In this document: in pieces, positions 1 through 64,000 of the stretch
Layout: every line of letters begins with the position of its first letter
Numbering within the stretch: position 1 is the first letter of the stretch
Source: Promethearchaeota archaeon
GTDB lineage: Archaea > Asgardarchaeota > Hermodarchaeia > Hermodarchaeales > Hermodarchaeaceae
Direction of reading: 5' to 3'
DNA: 64,000 nucleotides
Assembly: GCA_048939245.1 (NCBI GenBank)
Contig: JBHLPR010000003.1
Location: 1-64,000, forward strand
Program-made: the position numbers and the translations under genes
Notes under the pieces: generated by a model
The model's database searches: none
Seen by the model: only the letters and a program-made list of their open reading frames with translations
Told to the model about the DNA's origin: nothing

Positions 1-2591
1 AAGGACCCCATATCTTTCAAGTCTGCAATGGAGGGCAGCTCTTTCGAGCTTCGAATAACTTGTAATGCTTCCACAACTGAATGTAAATCCGATGAAATGG
101 GCAGAGAGTGGAGATTGTAGCGACCTACGTGATCCAAAGTCGTTACGATGATGCGTTGCTTCTCCAGAAGAACATCGTAATTAATCAATATCCACCGGCG
201 ATCTGCTGGCATAAGTGCAGAGAGTTTTTGCAGCATTTTATAATCCTGTGGAATCATTCCTGTTCCGGAGTCCTGACATGCAGCAGAAATCACATTGCGG
301 TTGATGTTAATTTTTTCCATGATTTCCTTAAACTCTGTTCGAAGAGCATTTCGGCGCGTCTGATATTCTACCTCAGGTCTCCCTTTTGGTGAAAGTTGTA
401 TCAACTGGCGCTTAATTTCACTTGCTCGCTTCAAAAGGCTGATCTCTTCTTGCATTAACTTGGAAAGTTCCTTACAGCGTTCAAACCCGAGATTATCGGT
501 TAAAAATGGGTGGAGATGAGCGACTTTGCGGGGACTAGACCAATCGATAATCTGATCCACAATAAATCGCTCATTTTGTTTATGATACATCAGAGATCCA
601 AGATGGATGGCTTTTGTTAGTGCAGCTTCAACGTGCTTCCAAGGAAGTGGTAGCTGTTCTGGGGTGAAGTCAAGTGGGATATCTAATTCCCTGCCTAGGG
701 TGACTGCTCGAGTAATCGTTTGTTTGACGGAGTTAAAATCCGATGAATCTACCCGTAGGCTAGCTAGTCTGAGAAGGGTTTGAAAATATTCTTGTGGGTA
801 ATCATCTTCGCTAAAAATGGTTGCAGCTTTTTCATAATACTCCAAGGCCTTTGTCGGATCCTCTCTTTCAATTAATGGCGCAATTTCAAAGAGGAGCTTG
901 GCTTCAGTTTTGGCATCCCTCGGTGAACCTAAGGCTTCTAATGCTCCCAAAAGGGCTTCTTTTTGTAAATTCGGTTTGTCTAGTTGCTTATATGCTTCAG
1001 CTAGTTGTAAGTATGCTTCATTTTTATTAAAGCTAGGTTCGTCTCCGAAATCCTTAATGGTTTGACTCAGATATTGCGCAGCTTCTGAATACTGGGTAGT
1101 TTTCATTAATAACAAACCAAGGCTTAGTGTGGCTTCAGTTCTTAGCTCAGTGGGTAATTGTTCATCATGAATGGCTTTCTCTAATACAGCTTGGATTTGT
1201 TCCGGAGGTTGGGAGTCAAGTGATATTTGTGCCAGACTCACTCTAAGTGTGGAGACAAGAAGGGCTTTACCTTGCTCTTGTGCCAGTTTCAGCCCCTCCT
1301 GTAAAAAGTTGAGTTCTTCTTCGACTCTTTGAGATTTTTTCACGGTATTCAATAATAACTGGTATGCCCGAATTTCGAGAGATTCTTCGTTTAGGTTTTG
1401 GAGGAGTTCGATTGCCAATTTACTCTGTTCGAGCGCTTCGGTTAATTGTGAAAGCTCGAGGAACATCTCACCAACTTCAACATAGATACGTGCTTCTTGG
1501 TCCTTGCGAGCATTTTCCTGATAATAACGGATGGACTGAGTAAATTCCTGTTCAGCCTGTTTTCGCTTCCCGATTCGAAGCAGGGATTTTCCCTTGAGGA
1601 CATGGGTCTGTAATTCGCGCGCTTTTTCTTTTAACTTGGCAAATATTTCGATGGCTTTGTCAAAGAGCCGGAGCGCTCTTACATCTTGAATTAATAGTCC
1701 TAAAATTTGGGCAACAACCAAAGCCGTTTCAGCATAGGCAAGGTAGTTCTTTTGTTTTTCAAAGTATTTCAGAGCTGCTTCGCCATGAGCTAGCGCTTGT
1801 TCCGGTTGTCCTTGCTGAAGATTCAAACGTGCCTGATGATATTTACAGAGCGCTATCCCCGTATTGTCAGATGACTGAGTAAAAACGGATTGGGCTTGTT
1901 GGATCGTTGCATACACCTTATCAAGATAGCCTTCAGCTAAATAGGTGCTAGCCAAACCAAGATACGCATACGCAGTTAGTACAGGGTTCCCTGCCTTATC
2001 CCACAAGCGAATAAGCGAGGTTAGCGTTTCTTCAGTCTTTGCATGTTCATCCAAGTATTGAAGGACTTTGGCATACCCCGTTAAGGTCTCTCCTCTTAGT
2101 TCAAGGTCATCAATGTTTGAGGATAGTTTTACTGCTTCCTCGTATCGAACTGCACTCTCCCGATAATTCCCGACTCGTGCTAAACTATTCCCAATCCTGT
2201 TGAGCAGTCTAATTTGCCAAAGCACATCTCTGCTAGTATCTGGAATTTCGAGTGCTTGGGTATACGCACGATTGGCTTCCTCAAGATATCCGAGATTTTC
2301 TAACACACGACCCATGGTTAAAAGCGCTGCACGTAATGCGGGAGGATCATCGATTTCCCGTAATATTCGAACCGCCTGCGTACAACTTACTAGGGCCTCT
2401 TTCGTTTCTCCCAGTGCCATTAGGGCTTTTCCAATCTCACAGGTAACAATACCGGTTTCGCGTTTTTTCCCTTCTAACTGAAATTGCTTCTGTGCAACTT
2501 TCCACGTTTTCAATGCTTCTTTGAAGTCTTTCTTTAGATAGAACTCGCGACCAGTGTTGAAGAGCGCATCAGCATTTGGTGTTGAAGACAC
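1..2591 (-). CDS. Large TPR-repeat protein, 3' end outside window (possibly TPR-CHAT)
   Basis: Not in ORF track (no stop in window). Manual translation from GTG at 2591: MSSTPNADALFNTGREFYLKKDFKEALKTW...ALLTMGRVLENLGYLEEANRAYTQAL...LLNRIGNSLARVGNYRESAVRYEEAV (TPR helices). Same frame open at spot checks (~1020) and at window start (...LQVIRSSKELPSIADLKDMGS). Confidence 0.8.
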   Translation of the reverse strand, partial: MSSTPNADALFNTGREFYLKKDFKEALKTWKVAQKQFQLEGKKRETGIVTCEIGKALMALGETKEALVSCTQAVRILREIDDPPALRAALLTMGRVLENLGYLEEANRAYTQALEIPDTSRDVLWQIRLLNRIGNSLARVGNYRESAVRYEEAVKLSSNIDDLELRGETLTGYAKVLQYLDEHAKTEETLTSLIRLWDKAGNPVLTAYAYLGLASTYLAEGYLDKVYATIQQAQSVFTQSSDNTGIALCKYHQARLNLQQGQPEQALAHGEAALKYFEKQKNYLAYAETALVVAQILGLLIQDVRALRLFDKAIEIFAKLKEKARELQTHVLKGKSLLRIGKRKQAEQEFTQSIRYYQENARKDQEARIYVEVGEMFLELSQLTEALEQSKLAIELLQNLNEESLEIRAYQLLLNTVKKSQRVEEELNFLQEGLKLAQEQGKALLVSTLRVSLAQISLDSQPPEQIQAVLEKAIHDEQLPTELRTEATLSLGLLLMKTTQYSEAAQYLSQTIKDFGDEPSFNKNEAYLQLAEAYKQLDKPNLQKEALLGALEALGSPRDAKTEAKLLFEIAPLIEREDPTKALEYYEKAATIFSEDDYPQEYFQTLLRLASLRVDSSDFNSVKQTITRAVTLGRELDIPLDFTPEQLPLPWKHVEAALTKAIHLGSLMYHKQNERFIVDQIIDWSSPRKVAHLHPFLTDNLGFERCKELSKLMQEEISLLKRASEIKRQLIQLSPKGRPEVEYQTRRNALRTEFKEIMEKININRNVISAACQDSGTGMIPQDYKMLQKLSALMPADRRWILINYDVLLEKQRIIVTTLDHVGRYNLHSLPISSDLHSVVEALQVIRSSKELPSIADLKDMGS

Positions 2592-2862
2592 GAGAGTAAA
2601 CCTTCAGAGAATTGTTTGTTTTTCACACACAAAAGATTAGCCATTTAACCTAGTTTAATTGTGGAGATGTTTTTGTTGACAGAATCGCTTTTATTGCAGC
2701 AGCAATTAAACGATTACTATCGCTCTTAACTGTCATTAGGAAAGATATCACTGAATCATTAGAGTTTAAGCACTATATATGTCAAAACAGAAACACTATT
2801 AGTCTTTTTAAAATATCCAGGACGGTTCAACTACAAGATTAAGGCGCTGCGTTGATTAGAAA

Positions 2863-4470
2863 ATGACGGCTTCAGAAAACTCGGTGAAATTATCAAAAGA
2901 TAAGCAACGTATGCTTCGGGGTAGCATATTAATGACGCTTAGCCCCGTATCCGCGCTATTTCTTGGCATTGTTATTAGTCTATTAATCGATGCCTACATT
3001 CCACCCCAAAATTATGCAATTTATCAATGGTTTAATGTGTTTTACACACTTTTTGGCGCGCTCATTATTTTCAGATTACCCACAGCTCTTCAATATAGAA
3101 TTGCTTCTGCAAAGGGTTCAGACCACACAGAAGAGTTACAGAAGTTGATGAAAACAAACACAATTTTGGCATTAATCTTAACGCCTTTAAGTGGAATTAT
3201 TTCATTTTTAGCTATTCCTGTCCTTCTTGACCTCTTTCTTCTAAGTGGTCAATACTTCATGGTGGATGTCCTCATATGCGCCTTGGGAATTATGGCACTT
3301 ACACTTTCTACATTTGCCGTTTCTGCTTATAAAGGATTACAGGAGTTTGAAGTCGTCGGTATTGGACAATTTGTTTCAAATCTCATAGGCCAATTAGCTG
3401 TGATAATATTAATCGTGGTGGGGGTTGGATACCTCGGAATCGTCAGCTTAGGCGTTCAGGCGCTGCTTTACAAATGGATTGTTGTTGGTGTCCTAACAAC
3501 AATGATCCTGACCGTAGCTGTTCGAAAAAGTTGGACCCTAAAAGGAAGTACTTACCCCTTCAAACCACTAGTTAAGTTCGCTGCTCCACTAATCACCTCA
3601 TTCATCTTCGTGTTTATCTTTTCTGAATTACTTGTAATGCTGTTCTTGAATCCATTCCAAGAAGAACTCGGTCTTTACGGATTTGCAGTGCGGATTGCCA
3701 ATTTTGTGAATGCTCTAACCCTCGGATTCTACGGGGCTTTAAGTTCATTTTATGCTCAATCATATGGCAAGGGAGATTGCGAAAATTTGGAGAAGGATGT
3801 TGGCTGGACAATGAAGATTTCAGTCTTTCTCTTCCTTCCAATGGTAATTGGTGCTATGATTATCTCTCCAGCTATCTTCCTAATTCTCTTTCCTAATTAC
3901 TATTGGGCTTATCAGTATTTCATAATCCTGTTGTTCAAAGTCATTCTCTTCTTATTCCGTAAGCCCTATCTTGATATCATTAACGTACGAGGTAAATCTA
4001 ATCTCGTCCTAATAATTCAAGTCATCGCTTCGATGCTCAGTGGTGTACTAATGTTCCTTGCTTTCAGCTTTGGTCCCCTGATAATGGCATATGGTCTCAT
4101 TGATAATGCGTTATTATTGGTTGTGCTAGCCTATATTTTGAATAATCTATTTATCTCGATTTTCGCTGCTATTGTAATCAAACGAGATATAGGAATCAAA
4201 TTAGGGATACGCGGAGTTCTTCCACTCCTGTTAATCGGATTTCTAATAATTCCAACGGCAATGATAATCCACTTTCTATACTTGCCCCCCCTCTTAGAGC
4301 TTGCAATTATCATTCCCCTAGGTGTAATCATCTATCTTCTACCCATTCGTTATCTACGGATAATTAGTGAAAAAGAAATTAGGAAGGCTTCACAATTTCT
4401 ACCCCGACGCTTTGCTTCTTCATTTGCAAGTATCATTGTTCGCCTTTTTGTTCGAAACTCAGACAACTAA
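2863..4470 (+). CDS. Oligosaccharide flippase (Wzx/MOP superfamily)
   Basis: 535 aa, ~14 hydrophobic segments, 'ELGLYGFAVRIANFV' Wzx-like motif, next to glycosyltransferase. Confidence 0.8.
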   Translation: MTASENSVKLSKDKQRMLRGSILMTLSPVSALFLGIVISLLIDAYIPPQNYAIYQWFNVFYTLFGALIIFRLPTALQYRIASAKGSDHTEELQKLMKTNTILALILTPLSGIISFLAIPVLLDLFLLSGQYFMVDVLICALGIMALTLSTFAVSAYKGLQEFEVVGIGQFVSNLIGQLAVIILIVVGVGYLGIVSLGVQALLYKWIVVGVLTTMILTVAVRKSWTLKGSTYPFKPLVKFAAPLITSFIFVFIFSELLVMLFLNPFQEELGLYGFAVRIANFVNALTLGFYGALSSFYAQSYGKGDCENLEKDVGWTMKISVFLFLPMVIGAMIISPAIFLILFPNYYWAYQYFIILLFKVILFLFRKPYLDIINVRGKSNLVLIIQVIASMLSGVLMFLAFSFGPLIMAYGLIDNALLLVVLAYILNNLFISIFAAIVIKRDIGIKLGIRGVLPLLLIGFLIIPTAMIIHFLYLPPLLELAIIIPLGVIIYLLPIRYLRIISEKEIRKASQFLPRRFASSFASIIVRLFVRNSDN

Positions 4471-4675
4471 TCAACAAAGCGGAACCTCATCGCTAAGATA
4501 AGCTTGACCTAACAACTTATAATGGAAAGTTAGTACCAAATTATTCAATTAATCGGTTTCGTGTAATATTACACACCTAATTTCCCCTCAGACCAAAGAA
4601 CGAAGATATTTGTATTTGATTCGACGTCGAAATTGTTAAGCAAAACTTCTAGATTGAGCTTATTATGGGATTAAC

Positions 4676-5797
4676 TTGACTCGGACAATTGTTCACCTAT
4701 CGCATTCAGGATTACCAGATGCACGTATTGAACGCATTGCTACTCTTTTACAGTCTTATGGGCGACAAGTCTTTTTAGGTCCACAAGGAAAACAAACTAC
4801 TCTCCTTTCGGACTCATTCAACACCATCATTACCACGCAGGCCTTTTCGACGCCTGGAAATCTTGGGTTACCACTCGTTTATCATCGCCTTCGACGACAG
4901 ATCAACCGAATTATCCGGCGGATTAATCCTGTTTTAATTTATGCCCATAACATTATCGCTGCCAAAATCGCGTCTGACCTTTCAGTTCCTTTTGTATATG
5001 ATGATCATGAATACTGGTCACGACAAGCAACTCTTCGTCGTATTGGGCATTTTTCAGGGGCTACTAGACTCAAAAATATTGGGCGCTACTTTTTAGCTCC
5101 TCATATCTGGCGGAAATGGGAAACTCAAATTTTAGCCTCGTCAATAGCAAACATTACTGTTAGTGAAGCAATTGCACGCGAACATAGAAGACGCGGTAAA
5201 GATTGCAGCGTAATACCAAATCTTCCCCTAATGAGGGAGTTAGTTACAATAAAAACCCCTGCACTTCAATCTGGGCAACTTCGCGCTATTAGTCTAGCTT
5301 CTGATTTCCAAGGTTTTCAAGAACACCGACAACCAGGCGACAATCTGGAGGTCTGGGAAAAAGAAGGCGGAATTTTGATGGACTGGGTTGGACGACCGCC
5401 TCCACCCAATCTTAGGTGGATACGGCATCGTCGCTGGATTGAGCCCTCTCAACTTCTCCAAGTGCTTACTTCTGATTATCAGGTTGGGTTTATTCCTTGG
5501 ACGAAAAATTGGTACCATCGATACTCACTTCCTAGTAAAACTGCATGGTATGCTCACGCGGGATTGCTCTTTGTTCTTAGTTCAGATTATGCATCGCTCA
5601 TTGAGTTTCTTCCGGAAGAGGCTTATTTCGCTTTTACCAATCCTAGTGAGCTGTGTAACATTATTCGGAAGCTGCTGAGCTTCTCGCCTGATAAGATTCT
5701 TGCCCATAGAATGCGTGTTAAAGAGTGGGCAGAAAACCATGCGATTTTAGATCAGTACAAACCTATTCTTGGTAAAATAATGAACAAGGTTGAATGA
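4676..5797 (+). CDS. Glycosyltransferase, GT4/GT-B-like
   Basis: DARIER, YAHN, PFVYDDHEYW, ITVSE, VIPN motifs. Confidence 0.75.
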   Translation: MTRTIVHLSHSGLPDARIERIATLLQSYGRQVFLGPQGKQTTLLSDSFNTIITTQAFSTPGNLGLPLVYHRLRRQINRIIRRINPVLIYAHNIIAAKIASDLSVPFVYDDHEYWSRQATLRRIGHFSGATRLKNIGRYFLAPHIWRKWETQILASSIANITVSEAIAREHRRRGKDCSVIPNLPLMRELVTIKTPALQSGQLRAISLASDFQGFQEHRQPGDNLEVWEKEGGILMDWVGRPPPPNLRWIRHRRWIEPSQLLQVLTSDYQVGFIPWTKNWYHRYSLPSKTAWYAHAGLLFVLSSDYASLIEFLPEEAYFAFTNPSELCNIIRKLLSFSPDKILAHRMRVKEWAENHAILDQYKPILGKIMNKVE

Positions 5798-5885
5798 ATT
5801 GGTTAAGTGAATTACAACTCCCAACGTACTTCGACGGTAGGCTGGGTTCAGCGAGTGTGATCTTAACCATCAGGTGGGGCGTTTT

Positions 5886-6506
5886 TTAGGGTGCGTTTAA
5901 AACCAGTTTAATTGCCTCAAAAGTCTCAGCATATTGCACTCCGATTTTCAAACCGTTTGCTCTCAAAAGGCTTTTCAGATATTCTTTATCGAAATACGTC
6001 CTCTTCTGTTCAATCTGGCTTTGATAATTCCATAATGCATCAATTTTCTTTTGGATATGTTGCTCGGATAATGCTACAAAGCAGTTTTCACGAAATTCGA
6101 TATGATTCCACGGAAGTTCATATCCGAGAATCGTACTTGATTTGAAACTCCGAAGTGCTTCGTTAGTAATTGTCTGGTGATCCTGGTGTAAATCATTCGT
6201 CGAGGGTGTGAAGACTAAATCAACCGTGTTTTTTTTATTATATCTGTAGAGAATCTCGAGAATCTGTTGGCGCAATTCAGGAAAATGCCTGGCTTTGAAA
6301 TCAAAAATCTTGGAATCAGTTATTCCGAGAACGTTCAATGATTTTTGGCATTCTTTTTTCAATTGAAGGCGCGGTGCAGAAAAAGCGAAGTATGTAATAT
6401 CACTGCCCTGTTCAACGAGTTTGGCAATTGTCGCACCAGCACCTAGTTCTCCATCGTCGGTGTGCGGACTTAGAATCAATACTTTTTGGAAGAATTGTGC
6501 GTTCAT
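5886..6506 (-). CDS. PIG-L/LmbE family N-deacetylase
   Basis: SPHTDDGELG, DLHQDH, YQSQ, YAETF motifs. Confidence 0.9.
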   Translation of the reverse strand: MNAQFFQKVLILSPHTDDGELGAGATIAKLVEQGSDITYFAFSAPRLQLKKECQKSLNVLGITDSKIFDFKARHFPELRQQILEILYRYNKKNTVDLVFTPSTNDLHQDHQTITNEALRSFKSSTILGYELPWNHIEFRENCFVALSEQHIQKKIDALWNYQSQIEQKRTYFDKEYLKSLLRANGLKIGVQYAETFEAIKLVLNAP

Positions 6507-7558
6507 TCTATTCTCCTACCTCCTTTGTGAAACAGTTGATCCATATATCGCACCATCCTCCTTCCATAATCAATTTTCGTTTTATACCTTCTTACATCTT
6601 CTTCGGTGAGCTCACCAAGCGCTAGCCGGATGGCTAAGTATGGTGCAATGAGATCGGATTGATAAATAAAAGTGGAGACGCGTGGGTTGATTTCAATCAA
6701 CTTATCCTCTATGAATTGAAGGTTCACACAATAGCTAAGAGGAATGGCTTTCAGAATCACGCGTGTCTGTTCTACTAGAGCTGGCTGTTGTACTAATTGA
6801 CCGCGGACGATGACCCCCCACCGTGCCTGTTCCACCGTTTTCACTGTGGTCAATAATTCCCGACCTTCCAAAGCCAGTGTGTCCGTCGTCCGTTCCATCC
6901 CCTCAATGAACTCCATTAGCAGTAACTTGGGGAAATTGGTCTGATTTGAAAAAATAGTTTGGATTTCTTCTAAGGAGATGTATTTGCTGGTTGGTTTCTT
7001 TTCCATTAGATGCTGTCTTCGATTTACCCTTGAGTCGATGATGCGCACACCACGGCTCCCTTTACCGATATGAGGTTTGAAAATCACAGGGTTTTCTGGG
7101 TATCCTAATTTTTCAGCTGCATTAAGAAATTCGTCGAGAGAAGCCACACTAATATACCGTGGTAGGGTAATTTTGGTTTTTGAATGTAATCTTTCATACA
7201 TTCTATATTTGTTATTGGACAGCACAATGGGTTCTGGATCTGAAACAAGTACCTTCGTTCCAAAGCCTTCGATTTCTTCTTTGTTCAAGGCTAATGGGAG
7301 AACTTCATTACTTGATTCGGGGAACAATACATCCGGGCTTTCTTTTTCTATAATTTCAAGCATTCTAGGAATATACTCGGGTGAGTCTCCTGGTGGGACT
7401 TTGTAAAACCTTTTAGTTAAAAATCGTCCTACAGCTTCCTCGTCCATATCAGTTCCAATAACTTCTATAGATCGTTCTCCGTTATTTTGCAGCATGTGAA
7501 TAAGCGTCGATGCTCCCGGACACCCACATGCCGTAAGGACTACCTTTAACTTTCTCAT
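6503..7558 (-). CDS. ATP-grasp ligase (CarB-like, polysaccharide-cluster type)
   Basis: NNKY, FKPHIGKGSRG, MEFIEG, IEINPR; 4-nt overlap with deacetylase gene. Confidence 0.85.
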   Translation of the reverse strand: MRKLKVVLTACGCPGASTLIHMLQNNGERSIEVIGTDMDEEAVGRFLTKRFYKVPPGDSPEYIPRMLEIIEKESPDVLFPESSNEVLPLALNKEEIEGFGTKVLVSDPEPIVLSNNKYRMYERLHSKTKITLPRYISVASLDEFLNAAEKLGYPENPVIFKPHIGKGSRGVRIIDSRVNRRQHLMEKKPTSKYISLEEIQTIFSNQTNFPKLLLMEFIEGMERTTDTLALEGRELLTTVKTVEQARWGVIVRGQLVQQPALVEQTRVILKAIPLSYCVNLQFIEDKLIEINPRVSTFIYQSDLIAPYLAIRLALGELTEEDVRRYKTKIDYGRRMVRYMDQLFHKGGRRIE

Positions 7559-7663
7559 GCCGTTGTCAACTCAAAAATCCCAATCTAGTTGTAATTTCTC
7601 TTCTTGAGGGTAGTTATGGTCTTAATGCGTAATCGGGTTCAAGATACTTCTATTTTGCCATTC

Positions 7664-8161
7664 TTAACTTGCCTTATATTCTGTAGTAATTTTGAATAGT
7701 TCGTGGGGGATGAGGTATGGGTCTTTAGCTCTTTCAAACATGAGTGATAGGTGGTAACTGAGAACGCCTTCTGTTTGGCTCATCACTTCTCCTACGACGC
7801 GTTGCATCTCTTCTGTGGATGGAAAAGCGCCTTTTGCGTGTATGTTGTGTGCGCCTGTTACTATCCAAACCAGATAGAAATACGGGGATTTTGAAATTAC
7901 TTCTGCGACCCTTTTAGTCAAGGCCGGTTCGCATTGCACGCCCATCGTAATAAAAATGGGGAGTTCTAATTTTCCTGGGTTGATAATGACACTGTATCCT
8001 TGGATTATTCCTTGCTTCTCTAACTTGGAAATGTGGTAGCGAACAGTTGCTTCGCTAACCTTCATGAGTTTCGCAATCCGGCGGTTTGAGGCGCGGGCGT
8101 TTTGTGAAAGGAGTTTAATTAGTTTGACTTCGAAACTGGAGAAGCCTTTCTTTCGTTTCAT
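7664..8161 (-). CDS. Lrp/AsnC family transcriptional regulator
   Basis: LSQNARASNRRIAKLMKVSEATV HTH, VTGAHN RAM motif; start moved to ATG 8161 (GGTG SD 6 nt upstream). Confidence 0.9.
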   Translation of the reverse strand: MKRKKGFSSFEVKLIKLLSQNARASNRRIAKLMKVSEATVRYHISKLEKQGIIQGYSVIINPGKLELPIFITMGVQCEPALTKRVAEVISKSPYFYLVWIVTGAHNIHAKGAFPSTEEMQRVVGEVMSQTEGVLSYHLSLMFERAKDPYLIPHELFKITTEYKAS

Positions 8162-8348
8162 TATTATCACCACATCAAAATGCGAGAAAAACTGGGGACA
8201 AGTTATCGCATTTAGGGATTTAAATCTATTCTCTTTCCCTTAATTAGTTAGCGAATCGCTGAAAATACATCAAATAATGAGGTATTTGTTTCAGAAACCT
8301 TTTTAACAATACCACTAAGGGTGTGATGACTCAACTCGGTGATTCCGA

Positions 8349-9062
8349 ATGAATAATGTACCAAACACGCTCATCGAAAAAATCGAAGAAAGTAAACGAA
8401 TAATTGCTAATGCTATTGAAAAATACCCGAATATCGCGGTGGCTTGCAGTTTTGGTAAGGACAGTATGGTCGTTCTTTCATTGGCTCGTGAAGTCAAACC
8501 CGATATTCCAGTTTTCTCGATTTTAACTCCTATGAAGCCAGCAGAGACGTTCAAATTTAAGGAATTCGTTGAAGACAAATGGAAGTTGGATCTCACTGTA
8601 TACATGGCCCAAGAGGAACCAATCGAAGGTCTTTGGAAGACAGATCCTGACCGATGTTGTCAGATTTTCAAAGTGGAACCTACCCTAAGAGCACTTGACG
8701 GTTTGGACGCTTGGATAACCGGGTTGCGACGTACCGAGGGTCGTACTCGCACTGATTATGAACCGGTAGAACCCTGTAATGGCACAATGAAAATTAATCC
8801 GATTCTTGATTGGACGGAGACGGATATCTGGCGGTACACCGCAGTATATGATGTGCCTGTGAACCCCGCTTACCGGAAGGGCTATCGGAGCCTGGGCTGT
8901 TCTCCTTGCACCAAAGTCGTTGGGGATGACGAATCTGAACGGGCTGGTCGCTGGCAAGGCACTAGTAAGTGTGGCGGAGAATGCGGTATCCATACGATGC
9001 ACAAGAATGGAAATGGCGGGAAAATTGCACCCAGGAGTCAAACATGGGCCACTACCAGTTAA
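8349..9062 (+). CDS. cysH: APS/PAPS reductase (CysH family, CC...CxxC Fe-S type)
   Basis: SFGKDS, RCCQIFKVEP, TGLRR, GYRSLGCSPCT, ERAGRW, ECGIH. Confidence 0.85.
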   Translation: MNNVPNTLIEKIEESKRIIANAIEKYPNIAVACSFGKDSMVVLSLAREVKPDIPVFSILTPMKPAETFKFKEFVEDKWKLDLTVYMAQEEPIEGLWKTDPDRCCQIFKVEPTLRALDGLDAWITGLRRTEGRTRTDYEPVEPCNGTMKINPILDWTETDIWRYTAVYDVPVNPAYRKGYRSLGCSPCTKVVGDDESERAGRWQGTSKCGGECGIHTMHKNGNGGKIAPRSQTWATTS

Positions 9063-10270
9063 TTTGTCCTGCCTGTAAAACCGAATTTACAGGTTACACC
9101 CTTTCTTGCCATTGCTCAACCTTACTCCGTACTGTGTATCCTAAACCCCTTGAACCCAGATCGCTGTATGGGTTGTGGAGGTTCCTTGACTGGTTACCCT
9201 GTAAGACTCCCCTTGATACAAAGGCCGGTTCTATCACCTACAAAAGCCACGGTTTAGCGAAAGAGCTCGGACTGAAAAATCTGTATCTATCGTTTACAGG
9301 CTACTGGCCAGAGAGGAATGCTCAAAATCTTACCGGCTCGTTTAAGGACTTGGAATCTAATCCGACTGTAGCGTGGGCACGAGAGAATGGGGTTAATGCA
9401 TTAACAATTGCCTCTGCAGGAAATACCGCACGTGCGTTTGGTCATATAGCCAATCAAGTCGGATTTGATGTGTACCTCTTGGTGCCAGAATCTTATCTTG
9501 ATATGCTCTGGACCCCTGAACCACCTACAGAGAATATCCATCTCCTTGCTGTAACAGGTGATTATTTCGAAACGATTGAGATTGCCAATGAATTTTGTGA
9601 AACGAAAGGCATACAAAATGAAGGCGGTGCAAAAAATGTCGCTCGACGGGATGGAATGGGCACCGTAATGCTGGATGCAGCATTCACCATGAAACGTATG
9701 CCAAATCACTATTTTCAAGCCATCGGATCAGGTACAGGCGCAATCGCTTGCTGGGAAATGGCGTCTAGACTTCAGAATCATGGTTGGGATGGCAATCCCA
9801 TTCTTCATCTCTCCCAAAACGATCCATTCGTACCCATTTATAATGCCTGGAACGCTGGACGCCGACAAGTCCTTCCTGAAGACATGTTAAATGCAGAAGA
9901 ACGCATTAAAAACATGCATGCGGTGGTTCTGTCTAATCGTAATCCGCCCTATAGTGTTGGAGGTGGCGTTTACGATGCCTTATCAGATACTCACGGCAAT
10001 GTATATTCCATCTCGAATACCGAAGCTAGAGAAGCTGGTAAATTATTTATCGCTCTAGAAGAAATCGATATTCTCCCTGCCGCTGAAGTTGCGGTGGCAT
10101 CCCTTATCCAAGCAGTGGAATACAACAATGTATCAAAGAATGATTATATTCTTCTAAATGTCACCGGGGGCGGCTTAAATCGTATTAAAGAAGACTTTGG
10201 GTTCCATCGAATCGAACCCGAAGGGTATATCCGTGATTCAACACAGCAATTAGACAGTATCATCACCTAA
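9044..10270 (+). CDS. Cysteate synthase (PLP, threonine synthase family)
   Basis: GYWPER, GSFKDLE, ASAGNTARAF, GGAKNVARRDGMGTV, LSNRNPPY are characteristic of methanogen cysteate synthase; start at ATG 9044 after AGGAG. Confidence 0.85.
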   Translation: MGHYQLICPACKTEFTGYTLSCHCSTLLRTVYPKPLEPRSLYGLWRFLDWLPCKTPLDTKAGSITYKSHGLAKELGLKNLYLSFTGYWPERNAQNLTGSFKDLESNPTVAWARENGVNALTIASAGNTARAFGHIANQVGFDVYLLVPESYLDMLWTPEPPTENIHLLAVTGDYFETIEIANEFCETKGIQNEGGAKNVARRDGMGTVMLDAAFTMKRMPNHYFQAIGSGTGAIACWEMASRLQNHGWDGNPILHLSQNDPFVPIYNAWNAGRRQVLPEDMLNAEERIKNMHAVVLSNRNPPYSVGGGVYDALSDTHGNVYSISNTEAREAGKLFIALEEIDILPAAEVAVASLIQAVEYNNVSKNDYILLNVTGGGLNRIKEDFGFHRIEPEGYIRDSTQQLDSIIT

Positions 10271-10297
10271 GAAAACGTAAAATTAAGATTTCGATGG

Positions 10298-11443
10298 GTG
10301 ACTCCCGTGAATATCTCAGAAGAAATAATCACATCATTAAAGAACATCGGTGTAAATTTTTTCGTTACCTATCCCTGTGCTAAAATTCGTCATTTGTATA
10401 ATCTAACCCATTCCAATTTTCCAAGTGTTCCAATAGTGAAGGAAGAAGAGGGCGTCGGTATTTGTGCAGGTGCGGCTCTTGCCGGAGCGAAGCCCGCTAT
10501 GTTAATTCAAAGTACGGGTTTGGGAAATATGGTCAACGCGTTGTGTTCGCTGACGATAACTTATCAATTTCCTTTACTAATTCTTGCAAGCTGGAGAGGC
10601 GTCTATCATGAGAAAATTACCGCGCAAATTCCATTGGGAACCAGGCTTCCCAAAATAATCGAGGCAATGGAGATACCTTATCATATCATCAGGCAAAGGA
10701 ATGATTTACCCAATCTTACTCGAGCTGCTACGGCGGCATATGAGAGAAATGAAATACATATTGTGTTACTTAGTCCACAGTTGTGGGAAAATAAAGTAAC
10801 TGACGACAAACCCCCGCAAATAACGGAATTTTCTGGTATCAAAGTCGGAGAGGAAACGCTGCCAATTAATATGAAACGGGTGTTCACGCGCTTCGAGGTT
10901 CTCCAAAAACTGACTTCCTTTCTTGCGGACAAGTTAGTGATCTGTAATATTGGTTTACCTTCAAGAGAGCTGTACCAGGTAAAGCATCAACCATCGAATT
11001 TCTATATGCTGGGGAGCCTTGGGCTAGCCTCCTCAATTGGGCTTGGAGTCGCCTTATCTTCCTCAAACCAGGTTATCGTCATTGATGGCGATGGAAGCCT
11101 TCTCTCCAATCTTGGAACATTAGCAACCATTGCTCAAGAAAACCCAGCCAACCTAACCATCCTTGCCATCGACAATAGTGTCCATGGCTCTACTGGCAAT
11201 CAAACCACGGCGACAAGCAAAACTGTTGATCTCGCCCTTGCCGCGAAAGGATTGGGTATCGAAAGAACCTATCGTGCTACAACACAGGATGAACTTCTCT
11301 CTATCCTTTCGAAGTTGTCTGGAGGTCCGAATTTTGTACACATTCCTACACGTCCAGGCAATATGTCGGTTCCTACTATTCCTTTAACTCCTTTTGAAAT
11401 CCGAGATGGCTTCATGACGAAAATCATGCCATCGCAACCCTAA
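10298..11443 (+). CDS. comDE: Sulfopyruvate decarboxylase, fused alpha/beta (ComD-ComE)
   Basis: EEEGVGICAGA, QSTGLGN, SWRG, NIGLPSRELY, NFYMLGSLG, DGDGS, DNSVHGSTGNQ (TPP enzyme). Confidence 0.85.
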   Translation: MTPVNISEEIITSLKNIGVNFFVTYPCAKIRHLYNLTHSNFPSVPIVKEEEGVGICAGAALAGAKPAMLIQSTGLGNMVNALCSLTITYQFPLLILASWRGVYHEKITAQIPLGTRLPKIIEAMEIPYHIIRQRNDLPNLTRAATAAYERNEIHIVLLSPQLWENKVTDDKPPQITEFSGIKVGEETLPINMKRVFTRFEVLQKLTSFLADKLVICNIGLPSRELYQVKHQPSNFYMLGSLGLASSIGLGVALSSSNQVIVIDGDGSLLSNLGTLATIAQENPANLTILAIDNSVHGSTGNQTTATSKTVDLALAAKGLGIERTYRATTQDELLSILSKLSGGPNFVHIPTRPGNMSVPTIPLTPFEIRDGFMTKIMPSQP

Positions 11444-11481
11444 GCCATTTATAATGTAGGATGATATGGCAATCCACCTAT

Positions 11482-11500
11482 GGGCTCATTTCTTGAGCCC
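11482..11500. other. Intergenic hairpin GGGCTCA-tttct-TGAGCCC
   Basis: Perfect 7-bp inverted repeat between comDE and GT4 gene. Confidence 0.4.
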
Positions 11501-11537
11501 CCAGATAAGCGAATAGCCACAAAGAGGCTAGTTCTTC

Positions 11538-12656
11538 ATGAAAATTCTTCACCTTTCTGATAGTGGGCTGCCTGATATACGCATTGAACGCGCGGCGTTA
11601 TTTGCCGCAAATAAGGGATGGGAAGTAGTCTTTGCTGGTGGTCGACCAATCACCGGACAAATTTTCGGGGTCTTTAAAAAAGTGCATTATCGTCATTGGG
11701 CTCCATCCGAAAAAACAGGATTTCCTCGATCCTTAAAGAAGTTACAGCAATGGCTTCGGCGCCTTCTTCGTGAAGAAGAGCCAGACCTCATTCATGCTCA
11801 TGATATCTTTGCAGGGAAGGTTGCGTTAGAAGTTGGTCATCCATTTGTATATGATGATCACGAGATTTGGGGTTCTCGAATCAGTTTTCAAGGCTCAATG
11901 GCATTAAAGCGGAATCGCACACTTCTTCGTCGATTTGGATTATGGTATGCCATTCGAAACTGGAAGAAATGGGACTCAGAAATTCTTCATTCAGTACCAA
12001 CCATTGCAGTTAGCAATGATATTGCACAATTATATCGAAAAGTTCAACCACAAACCTTTGTTATCCCTAATGTTCCAACATCTCACGAAATAGCGATGAT
12101 ACCTCCTAATCGCAATCGGGATGACACCTTCCGGGTTGCTTATATTTCCCGGCATAATCTTCCACTTGATAATCGAAGGGATACTGAAGCGCTTCGTCTT
12201 TGGTTAGAGAATCGGTTTGGTGCCACACTTGTTTTTGTCGGACCTAAGGTCATTGGCACTGAGGAAGTTGAAAATCATGGCTTTGTCAGCCACGAGCAGA
12301 TGCTAAATATAATAGCCGATTGCGATCTTGCGCTAATGGGTCAAAAAACTCCTGTTCCCGTATATTCCTATCAAAATCGATTTCCTCTTTTTCTTCATTC
12401 CGGACTAAAAACCATCGTGCCTATTTCAAAGGTAATAGAGGTGAAATTCTGCAATCAACATGCGGTTGGATGGTCATGGACTACCGCTGCTGGCCTCAAT
12501 GAATTGCTCACACAACTTTCTGAAATCTATTGGGCAGATATACCCGCTTGGAATCAAGAGAAATCCCGTGTCCGCGAAGTAGCTCAAAAACATCTAACTT
12601 GGACACAATTTGAGGGTCAGCTGGAACAAGCGTACGAAGCTGCATTAGCCAACTAA
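11538..12656 (+). CDS. Glycosyltransferase, GT4/GT-B-like (paralog of 4676..5797)
   Basis: HLSDSGLPDIRIER, HAHD, PFVYDDHEIW, VIPN. Confidence 0.75.
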   Translation: MKILHLSDSGLPDIRIERAALFAANKGWEVVFAGGRPITGQIFGVFKKVHYRHWAPSEKTGFPRSLKKLQQWLRRLLREEEPDLIHAHDIFAGKVALEVGHPFVYDDHEIWGSRISFQGSMALKRNRTLLRRFGLWYAIRNWKKWDSEILHSVPTIAVSNDIAQLYRKVQPQTFVIPNVPTSHEIAMIPPNRNRDDTFRVAYISRHNLPLDNRRDTEALRLWLENRFGATLVFVGPKVIGTEEVENHGFVSHEQMLNIIADCDLALMGQKTPVPVYSYQNRFPLFLHSGLKTIVPISKVIEVKFCNQHAVGWSWTTAAGLNELLTQLSEIYWADIPAWNQEKSRVREVAQKHLTWTQFEGQLEQAYEAALAN

Positions 12657-13568
12657 TAATTGAGCAATCGCAATCGCTTGTGATGCAGCTTGTTCCGCAT
12701 CTTCTGCAAACAAATAAGTAACGGGTTCGATGCCCACAAGGCCCTTATCAATCACTGCATCAATATCCTTCTCCTTTGATAGGACATCCCGAATCGCTTG
12801 CAATAGCGCTTCATCAGTCTCTCGCCCACCTTGAACAGCTTCGCGATTCACCTGAATATAACGAAGCTTAAGTTTAGTAAGGACACGCTCGACATCGGGA
12901 AGATACTTCAAGACAATAGCGGCTTGCTGTCTAGAACTCGTTTCCTGAATTAATAGTAATATTTTGGACAAATGCGTGGAAGCTCCAAATTCTGGTCCAG
13001 TAAAAGTATGGGCTTTCTGATCCACTATCCCAATACGGCTTGGAAATCCTGCAACATCATCGATATCTTGGGCATTAGGTATGCTCATTACAAGTTGGGA
13101 TTGAACCTGAGGAATAAGCCGAGTAAACTCCGAGGCATCTTCAAGTAGTTGAGCCCCTCGAGTTAAACTATTGAGTACTCCTATTCGGAATTTTGGTGTC
13201 ATTCCTTCTCCGCAAACCTTGCATGTCGCTAGTTCAGGATTTTCAGATCGGTGAAGCTGGCAAAGCAGCCCCCCAATTTTTTGATTCCTGCAAAACTCAC
13301 ATAATAACGCAATACTTTCTTCAAGAGGAATTTGCTCTTTTGAAAGGTGCTCAGCGAGGGTCACAGCCATTCGTTGGATACCTGGTGTATAGTACTTTTC
13401 AAAGCGCTTGAGTTGCTGGAGACTCCTTGAGACACTTGCTTGAGTGACTCCAAGGGCATTGGCAACTTGGTTTTGTGTAAAACCATAATCTTGAACGAGT
13501 TTATGGCTTACTAAGGCTCGGAGTGCCGGAAGCAATTGAACAACCATAATTTCACAAGGTGGCCGCAC
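12645..13568 (-). CDS. HTH-ThiN fusion (ThiR-like regulator / thiamine-phosphate synthase family)
   Basis: MRPPCE..LPALRALV..TQNQVANALGVTQASVS HTH; LIPQVQ, DVAGFPSRI, PEFGASTH, GIEP (ThiN domain). Confidence 0.8.
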   Translation of the reverse strand: MRPPCEIMVVQLLPALRALVSHKLVQDYGFTQNQVANALGVTQASVSRSLQQLKRFEKYYTPGIQRMAVTLAEHLSKEQIPLEESIALLCEFCRNQKIGGLLCQLHRSENPELATCKVCGEGMTPKFRIGVLNSLTRGAQLLEDASEFTRLIPQVQSQLVMSIPNAQDIDDVAGFPSRIGIVDQKAHTFTGPEFGASTHLSKILLLIQETSSRQQAAIVLKYLPDVERVLTKLKLRYIQVNREAVQGGRETDEALLQAIRDVLSKEKDIDAVIDKGLVGIEPVTYLFAEDAEQAASQAIAIAQLLVG

Positions 13569-13738
13569 AGGATAAGGCCTCCACCACAGGCTTTTTCAAA
13601 GGCAGAACAACGCTCTAATCACTATAAGGCTTTTCTTTTCACAATATTATTGTAATTGCTACACTGAAGAATATTAGTAGTAATACTCATGAATGGTTAT
13701 TACTCACGATTATGTTCTATTGATACGTAATATGTGAA

Positions 13739-14455
13739 TTGAATCTGGTGGGTTGTGTGGAAGCGTATCTTGCAGGAAAACCAATTATCAGCACCACAGA
13801 TTGGCCGTCCAAGGTTGCGTGTGTTGTCTTTTTTGTAGGGTGTAATTTGCGTTGCAGATTCTGTTTTAATGCTCCCCTTCTCGAATTTAGCGACCAATTT
13901 AAAGTAAATTTAGAACTTCTTTATCCTGAATTGGAAGCCAATCACTTTCTTATTGATGGTGTAATTGCAACTGGTGGGGAACCAACTCTTCAGCCAGAAG
14001 CACTTAGAACTCTCGCCGAGTGGGTTCATAAGCAGGGGATGGAATTTGGCTTAATGACAAATGGCACGAAACCTGATGTGGTTCAGCAGCTCGTTGAAAT
14101 GAACCTAATTGATTATATTGCTGTGGATATTAAGACGGTGCCAATCCAAGAGCAATACAATCGTGTGACCCAATCTAGCGGACACATACTGAATCAGGTG
14201 CAAGACACGGTCGAGCTTCTTTTGTCTTCGAATATCGACTATGAATTTCGGACTACTCTTGTCCCCACTTTAATTGATAGCTTCGATCAACTAGATCTGA
14301 TACGTGAATGGGTGGGACCGAAACATTATGTTCTTCAATATTTTCGTCCCAGTAAGACGGTCATAGATTCGACTCTCACTTCATCATTTAGTAAGAATCA
14401 ACTGGATCAATTTCAACAATACGCACAAAAACACGGCATAACTACTCGATTTTAA
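13739..14455 (+). CDS. nrdG: Anaerobic ribonucleotide reductase activating enzyme (radical SAM)
   Basis: STTDWP, GCNLRCRFCFN, TGGEPTLQ, TNGT, VDIK, YEFRTT. Confidence 0.9.
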   Translation: MNLVGCVEAYLAGKPIISTTDWPSKVACVVFFVGCNLRCRFCFNAPLLEFSDQFKVNLELLYPELEANHFLIDGVIATGGEPTLQPEALRTLAEWVHKQGMEFGLMTNGTKPDVVQQLVEMNLIDYIAVDIKTVPIQEQYNRVTQSSGHILNQVQDTVELLLSSNIDYEFRTTLVPTLIDSFDQLDLIREWVGPKHYVLQYFRPSKTVIDSTLTSSFSKNQLDQFQQYAQKHGITTRF

Positions 14456-14538
14456 CACCTTTCGAATGCAGTGGTCAAGAAGGCTTTAATTTGAAGCCCT
14501 CATGTATGATGTAGAATTCAGAAAGCTTTGGGTTTTGT

Positions 14539-14946
14539 ATGTCTGAGTGGATCATAAAACTTGTAAACAATTCCATACATCATTTTGTCGACTTACAAAA
14601 AGCCATCGGGCAATATTACGAACTTCAATCTGGTTGGATACATAAACTCCAAGCCTGTATTGAAACTGAGCCTGCATATTCTGCTCATATCAATCTCATT
14701 GACACAATAGCCGGACCAGGTAACGAAAAACTCCTTGCCCCTTTTCTACTGCTTCTTATTACAAAAACACACCTAACCGTAACTTTTCTAGGGGAACTAA
14801 CTGAAAATGAAACGGCCTACATCGTTGGCGTTTGGCCGAAAAAGTTCCTTCAGATTCTAAAAACGGATAAGGATGCCATTCTTAACTTATTGTATATAAT
14901 CACAGACCAACCTCAACTCGTAGACAACATTGATGTATATTTCTAA
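14539..14946 (+). CDS. Hypothetical protein
   Basis: 135-aa ORF with upstream TATA-like TTTAAT; no recognised motif. Confidence 0.65.
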   Translation: MSEWIIKLVNNSIHHFVDLQKAIGQYYELQSGWIHKLQACIETEPAYSAHINLIDTIAGPGNEKLLAPFLLLLITKTHLTVTFLGELTENETAYIVGVWPKKFLQILKTDKDAILNLLYIITDQPQLVDNIDVYF

Positions 14947-15065
14947 GTCCCTTTCAATGTGACTATTTTCGGACCACTTTTCACCAAAACAGAGTCTAAT
15001 CATGAAATTTAAAAGAAATCTATATATTATGAGATTCAATCTACTGCGTCGGAGACTCTCAAACC

Positions 15066-15716
15066 GTGCTTACTGCGCAATTACAACTACCCCGGGATGA
15101 ACAACCTCAAGGAACATTTCGTATTCTTAGTGTCGAACAAAGACACGAACGCAGTGGACGGGTCGTAATGCTCATTGATGCTGAAAGTATGGGCGAAACA
15201 AAAACAGATCTCCGCAAACGCCAATTTACTTATCGAATCCTCGGTGTCACTGATATCCCAATAAAACCCGGCTCTTGGCTTCTGAGTCCTCGTGAAGATG
15301 TCGGAACGATTACCGAAGTTCAAGAAATAACAAAAAGAAAATCTAGAAAGAATTCGCCCAAACGAATTGTACTCAGGGTCCGATTCGATGAAACGGGCCT
15401 TATCCGCTTAAACGAAGAGTGGGTGATCTTTAAAAAACAGCCAATCACTCGACGGGAAATGAATCGTTGGGAAAATCGAATGACCGAAAGTGCATCACAG
15501 TACTTTCGCCAAGTTCTTCCAGGTGTATTAGATTCTATTCTCTTTGAACCCACTGAAGGAGTTAATGGAGAACAGGTGAAAAGAATCAGACATCTTCAAG
15601 ATCAAATTCTATATTGGGCCATCAAATCGGCGAAATCTAAGGAATCTGTTAGGTTGACGAGCACTCATCTTGTTGATGCTACCCGTAAGATTCTCGAACC
15701 TTTCGAAAAGAAGTAG
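15066..15716 (+). CDS. Hypothetical protein: N-terminal beta domain plus C-terminal AAA-lid/histone-fold-like helices
   Basis: C-terminus PTEGVNGEQVKRI...ILYWAIKSAKSKESVRLTSTHLVDATRKIL. Confidence 0.6.
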   Translation: MLTAQLQLPRDEQPQGTFRILSVEQRHERSGRVVMLIDAESMGETKTDLRKRQFTYRILGVTDIPIKPGSWLLSPREDVGTITEVQEITKRKSRKNSPKRIVLRVRFDETGLIRLNEEWVIFKKQPITRREMNRWENRMTESASQYFRQVLPGVLDSILFEPTEGVNGEQVKRIRHLQDQILYWAIKSAKSKESVRLTSTHLVDATRKILEPFEKK

Positions 15717-15790
15717 GGCATAATACGAAAGGTTTAAGAGTCTAATATTCGCGGCATCCCACGCAATGAAATTTCCGGGGGGTAACAATC

Positions 15791-16057
15791 ATTCAGTTCT
15801 GTCCGAAATGTGGTAGTCTCCTGCGCCCGGAGAAAAATAAAGCTGGTAAAACTATCCTTAAATGCTCCTGTGGCTACAAATCATCATCTAAGGAGGCAGA
15901 AGGGTACAAGGTGAAGTTTCCCATTCGTCACACAGAACGGGACTATATTGTCGTTGTAGAGGAGGAAGAGGGAAAGAAGCGTAAGAAACGCGAAATTGAT
16001 GAAGACGAACGACAAGAAATGCTTGAGCTTATGCTGGACCATTTTCCAGATGATTAA
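15791..16057 (+). CDS. TFS/RpoM-like protein with N-terminal zinc ribbon only; non-canonical ATT start
   Basis: Missed by ORF track. (I)QFCPKCGSLLRPEKNKAGKTILKCSCGY...VKFPIRHTERDYIVVVEEEEGKKRKKREIDEDERQEMLELMLDHFPDD*. In-frame TGA at 15767-69 with no ATG/GTG/TTG before the FCPKCG motif; GGGGGGT SD upstream. Confidence 0.8.
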   Translation: MQFCPKCGSLLRPEKNKAGKTILKCSCGYKSSSKEAEGYKVKFPIRHTERDYIVVVEEEEGKKRKKREIDEDERQEMLELMLDHFPDD

Positions 16058-16150
16058 TTGTGCATCTTTTTTTCCTCTTCAATGAATAACGACTGTCCAC
16101 CTTGGTACTAGGAATTTCACTCCTCTTTAACTAAAATAACCCACCTACCC

Positions 16151-16936
16151 TCAGACATAGAACGGAATAGGTCGGTACCCATGATCCTGTGCTACTTGCT
16201 CTTCTCTTCGTGCCTCTTTAGCTAACTCGTTTAACTGAGCTTTAATGGCTGATTTATTTTGGATTAATGATTGGATGCTTACATCAACATCGAGAAATCG
16301 ATTAATAGCTGAAACCATATTCGCTGCAGCTTCTGGATCAGGGGCTTCTGCAGTAGCTGTAGCTAATAAGCAGTATCCATCTAACTGTCGGATAAGGCAT
16401 TCGTTTAAAATTGCTCCTGCAATTCCAACCACGAGTCCTTTTTGAACCCGAGGTACAGAATACTTTTCGAGTTCTACCAGAAGATGGGGTTCAGCGGCAC
16501 CAAAGACTTCTGGAGCTTCAGTCCGTTTCTCTACTCCTATTCCCTCAATGCATACAACTTTTTTCACACCTTGTTCTGTTGCCCAATCCAAAATCTTGCT
16601 GGCAACAAAGAAGATAGTCTCCAGGGGTAAGGGGAACTCAGAAATTACCGTAATGAGTTGCCCATCGTCAGTTGCGTGAATACGGATTGGTAATCGAAGA
16701 ATTCCACCAAAGAAGGGGGTTACTGGTGGGATGAGAGGTGAACGGATTGCTCCAATCAATTTCATGTCCAATCCCTCAATCATCCGACTCGCAGCAATCA
16801 TTCCTACTAAACCAGGACCTGGAAATCCTATTACTAGGATAGGTTCCTTAGCTAGTTTGATTTTCTCGACGGTTGATACAATCTGAATAAACGGTTCTCC
16901 TGAATGTGTTTTTGGGGTTGGTGGTTTTTTAGACAA
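16151..16936 (-). CDS. PAC2 family proteasome assembly chaperone
   Basis: IGFPGPGLVGMIA, PIRIH, GIAGAIL, PDPEAA, C-terminal FYV (HbYX-like). Confidence 0.85.
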   Translation of the reverse strand: MSKKPPTPKTHSGEPFIQIVSTVEKIKLAKEPILVIGFPGPGLVGMIAASRMIEGLDMKLIGAIRSPLIPPVTPFFGGILRLPIRIHATDDGQLITVISEFPLPLETIFFVASKILDWATEQGVKKVVCIEGIGVEKRTEAPEVFGAAEPHLLVELEKYSVPRVQKGLVVGIAGAILNECLIRQLDGYCLLATATAEAPDPEAAANMVSAINRFLDVDVSIQSLIQNKSAIKAQLNELAKEARREEQVAQDHGYRPIPFYV

Positions 16937-17030
16937 AGTTTCTCCTTCCTATAAATCCAAATCAAACGAGGTTCTTCTAACGGGAGATAAGGATTCCTTT
17001 ATTCGACTTGAATGTTTCTTTGTACTGCAC

Positions 17031-17303
17031 TTATCCTCTTTGTTCTTGAAGCCAACGTTGAATGGTGGCATCTTGGTAACCACAATTAGGGCAAGTACTT
17101 TTCATCACTCTAATATTGGTGATGTTTACGCGAGTTAACAGGTTATGGCATTGTGGACATGCAAAGTGTTTCTCTCCGCAAGTTTCGCATTGTCTGACGA
17201 TGCCATCAGCAGTCCACGGTATTGACCGACGCATCCACTCATCGGTTACTCGACGAAAACTGGTGCCACCACATTTATGACAGGTCATTTCATCAGATGC
17301 CAT
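17031..17303 (-). CDS. Small multi-CxxC zinc-ribbon protein
   Basis: CHKC, CETC, CPQC, CPNC in 90 aa. Confidence 0.7.
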   Translation of the reverse strand: MASDEMTCHKCGGTSFRRVTDEWMRRSIPWTADGIVRQCETCGEKHFACPQCHNLLTRVNITNIRVMKSTCPNCGYQDATIQRWLQEQRG

Positions 17304-17397
17304 TGTTCGAAACCACATTATTTCCTTGGCTTCAACTGCGTCATTTGTAAAATTAAAGGGTTTGTCTTGCCTCTCTTTTAAAAAATGGAGTTGAAGA

Positions 17398-19743
17398 TTA
17401 CTGAGTGGATTGAGTGCTGGAGGGAATACGAATCTGTTCTTGTTGAGAAGAAGTTGATGAAAGGTCGCTTGTTAATGGTGCGGGTCCGTTTAACACACGA
17501 TGCCTTCGTTTCAGTTCCTCGCGTTTACCTGCGTTCCATCCGGATACATTCTGATAGTAGCCAGTAATTCGGCTAAACCAATCAATATCTGTATGTCCAC
17601 ATTTTGGACACACATCTAGTAAACCACTTGCAGTATTATGGCACCGTTTGCACACGGATAAATCACGAGTGTAACTATAATAGCCTAACTGGGTATTCAT
17701 AGCAATCCGTTGATTCAATTTCATTAATGCATTTGTATCAGGTGCAGCTTCTCCAAGGAACACATGGAATATGTTACCACCGGATAGTAGAGGAAACGCC
17801 TTCTCCTCAATTGCTATTTTCTTAGCCAAGGAGACCTGTGAGTCGTAATTAACCATAAACCCATTAGTGTAATAAGCAGGAACAGCTGTTCGCCCTGCTT
17901 CTTCCAATTGGTTACGCCAGTTTGATATGTCTCCCTTAACAACTGATTTTGCTTGGCCATTATAATGAAGTAGGTCCATTATCGCTAAACGTGTGGAGCA
18001 TGATTCTGCAGGAGTTCGAGCAACAGCGAATGGCAATCCAGTTTCTTCACTGTAAATCTTCCGAATATGTTCCATCTCTGCAATGACGCGTAATCCAAAT
18101 CGCAAAGCTTCTTGACTCTCATGTAGTTGAGTTCCTGTGTGGTATTGGACCATCTCATTAACTCCAACAAAGCCGAAAATCGGTGATGAGTTGAGAATGT
18201 CAAAAAGTGGTGGAGCTGTGTCACCATTAAATCGTGGTTGTTGGTTGAGAAATGGAAGCATACCATTATCCAATTGCTGTTTTATGAACTTGCGTTTAAT
18301 CATCAGCACACGTCTGGCTAACTCCATTTGTCCGCGAAGGTTCTCAAATAATACAGTATCATCCCCATTCGCGATATACGCCAAACGTGGCAAATTCAAT
18401 GTTACGACCTGAAGGCCACCCATAGAGAAATGCGCACCATCTTCAAACATGATCTTCTTTTGAAATTCTTCAGAACTAATATCCTCCTCAAGTCGAAAAG
18501 CGCAACACTGGTAACAATCTTGTCCTTCGGAATCCCTGTATCCCGGAATTACATTATCGAAGTAACTACTACCAAATTTTGCGGAGAGTTTAGTGGCTAA
18601 ATACATGTTTTCTTCATGTTCGCTTTTAGTGAAATACTCTCGACGAACTCGAATTTCGGGTTTGGGGAAGCTAAACATCTTTCCCCACGCATCCCCTTCG
18701 AGATAGGTCTCAAGTATAGTTGTCATGAATGTTCGAGCCTCATCCTCGTACTCCCCATATGAATCCGGTCCAACTCTTCCACGATAGACTACAGGGGCAT
18801 CACGCCAGATTTTGGGAATGCCTGATTCAAGTTGAATGCTCGAGAAGACTAGTTGCCCGCCTCGAGAGACGTATGTTTCGTTGGCTTCGAAGAGGATTGT
18901 TTGAGCAAGCTGTTTAATCTCTCGAGGAGACTTTCCGCGGAGGAAAGGCGCCAAGAATACATTAAAATTGAAGAGTCCTTGACCGCCGGCGCAGTTTGTT
19001 TGGCCGGCTGCCAAGACTTTGATGAGGTGCAATATAGCCACCGTTGGGTACGACGCTGGTTTAGCAACTGCTGTTCTTTCACCAAGACCATCACACATCA
19101 ATCCGTATTTGAAGAAGTATCTTGCATCGTAGTCTGCACAGAAGGGTCGGGTCCCAAAGTATTCAAGGTCATGTATATGAATATCTCCTGCAAGATGCGC
19201 GTCAGAAAGTTCAGGTGGGAGCATTAGAAGGTATGCTTCCTTACAAAGCCGATCTGCAATCTTTTTATGGATTGTTTCAGGGTTAGGCTGCATATTCGCA
19301 TTTTCATGGGCCTCATAGCCATTTCCGCCAATGATATGACTAAAGTCCCACATAGGAACACCAACACGGGTCAAGGCATTACGATAAACTGCAAATCGTG
19401 GGTCCTGCTTTGCTTTTTCAAGAAGTACTTGGTTTTGTATTTCTCGGATTAGAGGAGCACTGACAAAGGGAAGCTGCATTTGCTTGATTCGCCGCTCTAC
19501 CTCATTTGCGATGCCCTTGGCTTCCTTTTGACTAATTGAGGGGATTTTAAAAAGTTCCTGGACTAACAGCGTTTCTCGGACGAGGGCATCAACAATTTTC
19601 TTGGGATTCCAACTGCGAATTAATGCGTCGCTGGTGCGTACCATAGGCATGCCCGCTGCCTCTTTGCGAACCGCTTGAATCCAACGATCTAGTGATAACG
19701 TTCTCTGCGTTGAATCTGTTGCTCTCCTCCTACGCCGGGCCAT
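17398..19743 (-). CDS. nrdD: Anaerobic (class III) ribonucleoside-triphosphate reductase with ATP-cone
   Basis: ATP-cone (WNPKKIVDALVRET..SAPLIRE), HIHDL, QCC finger loop, TPAES, YYTN, CKRC/CPKC, SRITGY glycyl-radical motif. Confidence 0.95.
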   Translation of the reverse strand: MARRRRRATDSTQRTLSLDRWIQAVRKEAAGMPMVRTSDALIRSWNPKKIVDALVRETLLVQELFKIPSISQKEAKGIANEVERRIKQMQLPFVSAPLIREIQNQVLLEKAKQDPRFAVYRNALTRVGVPMWDFSHIIGGNGYEAHENANMQPNPETIHKKIADRLCKEAYLLMLPPELSDAHLAGDIHIHDLEYFGTRPFCADYDARYFFKYGLMCDGLGERTAVAKPASYPTVAILHLIKVLAAGQTNCAGGQGLFNFNVFLAPFLRGKSPREIKQLAQTILFEANETYVSRGGQLVFSSIQLESGIPKIWRDAPVVYRGRVGPDSYGEYEDEARTFMTTILETYLEGDAWGKMFSFPKPEIRVRREYFTKSEHEENMYLATKLSAKFGSSYFDNVIPGYRDSEGQDCYQCCAFRLEEDISSEEFQKKIMFEDGAHFSMGGLQVVTLNLPRLAYIANGDDTVLFENLRGQMELARRVLMIKRKFIKQQLDNGMLPFLNQQPRFNGDTAPPLFDILNSSPIFGFVGVNEMVQYHTGTQLHESQEALRFGLRVIAEMEHIRKIYSEETGLPFAVARTPAESCSTRLAIMDLLHYNGQAKSVVKGDISNWRNQLEEAGRTAVPAYYTNGFMVNYDSQVSLAKKIAIEEKAFPLLSGGNIFHVFLGEAAPDTNALMKLNQRIAMNTQLGYYSYTRDLSVCKRCHNTASGLLDVCPKCGHTDIDWFSRITGYYQNVSGWNAGKREELKRRHRVLNGPAPLTSDLSSTSSQQEQIRIPSSTQSTQ

Positions 19744-19996
19744 ATCCGTTGCTCCTCAGAAATGTTGTAAGAGTTGATTCGTTAAACTGATTATTTGCGA
19801 ATAGTTCTGATTGATGTAAGACCTTCTGATCAATGACCAGTGCGGGTGTGTTGTAGATATTCAGCATCAGTGCATCGACTTGCGCGTCGGGTTCCTCTAC
19901 CATGCGTACTGTATGCTCAATATTGTGGTCTTGCAGATATTGTTTCAGTGCCTCACATCGAGGACATACACTGCTAGAGTAGACCACACAGACCAC
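19730..19996 (-). CDS. Glutaredoxin/NrdH-like redoxin
   Basis: VYSSSVCPRCEALK, TPAL cis-Pro; start at GTG 19996 after GGGAGGCGG; overlaps nrdD start. Confidence 0.85.
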   Translation of the reverse strand: MVCVVYSSSVCPRCEALKQYLQDHNIEHTVRMVEEPDAQVDALMLNIYNTPALVIDQKVLHQSELFANNQFNESTLTTFLRSNGYGPA

Positions 19997-20454
19997 GAAA
20001 AGATCCCGCCTCCCATCTAATTTCACATCATTCCATAAAAATGCTATTTTAAGTCGGTAGTGATTTGAATACGCAAATAGCTGGGAAGTCAATTTTTGAT
20101 TTGGAGAATTCTTGTCTTCGAACGATTCCAGCTTCCCCTTATTGCACCATAGCGCACTCTCACAAATTCTATTGTTAGAAAATACGAAAACTCCGCTTAT
20201 TCGATGATTCATCAATTAAGATAGATTTTTGCACTGGTGATTTAATGGAAAATGACAAGAAAATACGCGCGCTTTGAATTGAAAGAAGCCAAATTAGCCG
20301 CTCACTCGCTCTAGGTAACTATGATAGTTCATCCCGCGAGTGCGGTCACACAAATGCCTTCCTGTCATCGCGGATAAGCGACCAGAGACTTTTCAGCCTA
20401 TCGATGCACATAAACCTACCGATACCTGATTTCTAATTTAAGGCGAGGAAAATC

Positions 20455-21333
20455 ATGAACGCTGATCCATGTATCCACTTTAGTCATCAACTCTATGATT
20501 TACTAACTAAGATGATTTCACAAAATCTTACCTCTTCTATTGAACTGGGTGTATTATTTTCGGGAGGACTTGATAGTAGTGTAATAACTGCAATACTTAC
20601 CAAGCTTCATCCAGCACCATTTCAACTCTTTGTAGCCGGTATTGAAGCAGCCAAAGATATCAACTTCGCTAGGAAAGCTGCCGAGGCTTTGAATCTTCAA
20701 CTTACAATACAATTGTTTACTGCAGCAGATGTAGAAGAGGCCCTCCCAACGATATTGTCTGTTCTAGAAACTGTTGATGTTTTACATGTGGAATTAGCTA
20801 TCCCACTTTTCTTTGCAGCTAAGTGTGCTAGCCAATTTAAGATTACAACACTTTTCAGTGGACAGGGTGCTGACGAGCTTTTTGGAGGATATGCCAAATA
20901 TGAAAAACGCTTTCTTAACTCAGAAGAATCCACACTTAATGAAATGAAATCCGATCTCCTAACACTCTATGATAAAACCCTTCCCTCAATGACCGCCATA
21001 GTTTCTCACTTCAATGCACGATTAATTGTTCCGTTTTGTGAACAACCAATCAAGAACTTTGCTGACCTAATTCCCTTCTCATGTAAAATAGCTCAAATCT
21101 CTAAGAAGGTCATACGCAAACGAATTCTTCGGCTTCTTGCCAGAAATTTGAACCTTCCTTCCCAAATAGCTGATGCCCCCAAGCGGGCCCTTCAATATGG
21201 ATCCGGTACTCATCGTATCCTAAGTCGATTAGCTACTAGCTATTGGCTTAAAAAAAACCCAAAACTCTCAAAACGTAAAACAAGAACCCATGCGCGAATT
21301 GAGCAATATCTAACTCAGTTTACTGATACCTGA
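20455..21333 (+). CDS. Asparagine synthase C-terminal (PP-loop) domain protein, no glutaminase domain
   Basis: LFSGGLDSS, SGQGADELFGGY, KRALQYGSG. Confidence 0.85.
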   Translation: MNADPCIHFSHQLYDLLTKMISQNLTSSIELGVLFSGGLDSSVITAILTKLHPAPFQLFVAGIEAAKDINFARKAAEALNLQLTIQLFTAADVEEALPTILSVLETVDVLHVELAIPLFFAAKCASQFKITTLFSGQGADELFGGYAKYEKRFLNSEESTLNEMKSDLLTLYDKTLPSMTAIVSHFNARLIVPFCEQPIKNFADLIPFSCKIAQISKKVIRKRILRLLARNLNLPSQIADAPKRALQYGSGTHRILSRLATSYWLKKNPKLSKRKTRTHARIEQYLTQFTDT

Positions 21334-21374
21334 TTTTCCATATCAATAAGCGCATGAAGCCAATTCATTACTCA

Positions 21375-21764
21375 TCATTTCAGCATTCGCTTCAAACGCT
21401 TGGTCATCAAATCGATGATTAATGTAATTGCACCTAACGGAGCATTCCGATCGGCTATCAATGCCAACACATTGGCTTCGCTGATTCTTCGTACTAGCAA
21501 ATGCCCTCGTCCACACCGTAGCATCAAATCATTATATTTCCCGATTTTAAGGCTGCTCGCTGTTTGTTCGGATAGCGCACCAAGTGAAGCTATTGCTGCA
21601 GCTAATTCTAATTTCTCTACTTCCCCTTTACCCATAAGCACAATGAGCGGTAATCCGTCAGCTGTCATGACCGCAGCACTATAAATAAAGGGTTCCCGGC
21701 CCACCATTTCCTCTAAATAATTCTCTACTGTCGACATAGCTGAGGCATCGGAAGGTGATTGCAT
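21375..21764 (-). CDS. Roadblock/LC7 domain protein
   Basis: AAVMTADGLP, LAAAIASLGALSE, APLG. Confidence 0.85.
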   Translation of the reverse strand: MQSPSDASAMSTVENYLEEMVGREPFIYSAAVMTADGLPLIVLMGKGEVEKLELAAAIASLGALSEQTASSLKIGKYNDLMLRCGRGHLLVRRISEANVLALIADRNAPLGAITLIIDLMTKRLKRMLK

Positions 21765-21929
21765 ACTTGTCTTCCCTCACTGTGAAGCTTTTAGTGTTTC
21801 CCGAAATATAGAACCCCAAAAATAAAGACAAAGATTCTACACCCAATCTTTACATTGTTATTTCAGTCTGCCAATACTTTTATTAATCACTCTGAATTTT
21901 CCTTGTCTACCCGTGCTTAGGTGGTTAAC

Positions 21930-22421
21930 TTGTCAGAGAAAGGATCTAAATCCAAGGCGAAAACGAAGACCGCTAAGAAGTCTAGTGCGAAGGCGAAAAC
22001 GAAGACCGCTAAGAAGTCTAGTGCGAAGGCGAAAACGAAGACCGCTAAAAAAACAACCAAGACTAAAAAGACAACTGTCAAAAAAACCAAGAAAAAGCGA
22101 AAAACTCAACCACCAACGAAGGCCAAACCCAAAAAGTCCCGCCGATTACCCTTGGAAGCACCGGTTAAAGGGGTGTTAATGAATTATCAACGTGGAACAG
22201 TTACTCAACGACCTCATTATGGGTTAATTCAATTGGAAGGGATAACCTCAGTATCTGACGCTGCTAAATACATTGGACGGTCCGTTATTCTACATTTCAA
22301 CGATCAAAAATCCACTCAAGGGCGTATTATTTCTGCACATGGGCGTAATGGAGTGCTCCGAGCTCGTTTTCGACGTGGTTTAGCTGCTGAAGCGATAGCG
22401 AAGGAAGTTTTGGTTTACTAA
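21930..22421 (+). CDS. rpl35ae: 50S ribosomal protein eL33 (L35Ae) with long Lys/Ala/Thr-rich N-terminal extension
   Basis: GVLMNYQRG..Q, AAKYIGR, GRIISAHGRNGVLRARFRRGL; start TTG 21930 after AGGTGG. Confidence 0.9.
   Translation: MSEKGSKSKAKTKTAKKSSAKAKTKTAKKSSAKAKTKTAKKTTKTKKTTVKKTKKKRKTQPPTKAKPKKSRRLPLEAPVKGVLMNYQRGTVTQRPHYGLIQLEGITSVSDAAKYIGRSVILHFNDQKSTQGRIISAHGRNGVLRARFRRGLAAEAIAKEVLVY
21954..22048 (+). repeat. 36-bp perfect tandem repeat x2.6 (encodes KAKTKTAKKSSA)
   Basis: aaggcgaaaacgaagaccgctaagaagtctagtgcg at 21954, 21990 and partial at 22026. Confidence 0.9.
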
Positions 22422-22513
22422 ACTTTCATTTTCAGTACAAAGAAACCTTTTTTGGTCACTCACCCCACAAAAGGATATTATTGAAAATGCCTTCTCGAGA
22501 GTAGGTGCGACGG

Positions 22514-22894
22514 ATGATTGAAAATGAGAATAAGGTGAAGCGCAAGATTCAGCTTAGACCTGTGACAGTTAAACACCAAGAAATCTCATTACCTAAAGAA
22601 ATCATCGAAAAAGCTGAAGCAGCAGAAGCTAAAGAGGCTGTTGAGGAAGAATCAAATCTATCTGCTGATCAACTCGCGATATTATTCGTCTGCCAACGGG
22701 GGCATCAATCATTCATTAGCGTTCTACAAGGGGTAAATAGCACCCGTATTCCCGTGGGTAAAAAACCACTCAGAGAAGCTGAGGTTCGCGCCCTCTTAGA
22801 TGACCTCGAAACACAGGGTTATCTAAAGAAAGCGGAAATACATGACCAACCTACCTGGGCGGCAACTGAAAAAGCCCGAGCCTTGGAAACCTGA
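22514..22894 (+). CDS. Hypothetical protein, C-terminal winged-helix-like
   Basis: EAEVRALLDDLETQGYL..WAATEKAR. Confidence 0.6.
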   Translation: MIENENKVKRKIQLRPVTVKHQEISLPKEIIEKAEAAEAKEAVEEESNLSADQLAILFVCQRGHQSFISVLQGVNSTRIPVGKKPLREAEVRALLDDLETQGYLKKAEIHDQPTWAATEKARALET

Positions 22895-22985
22895 GTAACA
22901 TTGTTAATCAAGGCTTTTCAAATTTCTCTAAATGACTATTGTTACTGCTACTAAGGCAGCAATTTAATAGTCAAGTTCTTGCATC

Positions 22986-23225
22986 CTAAAATTCGGCTGC
23001 AATTCGTTCGCCGTAATCGGTCAAGAAGTAAAAAGAGTGATATACTCCTCGACGCTGTTCGACGAGTCCCGCAGAAAGTAGCCGCTTTAGATGATATGCA
23101 GCGGTACTTGGAGGGATATCTAATGCTCTTGCGATATCTCGCAAAAATGTTCGTTGCCCATTTAGGGTTGTTAAAATTTCTCGACGAGTGCGATGACGTA
23201 ATACTTTTTCTGTGATCGGAGTCAT
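22986..23225 (-). CDS. ArsR-type winged-helix regulator
   Basis: RTRREIL..LRDIARALDIPPSTAAYHLKRLLSAGLV. Confidence 0.8.
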   Translation of the reverse strand: MTPITEKVLRHRTRREILTTLNGQRTFLRDIARALDIPPSTAAYHLKRLLSAGLVEQRRGVYHSFYFLTDYGERIAAEF

Positions 23226-23487
23226 ATTTTCTACCGTCCAGGAATCTCCGCCAACTCGAATGACATTTATTTTACGCTCTTAAATATATACTTTGCGGCA
23301 TAAATACGTACATTACTCGTTATGGGCGTTATATACACTTCATGTCACCTATTCACCAAATCCGGTTGTGTCCTGATTTGCTATGGCTTAGTGCTGATAA
23401 AAACTCATAAGAACAGGAAGGCAGAGTTAAACTAAACATCTTAGTGCACCATGATAGACTTAGAAATACCCGCTGGCTGGGGTAGGC

Positions 23488-23859
23488 GTGTCGAAGAATC
23501 GAGGAAAAGATGCATATGACTTACTTATGTCCCTTCTTTCTCTAAGTGAGATTCAAAGGCGAATTCTCATTTCTCTCGCCCATATCTACCCACGTGCAGC
23601 CTCAGGTAAGCAGCTCATCACTTTGATTGGATATAGTGGAAAAGCGAAATCCTTGTATCGTGGTCCCCTTGAACGTCTCGAAAAAGAAGAGCTAATTCTT
23701 GTTGATCGATTGACTCCACGTCTTCACTCAATTCGAGTAAACCATCTGCATCCTCTAATATCGTATCTACTCGAACTCATTGAAGCTCATGGAAAGAAAA
23801 CGATGGAACTTTACACAAAAGCTCTCGAGGAGGGAACATCTGTTGACCGAGAAGAATGA
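23488..23859 (+). CDS. Winged-helix hypothetical protein
   Basis: LSEIQRRILISL, SLYRGPLERLEKEELI. Confidence 0.6.
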   Translation: MSKNRGKDAYDLLMSLLSLSEIQRRILISLAHIYPRAASGKQLITLIGYSGKAKSLYRGPLERLEKEELILVDRLTPRLHSIRVNHLHPLISYLLELIEAHGKKTMELYTKALEEGTSVDREE

Positions 23860-24460
23860 GCAAGTGCTTACAAGCATGGTTAGGGAACAATACATCATGG
23901 AATGGGGATTATTAGGCGTTCTTTGGACAGTGAGCATTATCTGTTCCTATATTCTTGTAATTAATCTGCTGCTTCTGCCTTCATTAGGTCCTCCTTGGAC
24001 TCCCACCCCAGAGCAAACTTGGTGGCAGTGGTTACTTCTAGCTTTTCAACACCAGTATATTTGGCCTGCTGGGTTAGCAACAACCCTCGCTTTGGTTTTG
24101 ACAATTAGTGTGACTATTTATTTCGCCTTTTGGATCCCGTCACGGGTTGATAAGACAATTCAAATCGAGTTACACCGAATAGGACCAACAACCAAACTAA
24201 GACTTCACAGACAATATGTAACAAAAATCAATTCAAAGGGGCTTCTTGTTACTAGGTTGCTGGCAAAAACGACGAGTTCAGGAGAATATGGGCTAGTTGT
24301 GCTAAGGGCTTCATTTCCGAATGTGTCATATGATGAGATAGAATCTGTAGCACAACGGAATTTCTTAGCCTGGGATAAAAATTCAATCGCGACCGTTTCT
24401 TCTGTCGATGAACTTCACTTCAAAATTACTCAACTTGCCCGTGCATTCGCTGAGCTATGA
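23843..24460 (+). CDS. Hypothetical membrane protein (2 TM plus soluble domain)
   Basis: Two hydrophobic segments; start TTG 23843 after GAGGAGGG. Confidence 0.6.
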   Translation: MTEKNEQVLTSMVREQYIMEWGLLGVLWTVSIICSYILVINLLLLPSLGPPWTPTPEQTWWQWLLLAFQHQYIWPAGLATTLALVLTISVTIYFAFWIPSRVDKTIQIELHRIGPTTKLRLHRQYVTKINSKGLLVTRLLAKTTSSGEYGLVVLRASFPNVSYDEIESVAQRNFLAWDKNSIATVSSVDELHFKITQLARAFAEL

Positions 24461-24472
24461 AACTAGTATTAA

Positions 24473-26131
24473 TTATCGGATAAGTTCGGTTACGGTTCCA
24501 ATACATCGTGTATTGGCTTCTCGAGTTACAATCCGATCACCGATACGAAGCATCTCAGGTCCTTTTTTAAAGACCATGCGGACTCTAGCTACATCACCGA
24601 CAACTAGATACTCTTTATCAAAGATTTTTTCGTAGATAACCGGTTGTTGGATAGTGGAACTATGGAAGACCGGTTCGTAGCCTGTTCGGATTCGTGTAGG
24701 GTGTCGTGTTACGATGATGGTAGAATCGAATGCTTGAATTGCTTTAACATCCGCATCTTTGTCGCATATGATTTGCCCACGACGGATTTTTTCTGGGGTA
24801 AGGCGTTTGAGATCAAAGCCAAATACATCTCCCGCTTTTACACGTTCAACTCGTTTTTTGAATACTTCAATTGAGCCGATTCTCCCTTTCATGAATCGTC
24901 CTTCGTTATCAGGACCACATAAAATTGGTTGACCTGGTTTGAAGATTCCTTCTTGCACTGTACCTGTAATCACCACATTGGTTCCTCGTATTCCTCGATA
25001 GACCTTATCGATGTAAGCAAAGGCTGGTCTTTCGATACGTTCATTGGGGATTCGGGAGGGCAGATCAACGAGGGTTTTTCGAAGCAGCTCTAATCCATCA
25101 CCCGTCACACAACTAACTTCAAAAACAGGGACAATTACTTTGTGAGCGATTTCCCGAAAGATGATGGAGATATCATCTTCCGATGTGACCCGGAGCGGTA
25201 CATGCCCAATTTCTTTGATGGTTTCGAATACGAGATTGCGAACATGATTTCGTGTGGATTCATCGCAATCATCGATTTTGTTTATTACAACTAGGAAAGG
25301 CAGCTCTTGGTTTGAAACTAATAATAGGTGCTCTCGAGTGATATCATCTAAACGGAGTATCCCACTTCGTTGTTCTTCAGCAATTGCTAGTTTATATTCG
25401 TCGAGGGAGGGAACGAGAACCATACTGTATTGTGCTGAAGCACCTAGTACGCTTCTAATCATGGTTTTGGCATATTCTTTGTGGCCAGGGGCGTCAAAGA
25501 TTGTTATTATTCGGTGAGCTTGATCTAGAATCCGGGCACGTTTTGACTTGTCCAATGGTGCTTGCATAGCGATGAATTTACCTTCTTTGTCTATCGCGGC
25601 AAACGTAACATGAAGATCCGCTGTTTGCCCTCTCTTCAATTCTTGGGGATACGTTAGGAGTACTGCTCTGGCATACCCACTTCCATCATCGAGTTTACCT
25701 TGGATCAGAACACCAGCTAGGGTTGTTTTTCCACTGTTTACCCGTCCAACTAAGTTTATACCCAATGTTTCGGGAACCATCGGAGTAATAACTCGGGCTA
25801 AGGTGAAACTTGTGACAATTCCTTGCTCGGTATTGTAATGTGTTTCTTCTAGAATCTCAATTCCCGCTTCCTTACATAGAGTTTTGAGGACGGATTTACT
25901 GATTTCTACTTCATCGTTTGTGAGTCCATATACTTCCCATTTCTTTCCGTGAAGATCTTCGATTCCCACGACGAATTGTCCTAGCCCCTCGCTAGTAATT
26001 AATTTTAATTGGGCAATCAGTTTTGCCCCACGATCTCCAGCCTTGTCTTTATCAGTTAGTGAACGTTTAAACTCAGTATTTCGTGTTTCTCCATTCTTTA
26101 GAAGTTGTTCGAGATTAAAATCCGATGTCAC
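24473..26131 (-). CDS. GTPBP1/GTPBP2-like translational GTPase with N-terminal AlbA_2-like domain
   Basis: NTEFKRSL, GRVNSGKTT, QELKRGQT, DAPGH, NKID, VSCVTG, HPTRI..GYEPV EF-Tu-like domains II/III. Confidence 0.85.
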   Translation of the reverse strand: MTSDFNLEQLLKNGETRNTEFKRSLTDKDKAGDRGAKLIAQLKLITSEGLGQFVVGIEDLHGKKWEVYGLTNDEVEISKSVLKTLCKEAGIEILEETHYNTEQGIVTSFTLARVITPMVPETLGINLVGRVNSGKTTLAGVLIQGKLDDGSGYARAVLLTYPQELKRGQTADLHVTFAAIDKEGKFIAMQAPLDKSKRARILDQAHRIITIFDAPGHKEYAKTMIRSVLGASAQYSMVLVPSLDEYKLAIAEEQRSGILRLDDITREHLLLVSNQELPFLVVINKIDDCDESTRNHVRNLVFETIKEIGHVPLRVTSEDDISIIFREIAHKVIVPVFEVSCVTGDGLELLRKTLVDLPSRIPNERIERPAFAYIDKVYRGIRGTNVVITGTVQEGIFKPGQPILCGPDNEGRFMKGRIGSIEVFKKRVERVKAGDVFGFDLKRLTPEKIRRGQIICDKDADVKAIQAFDSTIIVTRHPTRIRTGYEPVFHSSTIQQPVIYEKIFDKEYLVVGDVARVRMVFKKGPEMLRIGDRIVTREANTRCIGTVTELIR

Positions 26132-26209
26132 TCCGCTTCCTCACATAGTATATTTTCGTAATGAAAATAAATTGGGTGTCTGCATATCAGCCTTTTGTTT
26201 GCGTTCCAA

Positions 26210-26893
26210 CTAGTCGTCCATCAGCTTCTGTTCTCGAAGATAGGATATAATCGGAGTCAATGTTGAAAAAATTGCGATTGCCCCCTCAGCTCTAAGTTCT
26301 TTCTCGGTACGAAGTTTTGAACGCCGTGCAATACAGCGTATTCCTAGCTTATTTGCAGTCATGATATCGATGGTAGAATCACCAATGAATATTGTTTGTT
26401 CAGCAGGAATATCAAAATGGTTAAGAATTAATTCTAGCCCCGCAGTAGCTGGTTTCATGTGGGGCGCCTCTTCACGGGTAATTAATAAATCAACATATTC
26501 CATCAATCCAAATTTTTCCAAGAGATATTTGGCAACGGCTTTGTTGTCATTGGTTAAGATCGCAATATTGACTTGATACTGTTGTAGGGCTTTGAGAATC
26601 TCCTTGGCACCAGAAACTAACTGGGCTTTTTTTGCTCCTTCCCATTCGAATTTCACCGCCTCTAAATAGACCTCATCACGTAGTTTGCTTATCTCAATTG
26701 GAGTAAACCCTTTTTCACCCGCGTAGGCAAAAGCACTGCGGAGCAAGTCCTGCGTACTGTTCATTGGAAGAACGTGTGTCGGAAATTCATGTTCAATGAG
26801 TAGATCTCGAATAGCTTGTCGCATAGCCTGAAAATCAATCTCTGCCGTAACTAGAGTGCCATCTAAATCAAATACGACAAGCTCGATTGCCAT
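26210..26893 (-). CDS. HAD family hydrolase
   Basis: FDLDGTL, LTN, KP, IGDSTID. Confidence 0.9.
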   Translation of the reverse strand: MAIELVVFDLDGTLVTAEIDFQAMRQAIRDLLIEHEFPTHVLPMNSTQDLLRSAFAYAGEKGFTPIEISKLRDEVYLEAVKFEWEGAKKAQLVSGAKEILKALQQYQVNIAILTNDNKAVAKYLLEKFGLMEYVDLLITREEAPHMKPATAGLELILNHFDIPAEQTIFIGDSTIDIMTANKLGIRCIARRSKLRTEKELRAEGAIAIFSTLTPIISYLREQKLMDD

Positions 26894-26934
26894 AAGAGCA
26901 TTACTCCACTCTTTTGATTTGAATGTGGGCTCTG

Positions 26935-28023
26935 CTAAAGGTCTGTGAAACTTTTAACAGTCTTTGAATCCAAGCCTTTCACTACTTCTACGAGCAAATC
27001 AATGGTTTGCTCAACGTCGTTTAGGTTTAGAATACCAACGTGGCTGTGGATGTGGCGTGTTGGCACACCAATAACCAAGCTGGGGCATCCCACTCGATCT
27101 AGGTGAATGACACCCGCATCTGTTCCGCCACCATACATTTGAGATAATTGGTAAGGTATTTTGGCTTTCTTCGCAGTTTTTATTACGAAGTCGAGTAAGG
27201 GTTGGTTGGGAATCATTGATCGATCCATGGTGCAAAATGCTGGTCCCTTGCCCAATTTTGTAGCAGCTTGTTCGGGTTTGATTCCAGGCATGTCGCCGGC
27301 GAGGTCAACTTCTAGAGCGAAACCAACATCTGGTTCAATGAGATGTGCAGTTGTCCGTGCGCCTCGTAGACCAACTTCTTCTTGTACTGTGGCCGCTCCA
27401 ATTACGGTATTCGGATGGCTAATCGATTCTTTCTTCAGTTGATAAACAACCTCCATAGCGATGAATGCTCCAAGACGGTCATCGAAAGCCTTTGCAGCAG
27501 CTAATTTCCCATCCCGAATCAATTGGAAAGATGAATCAGGAATTATGGGATCTCCGATTTGAATTCCCATTTCTTTGATGTCGTCTTCAGATGATGCCCC
27601 TACGTCGAGGAACATTTGATCGAGTTCTACGAGCTTCTTTCGTTCGTCTGGTTTTAGAATGTGGGGAGGCTTGGCTCCAAAAACGCCGAAATATTGCTCA
27701 TTTTTACGCGTTTTGATAATTACCCTTTGGGCGAGAACAACCTGGCTCCACCATCCACCCAAAGGATTTACTTTGAGAAATCCATCTTTGGTGATTCCTG
27801 AGACGATGAATCCTACCTCATCAACGTGGCCTGCAAAAAGTATTCGCGGTGTTTTCGCTGTTCCTTTTTTGATGAACTGAACACTTCCGAGTTTGTCAAT
27901 GGTGATTTCATCGGCAATTGGACGCATTGTCTTAGCAACGATGGCAGAGGCTTCTCGTTCGAAACCACTTGGTCCAAATGCATCTACCAGGGTTTGTAAT
28001 AGTTTTATCCGTCTTTTATTCAT
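26935..28023 (-). CDS. M42 (TET) aminopeptidase
   Basis: GPSGFE, AGHVDEVG, KAFDDR, VQEEVGLRGA, GGTDAG, RHIHS. Confidence 0.95.
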   Translation of the reverse strand: MNKRRIKLLQTLVDAFGPSGFEREASAIVAKTMRPIADEITIDKLGSVQFIKKGTAKTPRILFAGHVDEVGFIVSGITKDGFLKVNPLGGWWSQVVLAQRVIIKTRKNEQYFGVFGAKPPHILKPDERKKLVELDQMFLDVGASSEDDIKEMGIQIGDPIIPDSSFQLIRDGKLAAAKAFDDRLGAFIAMEVVYQLKKESISHPNTVIGAATVQEEVGLRGARTTAHLIEPDVGFALEVDLAGDMPGIKPEQAATKLGKGPAFCTMDRSMIPNQPLLDFVIKTAKKAKIPYQLSQMYGGGTDAGVIHLDRVGCPSLVIGVPTRHIHSHVGILNLNDVEQTIDLLVEVVKGLDSKTVKSFTDL

Positions 28024-28170
28024 GAGATGGCACCTAACACGAATTCATCTCATTAGTTAGATAAGCTTTTTTCAGGCTGCAGAACTTTATCAAGAACCGG
28101 GTCTTTTTCTAGGAAGAAACAAGTTTATCCTTCATGAGGGGACAATTCAGGTGTAACGGAGTGTTCAAAG

Positions 28171-28992
28171 ATGACTTTGAAAGTTGAGGAGCTCGCTAAA
28201 CTAATTGATCATACACGACTCAAACCGGAGACAAAACAAGCTAAGATTTCGGAACTCTGCGAAGAAGCAATAGCTTACGATTTCGCATCAGTATGCATCA
28301 ACCCCGTGCATGTGAAGTATGCCGCGGAGTTATTACAAGACTCTTCAGTAGCAGTTTGTGCTGTTGTGGGATTTCCCTTAGGTGCCACATTTTCGAAAGC
28401 CAAAGCATTTGAGGCAAAGGAAGCGCTTGATAAAGGCGCTTCCGAGCTTGATATGGTAATTAACATCGGAGCGCTTAAAGACAAACACTATGACTTGGTT
28501 CAATCGGATATCGAAGCCGTTGTAAGTGTAGCTGATGGAGCAATAGTGAAAGTCATTCTTGAAACGGGCTTCCTCATCGATGATGAAAAACGGCAAGCCT
28601 GTCTTCTTTGTAAAGATGCTGGGGCAGATTTTGTGAAAACATCTACTGGATTTGGGCCAATGGGCGCTACACCATATGATGTGAAGTTAATGCGAGAAAC
28701 TGTAGGTAACAAAATGGGTGTAAAAGCAGCGGGAGGCATTCGAACCTTCAAGGATGCGTTACGCATGGTTGATGCAGGCGCAAACCGTCTGGGCACCAGT
28801 TCTGGTGTAGCCATAATAGAGGGCTTTCGTTGGGCAGGTTATAGTGATACATTTCTTGAACCTGACAAACCATGTTGGACTTGCCCAAGTCGACAAGCGA
28901 GTCTGGCCAAACAACCCAAGGAAGTGTATCTCTGGTATAAACAAAGATGTGTCACATGTCCGCATCGTGATCAAAACGTTTTCAATGATTAG
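28171..28992 (+). CDS. deoC: Deoxyribose-phosphate aldolase with Cys-rich C-terminal extension
   Basis: [40 protein letters not shown]; tail CWTC...CVTCPH. Confidence 0.95.
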
Positions 28993-29003
28993 GAGGCTTT
29001 CAG

Positions 29004-30791
29004 ATGGCAAACAAATCAAGTCAAGCATATGCTAACACGAAACTGCTTTGGGTTTCACTCACCAAACAAACCACTCAAGAAAAAACCCTTTCGCAGCCTC
29101 TTTTCACCCAATTCTTGGGGGGTCGTGGACTTGGAGTTAAAATCGTCTATGATCACGTTACTCCTGATATCGCACCTCTCGCTCCAGAGAATCTTTTGAT
29201 ATTTGCGATTGGTCCTCTGACGGCGACTGCTGCACCTACTGGAGGACGATTTGCAGTGGTTACAAAGTCTCCGTTAACTGGAACAATGTTTGATTCGAAT
29301 TGCGGGGGGCATTTTGGTCCCCAGCTACGTAAAGCGGGATATGCGGGATTAGTCTTAGAGGGGCGGGCTCAATCACCCACCTATTTATGGATTAATAACG
29401 AAACTGTTGAGTTTCGATCAGCTAAAGATATATGGGGTCAGGAGGTCAGTCCCTCCACCGATTACCTACTTGATGAAACCGATCAAAAAGCTCAAGTTGC
29501 ATGCATTGGACCAGCTGGAGAGAACCAAGTCAGGTTAGCTGCCATCATTAATGATAAACATCGTGCAGCTGGTCGGGGTGGCGTTGGCGCTGTAATGGGT
29601 TCCAAGAATTTGAAGGCACTTGTTATTCGTGGTACAAACCAAGTTTCAATTACAAATCCTGAACAGCTTGATCTGGTTGTAAATCGTTTACGGCGGCTTA
29701 TCAAGAAGGATTCCGTCACGAACAAATCCCTCCCCGTTTATGGAACTGCGGTCTTGGTCAATCTAATAAACGAATATGGAATGCTACCAACATACAACTT
29801 TCAGGAGGGCACCTTCAATGATGCTGAGGGGGTTTCAGGGGAAAAACTGTTAGAACGGTTCTTTGTTAAGAGGTATCATTGTTTTGGTTGCCCAATAGGT
29901 TGCGGTCGAATCACTGAAGTTCGTGGTGAAACAATTGGTGGTCCTGAATATGAAACAATTTGGGCATTAGGGCCTGAATGTGGTATCAACGATCTTGAAT
30001 GGATTACAACCGCCAATCATCGATGCAATGAGCTTGGGATGGACACCATCTCAGTGGGAAGCACAATTGGTTGTGCAATGGAACTTGCTAAGACTGGTAA
30101 CCTTAAAGCTGAATTAAAATTCGGTAAAACGAAGGGATTACTTGAACTCGTTGAGGATACTGCTTATGCTCGGGGTTTGGGGGCAGAAATTGGACAAGGA
30201 TCTAAAATTTTAGCTACAAGATACAACGCTCCGGATTTAGCTATGCAAGTGAAAGGGCTAGAACTTCCGGCTTATGATCCAAGAGGAGTTCAAGGACACG
30301 CATTGGCCTATGCTACTTCTAATCGTGGCGGCTGCCATCTACGGGCATACTTAATTGGCCCAGAAATTCTCGGGTCTCCTGTTCTTGTTGATCGCGACCG
30401 AATTGATGGGAAAGCTGAACTCGTTATTCTATTTCAGAATCTATCGGCAGCTATGGATTCCTTAGTCCTTTGCCGATTTACCACCTTTGCCTTCAGCGTC
30501 GAAGACTATGCAGACTTAATTAGTGCAGCCACCTCCTTGACGGTGACCGGAAAAGACTTTCTCCAAATTGGGGAAAGGATTTGGAACTTGGAACGGTTGT
30601 TTAATCTCCGTGAAGGATTTACTGCTGAAGATGACTGCCTCCCTCCACGATTTTCCAGTCCATTACCTGAGGGAGGTTCTCGAAACCGGATAGCTCATTT
30701 AGACAAAATGCTTCCTAAATACTATAAACTTCGAGGCTGGGACACTAAAGGGCAACCAGAAAAATCGCGTCTAAACCAGCTTGAGCTCTAG
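29004..30791 (+). CDS. aor: Tungsten aldehyde:ferredoxin oxidoreductase
   Basis: KSPLTG, IGPAGE, GRGGVGAVMGSKNLKA, CFGCPIGC, PEYET, YDPRG, RGGCH. Confidence 0.95.
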   Translation: MANKSSQAYANTKLLWVSLTKQTTQEKTLSQPLFTQFLGGRGLGVKIVYDHVTPDIAPLAPENLLIFAIGPLTATAAPTGGRFAVVTKSPLTGTMFDSNCGGHFGPQLRKAGYAGLVLEGRAQSPTYLWINNETVEFRSAKDIWGQEVSPSTDYLLDETDQKAQVACIGPAGENQVRLAAIINDKHRAAGRGGVGAVMGSKNLKALVIRGTNQVSITNPEQLDLVVNRLRRLIKKDSVTNKSLPVYGTAVLVNLINEYGMLPTYNFQEGTFNDAEGVSGEKLLERFFVKRYHCFGCPIGCGRITEVRGETIGGPEYETIWALGPECGINDLEWITTANHRCNELGMDTISVGSTIGCAMELAKTGNLKAELKFGKTKGLLELVEDTAYARGLGAEIGQGSKILATRYNAPDLAMQVKGLELPAYDPRGVQGHALAYATSNRGGCHLRAYLIGPEILGSPVLVDRDRIDGKAELVILFQNLSAAMDSLVLCRFTTFAFSVEDYADLISAATSLTVTGKDFLQIGERIWNLERLFNLREGFTAEDDCLPPRFSSPLPEGGSRNRIAHLDKMLPKYYKLRGWDTKGQPEKSRLNQLEL

Positions 30792-30820
30792 AACCATATG
30801 GTGCATTTAGAGGTAATTGA

Positions 30821-31441
30821 ATGGTAAATCCTACAAATTCTACGGTTTCTATCCTGTTTGCTCGAATTCTTTCTAATCTTCTATCTCCGCCTATTATTGC
30901 ACTTGGTGCGGTTTTGGTCCTTGCGTTTTATTCTCCCATCGGAACTGGTATTATCTTTCCTTGGCATTCGTTTCTCATCGGACTCATTTTCGTCGTCATT
31001 GGTCCCGTCGTTCCTCTCTCTTTCATGGTGGCGTGGGGCAGAATTACTTTCGATGTCAAAAATCGCCGTGATCGTCCTCTCCTTTATCTTGCTGCCATTA
31101 TTGTCTACATTACGGGAGCGATGGTTGCATGGTTTTATCAGAATCATACCATGGCTGTTATTGCGGTTGCATATGCCGCTGTTACCTCAGCAATAACCTT
31201 GGTAAGCCTTTTTTGGAAAGTTTCCGCACACGCGGCAGGAGTTACGGGACCAATCACCAGCTTAATTTGGGTGTACGGTTTTATTCTGATTCCCTTCATG
31301 CTTTTGGCTGGAATCGTAGCTTGGGCACGATGGAAACTAAAACTCCATACTCCTTTACAGTTACTTAGCGGCATTCTCATCGCAATAGTGGTTACTGCGT
31401 GTGTTTATCTGATTTTCTGGGGTTTTCCAGTTGCTCTTTAG
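30821..31441 (+). CDS. PAP2-like membrane protein
   Basis: KVSAHAAG, WAR..LKLHT..Q..G; ~6 TM. Confidence 0.7.
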   Translation: MVNPTNSTVSILFARILSNLLSPPIIALGAVLVLAFYSPIGTGIIFPWHSFLIGLIFVVIGPVVPLSFMVAWGRITFDVKNRRDRPLLYLAAIIVYITGAMVAWFYQNHTMAVIAVAYAAVTSAITLVSLFWKVSAHAAGVTGPITSLIWVYGFILIPFMLLAGIVAWARWKLKLHTPLQLLSGILIAIVVTACVYLIFWGFPVAL

Positions 31442-31453
31442 ATTCTGAGCAGT

Positions 31454-34400
31454 TTAAGCAATCTCTATGTTCATAGTAATTGTATCTGGCAATCTGTTGG
31501 TTAAGTTCAGCTCATAGATTAGAATTCCTTTTGCTTCTCGATGTTCTGCAACAACAGGCAATCGAGGCAATTCAACCTGTGCTCCCGGAATTTGAATCAT
31601 CACAGCTTCAGGGTCTTGTGAAAGTGCGTCGACTCCTAAAATTTGTAGTGTTACTGTTGCAGCCAAATCCTCAGTAGTGATTAACCAGAATCCAATAGAC
31701 ACATTGTTTTCACTAGGCTTTTGGAGTGTGAGCCAACTTTGAATTTTATCGCCTTTGTAGGTGCTGCATAAAATTGGGGTTATTTCGTACCAAATAAGAT
31801 CAGTAGGTTTTGTTGATGGACGAAGATTAGAGAAAGTGCGCGTTTTCATCTGTATTTGTCCGTCAATGGAGATTTCGGGTTCAATTTGGAGGCTGATTCG
31901 AAACTGTTCATCAGCTAGAGTAAAACTTGTTTCAGCGTCCTCGAGTCGAAAACCAGAATCGAGGATAGACTCGTCACCCAGTTGGAAAGCCCATTGCCGT
32001 TCTAATTGTGTCGCTAACTGGGCTTGTTCTTTCGAACCGATTTGACTTGCCTCACGAAGTAGTTCGGTTAATTGTCGTCGAACCGAATCAAGCTTGTCTT
32101 TGCCTTGAGCTAGACTTGTAAATGTCAAAGGAACTTGGGTGTTCAATATCCTTGAAGCTTGTAACCGAGTAGCGGCTTCAGTTACGTCGATACTTTCTAA
32201 GGCTTCGATTCCCTCTTGATAGACTAGATCCCATTCTTTGAAAATAAGAATTTGTGTGGATAGCGTCGGATTTGTTCTTAGGCGTGTCTGCATTAATTGG
32301 TTGTATTGAGATAATGCCGCTTCGATTGTGATGGGGTTCTCTTCCTTTGCTGCTGCTTTGAGTGCTTTTTCAATTTGGGTTGTTGCTCTTCGTAATAGGC
32401 GGTGTTGGGCACCTGCAGATGTTGACAGAGTTGCCAGTTTTGCTGTGGCGCTTCCTGCGGCACTTAAAGCCAGAATTTCATTGTGTGTATCACCTTGGGC
32501 TGCAGCAGCTTTCGCTAGTGTCTGAGCAAGGTTTTCGCTTTTTGTCAATAGGGTTTCCCATTGTGAATCTTCTGCTGGGTGTTCATCATGAACTAGGGCG
32601 TTGATATTTCGCAGTAATAGGAATGCAAAGGGATACGTTGTTTTCGTTATCTTGTCAACGGCAGGCATAAACGTGAGGGTCTGCTCCACAAACTCTTGTG
32701 CGTCTTTTTTCAATTTATATGCGTCTTGAACATCAGTTACCTTTGATATACGCTGGAGAAGAATCCAAATTAGAAGCGATCCAGCTTTCAAAGCCTTTGC
32801 TTGATGTCGTCCTTTTACCTGTGCCACCATTGCCGTGGTTGCATAATCTTCCAATTTATCCAGATCCTTTGTGGGAAAGGATGCACTAATTTTTCCTGAG
32901 GAATCTGGCGTTACAGTTGAAATTAAGAGCTGCAAGGCTAATTGTGCACGTATTTTGGGGTCTTTGGTTTGAAAATAGAGGTGTTCGTTAAGTTGATTAC
33001 TTCGTTCCATCAGCAGGTGTGCTGACTCACTTATGGTTGCAACTGGTCTCTGTGAGAGTTGTTGGGTTATCTTCGATACAACCTCAAGATCTTGGTCGTT
33101 GATTTTGGTCGATGGGGAAATCTCTGGAATCAATTGAGTTGCGTATTTCGCTGCCGTGCTTAGAAGGCTATCCTTCTCTGCGTCAGGGGCCGCTTCAGTA
33201 AGGCGGAGTATGGCTTTTATCAATTCACGGTGAATTGCCAGGGAAGCTTCAGGTTCCGTATTAAGTTGTTGCAATTGATTAAGTGCGATTTGTTGGAATT
33301 TCACATGTAATTTTGCCAACACATAACGAGCTTCAGAGGCTTCAATTTTTGGCATTAATCTGGCGAGAAGTCTGTCCAGCTGCTTTGACATGCGAAGAAT
33401 GAGATTTTGGTCTATGGGACGATCCAATAAGGGTATTGTGCTGATGAGTGTTTTGAGTGTGCCCGTGGTCGCTTCTTCAAGGATTTCTGGTGAGTCTGAA
33501 GAAATCTCGCCAGTTAAGCGGAGAATATAGTCAAGCTGTTTGACAGCTCTGGCTATATCATCAAGTGCCCGATAATTGAATACCGCGGTGCGTGCAAATC
33601 GTAGACTTCGTAATAGATCATCTCCGAACGCTTTATCCGATTTTCCCTGTGCCATTTCAAACCAGAGTGTGCTTGCCCGTGTTGCCAATTTCGCGGTTGA
33701 GTAGGCATCTCGAAGTTCAATTGCTGCGTTCATTGCAGTCGTTAGATGCTTAAGCTGTGACTGACGCAGTTTCTGGGTTGACATGGTTTGGTGTAGGCGA
33801 TCTTTCAAATGCTGTTCGCTGATGTCCAAAACCTTCAGATCATCAATCGATTGAAGCGCTGTTACGATGATCTTTCCTGTTTCTCTCCCTCTGTCCTCCA
33901 TTATCTTATGAAGGGCTTTCCAATTTCTTGTGAGTTTACGTAATAGGGCAATTTGTTTTGTGGGGTCATCCTCTTGTGTGAATTCATTGATTGTGTCTTT
34001 GGCTTTGGCTGTCTGGTAGGCAAGAAGTGAGTTTCGCTGAAACTTTTCAGCAAATTCAATGATTTGCTCTAATTCCGCTTTCATTGTGGTTTCAGGAATA
34101 ATGAGAAGGCGGTGTAATAGTATTTGTAAGACTGTTTCTATTGTTGAGGCATTCGTATCTTCTAGGGTTTCCAGAATCGTGGCTATTGCTGAAGCTTCAA
34201 GCGCAATTAACTCTTTTCGGAAATCTCCGTCTGGGACAATCCCTAAAAGCCAATGGCTTTTCCATAGAAGTTCTACGGGTTCGACTTTGCGTTTAGCTGT
34301 GATATCTGCCAAAGTGCTTTCTAGGTGGTGTCGACCAAAATAGCGCGTTTCAAGGGCCTCATGAATCGTAAGATCCGTATTCTTTGCTAACGTGACTGCA

Positions 34401-34531
34401 TCTTGAAGTTTCTTTTCATAAAGAAAGATTTGGCTTAAATTATTGATTCCCCGCTTGTCAAGTTTCTTTTGAAGTTTTGTAGGAAGGCTTGATAAATCTG
34501 ATAAAGAAATGGAAAGGTCAATGCCAACCAT
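31454..34531 (-). CDS. Large hypothetical protein (HhH-like N-terminus, long helical repeat region, beta-rich C-terminus)
   Basis: ~1025-aa uninterrupted ORF, Leu/Ala/Gln-rich amphipathic helices. Confidence 0.75.
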   Translation of the reverse strand: MVGIDLSISLSDLSSLPTKLQKKLDKRGINNLSQIFLYEKKLQDAVTLAKNTDLTIHEALETRYFGRHHLESTLADITAKRKVEPVELLWKSHWLLGIVPDGDFRKELIALEASAIATILETLEDTNASTIETVLQILLHRLLIIPETTMKAELEQIIEFAEKFQRNSLLAYQTAKAKDTINEFTQEDDPTKQIALLRKLTRNWKALHKIMEDRGRETGKIIVTALQSIDDLKVLDISEQHLKDRLHQTMSTQKLRQSQLKHLTTAMNAAIELRDAYSTAKLATRASTLWFEMAQGKSDKAFGDDLLRSLRFARTAVFNYRALDDIARAVKQLDYILRLTGEISSDSPEILEEATTGTLKTLISTIPLLDRPIDQNLILRMSKQLDRLLARLMPKIEASEARYVLAKLHVKFQQIALNQLQQLNTEPEASLAIHRELIKAILRLTEAAPDAEKDSLLSTAAKYATQLIPEISPSTKINDQDLEVVSKITQQLSQRPVATISESAHLLMERSNQLNEHLYFQTKDPKIRAQLALQLLISTVTPDSSGKISASFPTKDLDKLEDYATTAMVAQVKGRHQAKALKAGSLLIWILLQRISKVTDVQDAYKLKKDAQEFVEQTLTFMPAVDKITKTTYPFAFLLLRNINALVHDEHPAEDSQWETLLTKSENLAQTLAKAAAAQGDTHNEILALSAAGSATAKLATLSTSAGAQHRLLRRATTQIEKALKAAAKEENPITIEAALSQYNQLMQTRLRTNPTLSTQILIFKEWDLVYQEGIEALESIDVTEAATRLQASRILNTQVPLTFTSLAQGKDKLDSVRRQLTELLREASQIGSKEQAQLATQLERQWAFQLGDESILDSGFRLEDAETSFTLADEQFRISLQIEPEISIDGQIQMKTRTFSNLRPSTKPTDLIWYEITPILCSTYKGDKIQSWLTLQKPSENNVSIGFWLITTEDLAATVTLQILGVDALSQDPEAVMIQIPGAQVELPRLPVVAEHREAKGILIYELNLTNRLPDTITMNIEIA

Positions 34532-34594
34532 TTTATTCACCACTTTCACTAGTTAGGGGCGCAAAACAAGAATAAGAAATTTTGCAGAATGGCA

Positions 34595-34675
34595 TTACTC
34601 GCCCTTCACTCTCAAAGATTCAATACGTTAGTTAAGCCCCGTTACAAGTTCCTCAACTGCCTCATCTGGAATCCT
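34595..34675 (-). pseudogene. Degenerate duplicate of the last 26 codons of metG
   Basis: Translates RIPDEAVEELVTGLN*RIESLRVKGE* versus metG end KISDEAVEKLATGLNQRIESARAKAK*. Confidence 0.9.
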
Positions 34676-34732
34676 TGAAATCATTACTATAGGTTGGGGA
34701 AATTCTTATCCTAGGTAAACTGGATCCTTCTT

Positions 34733-35302
34733 TCACCTCTCCTCAGTTATTTTAGTAGAGGTGAGCTGCTCACTTTGATGAATACCTTCACCTACCCAAT
34801 AATTGCCCTGTTTCACGATAGTTTTTCCTTCTCTGTGTTCCCAGTATAGTTGAGTCAAGAGGAGGGGCCAGGACCCAAGAACAAGGACACCCAAAATGAA
34901 AGTGACGAATCCGGCAATTAGGGTTGCTACTATCCCGAGTCCAACAGGGAAGTACAAATGGAGCCACGATATTCCATACTGAATTAGGAAAGTCTGGATT
35001 AACACCAAAGGTATCAAGATTAACAAGTGCCACCATCGAATATGTCTGATTTTTTCACGGGAAGGAATCTCTGCAGGAAGCCTAGCAGACCAACCTAATT
35101 CATAGTGTACTTGAGGTATGCCACTCAGTAAGAAGCTAAGCGAGAGACTAATCAACCCTGGAACGCTGATTAAGAAAAACCTCCAAGGGGTCGTCACTGC
35201 AAGCCATATTAATAGAAAAGCAATTGGAGTCCAACCAAGAGTAATGGTTAGGCGTCGATTGCGAAGGACATTCCACCGTGAAATCGAAGCACTAACGGAT
35301 AT
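34733..35302 (-). CDS. Hypothetical membrane protein (frame open to ATA at 35302; first standard start GTG 35197)
   Basis: Several TM segments; ATA sits at the same distance from GAGGGA as the ATG at 41443 in the paralogous leader. Confidence 0.55.
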   Translation of the reverse strand: MSVSASISRWNVLRNRRLTITLGWTPIAFLLIWLAVTTPWRFFLISVPGLISLSLSFLLSGIPQVHYELGWSARLPAEIPSREKIRHIRWWHLLILIPLVLIQTFLIQYGISWLHLYFPVGLGIVATLIAGFVTFILGVLVLGSWPLLLTQLYWEHREGKTIVKQGNYWVGEGIHQSEQLTSTKITEER

Positions 35303-35305
35303 GGT

Positions 35306-35542
35306 CTATTCCCTCTATCTGGACTAGGTGATTCCAAGACCAAAAATATTACTAAATCAGAAGCTAACTTGATTCTTGTATAGCCATCTAGTGCATTTAC
35401 CGAAGATGTAAGATCCGTTATCCATCGAAGTAGAATGGTGGTTTTTTATCATAGCGCTGCATAATGAAAGGTTGTTTGAACAACAGGCTAAGAAATTTTG
35501 CGGAATGGCGTTTCTTGTCTTTTTCTCTCAATGATTCAATAT
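35306..35542. repeat. ~240-bp direct repeat of 41447-41700 (metG end plus downstream leader)
   Basis: Shared blocks ggactaggtgattccaagaccaaaaatattac, gaagatgtaagatcc, gcataatga..aacaacaggctaagaaatttt, gattcaata. Confidence 0.9.
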
Positions 35543-35583
35543 TTTAGTAGGTTTGCTTTAGCAAAAACGAAAAGAAGGGAAGA

Positions 35584-35897
35584 ATGAAAAACGAGGAAGT
35601 TGATGATAATTCACTTTTGGAGGGAAATTCGGTGTATTGGAAACGTGTGCCTGTTTGGGTTCCAGGCGCGTTGATCACAATTATTGTATGGCTTGTTGTA
35701 CTTTACATCATTCTCACTTTTTTTTCCAATTGCGCCCGAACAGCAACCCATACTTGTATTAGTCACCGTAATGATATTCCTGATATGTTCGGGGTCAGTG
35801 CTCTATTACTGGCTTCAACGGCTTTTTGGGACCCGATACAATCCCGACATTTAGAGTAGGAGCTTTAGTAACCTTTTTGGTCTCGGATTCACCTAAT
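35584..35897 (+). pseudogene. Membrane protein pseudogene (frameshift in T8 run, internal stop)
   Basis: Hydrophobic reading continues after the T8 run in another frame (FPIAPEQQPILVLVTVMIFLICSGSVLYYWLQRLF...). Confidence 0.55.
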
Positions 35898-35917
35898 CCA
35901 ATTAGAGGGAAAAAACA

Positions 35918-36346
35918 AATTCTAGCAAAGAATCTCGGACGAACTATAGTGAACCTATCTACTTCCTTATCTTCATTGTATCACCACTACTCCTTGTCTT
36001 TCTTATGCTGGCCACTTTGATAGCTAACGCCTTGTGGATCATTATCTATGCGATACCCTATGTTATCGTAATGCCGCTTTGGTTTTACATCGATACCCGA
36101 ATACGCCGTAAATTACTAGGAGACGGAGCAAAATACGCTGTTTTATTGGTTGTCCATGGCATATCCATTATTTTACTAACTTTCAATTGGATGCTGGCGA
36201 CACCTGAACCTCTGCCGTTCTGGCCTCTTTTCGTGTGGGGGTTTTGGGTGGTTTTCATCTTATTCATTAGTTCTGTCATTTGTGAGCGGTTCTTAAAACC
36301 CAAGTTTCGTTCATTGTATGAGCAATCAGAACCAGGTCATTTCTAG
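35918..36346 (+). pseudogene. Frameshifted membrane protein, inverted paralog of 41047..41443
   Basis: SKESRTNYSEPIYFLIFIVSPL / YIDTRI / CERFLKPK match SENESRRDFSEPIF-FISFVVSPL / YVDARI / CERFLKPK; start codon lost. Confidence 0.7.
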
Positions 36347-36363
36347 TTTTTTTCCACCGTAGA

Positions 36364-37200
36364 TTAAGTTTTTCGCTTTAAGAGAATAACAATAACAATA
36401 ACTACTATGCTAATGCCAATACTGATTGCTACTATCTTAAGAGTCTGGTCAGATAGAGCGCCCTCAATGCTATCACTAACAACAATATTATCAATCGAGG
36501 AATTCCCCTGAAAAGAAACAAAACTGAATGTTTCCGATGTGGTGACTCTATCATCCGTTATCTCGATAACTAATTCTGAATTGAGATTGATTTGAAACTG
36601 GCCTGGTAAATCTCGTATGATTTCAAAATGAAATACCTCATTAGCTCTTGTGATGATAGGGTGTCTAGCTAATATGTAACGCTCCAATCCTTGGAATAAC
36701 TCAAAGTAGATCTCACCATTAACAAATGAGTCTAAAATTAATGCATAACCATCCATATTAGGAACCTGGGATACTCCAGATAAATTGTAATTGTTTTCTA
36801 AATCTGTATATACAAAATTAACAGAATCGAAGGAAACATTACTACTGGATACATGCCAATCAAAACTCCAAGTACCATATGCCGTACTACTATTATGGAT
36901 AGCTCTTCTTAGATGGGTCAGGTCTCCGTGGTATCCAACATTAGGCCAGTAGTAATAGACATCTTCAGCTGTCAGCGTTCCATTCTCAATAGTGAATCCA
37001 TGATCAACTTCACAAAATACATCATCAACTAGTTCGTATCCCTGGAGAATCCAATCGTCCAAGGAATCTATATTATCAACCTCAAAATCTTCACTCCAAA
37101 ATTGTCCTGCAGATACTGTGATAGGAAAGAGAGTGGAAAGGACTAAGAATAATACAGTGGATAAAACAAGTATTCGAAATGAGATAGATCTATGAACCAA
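36364..37200 (-). CDS. Secreted, C-terminally anchored beta-sandwich (ConA/LamG-like) protein
   Basis: Signal peptide, WSEDF, AYGTWSFDW, SSIDNIVVSD, C-terminal TM plus basic tail. Confidence 0.75.
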   Translation of the reverse strand: MVHRSISFRILVLSTVLFLVLSTLFPITVSAGQFWSEDFEVDNIDSLDDWILQGYELVDDVFCEVDHGFTIENGTLTAEDVYYYWPNVGYHGDLTHLRRAIHNSSTAYGTWSFDWHVSSSNVSFDSVNFVYTDLENNYNLSGVSQVPNMDGYALILDSFVNGEIYFELFQGLERYILARHPIITRANEVFHFEIIRDLPGQFQINLNSELVIEITDDRVTTSETFSFVSFQGNSSIDNIVVSDSIEGALSDQTLKIVAISIGISIVVIVIVILLKRKT

Positions 37201-37239
37201 AGTTCCACCACAATTTCTCTCTGTTCCTTTAATCTAATC

Positions 37240-38061
37240 TTATTTCTTCCATTTAAAAAAGATAACAATAGCTACAACAATGACACCTATTCCAATCCCG
37301 ATTACAATAAGTTCAATAGTTAGTCCAGATTGAGTAACATCAACACTATCACTAACGACTATATTGTCAATCGAGGAGTTCCCTTGAAATGACACAAAAT
37401 TGAATTTCTCACAAGAGGTGACATCATTATCTATCACATTGAGTACTAGTTGTGTATCAAAATACACATTAAACTCTCCTTCCAAAGAGCGTGTTATATC
37501 TATATGATGTTGGCCAATTAAATCAGAAGGAAAATCATGTCTAACAAGGATAACGCCGTGTGTTACAGCGAACTTCTCAATGTACATCTCATCATTCATA
37601 ACTGTGTCCAAAATAAGAGTATATCCTGTCATTGCATATGATGTGAATTCTCCTGTTAGATTGTATTCATTTCGCAAGTCAGTAAACATGAACTCCACTC
37701 CATCATAACCATTCTGACTTCCACTAACACGCCAATCAAAACTCCAAGTACCATATGCCACGGTACTATTATGAATCGCTCTTCTCACTTGGGACATGTA
37801 GATTGACCATGGAACATACACGTCCTCTGCAGTCAACTCTCCATTCACAATGGTGAAACCATGATCCACTTGGTAGAACGTAGAATCAATCATTTCATAT
37901 CCTTGAAGGACCCAATCGTCCAACTCTTCAACAGGAGAAACCGCGAAGTCTTCACTCCACACAATTGCAGCAGATACTTGCATTTGATTTAAAGGAATTG
38001 CGATTAAGATTGTAACTGTAATCACAGATATTATTCTAAGCAACTGGAATAGTGTAGACAT
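37240..38061 (-). CDS. Tandem paralog of 36364..37200
   Basis: Same WSEDF/LDDW/VDHGFTI/AYGTWSFDW/FVSFQGNSSIDNIVVSDS motifs. Confidence 0.75.
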   Translation of the reverse strand: MSTLFQLLRIISVITVTILIAIPLNQMQVSAAIVWSEDFAVSPVEELDDWVLQGYEMIDSTFYQVDHGFTIVNGELTAEDVYVPWSIYMSQVRRAIHNSTVAYGTWSFDWRVSGSQNGYDGVEFMFTDLRNEYNLTGEFTSYAMTGYTLILDTVMNDEMYIEKFAVTHGVILVRHDFPSDLIGQHHIDITRSLEGEFNVYFDTQLVLNVIDNDVTSCEKFNFVSFQGNSSIDNIVVSDSVDVTQSGLTIELIVIGIGIGVIVVAIVIFFKWKK

Positions 38062-38214
38062 GAATCCACCTCCCTCTATCTTCTATTTAAAAGGAACTTC
38101 AACCCTTCGCAATGCCTTAGTGAATAAATCTGGATCTTGTCTCACGAGAGACATGTTACGTTGCCTGTAATGATACGGCTTGAAGGTTCACTAGTAGGTT
38201 ATTACGAGAAGATA

Positions 38215-38253
38215 GCATAATGAGAGGTTGTTTGAACAACAGGCTAAGAAATT
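38215..38253. repeat. 39-bp module (copies at 35459-35497, 38215-38253, 41614-41652)
   Basis: gcataatgaRaggttgtttgaacaacaggctaagaaatt; 1 mismatch to copy at 35459, 5 to copy at 41614; contains palindrome GTTGTT-tg-AACAAC. Confidence 0.9.
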
Positions 38254-38555
38254 ATACAAATACAACTCGTAAACGAAAAGATTGGTACGCCTAGATAGAC
38301 GCTATGGAAGTAATCGAAACCAATAAGGATGGTAGAATCGTCGATGAACTAATTTATGGACTGCAGAGCAATGATGAGGACACTAAATCATGTATTCCAA
38401 CCTTACTAGCAAGTCAAGGCGATCAGTGACCAATCCAAATCATTGGCCATCTGCTTGAGAACTTCCTGCTTCCTTAAAGGGAAGGTGCTCAAATAAATAC
38501 CAAGTTGAATGGAAAAGCGTAAATCCGAACACGCTGGTTCAGATTTAGGCTCAAT

Positions 38556-40880
38556 TTGACTAGTCAGAAGCAGGATTCATTACTTGCTAGGCTGCTCAAT
38601 TATATCTTAGTGAATTTTTATTCCGAACGTGAGGAATTTTTGAGCAATGTGATAAGTATGATTCTGCCTGTGAGTCGTAGGCGTGTATGGACTACAGCAC
38701 TACTACTTTTTTTTCTATTCCCAGTGCCAGCTTATGTAAGACATCAATGGACATACAATTCTTCTTCCGGTCTAAGTAATAATCTCACAGTACCAATAAT
38801 ACCTAATCTTCTTAATTATGAAATCAACATAGTCTTCCTAGGCATCAATGAAACAAGAATAGATCAAGATTCGTTGTTGGACCAGCTACCAAAATGGTAT
38901 GCCCCGGTCGATGGCATGTGGTGGCGCCAGGAGTTTGACATGAACTTCACTCTAGCATACAGCCTTAGCTTTACCGAACAAGTTCAAATAGATGATTATC
39001 GAATGTTCTTGCACCAGAACTCTGTAGAGGATAGGTCACCGTTCTTCATACAGCCTGAACATCCAATGGCTAAATACATTCACTCGGATATGGTTGAGTC
39101 ATACTTAGCTGAGAACGTGATCGACAAATCGTCAGCAACTCTTGTAATCATTGATACCTACTCCTTTGATCCGACTGGACATGTTCCCTATTACTACAAT
39201 GCGACCTATAACGAACTGGATGCAGAACTTGAGGGATGGGTCATCAACCCACTTCCTTGGGCTTCAACTTACCAGATAGCTGGAGGTGGTGAGAACTCAA
39301 GACTACTCTGGCTAGATCTTTCAGCAGGTCCGACTGTCTATCATTCGACCTTCGATTCGAGTACGGGAGGTGTAGAAGAGATCTTGCCCATCTGGACCTA
39401 CGAAGAACTAGTAAATCCTGTGGAACAACTAACAGAAGATCTTGTAAAATACATTACTCAAGCAGTCGAATGCCGGTTCTCGCCATCAACTTACCTTCGA
39501 GCCACTATTGGGGTGCCTCTAATCCATTCACCCACCACTGAAATTGCAATGGAAGTTCTTCTTGTAGATCTGGCCAATACTAATTTCAGATTTGAGGAAA
39601 GACTCAAGCTCGACTATATAGCATCCGAGTACGAAAGAGTGAATCCTTTCGTGGAATGGACATATAGTGTAACGGATTGGGATTGGGAATCAGATCTGAG
39701 TTTTCTCTCAGTCCTTGAAGCTTCGCAAGATGATCAAGCGATGACCTATGACCCGAGGATTCTAGTGGAGTTTTTTGACCTAAAATACATGAGCCTCTTC
39801 AATTCGAGTTCGCATAATAGATTAGTATTACCAATCTTCTTGTTGACACTTCCTGTAGGTTGGAACTTCAATCCTGAGTGGGGTGGAATGGCTCAATGTA
39901 TCGATGGCGAGTTTGCCTACATTTATGGGAAGCAAAGTCTGGACTTAGTTGATCCTAGCTACATCGATCAGGCGATCATCCCGCTTGAAGGTTTGCAGAT
40001 TGAGAGTGGAGACTCCTTCAATATTTCGGGATACTTGGGGGATTTTATTGGTTCTATCGATTTTTCGATGAATGTTCTTAACAGCAGGATTAGTGTCTAT
40101 TTTCTAGATGAATATGGTTACAATCAATATGAGCAGGCTTTACCATTTGTGGATCTTTTAAATCACTCATTTGAGAATGTCTCTGCCGGGTCGGGCATGG
40201 TGGTTTCGAACTTCGAATGCACGATTTATGGAAGATATTATCTGGTGATCGAGAATAACGAAAACGAGACAGCAACCGTTGATATCACATTGAATATAGA
40301 GGTAGACCATTGCTATGGGTACACTTGGAAAATCATGCATGAGATTGGACATGCTTTGGGGTTAAACCATCCCCATGATGCATACTCTTGGGGTAACTAT
40401 AACCACCCGGCTGCAAATGTAGGGGTTTACCTAAATTGGCTTTGGGATATGTCGTATTCTCAGATGAATTACGCGAACCAGGTTCCAACGATTTCCTTGA
40501 TGGATATTGACACGCTTCAAAGAGAGTCCATAACAAGATATTGGGCAGATGCTGTGAACATCTGGAATGATATTGTTAATAATTCTACAATCAAATATGG
40601 TGGAGTTTCATCCATCATAGAAATGCATCTAGTAAACGCTTCCCAGCATTTCAATCAGAGCGTGGACTATTACTCAAATACTAACAGTCTAGACAATTAC
40701 CAAAATTCATTACATGAGGTTTTTAGCATGTGGAAGGAGCTTAGGTTGGCCTTAGCTGAACTAGCCTTCTATTCCCTGTTAGAGATTCAAAACATTCTGT
40801 TTATTGTTTTTGTGGTGGCTGTCATCATCTTAATTGTTGTGATCTATGTAGTAATGCGAAGAAGGAGAATGAGGGAGTAG
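38556..40880 (+). CDS. Membrane-anchored metzincin-type zinc metalloprotease
   Basis: HEIGHALGLNHPHD zinc motif, downstream Met-turn candidate (SQMNY), N-terminal signal-like segment, C-terminal TM plus RRRR; true start may be downstream (e.g. ATG 38658). Confidence 0.8.
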   Translation: MTSQKQDSLLARLLNYILVNFYSEREEFLSNVISMILPVSRRRVWTTALLLFFLFPVPAYVRHQWTYNSSSGLSNNLTVPIIPNLLNYEINIVFLGINETRIDQDSLLDQLPKWYAPVDGMWWRQEFDMNFTLAYSLSFTEQVQIDDYRMFLHQNSVEDRSPFFIQPEHPMAKYIHSDMVESYLAENVIDKSSATLVIIDTYSFDPTGHVPYYYNATYNELDAELEGWVINPLPWASTYQIAGGGENSRLLWLDLSAGPTVYHSTFDSSTGGVEEILPIWTYEELVNPVEQLTEDLVKYITQAVECRFSPSTYLRATIGVPLIHSPTTEIAMEVLLVDLANTNFRFEERLKLDYIASEYERVNPFVEWTYSVTDWDWESDLSFLSVLEASQDDQAMTYDPRILVEFFDLKYMSLFNSSSHNRLVLPIFLLTLPVGWNFNPEWGGMAQCIDGEFAYIYGKQSLDLVDPSYIDQAIIPLEGLQIESGDSFNISGYLGDFIGSIDFSMNVLNSRISVYFLDEYGYNQYEQALPFVDLLNHSFENVSAGSGMVVSNFECTIYGRYYLVIENNENETATVDITLNIEVDHCYGYTWKIMHEIGHALGLNHPHDAYSWGNYNHPAANVGVYLNWLWDMSYSQMNYANQVPTISLMDIDTLQRESITRYWADAVNIWNDIVNNSTIKYGGVSSIIEMHLVNASQHFNQSVDYYSNTNSLDNYQNSLHEVFSMWKELRLALAELAFYSLLEIQNILFIVFVVAVIILIVVIYVVMRRRRMRE

Positions 40881-40948
40881 TTTCTACGTGTTGAAGATGC
40901 AAATTTTGGGTGTAGAAGGAAGTCTTTGAGGAGTTGTGCGTCATTCAT
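40877..40948 (-). pseudogene. Possible truncated N-terminus of a tyrosine recombinase
   Basis: MNDAQLLKDFLLHPKFASSTRRNY resembles the integrase N-terminal SAM-like 'FL....S..T...Y' pattern; only 24 codons. Confidence 0.35.
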
Positions 40949-41046
40949 CGCACGTTGGAACATACTCACTGATTGGTTAAAGTTTATCGTCCTGTCGACT
41001 TTTCTACGGTTTATTTCAGATAAGAAACACAACTGCGACTTTGCTC

Positions 41047-41443
41047 CTATCCACCTGATTCGAGTTTTGGTTTTAAGAATCGCTCACAAAGCATGGAAGT
41101 CAAGGTTCCAAGGAACATGGCTGTGAATACAAATGAGAAACTAGCTAGGAAAAAATAGGGCGTCCAAAATGGACCAAACGACGTCATTAAGAACACCGTA
41201 ATGAAACTGAATATTAAAGCCACCACAAGTTTCACTCCTCCTCTAACGAGCCCGGGTTTTATACGAGCATCAACGTAACACCAGATTTGCTTTACGATAA
41301 CCCATGGTAGGGCAAATGCAATGGCAAACAATAAATTAGATAAGAATGCAAATACAAGAATTCCACCGAAAATCAGTGGTGAGACGACAAAGCTAATGAA
41401 AAATGGGTTCACTGAAGTCTCTCCGCGACTCATTTTCAGACAT
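41047..41443 (-). pseudogene. Membrane protein with early frameshift (or intact from ATG 41433)
   Basis: SD-led ATG 41443 reads MSENESRRDFSEPIF, then a 2-nt loss relative to the paralog at 35918 shifts frame. Confidence 0.6.
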
Positions 41444-41665
41444 ACTCTATTCCCTCTAATTGGACTAGGTGATTCCAAGACCAAAAATATTACCAAATGA
41501 AAGTCAACACGATTCTTCTATAACCATTTGGGCTTCAAACCAGCGCATTTACAGAAGATGTAAGATCCATTAGCCTTCGAAGCAAAATCGTGGATTTTTT
41601 TGGTCATAGTATTGCATAATGAGGTATGGTTTAAACAACAGGCTAAGAAATTTTACTGAAGGGCG

Positions 41666-43345
41666 TTACTTAGCTTTTGCTCTCGCAGATTCAATACGTT
41701 GGTTGAGTCCAGTTGCTAATTTTTCAACTGCCTCATCTGATATCTTCGCAAACAGCACTTTAGGCTTAGATAATTCAGTGCCAGGACTAAGTGCTTCTAA
41801 ACAGCTATCCACCTTCACATCATGCACACTTCCGGATTGGCTTAATTGTTTCCAAATTTTTTCTGCGGTGGCTGGTATTGCTGGTTCAATTAGTATGGCA
41901 ATCGCTTTCAGCAGTTGTAAGCATTGATACAAATCGTTTTGACAGCGATCCGCATCCTCTTTGATGGTTTTCCATGGTTCGTTTTGTTGAAAGAAAGTGT
42001 TTCCGAATGAGGCAAGGTGCATAGCAGCGTCAACAGCTTCTTTGAACTTAAAATCTTGAACAGCTTCATCAATCTCCTCTATTGTCTTTTCAATTTGCTC
42101 AGTAATTAGAGAGGAGATTGCACCTTCAGGGATTTTTTTTAAATTCCTATGAATAAACAGGAGTACGCGGTATGCATAGTTTCCTAAAATTCCAACAAGT
42201 TCATTGTTCAATTTGGATTGGAATTCATTCCAAACGAAATCTAAATCTCTTGTATGGCCTGTATAGGAGAGGATGTAATAGCGCACAGCATCGAGATTAA
42301 TTCCCTGCTTAATGAAATCTTCTTCAATATCAATTACAAAACCGCGGCTCTTTGAAAGGCCGTGGCCTTCAACTTTAACCATGCCACTGGCCACAATTGC
42401 ATATGCTGTGTTATAGTTAACACCTTTTAGAATGGCAGGCCAGAAGACAGCATGATGATAGACGATGTCTGCACCGATGAAGTTAATGATTTTTCCATCG
42501 CGAATCCAATAGTCCTTCCAATCAGCTCCGGTTTGTCGTGCCCACTCTTCTGTAAAGGATATGTAACCTGCATAATTTTCAGCCCATACGTAGAGGACCA
42601 GATCCTCGTCACCTGGATATGGAATTCCCCATTTCAAATCTCGTGAAATACCCCAATCCTTTAGTCCTTGCCGAATCCATCCCAGGGCGTAATTCCGCGC
42701 CAAGGCTGTTCCTTTTAATTGTTCATTAAATTTGATGAGAAAATCAGTAAACATTGGTAATTTAAAGAAGTGGTGTCGGGTTTTTCGCTTAATTGCCGGT
42801 GATCCGCAGGTGACACATCGGGGATTGATCAATTGATCAGCATCGAGATAGCGTTGGCAGCCTTGATCGCATTCATCACCACGCGCTAGAGCTCCACAAT
42901 AAGGACAGGTTCCAATAAGAAAGCGGTCTGCAAGAAAGGTCTGGCAATTCTTACAGTAGGGTAATGCTACCTCCCGGGCTTCAACATATCCGTTCTTCTC
43001 AAGAGTGCGGATTATAGTTTGTACGCGTTTGTAATGGTAAGGCGCTTCTGTTGTCCCGTACAAATCAACGCCAATGTCCATTTTTTCAAAGATGCTTTTA
43101 AAATGTTCATGATATTTGTCTACTAGTTCTTTCGGAGTTATTCCTGCTTGTTCAGCAGCCAGTTCGATTGGGGCACCATGGGTGTCGGACCCGCATACAA
43201 ATCTCACATCGTAGCCAAATCGTTTTAGGTACCTTACGTAGGCATCACCAGGAATATAGGTACGCAAGTGACCAATATGGGCCGTTCCATTCGAATAGGG
43301 AAGCCCACACGTTACTAAGATTTTATCAGTCTTGGTTAGGGACAT
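41666..43345 (-). CDS. metG: Methionyl-tRNA synthetase (no C-terminal tRNA-binding domain)
   Basis: LPYSNG, HIGH, GSDTHG, LADRF..CPYC..ARGDEC, ISRDLKWG, GLSKS. Confidence 0.95.
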   Translation of the reverse strand: MSLTKTDKILVTCGLPYSNGTAHIGHLRTYIPGDAYVRYLKRFGYDVRFVCGSDTHGAPIELAAEQAGITPKELVDKYHEHFKSIFEKMDIGVDLYGTTEAPYHYKRVQTIIRTLEKNGYVEAREVALPYCKNCQTFLADRFLIGTCPYCGALARGDECDQGCQRYLDADQLINPRCVTCGSPAIKRKTRHHFFKLPMFTDFLIKFNEQLKGTALARNYALGWIRQGLKDWGISRDLKWGIPYPGDEDLVLYVWAENYAGYISFTEEWARQTGADWKDYWIRDGKIINFIGADIVYHHAVFWPAILKGVNYNTAYAIVASGMVKVEGHGLSKSRGFVIDIEEDFIKQGINLDAVRYYILSYTGHTRDLDFVWNEFQSKLNNELVGILGNYAYRVLLFIHRNLKKIPEGAISSLITEQIEKTIEEIDEAVQDFKFKEAVDAAMHLASFGNTFFQQNEPWKTIKEDADRCQNDLYQCLQLLKAIAILIEPAIPATAEKIWKQLSQSGSVHDVKVDSCLEALSPGTELSKPKVLFAKISDEAVEKLATGLNQRIESARAKAK

Positions 43346-43563
43346 ATGGAATCCCTCCTTAGCATTTTGGTGAGAGCATTCTTTGACCAAATACGTGAAG
43401 ATTGATTGATTTCCAATGCATTTCGTAAGTTTTGAAGTTTTGCATTTATTGATCTTGGCAAGTATTCTATATCACGGATTCAAAGCTTTTTGTTAGAATT
43501 GCTTATAAGGAACATTGACAGGAACTGAATAGTCGATTAATTATCGTCGAGGGATTTCAAAGT

Positions 43564-43812
43564 ATGACCCTTAGAGCAATCATTTTGATAGATGTTGACC
43601 CTCCCCTCACTGATTCTGTATTCGATTCACTCAAAGACTTGGCTGTCGTTAAAGAGATTTCATCAGTGTATGGAATCCATGACATCTTTTGCCTTATCGA
43701 GGTGGCTGACGAAGAAAAATTGAATGATTTCATATTCAAGAGACTCCGTCCAACTGAAGGAGTAAAAGAAACATTAACCCTTATGGTGTCAAACAGCATC
43801 CGAAAGGACTAA
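43564..43812 (+). CDS. Stand-alone Lrp/AsnC ligand-binding (RAM) domain
   Basis: VYGIHDI, LRPTEGVKETLTL. Confidence 0.85.
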   Translation: MTLRAIILIDVDPPLTDSVFDSLKDLAVVKEISSVYGIHDIFCLIEVADEEKLNDFIFKRLRPTEGVKETLTLMVSNSIRKD

Positions 43813-43934
43813 TCTAACAGCTAGTCAGCCTTTGTTTTTTATGATTGCAAAGAATGCGGAATATCAAGGGAAAAGAATGTAGGTTTTTTCTTCATAATTG
43901 CGGAGTTTAAATAATTTCTACTAGTCTCCCTTCT

Positions 43935-44049
43935 GAAGGAAGCGAAGGGATAAGGATGTAATGTTGTGTCCGCATCGTTCCTCGCCCTCCCCTCGCTCCC
44001 CCTACCTCCCCTACCTTCCCCTCTTTTCAATCGCACCTTCGCTTCCTTC
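43935..44049 (+). ncRNA. Candidate structured small RNA (or MITE-like element)
   Basis: Perfect 14-bp terminal inverted repeat GAAGGAAGCGAAGG/CCTTCGCTTCCTTC; TTTAAATA at 43906-13; C-rich interior; TCT on both flanks. Confidence 0.5.
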
Positions 44050-44148
44050 TCTAATTTCTTCAAACCATTTTCCCCAGCTTGATTGTCATCTTGAATATTC
44101 TTTAGACATAAGACTATTAGATATGCTGTAGCACAGTGGGACATTGAG

Positions 44149-44736
44149 GTGCGGTCAATCTCACAAAATCCTGAAAATTCCAACTCCCCGAATGTGGTAG
44201 CTGCAGAGAAAGCAGGCTTCGTTGTGAAAGTAATTATAGTGGGGGATTGGGGTGTGGGAAAAACGAGTCTTATTCGAAGATTTGCTGAAAACAAGTTCGA
44301 CCATGACTACAAACCCAGCATCGGCGTTAACATCGTCACCAAAGTTGTCGATGTAGCTGGAAGAAAATTAAAACTGCAACTATTCGATACAGGTGGACAA
44401 GAACGCTTTCAATCCCTTCGACAAAGGTATTACAAAGGGGCAAACGCAGTCATATTCGTCTTTGACATAACAAGGCCTTCATCAGCATCAGCGATTGAAT
44501 CCAAATGGTTAGATGAGGTGAAATCAATTCTCGGTGAAGATTTTGTACGGGTGGTTTTAGCGAATAAAACGGATTTAGAATCTGGCCGAGCCGTATCTGA
44601 ATATGCCGCTCAACAAGCCACTGATCGAATTCAAGGCAAGTATTATGAAACCAGTGCCTTAGATGGCCGGAATGTCACCGAGGCATTTTCTGAATTAGCT
44701 GCCGAATTAATGGAAAAACTCTTTCCGGAGGTATAA
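44149..44736 (+). CDS. Rab-like small GTPase
   Basis: GDWGVGKT, YKPSIGV, DTGGQERF..LRQRYYKGA, NKTD, ETSA; no C-terminal Cys. Confidence 0.95.
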   Translation: MRSISQNPENSNSPNVVAAEKAGFVVKVIIVGDWGVGKTSLIRRFAENKFDHDYKPSIGVNIVTKVVDVAGRKLKLQLFDTGGQERFQSLRQRYYKGANAVIFVFDITRPSSASAIESKWLDEVKSILGEDFVRVVLANKTDLESGRAVSEYAAQQATDRIQGKYYETSALDGRNVTEAFSELAAELMEKLFPEV

Positions 44737-44740
44737 CTCT

Positions 44741-45964
44741 TTGAAATCCCGAATTTCGGAGATAGGTGAAGAATATATCCAACTAGCCTTTCAAGTCGAT
44801 TATTTCCTCAAAAACCAGATTGGAGAGGACACTATAATTGTCGATAGTTATTTTGGTCCACCCGAACTCAAACCCGAAATACACACTGTGGACCCAGATC
44901 TCTTACTAAAATCAATCCATCAGCTCCGCGAAAAAATCAAAAAACGAATAAAAGAACATCCGCAAAGAACCTATCTGATTAAACAATTAGATGCTCTAGC
45001 CCTTCTTGTGAAATATGGTCTTAATGAAAAGGTCACCTTCAGCGAAAGAGTAAAGACGGGATTAGACGTCGATGTCGTCGTTATTTCAAATGAACGCATC
45101 GATGAGCTAAATGAACAGGCATATCGCGCCCTTCGAAAAGAGGTCCTGAAAGGGGACCTTACTACCATGGCGACCAGCTGGCGAAGACGAGCAATGACGA
45201 CAGGCGCTGAGATTGTTCCTCTTGCACAGGATGTGGCAGCAGAGGCTAGACAAGCCACAGAACAAGTTCTTTTCAAACTACCTAGAGAAGAAGCGGTCGA
45301 GTTTCATGCAGTGCCCACCGCTCCGTGGAGCGCTTATAACTATTATAAGGGAAATTATAAGGCAATTATTGAAATTAATATCGAGTTACCACGGAGCAAA
45401 TACACTATTTGGAAATGGGTAACCCACGAAACCTATCCAGGGCATCAAACCCAATTAGTCCAGCGAGAAGCAGGTTTTCATAAAGACTTACATAATCTCG
45501 AAGCAACGATTGCAATAATTAATACTCCTGAATGCACCATAGCTGAAGGATTAGCTGAAGCTGGCTCAGATCTCCTAAGTACAGCTCGTCCACTGACAAA
45601 ACCTGAAACGGTTTCATCCTATCTGTTACAACTTCGACGAGCCGTAGGTATCAATGCATTGGTAATGCTTCAGGAAAAACAAACTAGTGAATCCGAAGTT
45701 GTGGAATACATCAAAGATCTTGGAGCTTATGAAGAAGATTATGCAAAGGCTCGAATACCCTTCATGACGGATCCAATGTGGGCTCCCTATGGATACACCT
45801 ACCTTATCGGAGCCTGGTTAGTACGTGGTTTCTTCAAAGCTGCGCAAGAAGCTCACCTCATTGATGAATTCATCAAAGCCCTCTATTTGGAAGTCCACAC
45901 TCCTTCAACACTCAAATCACGGATTTCCAAACTTGAATTAAAACTACCCAAGCAAATCATCTAA
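44741..45964 (+). CDS. DUF885-like putative metallopeptidase
   Basis: THETYPGH, AEGLAE, YTYLIG. Confidence 0.75.
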   Translation: MKSRISEIGEEYIQLAFQVDYFLKNQIGEDTIIVDSYFGPPELKPEIHTVDPDLLLKSIHQLREKIKKRIKEHPQRTYLIKQLDALALLVKYGLNEKVTFSERVKTGLDVDVVVISNERIDELNEQAYRALRKEVLKGDLTTMATSWRRRAMTTGAEIVPLAQDVAAEARQATEQVLFKLPREEAVEFHAVPTAPWSAYNYYKGNYKAIIEINIELPRSKYTIWKWVTHETYPGHQTQLVQREAGFHKDLHNLEATIAIINTPECTIAEGLAEAGSDLLSTARPLTKPETVSSYLLQLRRAVGINALVMLQEKQTSESEVVEYIKDLGAYEEDYAKARIPFMTDPMWAPYGYTYLIGAWLVRGFFKAAQEAHLIDEFIKALYLEVHTPSTLKSRISKLELKLPKQII

Positions 45965-46022
45965 AACTTCGAAGGGAAGACCCAAATACCAGTTTAACCG
46001 TCATTTCAATTGAAGGATTAAT

Positions 46023-46928
46023 ATGGCTATTGAAGGGGTTTCACCAGTCGTCAACACTTTCTTTGGGACAACAACAGACCCTTCATCAGCAGTTTTTGTG
46101 TTCATGGGAGTGCCATTTGATAAAACCAGTACTCACCGTCTTGGAGCAAAACACGGTCCTGCGGCAATCCGTACAGCCTCACAGGCGATTGAAAGTTTTT
46201 GTTTACAAGAACAAAATACTATTGATGCTGCTCTTCTCCCAATCGCTGATATCGGTGACGTCATATTTGGCCAGAACTCAGTCCAAAGCATGCTGCGTGC
46301 CGTAGAATCAGTAGTGGGACAAATCACTCAACAAGAAAAGACCCCACTTCTCCTTGGAGGCGAACACACCCTCACCCTCGCAGCAGTTCGCGCCTTACCA
46401 CGTGATATTATATTACTTCAATTTGATGCTCATATGGATTTACGCGACCGCTTCAATGACCAAGAGTTTTCTCATGCTTGCGTACAACGACGAATTGTCG
46501 AGCAACTGGGTCCTGATCATCTCATCCAAATCGGCGTAAGAGCTGTGTCTGAAGAGGAATACGATTATGCTCAGGAACACAATATTACATTTTACACCTG
46601 TGATGCGATTAGAAAGGAAGGGGCTGCTACAATAGCCCATCGAATTAATGAGGCAATTCCTCCCGGTCCACCGATATACCTTTCTATAGACATGGACGTC
46701 TTAGATCCAGCTTATGCTCCCGCAGTAGGGAACCCAGAAGCCGGAGGAATATCAACCTCCCAATTACTTACAATCCTCCGCGTTATCGCGCCACGTGCTA
46801 AGATTTTTGATATCTCTGAAATTACTCCTCAATACGATCAAGGTATCACCGCTATTGCTGCTGCTCGAATTATCACCACATTCCTTTGTGTTCAAGCCAA
46901 CCGTCTTAGCCAAGCTTCTTCGAAATGA
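46023..46928 (+). CDS. speB: Agmatinase
   Basis: GPAAIR, GGEHT, FDAHMD, SHAC, SIDMDVLDPAYAPAVGNPE. Confidence 0.9.
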   Translation: MAIEGVSPVVNTFFGTTTDPSSAVFVFMGVPFDKTSTHRLGAKHGPAAIRTASQAIESFCLQEQNTIDAALLPIADIGDVIFGQNSVQSMLRAVESVVGQITQQEKTPLLLGGEHTLTLAAVRALPRDIILLQFDAHMDLRDRFNDQEFSHACVQRRIVEQLGPDHLIQIGVRAVSEEEYDYAQEHNITFYTCDAIRKEGAATIAHRINEAIPPGPPIYLSIDMDVLDPAYAPAVGNPEAGGISTSQLLTILRVIAPRAKIFDISEITPQYDQGITAIAAARIITTFLCVQANRLSQASSK

Positions 46929-47034
46929 TATTTACTTTTAGCATACAGTTTTTTTATCTCATTAAATTTCAGTGGGGAAAAGCCTTAAAGTTCAAAACCA
47001 TAGGAGCAAACCAATCAAGAATGGGTGAAATTCG

Positions 47035-48048
47035 GTGTCAGATATTCTTGGTGTATTAGGTCAGCTAGGATCACAAGTAGATGAAAAAATGCTCGAACTT
47101 CTTGCTGTAGGTGCCTCAAAGGACTTCCAGGAGGTGGTCTTTCATCAGGTTCAAGCTGGCGGAAAACGTATTCGACCGGCCTTGACACTTCTATTTTGTC
47201 AAGCTGTAGGTGGGGATATTAATGATGCCTTATCTACAGCCGCGGCTATCGAATTAGTCCACAACTACTCACTGATCCTCGACGATATCATCGATGATGC
47301 TTACATACGACGAAATCTCCCCACGACATGGACCAAATACGGTCTCAACTTTGGTGTTTTAGCATCGACTCATTATCGGGAAGCCATTGAGGAAGGCGTG
47401 CTTCAATCTCCTAACCACTCAGCAATCTCACGAATTATCGCAGATACTATTCGCGAACTAGTCGAAGGCGAACGACTAGATGTTCTATTCGAACAACTAC
47501 CAAGCGAAGAAGAATATACGGAGAAACACCGCTATCGTGATGTCAGCTTAGATGATTATGAAACCATGATAGGATACAAAACAGCCTCATTAATCCGCGC
47601 CGCATGTGAAGTTGGAGTAATCTGTGCAGGAGGTTCAGAAAAACAACAAGAAGCTGCAAGAGAATTTGGCTGGAAGGCTGGCATCGCCTTTCAGCTAGCT
47701 GATGATGTACTCGATCTTTTTGCCGAAGAAATGAAACTTGGAAAAAAATTGGGTAAAGATATCTATGAACATAAACTGGGTAATGCTGTGATTTTGCGAG
47801 CTCTTCCTCTTCTGTCTCCTGATGACCGCGGCTTCGTTCTCAAGGTTCTTCGCTCTCCAAAACCTAATGAATCCGATGTTAAAGAAGTGATCAAACTCTT
47901 TAAACAAACTAAGGCTAGTGAACAAGTACGAGAACTAGCAAAACAGCTGGTTGAAGAAGCAAAAAAGGCACTCAAACATTTTCCAAATAAAGATGCAACC
48001 GCGTTACTTGAAAATCTAGTCGCCTTTATCTATCAACGCTCCTTCTAA
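47035..48048 (+). CDS. Polyprenyl (GGPP) diphosphate synthase
   Basis: GGKRIRP, DDIID..RR, KTA, FQLADDVLD. Confidence 0.9.
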   Translation: MSDILGVLGQLGSQVDEKMLELLAVGASKDFQEVVFHQVQAGGKRIRPALTLLFCQAVGGDINDALSTAAAIELVHNYSLILDDIIDDAYIRRNLPTTWTKYGLNFGVLASTHYREAIEEGVLQSPNHSAISRIIADTIRELVEGERLDVLFEQLPSEEEYTEKHRYRDVSLDDYETMIGYKTASLIRAACEVGVICAGGSEKQQEAAREFGWKAGIAFQLADDVLDLFAEEMKLGKKLGKDIYEHKLGNAVILRALPLLSPDDRGFVLKVLRSPKPNESDVKEVIKLFKQTKASEQVRELAKQLVEEAKKALKHFPNKDATALLENLVAFIYQRSF

Positions 48049-48064
48049 GGATTTGAAATGGGGG

Positions 48065-48973
48065 TTAATCCAATCCATCGGTTTCCATCAGTGCTCGAAG
48101 CTCTTGCATACTTAGTTTCTGTCCTGCTTGCTGCTTCGCCTTAGCTTGTTCAGCCATTTTTTCCATCACAACTTTCTCTCGTGCCTGGCGAGACGCTTTA
48201 CGTTTGTTTCGAATTGCATCCAATTGGGTTTTCAGTCTATTTTCTTGTCCTCGTAAGACCTCCAATCGGTCACGCATCTCATCTGCTTCTTGGAGGCATT
48301 TAACATACATTTGATGAGCCTCATCAATCTCTGTTCGAGCAGGACCAAGACCTTGCGATAGTTGAATGATGCTCTGATGAGTTTGTTGCGCCTCTTCCAC
48401 GAGGGCTATCATTTTTTCATGATGCTCTTGGGCTCTATCTCTAATTTCCTGTATCTCCTGCCATAGTTGGCTCATTTCATCTGTATAGTTTGATGTCATT
48501 GATTCTTGCGGAGAGGCAGTTTCCATTGCCTTCGATAACCGTTGCAATTCCTCTAAGAGGGCTCTTTCTTCATCTACCGTGAGTGAAGTGGTCTGTTGTT
48601 GCCATTCTAACTCTCGAAACTGCTGTTGCAAATCTTCCAATGGGATTAAATCACCCTGTTTTTCGCGCTGAGATTTTAATTTCTGTAGTTGTTCCTGTAA
48701 TTGGTGAGCCTGTTCATTGGCTTCATCTCGTAACGTTTTTTGCCGTTGAACTTCTGCATTCAATTCATCTCTTTTTGTTCGTTGATCGGACATTTCATTA
48801 TGGGCTACTGGGGTTTCAGATCGTAGCTCATCTCTTCTATCACGCCATTCCCAGGCTCTATTTCGAGCATCTTTAATTCCACGTAACAACACACGTATCG
48901 CTGCTTGCACTTTTCGAAGTTGATCCAGAATGATCCCAAATTCATCTTTTTCCGTCTCGGAATCCTTGGCCAT
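48065..48973 (-). CDS. Archaeal coiled-coil protein
   Basis: RDELN repeats, LEWQQQTTSL, GQKLSMQEL; start ATG 48973. Confidence 0.8.
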   Translation of the reverse strand: MAKDSETEKDEFGIILDQLRKVQAAIRVLLRGIKDARNRAWEWRDRRDELRSETPVAHNEMSDQRTKRDELNAEVQRQKTLRDEANEQAHQLQEQLQKLKSQREKQGDLIPLEDLQQQFRELEWQQQTTSLTVDEERALLEELQRLSKAMETASPQESMTSNYTDEMSQLWQEIQEIRDRAQEHHEKMIALVEEAQQTHQSIIQLSQGLGPARTEIDEAHQMYVKCLQEADEMRDRLEVLRGQENRLKTQLDAIRNKRKASRQAREKVVMEKMAEQAKAKQQAGQKLSMQELRALMETDGLD

Positions 48974-49106
48974 ATTATCCACATTAGTCTTGATTATATG
49001 CTGTAATGATTCTTGTAGCACAGGACTACTTTGCCTAAATCTTTTTGGTCTCAGAAATAAGTAGACCTGAAAAGGGGCTAATTCAATGACAATCCCTCTC
49101 TTAAAT

Positions 49107-50234
49107 ATGGACGACAAAATTCAACTCGTCAGACAGTATATGAACGACTTCAACATTGATGGCTGGCTTATAATTGATTTTAGAGGAACTGACCCAACGG
49201 GACCAGCATTGCTCGGAAATCTTGCTCCCCATTCGCGCTTATATGCAATTCTCATCACGGCTTCCGGTCCTATTACCATAATCAAATCTCCTGTCGAAGG
49301 GAACGAATTAATCGATCTCCACCCCTCGATCAACACCATTGACACCCTGACCCAAACAGCTTTCATGCAGGCTATCCGACAACAGGTCAAAGGCTTTGAA
49401 CGTATTGCATTGAACTGTGGTAAGAATCCTCAAACAGATGTCTTACCCGCAGGTAGATTCATCCACCTTCAACAAGTGCTACCTAAAATGAATTGGGAAA
49501 CCGGAGAAAACTTGATGCAAATAATCCATTCAGTGCTTACGCCAGCGCAAATGGAAAGTCACAAACATGCCGCTCATACACTCACCAATATTATGGGACA
49601 AACATTCGATTTCATCAAAGATCGAATCGGTTCTATTACAGAAGCCCAGGTTGCTAATTACATGCATGACCTTCTCCGAAAAGAAAAATTAACCTTCCTT
49701 GAAGGACCAATGGTTGCAGTGCAAGCTAATGCTGCGAATCCACATTACACTCCGGGAAATGTTAGGATTAGGAAGAACCAGATACTAATGATTGATCTTT
49801 GGGCAAAATGGGACATATATGCTGATATCACACACATGGCTTTTACCGGATCGAAAGTTCCCACCAAGATTCAGACTGTCTGGGATACAGTCCTTGAAGC
49901 TCGAAATACAGCAACAGCAGCTATTAAACCAAATATTCCTGCCAGTATTCCCGATGAGCTGGCTCGTGAAGTCATTATCGCCGCAGGGTTCGAAAAAGAG
50001 ATACTACATCGAACAGGACATAGTATCGATACTAGATCTCATGGTCAAGGAGCAAATTTAGACAGCTATGAAATGCCCGAAACACGTCTTTTACTCCCCA
50101 ATACACTCACATCCGTTGAACCTGGAATCTATCTAAAAGGACGGTTTGGAATTCGAAGTGAAATCAACGTTGCAGTCACAGATACAGGGCACCTTGTTAC
50201 AACTCCCCCACAAGAAAACTTATTGTGCTTGTAA
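49107..50234 (+). CDS. M24 Xaa-Pro peptidase
   Basis: ANPHY, YADIT, HRTGHSI, SVEPGIY, GIRSE. Confidence 0.9.
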   Translation: MDDKIQLVRQYMNDFNIDGWLIIDFRGTDPTGPALLGNLAPHSRLYAILITASGPITIIKSPVEGNELIDLHPSINTIDTLTQTAFMQAIRQQVKGFERIALNCGKNPQTDVLPAGRFIHLQQVLPKMNWETGENLMQIIHSVLTPAQMESHKHAAHTLTNIMGQTFDFIKDRIGSITEAQVANYMHDLLRKEKLTFLEGPMVAVQANAANPHYTPGNVRIRKNQILMIDLWAKWDIYADITHMAFTGSKVPTKIQTVWDTVLEARNTATAAIKPNIPASIPDELAREVIIAAGFEKEILHRTGHSIDTRSHGQGANLDSYEMPETRLLLPNTLTSVEPGIYLKGRFGIRSEINVAVTDTGHLVTTPPQENLLCL

Positions 50235-50292
50235 TATAATATGGGAACGTTAGTTGCTATTCAAATAATAGCATCCGGCGGGATGATGTATC

Positions 50293-51084
50293 ATGGCGGA
50301 TAAATTTGTTTTATTGCTCGAGTTTTCTTCGGGAATCATCGAACCCCTTCCCCTTTCGGTTGGAGCCCTCACAGAAGATCGAATTGTGATAGTGATTGAT
50401 GAAATCAAAGAACGTGTCTGGTTATGGCAAGGGACTACAACCACTCTTGTCGAACGCCGAGCAGCACAACGTAAAGCACGCTCGCTTGTCAGTGCGGGAT
50501 ACCAACTTGGTCCATATCGAATTGGACGGGATGTAACCGATATCGAAATTATCGATGGTGATATTCTTGATGACCCTGAAATAAAAGGGTACTACGACCA
50601 ATTAGTTCATACTCTAAGCCAAAATTTTAAAATCACCGAAGGTGTCCTTGGCAGGTTCAGTGGAACCCTCTCTCCTGCTCCACAACCAACAGAAGGCGTG
50701 TCTGCGCCAACACCGAAACCCGCATCAACACCTACACCCATAGAAAAAAGTGTTCCAGCTCAAGAAGAGGTAATAAAAGTCGCTCCTGCTGCATCAACGA
50801 CGGAAGTTGTTGCTCCGAAGCCGACTCGTGAATTACAGGATCTTGGGGTGATTCGGGTCGGAATTCTCATCTCTTCCATTCTCGACTTCTTCCCCATGTG
50901 TTATGTTAGTGCCACTAAAATCGAGGATGGTACACGCTATTCAATAGAAGACCCTGAAGGCATCATCTGTCAAATTGAAGTGGCTAACGGTTCGGTTCAT
51001 TTTCTCCAACGGTATGATTTTCGTGGAAGGCGCAAAGACATTCTTGGGATGCTCCGTGACCGATTAGCTGCCGCAGATCTTTAG
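50293..51084 (+). CDS. Gelsolin-like domain protein (1 domain, Pro-rich linker, C-terminal domain)
   Basis: LTEDRIVIVIDE..RVWLWQG....VERRAAQRKARSL. Confidence 0.7.
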   Translation: MADKFVLLLEFSSGIIEPLPLSVGALTEDRIVIVIDEIKERVWLWQGTTTTLVERRAAQRKARSLVSAGYQLGPYRIGRDVTDIEIIDGDILDDPEIKGYYDQLVHTLSQNFKITEGVLGRFSGTLSPAPQPTEGVSAPTPKPASTPTPIEKSVPAQEEVIKVAPAASTTEVVAPKPTRELQDLGVIRVGILISSILDFFPMCYVSATKIEDGTRYSIEDPEGIICQIEVANGSVHFLQRYDFRGRRKDILGMLRDRLAAADL

Positions 51085-51299
51085 CACATCCCTCTCAAAG
51101 GAAAATTTTTGCAGGAACTGTATTCAATACAACACGCAATTCAAGCACAGGGTCAACTTAATAAATACGGTAACAAATTCTAAACCGACCCTTGACACAA
51201 AATACACTCTGCAGGTACCGAGCTAGTAATTCGGGGGTCAAAATTCCTCAAAGTAAGCAGCGCTTCGAACCCTTTTGGGTCAATCGGGATGTTATAAAC

Positions 51300-52031
51300 A
51301 TGACACGAATTATAATGTTGGAAATTGGAGGTCTAGGCTTTGTTCGATCTATTCGTCCTGGAGCTCGGAAGCTCCAGGGTGATGTCTGTGTCGCAGTGGT
51401 AGATGAACAAAATAAAGCCCTTTGGTTTTGGATGGGGAGCGGTGTTCAATACGATAAACGCCGGACAGCGAAGGCAAAAGCTGAACAAATCACTTCGGAA
51501 GGGCATCGAATCGGGGATGAACATCTAGCTCGTGGATATACTCTTGTTCCCATAGACCAAGATAAGCTCGAGGACCCCACAACCTCCAATAACTACAATA
51601 ACCTTATTGCACTCCTTGAAGCACCAATGGAAATCAATACGGTTGCTAATCCTAAAGGAACGCTAATCATAGGGCAACTTCAAGTAGGTATTTCATCTGC
51701 TCCTGTATCCACAAGTACTCAAGCGCCTGCAGAAACTGCTCCCTCTCAAGTAAGTATTACTCCAGGGAAACCTGCTGTTCCAGCCACCACTAAAAAAACC
51801 ACTAAATTAGATTTGGAAGCCGCTTTGATGGCTGTTATTCGTGTTCATCAACAGGTGCACATCGAGTATAAAAGCAAGGATGATACTGAAGAAATTACCA
51901 TCGAAGGTATTGATGGGCTTACTCACAAAATGAAACGGAGCAAAGGAAAACTCACCTTCAAATGGGATTCAAAAACTCCGAAAGAGCTCAAACAATTGGT
52001 TGCCCATGAGCTCAAACGCATCGCAGGCTAA
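51300..52031 (+). CDS. Gelsolin-like domain protein
   Basis: LQGDVCVAVVDE..ALWFWMGSG...KRRTAKAKAEQI; start ATG 51300. Confidence 0.65.
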   Translation: MTRIIMLEIGGLGFVRSIRPGARKLQGDVCVAVVDEQNKALWFWMGSGVQYDKRRTAKAKAEQITSEGHRIGDEHLARGYTLVPIDQDKLEDPTTSNNYNNLIALLEAPMEINTVANPKGTLIIGQLQVGISSAPVSTSTQAPAETAPSQVSITPGKPAVPATTKKTTKLDLEAALMAVIRVHQQVHIEYKSKDDTEEITIEGIDGLTHKMKRSKGKLTFKWDSKTPKELKQLVAHELKRIAG

Positions 52032-52058
52032 TGCAGCATTGATTAAAGGCATGAAATA

Positions 52059-52631
52059 ATGAGCTCTCTTCTTTTTGCCTTGCTATTAATTGCTTCATAT
52101 TCCCTCGTCGGGGGAGCTATCAAAGTACTGGACCAACTAACAGATCATCCAGAATCTTATCAAAGTCGCCACATCTATCTGTGGTTGCTAACAGTTATTC
52201 TAGTTATTCTAGTCAATATCTGTGTCTTCCTTGATGTCTATACTGCTGTCCTAGCAATTGGAGTAATCTTAGGATTAATTGTGACACACAAAGTCGATAA
52301 CAGATATTTCGTCGTTTTAACAATCACCATATTACCTCTAAGTATACTTCGGGTCTTAGGATTCGCATTTACTTCGTTCATTCTCCTAACTCTCCTCGCA
52401 GTTTTTATTGCCTCACTCTTTGATGAATTATTACACGAAAAAGCATCAAAGGTTTCAACCACTGCCTTACACACTCTTCTAACGTATCGCCCTATCTTGA
52501 AAATCTTGGTGTTAATCCTTCCTTTCTGGAATTTATTAACCTTCATTCACACTTTAGGATTCTGGGGGTTTGATTTTGCATATGAATTGGTTGCATACTA
52601 CTTTCGCGCCTCTTCCCTTCCAGAAGCTTAA
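52059..52631 (+). CDS. Hypothetical membrane protein
   Basis: ~6 TM, K.LD, KVDN, DE..HE polar motifs. Confidence 0.7.
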   Translation: MSSLLFALLLIASYSLVGGAIKVLDQLTDHPESYQSRHIYLWLLTVILVILVNICVFLDVYTAVLAIGVILGLIVTHKVDNRYFVVLTITILPLSILRVLGFAFTSFILLTLLAVFIASLFDELLHEKASKVSTTALHTLLTYRPILKILVLILPFWNLLTFIHTLGFWGFDFAYELVAYYFRASSLPEA

Positions 52632-52733
52632 GTTCACATAGATTAAACCTCCAAATCGAGTCCTTCTCTCCTGGTTTGGAAAGGTTTAAGTCGGCTCAAT
52701 TGCCAAAGAAACACACAAAGGTGAGGCTAAACC

Positions 52734-52976
52734 ATGAAAGCAAATATCTCGCTTTCCTATAGGGGATCAAGTCGTGAAGAGAATGCAACTAAGACTGGCT
52801 GGATTAATTTACTACTAAACCAACATGGACGGATAATTAGTAAATTACCTCTGGGGGAAGGACGATATCATTTTGTCATTGAACTCGAGGACTTGGAACG
52901 ATTTACCCAGTCCCTTTTTGAGTTCACACGGCAAAATCCTTGGCTACGTGTAGAAAAAGTCTCAACTCACGCTTGA
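52734..52976 (+). CDS. Small ACT/ferredoxin-like fold protein
   Basis: 80 aa, AGGTGAGG SD upstream, alternating beta/alpha pattern. Confidence 0.55.
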   Translation: MKANISLSYRGSSREENATKTGWINLLLNQHGRIISKLPLGEGRYHFVIELEDLERFTQSLFEFTRQNPWLRVEKVSTHA

Positions 52977-52991
52977 GACCCTACAGGATTT

Positions 52992-54398
52992 TCAACCGAG
53001 AATGAACCGTTGACCAATTCTAGGGGCTATTGCAGGGCATCTAAGAAGACCTTTGGCAGTATTTGCTAGACTCTTACAGGCTCCAGGACTCCCATGAATA
53101 CAAAACACGGTTTGTGGAGGATTTCGCCGAAGGGAAGCAAGAAATTCCTTTAATTCATTCTTATCCGCGTGAGCTGAAAACCCGTACAAACGTTCAACTT
53201 GCGTCTTTACCCTTTTTTTGCGTCCATATATTGTTACAGTTCTAGCACCGCGAACTATCTGCTGACCCAGAGTTCTAGGGGCTTGAAAGCCGATTACCAG
53301 TAAGTGGGTGTTTTTGTTTTCGATGCGACGATAAAGGTGCCTAAGGATGCGTCCTCCGTTCATCATTCCCGAACCTGCAACAATCATGATTGGTCCTTGT
53401 TGCTGGCTAAGCTGGTCGCTTTCATATTGGCGTTCCACAAACTGGAGACCTTTAAACTCCAGAGGGGCGTCACCAGATTGTATCAAATCCCAGGTTTCTT
53501 CATCAAAACATTCTCTATGGTGTGTGAAAATCTCTGTGGCCCTAATAGCTAAGGGGGAATCAATAGCAACTGGAATAACTGGGACACGAGCATTTTCTAC
53601 AAGTAAGTTGAGTGCATAGATGAGCGCTTGGGTCCGGCCAATAGCAAAAGCGGGAACCAAAATGTGGCTTCGATGACGATACGCTTTTACAATAATTCGC
53701 TCAAAACGTCTAATGGTTTTTGAAAAAGGTTCATGAGTACGATTAGCATATGTCGATTCGCATAGAAGGTAGGTCGCACTATCAGGAAAATCCGGATCTC
53801 GAATTATTGGTGCATTCTTCCGTCCAATATCTCCCGAATCAACAAGATGGATAATTTTTCCTCGCTCTTCTGCCCACACTTCAATAATGGATGATCCCAG
53901 TATGTGTCCGGCATCTCGAAATCGGAGCGTCACATTTCCTGGAAGACTCTTCTTTTCACCATATTTCAGAATACGCAATTTGTTGATAGTTCGTTCTACA
54001 TCTCGAATTGTAAATAATGGCTCAATTGAAGGATGATGGTTGCTCTTCGACTCGCTCTGATGAATTCTGGCTCTGGCAGCATCTTCTTCCTCGCTTTCTG
54101 CAACATCTTGAAGAAGCATTGAGCAAAGCTCCGCGGTCGCTGCAGTCACATAGATCGGTCCTTGAAAACCTAATCGAACAAGAATTGGTAAGCGACCGCA
54201 ATGATCGAGGTGTGCATGGGATAGAATTACAAAATCAATTTCAGATGGATCGAATTCAAAGGAACTGTTCCGTTGGTATTGTTTTGCTGGGTTACCTTGG
54301 AAGAGTCCACAATCAATAAGAAACGAAGTTGATTTTGTCTTAATGTGGTAAAGACTCCCAGTTACAGTCTGTCCAGCCCCATGAATCACTAGTTCCAA
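52992..54398 (-). CDS. MBL-fold beta-CASP ribonuclease
   Basis: DCGLFQG, SHAHLDHCG, AGHILGS, ESTY, PAFAIGR, GFSAHAD, HG. Confidence 0.9.
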   Translation of the reverse strand: MELVIHGAGQTVTGSLYHIKTKSTSFLIDCGLFQGNPAKQYQRNSSFEFDPSEIDFVILSHAHLDHCGRLPILVRLGFQGPIYVTAATAELCSMLLQDVAESEEEDAARARIHQSESKSNHHPSIEPLFTIRDVERTINKLRILKYGEKKSLPGNVTLRFRDAGHILGSSIIEVWAEERGKIIHLVDSGDIGRKNAPIIRDPDFPDSATYLLCESTYANRTHEPFSKTIRRFERIIVKAYRHRSHILVPAFAIGRTQALIYALNLLVENARVPVIPVAIDSPLAIRATEIFTHHRECFDEETWDLIQSGDAPLEFKGLQFVERQYESDQLSQQQGPIMIVAGSGMMNGGRILRHLYRRIENKNTHLLVIGFQAPRTLGQQIVRGARTVTIYGRKKRVKTQVERLYGFSAHADKNELKEFLASLRRNPPQTVFCIHGSPGACKSLANTAKGLLRCPAIAPRIGQRFILG

Positions 54399-54440
54399 GA
54401 TATCTGGCTCCTCTCAGGTGTAGTAGATAGTACTGAGAAA

Positions 54441-55382
54441 TTAGCCAAAAAGGTCAAACTCAGAGGATCCACCATTGTTGCCATTCTCTTCTTCATTATC
54501 CACAGCTTCTTCCCTTTCTTCTTGTTCTTCTTCTTTGGTCTCATCATTTTCTTTGGGAGGATTCTGGCTAATCTTGGATAGTTGTTCACGCATGGATTCC
54601 ATCACAGAAACCGGTTTGTCCTCAGTGGAAGGAGTAACCCCCCTTTCCAGCTGAGTGGATGCAATGAATATCTGTCCTTCCGCTGCCAGTTGAGGTTGTT
54701 GACCGAAGCATCGAGAAAACGCCTCGATATCTTCTTGAGCTTCTGCTCGAATCTCTGAGAAAAGGATAGCATCTCCTTGACAGAAAAACCGCATTTGTAA
54801 ACGTATAACTGAAACCTGAAATTCATTGGGGCCAATTGGGTTCATAGTGGCCTGTCCGTAACAGTCAGCTACAGCGAAAAGAACCTTAGTTGCTAGTTGT
54901 TCCTCATAGGTTAGTATCCGGCGACGAATTGGAGTTACTTTCCGCACAGGTTCAGGCATAATTGTCTGCTCAATAACCTCAACCTTATCTTTGAAGGCTT
55001 CTTCAAATGTTGATATCTTCTCTTCTTCTTTAACAACAACCAGATACTCTGAAGTCTTCTGATGGGTATCAAGAAGCTTCTGAAGAAGAGTGGCTTTTGG
55101 GCTTTTTAGTTCCCCCGGAACTTCAATGAAGGTCGTACATTTTGTGCCAAAGTGCGTGTCTTCGACACGGGTTCCATTCTTCATTATAAATCGCGCTTGA
55201 CGAAGAGCTGTTGTACGTTGTAGCATTGAAGTTCCTCGTCCGAGCCACACCCAAACGATACCCTCTGGTTCATCGACAATAAGGATAGATCTTCCATCGA
55301 CGAGGTGGTTAGGATTCCAGTGGAGCGCTTGCATTTCGCCTCCTTCACCTAGGATTTCAATCATCCCAATGAATTGTTTCAT
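54441..55382 (-). CDS. Gelsolin-like domain protein with acidic C-terminal tail
   Basis: LVDGRSILIVDE..IVWVWLGRG....QRTTALRQARFI; tail EEEQEEREE...EFDLFG. Confidence 0.65.
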   Translation of the reverse strand: MKQFIGMIEILGEGGEMQALHWNPNHLVDGRSILIVDEPEGIVWVWLGRGTSMLQRTTALRQARFIMKNGTRVEDTHFGTKCTTFIEVPGELKSPKATLLQKLLDTHQKTSEYLVVVKEEEKISTFEEAFKDKVEVIEQTIMPEPVRKVTPIRRRILTYEEQLATKVLFAVADCYGQATMNPIGPNEFQVSVIRLQMRFFCQGDAILFSEIRAEAQEDIEAFSRCFGQQPQLAAEGQIFIASTQLERGVTPSTEDKPVSVMESMREQLSKISQNPPKENDETKEEEQEEREEAVDNEEENGNNGGSSEFDLFG

Positions 55383-55479
55383 TTCTCGTATCACCGGAAG
55401 AAAATATCACGCTTATGCAGCCACACATGGTGAACCTTCACTACATATCAGGGAACGAGGTCTATAAGAAATTGTTGTG

Positions 55480-56760
55480 TCACGCTTTTTTCTTTCGAAC
55501 CTCAGCAAGGATTTCTTGGGCTCGATCAAATCGAACACGTTTTTCAGCAATCATCTGCTTTGCAACTTGGTCAACTTCTTCACCCGCGGCTCCGGCTGCT
55601 ACTGCCACATTTCGGGCATGAAGTTTCATGTGTCCAGTTTGAATTCCTTCTTGACTTAGCGCTCGTAAAGCCGCAAGGTTTTGTGCTAATCCCACACTAG
55701 CAATAATCTGTGCGAGTTCAGTTGCTTTTTTCACACCTAATATTTTTACACAAAGCTTGGCTATTGGGTGGGTTCTGGTCGCTCCACCCACTAATCCAAC
55801 TGCCATTGGCAACTCGATGGTTCCCCGTAAATCACCTTCTGGCGTTTTATTGTACTGGGTAAGCGATTGATAACCTCCCTCTCGTGTTGCGGCGTAGGTA
55901 TGGGCTCCCGCTTCAATAGCTCGGAAATCTTGACCAGTGGATAACAAGACGGCATCGATTCCATTCATGATGCCCTTATTATGAGTGGCACATCTGTAGG
56001 GGTCAGCCTGGGCAAAAGCGTAAGCCTTCAGGATCCCATCAACCCCCTTCGAACCGCCAAGAGTCTTGGCGGGGAATATTGCTTCGGCTTTCGCAAGTCG
56101 ATAGACGGCTAGATTGGACAAAATTCGAAGGTAGACCTTCCCCTTTGTGAGCTCCTCGATTATGGGCGCTAATGCTTCACACATCGTATTCACTGCATTT
56201 GCCCCCATCGCGTCGCGCGTATCAACCAATAGATGAATAATAAGCATAGGGCCCATCATCGATTCCAAAGTTCGTAACTGTAAATCCAGTGCGCCTCCCC
56301 CAAATTTCACTAAGATAGGATCTTGTCTATTTGCCACCATTAACAAATTCTCTTTCTGTTTAAGAATCGCTTGTTTAGCAACTTTCACATCGGGTAAGTC
56401 GGCGACTTGGATTTGTCCTATCATCACTGGATCCGTGGTTCTTGCTGTAAATCCTCCAGTTTTACGCGCCATTCGTGCAGCATTTGATGCTGCCGCAACA
56501 ACGGATGGTTCTTCCAATGCCATTGGTATGAGGTAGTCTTTTCCATTTATCTGGAAATTTGTCGCTATGCCCAAGGGAAACGCGTAGGAACCCACTACGT
56601 TCTCAATCATCCGATCAGCGGTAGCTGCGTCTAGGCCACCAAAGGCCTTTAACAGAGCCACTTCCTCATCCGAAAGATCTGCAAAGGTACGAAGCTTTTC
56701 AAGCCGTTCTTGGATGGAGAGACGGTAGAATCCACTAATAGCGGAGGTTTTTTTTGACAC
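55480..56760 (-). CDS. mvaA: HMG-CoA reductase, class II
   Basis: ENVVG, EEPSVVAAAS, DAMGAN, THNKGIMNG, GIQTGHMKLH. Confidence 0.92.
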   Translation of the reverse strand: MSKKTSAISGFYRLSIQERLEKLRTFADLSDEEVALLKAFGGLDAATADRMIENVVGSYAFPLGIATNFQINGKDYLIPMALEEPSVVAAASNAARMARKTGGFTARTTDPVMIGQIQVADLPDVKVAKQAILKQKENLLMVANRQDPILVKFGGGALDLQLRTLESMMGPMLIIHLLVDTRDAMGANAVNTMCEALAPIIEELTKGKVYLRILSNLAVYRLAKAEAIFPAKTLGGSKGVDGILKAYAFAQADPYRCATHNKGIMNGIDAVLLSTGQDFRAIEAGAHTYAATREGGYQSLTQYNKTPEGDLRGTIELPMAVGLVGGATRTHPIAKLCVKILGVKKATELAQIIASVGLAQNLAALRALSQEGIQTGHMKLHARNVAVAAGAAGEEVDQVAKQMIAEKRVRFDRAQEILAEVRKKKA

Positions 56761-56864
56761 GATATTCACTTCATCGTGTCTCTGCTATGGGTTGACTTAT
56801 CAAACTTTCTTCCTGTGCTACAGAATCAACTTATTCAGAGAATGTCGATGAACGAGAAAGGTTT

Positions 56865-57374
56865 CTATTTTTCTCGGAGTTCCCAAATACAAGAATCTGC
56901 GCCCCAGGTTTTGCACTGAACCTCTTCGCATTCACTACTAAACCCGCGGAGTGTGAGTACGTGTTGAAATACACCACTTAGAATATTGCAATACTTCAAT
57001 CCATCAAATTCCTCAGACATCCGAATATTTTGACAGATTGGGCAGTCTTTGAAGATGTAGACGATTTTCCTTTCGGCTTCATCATAATATGCCTCATCGA
57101 AGGCTCTGCCCAACATTACTCGCGTTGCAAGGGTAAAGGTATCAAGGAAACCATCAAAGGTAGTGGCATGCTGGCCAATAGTATCGCTATATTCAAATAG
57201 TAAAGTCTCAGCCATGGCATTGCCTAAGCGTAGTAGCTTCTCATTTGCGAGGTTAACGTCGCCTTTAGTCGTAAGCAAAATGTCGTCAATCACTGCTGCA
57301 ACCAAAGCTTGGAATGCATTAAGTGAGGTTTTTTCCATCTTAAAATGCCAACCGATCCAACCTTTGACACCCAT
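56865..57374 (-). CDS. Bet3/TRAPPC3-like V4R-family protein
   Basis: ANEKLLRLGNAMAETLL, DCPIC, LKYCNILSGVFQHVL, EVQC..GADSC. Confidence 0.75.
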   Translation of the reverse strand: MGVKGWIGWHFKMEKTSLNAFQALVAAVIDDILLTTKGDVNLANEKLLRLGNAMAETLLFEYSDTIGQHATTFDGFLDTFTLATRVMLGRAFDEAYYDEAERKIVYIFKDCPICQNIRMSEEFDGLKYCNILSGVFQHVLTLRGFSSECEEVQCKTWGADSCIWELREK

Positions 57375-57439
57375 TTAATTCACCACATATTTGTTCTTCA
57401 CAATTAGCGTTATCAATCATTCGTTCATGGGGTTTGGTA

Positions 57440-57925
57440 CTAAACACGTTTTTCGAAATCTACAAGACCCCGCTTTTGCAGGTCTAAAAGCATCCGCATG
57501 GCAATGAAAAACTGTAATCCCATTTTTTCTCCAATCTCTTGGAGGGTTGCTTTTCCATCACATAAACTAAGCATACGAAATTCTGTAATCGACAGTTTCT
57601 GCTTCTCCAAATCGGCAATAACCCGAGGGACAATTCGTCGGCTTTTTGTTCCCACCATGGGGGGTCTTGTTGGAGGTGCTGGTTGAGGTACAGCACCGGG
57701 TTGGGCTTTTGTTATTTCTACCTCATTTGCTGCATGAATCTCAGATACTTCATGACCCCGTTCGACAAGATCCTGATCTAGGTAAATGGTGATGACATGG
57801 GACGGCTCACCATGAACATATGAATAGGGGAATGGAAAGACTGTTTGTCGCTCAATGATATCCGGCGGGACGTCTATCGCAATGTATGCCTTACACATCT
57901 CACAATAGGTGTAAACGACTGGCAT
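57440..57925 (-). CDS. Zn-binding (CxxC..H..H) domain plus winged-helix protein
   Basis: CEMCK..PFPYSYVHGEPSHVITIYLD; LCDGKATLQEI..LQKRGLV. Confidence 0.7.
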   Translation of the reverse strand: MPVVYTYCEMCKAYIAIDVPPDIIERQTVFPFPYSYVHGEPSHVITIYLDQDLVERGHEVSEIHAANEVEITKAQPGAVPQPAPPTRPPMVGTKSRRIVPRVIADLEKQKLSITEFRMLSLCDGKATLQEIGEKMGLQFFIAMRMLLDLQKRGLVDFEKRV

Positions 57926-58052
57926 CGACGAGCTCCCAGGATTTTTACCGAGTATATAGCACAAGAACCGTTCTTAACGTTTCCTTCTAAAATACTTTAA
58001 GTCGGTAGAAATTCCAGTAAATCTTGAAAGTGCAAGAAGACGAATGCTCGTA

Positions 58053-59348
58053 TTAATCAGTTGCATAGACAGCAATTTTATTGGCATCATGAAAGACGTG
58101 GATTTTCGATGCAGAATCATTTTCGAGCCACATATCAACAATCTTCTGTGGCTTTGTTACATAAGAAATATGAGCCGTTTCCACTTGTGTTTGATTTAGC
58201 GTGGTGTATAGCCAAATATGACGTAATCGCTGAATGAGCTCACCAAATTTCCAGCTCTTGTGAGTGTATAGGCGGTACTGTTTTCGAATTTTCGCCATCA
58301 TTTCTGGAAGGGGCATAATGAGATAATCATAGAAGAATTCGCGAGCCGTTGGAGTCGGAGCAATCCCCTTTGGGCATTCAGCTAAAAGAAGCACTTCTCC
58401 ATTATCACGAACCGCGTTCTTAGTGAGTTCAAGTCCCCGTTGTGCATTATATAGACTCTCGTCTTGGGGACTTCCCCCTGGAGTGACAATGATATGATCT
58501 GTCGCTGGGACGGTAAAAGAGGCCGTTTTGTCAATGGTCTGGAATCCTTCACTAGTGACTCGTTGTAATTCACCACTTTTCGACCATATGATATAGGGTC
58601 CGCTAGTCACCATTGCCAGAAGAAACGCTGGTCGGTCAGTCAGAATCATATTCATTCCTTCTAGCATATCCTCGGCTACTGGATTTGTTCGACGGTTCGG
58701 GTTGGGGTGAAACGGATGTCGGCCAAATGTGGATTCGGGTTCTAAAGCGAGGCTATGGTTGGCTTCAATTGTATTAAAATCACAAATGCCTGGCAAGAAG
58801 TTCTTGAGAACATTAGAGTATCCGGCAAAATAATGATTCTTCATATCTGCTGCGATAACAAACGCGTCGGTTTCAAGCGCTTCTTTATTAACACGAACCT
58901 CTGTTCCACGACTAGTGGTACCCATAAGCTCACATGGTGATCGAAGGGCGTCATGAACTATGACACGATAGCTGTCAAGATCATTAGTTTTACAGCTGCT
59001 ATGAATCGCTTGAATAATTTCTTGATTGCGCGCGCTATGAGGTTCATGCGAACCTGTTGCTAATATGAAGTTAACAGCCTTTGCACTCTTGAAGTGCGGG
59101 GTTAGTTCTTTGAGGATGATTTCGTGAGGTTCTGCTCGTGTTCCATCTTCTACTAAAACACACACGCGACGATTTGCTACAGTTTCTGCGAGAGAAATAC
59201 CGATTGGTGTCTCGAGGGAGGTTCGAAGGGATCCCGCAATATCTTTCGATGCATCCTGCTTGCGTGGTTGAATAACCTCACCAATATTTTCATCAGGGAT
59301 TTGTAACTGGATATTTCCTTGACCATAACGAAGTTGAAGCTCTGGCAT
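58053..59348 (-). CDS. LarA family nickel-pincer racemase/epimerase
   Basis: EDGTR, ATGSH, GTTSRGT, HYFAGYS..LKNFLPG, AECPKG. Confidence 0.85.
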   Translation of the reverse strand: MPELQLRYGQGNIQLQIPDENIGEVIQPRKQDASKDIAGSLRTSLETPIGISLAETVANRRVCVLVEDGTRAEPHEIILKELTPHFKSAKAVNFILATGSHEPHSARNQEIIQAIHSSCKTNDLDSYRVIVHDALRSPCELMGTTSRGTEVRVNKEALETDAFVIAADMKNHYFAGYSNVLKNFLPGICDFNTIEANHSLALEPESTFGRHPFHPNPNRRTNPVAEDMLEGMNMILTDRPAFLLAMVTSGPYIIWSKSGELQRVTSEGFQTIDKTASFTVPATDHIIVTPGGSPQDESLYNAQRGLELTKNAVRDNGEVLLLAECPKGIAPTPTAREFFYDYLIMPLPEMMAKIRKQYRLYTHKSWKFGELIQRLRHIWLYTTLNQTQVETAHISYVTKPQKIVDMWLENDSASKIHVFHDANKIAVYATD

Positions 59349-59354
59349 AAGCTC

Positions 59355-60902
59355 TCAGGTGTCCAGTGCGCTCAGTTGTGAAAAAACCTTTGCCTTATCT
59401 AAGGCTTGGTAAGTCGCCGTTTGAACCCGATAGAGTTTATCGTAGCGTTTCGCGAGGGCCTTCGAAGGTTGATAGTGCTCTCCAACTGCGATCATCGCCT
59501 CAGCTGCCTGACTAACATCCCGATAGATGCCGCCGCCGGTGGCGGCAAGAACAGCTGCTCCTAAGGCCGTTGCTTCTTCTATTTGGCTTCGTTGGACTTG
59601 CAATTGAGTGATATCTGATTGAATCTGATTCCAGATTGTGCTGCGAGTTGCTCCACCTGTCAATCGTAGCTCTTTCACCTTAATCCCTAAACTCTGCATA
59701 GTTTCAAGGTTACGGCGAACTTCAAACGCGGTTCCTTCCATAATTGCCCTAATGATATCTGAACGTGAATGGCCTAAGGCGAGCCCAGTAATTACACCGC
59801 GTGCCTCTGGATTCCAATATGGAGCCCCTGCACCCACAAAATGCGGTAAGATCACAATCCCTCTTGCTCCTGGCGGAGACTGGCTTGCTTGATTATTCAT
59901 GAGCTCATAAGCATCTGAATCCAATAATTTGGCTAGCTGTTTCTCTTCTTGCCCAAACTGATCTCGGAACCAGCGATAGATAATACCGGTGGTGAAAATA
60001 CTTGCTTCGATCACCCAGCGGTCAGGAACAGCATGGCAACTACATAAGAGACGGTGTTGTGGGTCAAAAAGGGGCTGTTTTTCAAAGGCTAGAATAAAGG
60101 TTCCAGTTCCAATGGTGGCTTTCACACGGCCTGGTTTGACTACGCCTACACCCACTGCTCCACATTGTTGATCGCCACCTCCTACAATGACAGGCAATCC
60201 TTTGGGAAGTCCTGTGGTTTTTGCTGCACTATTAGTAATTTCAGAAAGGTTTGTACCTGATGGATACGCTTTTGGAAGTTTCTCTTTCGGGATTTCAAGC
60301 TGGTCACACATCAAATTAGACCAGTCTAATTTTTGAACCGAAAAGAGCATTGTTCGTGAAGCGTTACTATAATCTGTTGCAAATTCTCCTGTTAATCGAT
60401 GTAGAATAAAATCGTGTACCAGGAGGAATTTGTGAGTTTTTTGAAAGAGTTGAGGTGTTTCATGTTTGAACCAGAGAATCTTTGGTGCGGAAAAATAGGG
60501 GTCGATGGTTAAGCCGGTCTCATTATACACCGTATCAATTCCAAGTTCACTCCGAATTTTCTGGCATTGGGGGGTTGTTCGTCGATCCTGCCATACCAGC
60601 GCTTTATGAAGTGGGGTTCCGTGTTGATCTACGGGAACTATGGTCTCGCGTTGATTCGTGATACTTACGGCTATGAGGGCATCAACCTTTTTGCCAAGGT
60701 GGCTTACAGTGGCTTGAGTGGTGCTGCAGGTGGTTTGCCACCAATCCTCTGCATTCTGTTCTACCCATGCTGGACGGGGGAAAAACGAAGAATATTCCTG
60801 GTGGGTCTGTGTAATGAGTGCTCCTGTCTTTGCATCGAATACGGCGGTTCGAGTCCCACTCGTACCCACATCAATCGCCATCACAAGCTGTGAATTGGTC
60901 AA
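59355..60902 (-). CDS. FGGY carbohydrate kinase (xylulokinase/glycerol kinase-like)
   Basis: DVGTSG, TNQRET, WQDRR, DYSNASRT, GGGDQ, GAGAPYW, TGGATRS, ATALGAA. Confidence 0.9.
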   Translation of the reverse strand: MTNSQLVMAIDVGTSGTRTAVFDAKTGALITQTHQEYSSFFPRPAWVEQNAEDWWQTTCSTTQATVSHLGKKVDALIAVSITNQRETIVPVDQHGTPLHKALVWQDRRTTPQCQKIRSELGIDTVYNETGLTIDPYFSAPKILWFKHETPQLFQKTHKFLLVHDFILHRLTGEFATDYSNASRTMLFSVQKLDWSNLMCDQLEIPKEKLPKAYPSGTNLSEITNSAAKTTGLPKGLPVIVGGGDQQCGAVGVGVVKPGRVKATIGTGTFILAFEKQPLFDPQHRLLCSCHAVPDRWVIEASIFTTGIIYRWFRDQFGQEEKQLAKLLDSDAYELMNNQASQSPPGARGIVILPHFVGAGAPYWNPEARGVITGLALGHSRSDIIRAIMEGTAFEVRRNLETMQSLGIKVKELRLTGGATRSTIWNQIQSDITQLQVQRSQIEEATALGAAVLAATGGGIYRDVSQAAEAMIAVGEHYQPSKALAKRYDKLYRVQTATYQALDKAKVFSQLSALDT

Positions 60903-61017
60903 CCTGAACACACCATCTTACCCTGCTCTGTTAAAAGATATAACTTGTATTGGCCCCGAACCACCCACAGGTTTATGTCTACTCATGTGATTGGCTTGTT
61001 TAACAGGTGTCTGTTCG

Positions 61018-61776
61018 TTGATAAGCAACCAAATCCAACAGGCCGCTGAGATAATTATTCGTTCAAGGTCCGCTGTTGCCCTTACTGGTGCAGGGGTGTC
61101 AACGAGAAGCGGGATTCCAGATTTTCGTGGTCCAACTGGTCTTTGGACGAAAGTTAATCCTGCAAAATTTGCTAGTATAGACGGATTCATGAATGATCCC
61201 AAGGCTTGGTGGGAAATGGCATTAGAGTTGGCACCTACATTTATGAATGCTAAGCCAAACCCCGCTCATTTGAAATTAGCAGAGCTCGAGAAAATGGGTT
61301 TCTTGGACTGGGTTATTACACAGAATGTAGATGGGTTACATCAACAGGCAGGAAGCCAAAATGTGCTTGAAGTCCACGGAAGCCTATTTAGTGGCACATG
61401 TACTCTCTGTTGTTATCAAGTGGACCGTAAGTTCTTAGAAAAAGCCATGAAAAAACGGCAAATCCCGGTAATGTGTCCTAGTTGTGGTGGGTTAGTGAAG
61501 TTAGATGCAGTGTTTTTTGGCGAAGCTTTACCGCAAAAAGAATTAGCCACTGCCATTGAATCCGTGCGAAAGTGCCAGTTAATGTTAGCAGTAGGTTCGT
61601 ACTTAGTTGTCTATCCTGTTGCTTCTCTTCCCACAATCGCCCAGCAAAGTGGGGCGCAGCTCATTATTATTAATCAGGAACCTACTCCCTTTGATTCGGT
61701 TGCCAATCTTGTTTTTACGGCTGAGGCTGGAGAAACCTTATCCGCTATTGTGGAGGCAGTTCGAAAACTCAAATGA
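61018..61776 (+). CDS. Sir2/CobB NAD-dependent deacylase
   Basis: TGAGVST.SGIPDFRG, TQNVDGLH, HGS, CTLC/CPSC, FFGE. Confidence 0.95.
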   Translation: MISNQIQQAAEIIIRSRSAVALTGAGVSTRSGIPDFRGPTGLWTKVNPAKFASIDGFMNDPKAWWEMALELAPTFMNAKPNPAHLKLAELEKMGFLDWVITQNVDGLHQQAGSQNVLEVHGSLFSGTCTLCCYQVDRKFLEKAMKKRQIPVMCPSCGGLVKLDAVFFGEALPQKELATAIESVRKCQLMLAVGSYLVVYPVASLPTIAQQSGAQLIIINQEPTPFDSVANLVFTAEAGETLSAIVEAVRKLK

Positions 61777-61781
61777 ATTTA

Positions 61782-63506
61782 TTATCGACGTAACTGATAT
61801 TGGGTTTGATGATTGGCATACTGCATTTCTCGAGGAACATCCTCGCTTCCTGGAACAACAGGTAATAGGCTTAATTGCCTTGTACGCCGCTCTTTGATGC
61901 TTGTAGGTAATTCTCCGCCTTTCGGATGCTCAAAGGGCAGCAAGAAACGGTAGTCTTTGCCTAAAATTCCTGAAATTCGCGTAAGCATACGTTTTGATCG
62001 TCCCCCATGTTTATGCCGATAATAAGTTAGGTAAAGAAATCCACCGATGAGCTTTACCATTTGGCGGTTTATCCATGTATTCTTGATGTCACCAAGCCAC
62101 GCATCGCGCCAGTGATGGAGGTTGTGATCCCAGCATTCAATGAATATTTCCCATTGTAACTCGGTTAAACGGCTAAGGTTCAAGGTCTTTTCTTGTCGCA
62201 ATGCACAATCTTCAAGGGAGACGAAGAATAGGGGTACAAAGAACGTCTTATACCGTCGCATTCGATGAATTAAATCGAGGGTCAGCAAGACATCCTCTTC
62301 TTTTTCTTTCGGCAAACCCGTAACCAAAGTGCACAAAGGCACCCAATTGGCATCATTGAGAATACCGTACGCTTCACACACGATTTCGGGCCACTCACTC
62401 ACATTATATGGTAAGGCTTTCCCACGCATGTGTTCTTGCATTAATCGTGGGCTACCCGTTTCCACACCCACTTCTACTGTGACCACAGGGTTGCCCTTGT
62501 ACTGGTAACGACATTTATCACCGATTATCTCTGTAATTTGATGAACCATTTCAGGTTCTATTATGGCTGGAGCTAAAGAGGCATGCGCGGTTTGAATGTA
62601 ATCAACGCCTGGCTCGTTAACGACCGCTTTATAAACTCCGAGGACAGCGTCACGATTAGGTAGGAATCGTTCTTTGGAGCCGTATAAGAAGACATCATCG
62701 GTGTTTAATAGAATCATGTCAGCGCCACAGCTGATATTGGCGCGGACTTCTTGGAGAATTTTGTCGATTGAGAAATTGCGTCGATACTTCATTGTGGGTG
62801 AACAGAACTGGCATCCTCGACCACACCCTCTCGATATTTCAACTGCGCCATAAACTGCTCCCTTTTTGATAGGAACGATATCCTCATCGGCTGGTCGCTT
62901 CGCTCTTACTATGGGAGGTAATTTATCACCGCGAATGGCTTTTTCGAATAATTGGGCAGCAGTACTCTCTGCTTCTCCCATTACAATGCAGTCGAGTCCG
63001 AATTTTTCACGGAGTTTCGGATTCTTCAGTTGCCAGGATCCAGCACCTCCCAGAATGCGAGGAACCTTATAACGGTTAAGCGAGGAATTCTGAGATAGCC
63101 GCCAAAATTCTAATCCAGTAGCGGGCACATACCCAAGGCCGGTCAACGAAGTATACGTCACGCTAACATAGGCCATCCCTAATGGATCCATACTTGATAA
63201 GCCAACTACTTTGGTTTTTGGACCCATCACATGGTTCAGTTGATTTGGATGAACAGTAATAACATCCTCGTCATCGAAGCCATTCTCCAATAGAACCGCT
63301 TCGATTTTCCGTAGACCATAGGGGGCAAAAGGTGCTGAGTGATCAGTATTTGGTTTGTCTGGTTTATACATACGTCTTAGTAGGAACTTAGGGAATAGTC
63401 GGCCAGGAAATCCACCTGCAAATGCCATGAATGGATCAGCATCCCATCCAGCCATTTCAGCCACTGATGCAGTTAGAACAACTTTCTTGCCACCGTTTTT
63501 TCCCAT
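61782..63506 (-). CDS. Radical SAM protein with B12-binding-like N-terminal domain
   Basis: APYGLRKIEA, SMDPLG, RGCGRGCQFC, GVETGS. Confidence 0.85.
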   Translation of the reverse strand: MGKNGGKKVVLTASVAEMAGWDADPFMAFAGGFPGRLFPKFLLRRMYKPDKPNTDHSAPFAPYGLRKIEAVLLENGFDDEDVITVHPNQLNHVMGPKTKVVGLSSMDPLGMAYVSVTYTSLTGLGYVPATGLEFWRLSQNSSLNRYKVPRILGGAGSWQLKNPKLREKFGLDCIVMGEAESTAAQLFEKAIRGDKLPPIVRAKRPADEDIVPIKKGAVYGAVEISRGCGRGCQFCSPTMKYRRNFSIDKILQEVRANISCGADMILLNTDDVFLYGSKERFLPNRDAVLGVYKAVVNEPGVDYIQTAHASLAPAIIEPEMVHQITEIIGDKCRYQYKGNPVVTVEVGVETGSPRLMQEHMRGKALPYNVSEWPEIVCEAYGILNDANWVPLCTLVTGLPKEKEEDVLLTLDLIHRMRRYKTFFVPLFFVSLEDCALRQEKTLNLSRLTELQWEIFIECWDHNLHHWRDAWLGDIKNTWINRQMVKLIGGFLYLTYYRHKHGGRSKRMLTRISGILGKDYRFLLPFEHPKGGELPTSIKERRTRQLSLLPVVPGSEDVPREMQYANHQTQYQLRR

Positions 63507-63665
63507 CGTATCATCTCATGGAAGCTATGAACACTATCTCAGCTGTTAATCATAAAATGGTGAGTTAGTTCTCGGCGATTTCAAGCTTATTATGTTTTTC
63601 GCCACTTTCTATGCTCCTTCCATCCTATCCTTATAAATGGCTCCTGAAAAGGTGTTTTTAGATTA

Positions 63666-64000
63666 TCATTGGGTTGCGGCGGTCATGGGCACATCTTTGA
63701 CACGTACGAAAGGAATGATTGTTGGTGTTTCAACTTCCCACCATTGAACCTGTCGGGATGATTTGCCTAACGCTTCAATATTGGCATATATTCGTAGCAG
63801 ATTATCTGAGATACGGAGCTTTTGAACCGGTTGGCTAATTTCACCCTTTTCGATTAGGAACATTCCGTCTCGTGGAATCGTTGAGAACGTGCCTTCGAGT
63901 TGATTTGTATATCGTAAGTACCAATTTGACGTCACATAAATCGTCGGTCTCTGAGGTTCTAATAGCTCTTCAAAGGAAGCATCACCTTCAGAAAAGACAA
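63666..64000 (-). CDS. TldD/PmbA family protein, C-terminal part
   Basis: NWYLRY...FSTIPRDG..IEKGE...LRISDN; frame continues off the right edge. Confidence 0.85.
   Translation of the reverse strand, partial: VFSEGDASFEELLEPQRPTIYVTSNWYLRYTNQLEGTFSTIPRDGMFLIEKGEISQPVQKLRISDNLLRIYANIEALGKSSRQVQWWEVETPTIIPFVRVKDVPMTAATQ

Follow-up and report, generated by a model that had tools for sequence, protein, structure and literature searches.

Decoration of glycans with phosphonates involves PEP mutase, phosphonopyruvate decarboxylase, an aminotransferase and a cytidylyltransferase. The bacillithiol and mycothiol pathways use a GT4 glycosyltransferase (BshA/MshA), a PIG-L deacetylase (BshB/MshB) and a ligase, and Campylobacter jejuni possesses an ATP-grasp glucuronamide ligase. 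In Staphylococcus aureus, GalNAcA of the type 1 capsule carries a taurine amide (PMC12043029). N-glycans of Sulfolobus carry sulfoquinovose formed via Agl3, with sulfite added directly to the UDP-sugar (PMC4388408). Coenzyme M (CoM) biosynthesis of type 2 (Methanosarcina type) consists of cysteate synthase, an aminotransferase, ComDE and MMP16/ComF (PMC12068725), and the bacterial CoM pathway of Xanthobacter of ComA/XcbB, XcbC, XcbD and XcbE (PMC9457059).

The locus described here lies in the window, i.e., the whole stretch of 64,000 nt that was analysed. All nine genes listed in the preliminary description are ORFs with exactly the coordinates given below and match models of the families named there; the family identities are secure. 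Base composition is even throughout the block. A MOP-family (Wzx/AglR-like) flippase is coded on the plus strand at 2863-4470 (Pfam MatE 38 bits, Polysacc_synt 30 bits, and Polysacc_synt_3 above its cut-off), followed on the same strand by the GT-B glycosyltransferase-like gene GT4a (4676-5797; Glyco_transf_4, 32.8 bits vs. 28.5). Three genes are on the minus strand: a PIG-L/LmbE-family N-deacetylase (5886-6506; PF02585, 53 bits), ATP-grasp#1, which is a PylC-like carboxylate-amine ligase (6503-7558; ATPgrasp_Ter 53 bits, PylC-like_N 33 bits), and an Lrp/AsnC-family regulator (7664-8173; HTH_24 and AsnC_trans_reg). The stop of ATP-grasp#1 overlaps the start of PIG-L by 4 nt, and PIG-L is translationally coupled to it. 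The PDB relatives of PIG-L are diacetylchitobiose deacetylases.

Lrp is located upstream of ATP-grasp#1 and PIG-L, divergent from CysH, of which it is a constant companion within the genus. The divergent intergenic region (8174-8348) has promoter-like elements in both directions: in an alignment of six genomes, the ATG of CysH is preceded by a conserved TCAGnAnnnTTTTTAA box and GGTGAT motif, and a ATAAAAATCT box is conserved on the Lrp side. CysH (8349-9062, plus strand; PRK02090, 205.6 bits vs. cut-off 154) is an APS/PAPS reductase, and its CC...CSPC (CxxC) and ECGIH motifs indicate the Fe-S APS-reductase type. The ThrC-like cysteate synthase of Methanosarcina type (8969-10270, plus strand) matches TIGR03844 with 519 bits (cut-off 325), but only from residue 29 of the ORF, and translation probably starts near 9053. 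The fused sulfopyruvate decarboxylase ComDE (10298-11443, plus strand) passes the models of both subunits (alpha, TIGR03845, 188.5 vs. 148; beta, TIGR03846, 223.6 vs. 221.5). In the spacer behind it (11444-11537), the TATA-like box ATTTATAA at 11447-11454 is kept in six genomes while the rest diverges, so GT4b (11538-12656, plus strand; Glyco_transf_4, 36.7 bits), a lineage-restricted GT4-like transferase, probably has its own promoter. GT4a and GT4b had been called paralogs, which holds, but distantly (26% identity over the full length, E 1e-30); the Glycos_transf_1 C-domain was detectable in neither.

The reading preferred here, with a probability of roughly 0.5, is that the locus makes an amino or uronic sugar conjugate with an amide-linked sulfonate. 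The block would combine a sulfonate-supply operon with a conjugation cassette of three genes, bordering on a hypervariable island of surface-glycan genes. CysH would be the sulfite source, cysteate synthase would convert phosphoserine to L-cysteate, and a housekeeping aminotransferase together with ComDE would convert cysteate to sulfoacetaldehyde. The product would be a small sulfonate. Taurine would be the most economical choice, since one transaminase could take the amino group off cysteate and pass it on to sulfoacetaldehyde, but cysteate or sulfoacetate could also play this part. The putative cassette is made up of the N-deacetylase PIG-L, the PylC-like ligase ATP-grasp#1 and a glycosyltransferase of GT4b type. 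ATP-grasp#1, proposed as a candidate sulfonate amide ligase, would form an amide between the sulfonate and an amino sugar or a uronic sugar prepared or transferred by PIG-L and GT4b, and the flippase would export the lipid-linked product. Lrp would co-regulate both divergent transcription units; we infer this role, as we do the identity of the sulfonate and its acceptor. No sulfoacetaldehyde aminotransferase, dehydrogenase or reductase was found in any of the loci, nor a sulfate-activating enzyme in the locus's own genome (G000, 88% complete).

The evidence comes from gene context in related, incomplete MAGs, where gene order and associations were observed directly. The genes from PIG-L through ATP-grasp#1 and Lrp to CysH, cysteate synthase, ComDE and GT4b are kept in genomes G100 and G101 with 56-77% identity, but other genes lie left of PIG-L in both. 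The bracketing of the block by GT4a and the flippase, as first described, is thus not conserved; the block itself is, and the tie between the sulfonate genes and the ATP-grasp, PIG-L and GT4 genes is more than a single adjacency. Flippase orthologues (54-68% identity) occur in some congeners only, and the flippase counts among the variable genes of the glycan island. A GT4a orthologue adjoins the ATP-grasp#1 orthologue in G110, a genome 81% complete and without detectable sulfonate genes. The GT4b family is essentially restricted to the genus, and at least 12 of its about 24 homologues are on the same contig as a ComDE homologue.

The PIG-L/ATP-grasp/GT4b-like cassette is present in three Asgard families, two of them besides its own, and its islands in those two contain either CysH-cysteate synthase-ComDE or an NMT1/SsuA-type importer. 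PIG-L orthologues adjoin ATP-grasp#1 in G059, G083 and G086, as in G100 and G101, and in the former three GT4b-like genes adjoin the pair. The island of family f10 has an LPG-synthase-like gene, GT4, GT2 and a 185-aa gene, with supply genes that vary by genome: CysH-cysteate synthase-ComDE in G067, the same genes plus an NMT1/SsuA-type ABC importer in G076, and in G059 the importer, a UDP-sugar dehydrogenase-like gene, PIG-L, ATP-grasp#1, a flippase and a GT4b-like gene. Importer genes adjoin the cassette in G086 too.

Of 246 sampled genomes of the phylum, only 8 have an orthologue of ATP-grasp#1, and all of them belong to f1, f10 and f12, the three families that have ComDE yet almost never COG1900. 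The closest clade outside that of ATP-grasp#1 (47% identity) is coded in G067 and G075, in an operon with an aminotransferase, an ASL-family lyase and ComA (298 bits). As in Xanthobacter, ComA is accompanied by a lyase with XcbC as its best NCBIfam match (2e-46, vs. 3e-25 for argH); in contrast to Xanthobacter, equivalents of XcbD and XcbE were not identified, and the ATP-grasp and aminotransferase genes take their place. This operon lies outside the window, and a second CysH-like gene adjoins it in both genomes. For a further relative of ATP-grasp#1 (46% identity), the adjoining gene codes for a CysK/CapA-like PLP enzyme. By these contexts, the cassette or the ATP-grasp#1 clade is connected with sulfonate supply along three lines, namely CysH-cysteate synthase-ComDE, the importer and the ComA operon. 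Cysteate synthase is present and ATP-grasp#1 absent in G085, G062, G063 and G076.

With the amide-decorated uronic acid glycans, the locus has in common an ATP-grasp carboxylate-amine ligase among glycan genes, and the plausible substituent is again a small sulfonated amine; the UDP-sugar dehydrogenase-like gene of G059 adjoins the cassette. The locus differs in its archaeal host and in that the sulfonate would be imported or made in situ, with CoM-type enzymes starting from sulfite. An archaeal glycan with a C-SO3 group derived from sulfite would also resemble the Sulfolobus system, but, unlike with Agl3, ligation would follow the synthesis of a separate C2/C3 sulfonate. A parallel with phosphonoglycans had been drawn as well, and it holds only as an analogy: a homologous TPP decarboxylase with a C2 aldehyde bearing an acidic group as product is coded in a glycan locus. 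PEP mutase is absent from all 19 genomes of the family, and ComDE scores 214 against the cut-off of 312.5 of the phosphonopyruvate decarboxylase model. Since a sulfonate cannot form a phosphodiester, the linkage would have to be an amide or a glycoside.

Canonical CoM synthesis is unlikely as the role of these sulfonate genes. The cysteate synthase and fused ComDE pass equivalog models as in the type 2 pathway, and their order is that of Mcr-bearing Asgard genomes. There, however (G122 and G127, with 3-4 McrA-like genes), the two genes are followed by HdrC, HdrB, HdrA/MvhD and MMP16 (TIGR03287, 510 bits); the same layout was found in G123, and in G398 MMP16 comes directly after ComDE. The operon in the window lacks Hdr genes and instead has CysH, Lrp, ATP-grasp, PIG-L and GT4 attached. 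A role outside CoM synthesis, already proposed in the preliminary description, agrees with the search for mcr and comF: COG1900 (MMP16/ComF, L-ASST) is absent from all 19 family genomes, G000 included, as is ComA, and neither McrA nor CoM-using enzymes were found in G000.

An unlikely alternative, yet the one that survives best, is that the operon feeds a soluble cofactor- or thiol-type sulfonate (CoM or a relative) without MMP16, and the glycan neighbours are positional accidents at the border of the variable island. MMP16 would then be replaced by a conserved cytoplasmic protein resembling SsuA, together with a sulfur carrier of MoaD/SAMP type, or sulfide would react slowly without catalysis; CoM is reported to form even in MMP16 mutants if sulfide is present (PMC12068725). 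ComDE is near-universal in the genus and adjoins ThiN in 13 of 15 genomes, including those without cysteate synthase and without the cassette. In the ComDE tree, the genus clade containing the copy from the window is sister to the ComDEs of four other lineages, which have SsuA-like and SAMP-like genes directly behind them; one of these lineages also has a cysteate-synthase-like gene with ATPase, GTPase and COG2000 genes. G000 has such a pair on contig C4. Like ComDE, the orthologue of its SsuA-like gene occurs in 12 of the 14 further genomes of genus g1, or 13 of 15 if G000 is counted, and in none of four from g2. Because of this relationship and tracking, ComDE may serve a pathway other than conjugation. 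G000 also codes for several HdrA/HdrB homologues, but a CoM-using enzyme was not found there. Left unexplained are the joint gain and loss of cysteate synthase and CysH with Lrp, ATP-grasp and PIG-L, and the ties of the ATP-grasp clade to two other sulfonate supply routes. Moreover, f10 has the gene trio in a glycan island, with the SsuA-like orthologue and COG1900 each in 0 of 22 genomes.

Rather improbable is a small soluble glucosamine conjugate built by GT4b, PIG-L and ATP-grasp in the manner of bacillithiol or mycothiol, instead of a surface polymer. A sulfonate would replace malate, inositol or cysteine, either as the aglycone (isethionate or sulfolactate for malate) or as the acyl group (cysteate for cysteine). 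The three enzyme classes match BshA/MshA, BshB/MshB and a ligase and travel as a cassette in three families, and within the genus ComDE adjoins GT4b in either of the two possible orders. BshB1 is the best NCBIfam match of PIG-L, but with 56.8 bits it is far under the cut-off of 182.5, and the ligase belongs to the ATP-grasp superfamily, not to the BshC/MshC type. In G083, the genes around the trio have no match in the set of annotated glycan genes with which they were compared; in G000, G059 and G086 it is surrounded by flippase, GT2 and GT4 genes. A reductase making isethionate is absent from the locus.

Least probable is adjacency without shared function, with taurine, isethionate or cysteate made as an osmolyte or nutrient-related metabolite next to an ordinary ATP-grasp/PIG-L glycan acyl-swap module using a common amino acid; deacetylase and ATP-grasp modules are indeed common in archaeal glycan loci without sulfonate genes (a VimE-like/ATP-grasp#2/PHP cassette occurs in Methanothrix, Helarchaeota and another archaeal contig), ComDE contexts are many and unrelated, most of the remaining ComDE loci in the phylum lack glycan neighbours, and the glycan-island copies of g1 and f10, as separate clades in the tree, indicate only two independent placements, but few genomes have ATP-grasp#1, in contrast to ATP-grasp#2, and three separate lines connect it with sulfonate supply.

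If the sulfonate-conjugation reading is true, genes that start CoM synthesis would, in a non-methanogenic Asgard archaeon, supply a sulfonate for a sugar conjugate instead.

All nine genes of the block named in the preliminary description were recovered as open reading frames at their positions, with profile matches to the same families. A MOP flippase (2863-4470) and the glycosyltransferase GT4a (4676-5797) are coded on the forward strand. They are followed on the reverse strand by a PIG-L deacetylase (5886-6506; match at superfamily level only), a PylC-like/ATPgrasp_Ter ligase designated ATP-grasp#1 (6503-7558), whose stop codon overlaps the PIG-L start by 4 nt, and an Lrp family gene (7664-8173). 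CysH (8349-9062), cysteate synthase (8969-10270), a fused ComDE (10298-11443), and GT4b (11538-12656) are again on the forward strand. GT4a and GT4b are paralogs, as had been proposed, with 26% identity across the full length; both exceed the cut-off for the Glyco_transf_4 N-domain, and neither matches the Glycos_transf_1 C-domain. PDB sequence searches with ATP-grasp, PIG-L, GT4b, and ComDE gave superfamily-level matches at best or none, the latter for GT4b, whose nearest Atlas clusters carry the name glycosyltransferase. The source is an Asgard archaeon, with Thor-, Hod-, or Hermodarchaeota as labels of the nearest database hits.

The sulfonate genes are well assigned. Cysteate synthase, the sole such gene found by a search of its own genome (G000), scored 519.2 bits against the equivalog cut-off of 324.9 of TIGR03844, and the alignment spans model positions 1-395 of 398. 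CysH scored 205.6 with PRK02090 (cut-off 154) and carries CC, CSPC, and ECGIH motifs; as read from the sequence, this CC...CxxC and ECGIH pattern is that of Fe-S APS reductases. ComDE exceeds the cut-offs of both subunit models, clearly for alpha (188.5 vs. 147.95) and marginally for beta (223.6 vs. 221.5), but is below that of the phosphonopyruvate decarboxylase model TIGR03297 (214.3 vs. 312.5). PEP mutase (TIGR02320) was found in none of the 19 genomes of the family. A phosphonate reading of ComDE was therefore rejected, and the block differs from phosphonoglycan systems, in which PEP mutase and phosphonopyruvate decarboxylase occur together.

Linkage of sulfonate and glycan genes holds within the genus for one part of the block only. 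The order from PIG-L to GT4b is kept in G100 and G101 (PIG-L, ATP-grasp, Lrp, CysH, cysteate synthase, ComDE, GT4b, and ThiN), and the block is kept in G096, G098, and G099 as far as the contig ends reach. Genes to the left of PIG-L vary between the genomes, which places the block at the margin of a hypervariable glycan island. ComDE adjoins ThiN in nearly all congeners, even those without cysteate synthase or CysH, and in these its neighbours are always glycan genes. ComDE stands with NeuB, a CMP-transferase, a 549-aa Glyphos_transf-like gene, a VimE-like deacetylase, a different ATP-grasp (ATP-grasp#2), PHP, and GT4b in G106; with two epimerases, a flippase, GT2, and GT4b in G095; and with a flippase, UDP-GlcNAc 2-epimerase, and GT4 in G097. 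The GT4b family is essentially limited to the genus among database homologues, at least half of which have a ComDE homologue on the same contig. A TATA-like box conserved in the ComDE-GT4b spacer suggests that GT4b has its own promoter. The ThiN gene (12645-13568), conserved beside ComDE genus-wide, is convergent with GT4b; in its product a helix-turn-helix region precedes the ThiN domain, an arrangement like that of ThiR. At 13739-14455, 3 kb from nrdD (17398-19743), a gene codes for 238 aa with Radical_SAM and Fer4_12 domains, in size and domains like an NrdG-type activase. Apparent decay of CysH, cysteate synthase, and ComDE after cassette loss in G105 was discarded, as the "frameshifts" are 10-N scaffold gaps and the genome is uninformative.

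Cysteate synthase and ComDE are usually taken as markers of coenzyme M (CoM) synthesis, and hence of methane or alkane metabolism. The final enzyme, CoM synthase MMP16/ComF, belongs to COG1900 (PF01837), which also includes L-ASST (PMC12068725). The genome searches proposed earlier for comF and mcr were both negative: COG1900 is absent in G000 and all 18 family relatives, and McrA (PF02249) had no match in G000 (2.52 Mb in 122 contigs, 88% complete), so G000 revealed neither the final enzyme of the pathway nor a CoM-dependent Mcr/Acr. ComA is absent in the family's 19 genomes as well, and canonical CoM synthesis by the sulfonate genes of the block is unlikely. In sharp contrast, the Asgard genomes G122 and G127, with three to four McrA-like genes each, have cysteate synthase-ComDE followed by HdrC, HdrB, HdrA/MvhD, and MMP16 (510 bits vs. 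364). The same layout is present in G123, and in G398 a NiFe hydrogenase is followed by the cysteate synthase-ComDE pair and MMP16. Cysteate synthase is rare, with matches in 17 of 400 Asgard genomes (15 over the cut-off) and presence in 6 of the 14 other genomes of the genus. ComDE-like genes are far commoner than cysteate synthase or Mcr (matches in 165 of the 400, 89 over the cut-off). All such genome counts come from incomplete, related MAGs and so are not independent. To judge by the counts of ComD/ComE and COG1900, CoM-type metabolism may be much wider than Mcr among Asgard, family f20 being outside the Mcr search. Most f20 genomes have two COG1900 paralogues.

At a threshold of E < 1e-60, a sample of 246 genomes from the phylum contained just 8 with an orthologue of ATP-grasp#1. 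These 8 belong to f1, f10, and f12, the three families having ComDE but almost never COG1900. The nearest relatives outside its own cluster were 44-47% identical in an exhaustive search. PIG-L and a GT4b-like gene directly flank the orthologue in G059, G083, and G086, forming a PIG-L/ATP-grasp#1/GT4b-like cassette. G059 shares its f10 island with G067 and G076; PIG-L/ATP-grasp is flanked there by a flippase and a gene resembling UDP-sugar dehydrogenase, and a complete NMT1/SsuA-type importer stands where the relatives carry CysH-cysteate synthase-ComDE. In G086 the cassette is surrounded by importer genes, the 185-aa gene of the f10 island, and GT2, while cysteate synthase and ComDE are on other short contigs. 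Relatives of the ligase in G067 and G075 are part of an operon of aminotransferase, ATP-grasp, ASL-family lyase, and ComA, with a second CysH-like reductase adjoining. The lyase has its best NCBIfam match in XcbC, which carries out phosphosulfolactate elimination in the CoM synthesis of bacteria (PMC9457059); the operon represents another way to a C3 sulfonate than the cysteate synthase of the block. These operons (L081, 6257-11794; L087, 8752-14120) represent a bacterial-type start of sulfonate synthesis in genomes without Mcr or COG1900. Another relative directly adjoins a CysK/CapA-like PLP enzyme. The cassette or its ligase clade is thus linked with three kinds of sulfonate supply, namely de novo synthesis from phosphoserine, import, and a ComA-based route, and ATP-grasp#1 is proposed from gene context as a candidate sulfonate amide ligase.

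A second glycan placement was found in f10. G067 (a closed genome) and G076 have CysH and cysteate synthase-ComDE within glycan genes, with GT2, a 185-aa gene, GT4, an LPG-synthase-like gene, and ManC on one flank of both. On the other flank are a flippase, a CMP-transferase, and a 543-aa Glyphos_transf-like gene in G067 and an NMT1/SsuA-type ABC importer with an ATP-grasp in G076. Neither COG1900 nor McrA was found in these two genomes. In the ComDE tree, the copies of f10 and those of the genus each group in a well supported clade of their own, and their placements among glycan genes thus have separate origins. ATP-grasp#2 near ComDE (G106, G076) was rejected as an independent link, as the family is very large and the VimE-like deacetylase/ATP-grasp#2/PHP cassette is widespread also where archaeal glycan loci lack ComDE. 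This cassette, with a VimE-like or polysaccharide deacetylase-like gene, ATP-grasp, and PHP phosphoesterase, was seen among glycan genes in Methanothrix, Helarchaeota, and the own genus (L036, 5237-8222; L075, L076, L077), and its ATP-grasp (ATPgrasp_Ter) belongs to a family of >4600 proteins. In f10 genomes without adjacent cysteate synthase, ComDE is 7 nt 3' of an M20 amidohydrolase, CpsA/DoeB2-like (L058 of G058, 7989-10355).

The most likely reading, with a probability of roughly 0.5, is that the product is a sulfonate-decorated sugar conjugate, for which a rare ligase cassette recruited CoM-type genes. From family assignments and gene associations, we infer the following route. Sulfite from CysH and phosphoserine would give cysteate, which a general aminotransferase and ComDE would convert to sulfoacetaldehyde; the same transaminase could hand the amino group to sulfoacetaldehyde, with net conversion of cysteate to taurine and CO2. 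ATP-grasp#1 would join the sulfonate compound to a sugar by an amide bond, linking either taurine to a uronic acid or cysteate or sulfoacetate to the amine freed by PIG-L, and GT4b and the flippase would transfer and export the product. The sulfonated glycan of the preliminary description is partly supported, in so far as COG1900 and McrA are missing and the cassette is tied to sulfonate supply. Against it, ComDE is near-universal in the genus regardless of the cassette, and an enzyme converting sulfoacetaldehyde was found in none of the loci. G110 has ATP-grasp#1 and GT4a without detectable sulfonate genes, several genomes have cysteate synthase without ATP-grasp#1, and in the rest of the phylum glycan genes are missing around the majority of ComDE loci. 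Sulfate activation genes (ATP sulfurylase, APS kinase, CysD) were not found in the 88% complete G000; a fragment of one is present at a contig end in G101.

A soluble, CoM-like product is rather unlikely. In its favour, other members of the clade to which the block's ComDE belongs have the gene of a cytoplasmic SsuA-like protein and a MoaD/SAMP-like gene after them, a pair which G000 keeps on contig C4, and the SsuA-like orthologue is distributed as ComDE, present in 12 of the 14 other genomes of the genus, 3/3 of f3, and 6/6 of f14, and in none of the four of the sister genus. By this link, the pair is a candidate for a ComF-independent step on sulfoacetaldehyde, a thiolation that could yield a CoM-like compound. 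The SsuA-like protein has no signal peptide and scores 102 bits with SsuA_fam, below the cut-off. Its NMT1_2 gene (C4, 10477-11712; L054, also L050, L051, L052, L053, L066, and L067) and the convergent MoaD/SAMP-like gene directly follow ComDE in several other Asgard lineages and have a separate place in the own genus. Many SsuA-like orthologues in f14 and f20 are reported with one in-frame TAA/TAG/TGA inside the match, which may be real or an alignment run-on. A thiamine reading was rejected, as the best NCBIfam match is the SsuA family and not THI5, and no signal peptide is present; the ThiS-fold neighbour is MoaD/SAMP-like. A supposed second ComDE paralogue beside the SsuA-like gene on C4 is a 380-aa ORF unrelated to ComDE.

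A bacillithiol-like small molecule, really a variant of the sugar conjugate, is clearly unlikely. By analogy, GT4b-like, PIG-L, and ATP-grasp#1 proteins would make a low-molecular-weight glucosamine conjugate with isethionate or sulfolactate as aglycone and cysteine or cysteate as acyl group, a scheme of slight probability. PIG-L scored only 56.8 with the BshB model TIGR04001, against a cut-off of 182.5. If true, Asgard lineages having ComDE without CoM synthase would possess a small anionic thiol or redox buffer of a new class. That sulfonate and glycan genes are unrelated neighbours is very improbable, with the many ComDE loci free of glycan genes and the mere two separate glycan placements on its side, and the rarity of ATP-grasp#1 and its links to sulfonate supply on the other.

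To our knowledge, no sulfonate-decorated conjugate system of the kind described is known; none was found in the literature searched, nor any paper in which cysteate is connected to ATP-grasp enzymes, or glycan synthesis to sulfopyruvate decarboxylase. Amide-linked taurine is known on a bacterial capsule (PMC12043029) and sulfoquinovose in Sulfolobus glycans (PMC4388408), and the single glycoproteome paper on Asgard archaea in the literature searched mentions no sulfonated sugar for Prometheoarchaeum. The closed genome G116 (f14) has one co-directional string (L068, 7718-12455) of sugar-phosphate nucleotidyltransferase, CDP-alcohol phosphatidyltransferase (archaetidylinositol-phosphate-synthase-like), ComD, ComE, ComA, and ComB, which may hint at a sulfonate head group or solute attached through a phosphodiester.

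Cysteate synthase and ComDE appear to have been recruited for another use in at least three Asgard families. If the sulfonated glycoconjugate is real, caution would be needed in taking metagenomic comDE as evidence of CoM, and the rare ATP-grasp clade would gain a testable function. It would also represent a sulfonate counterpart to phosphonoglycans and a new anionic surface chemistry in the closest archaeal relatives of eukaryotes.
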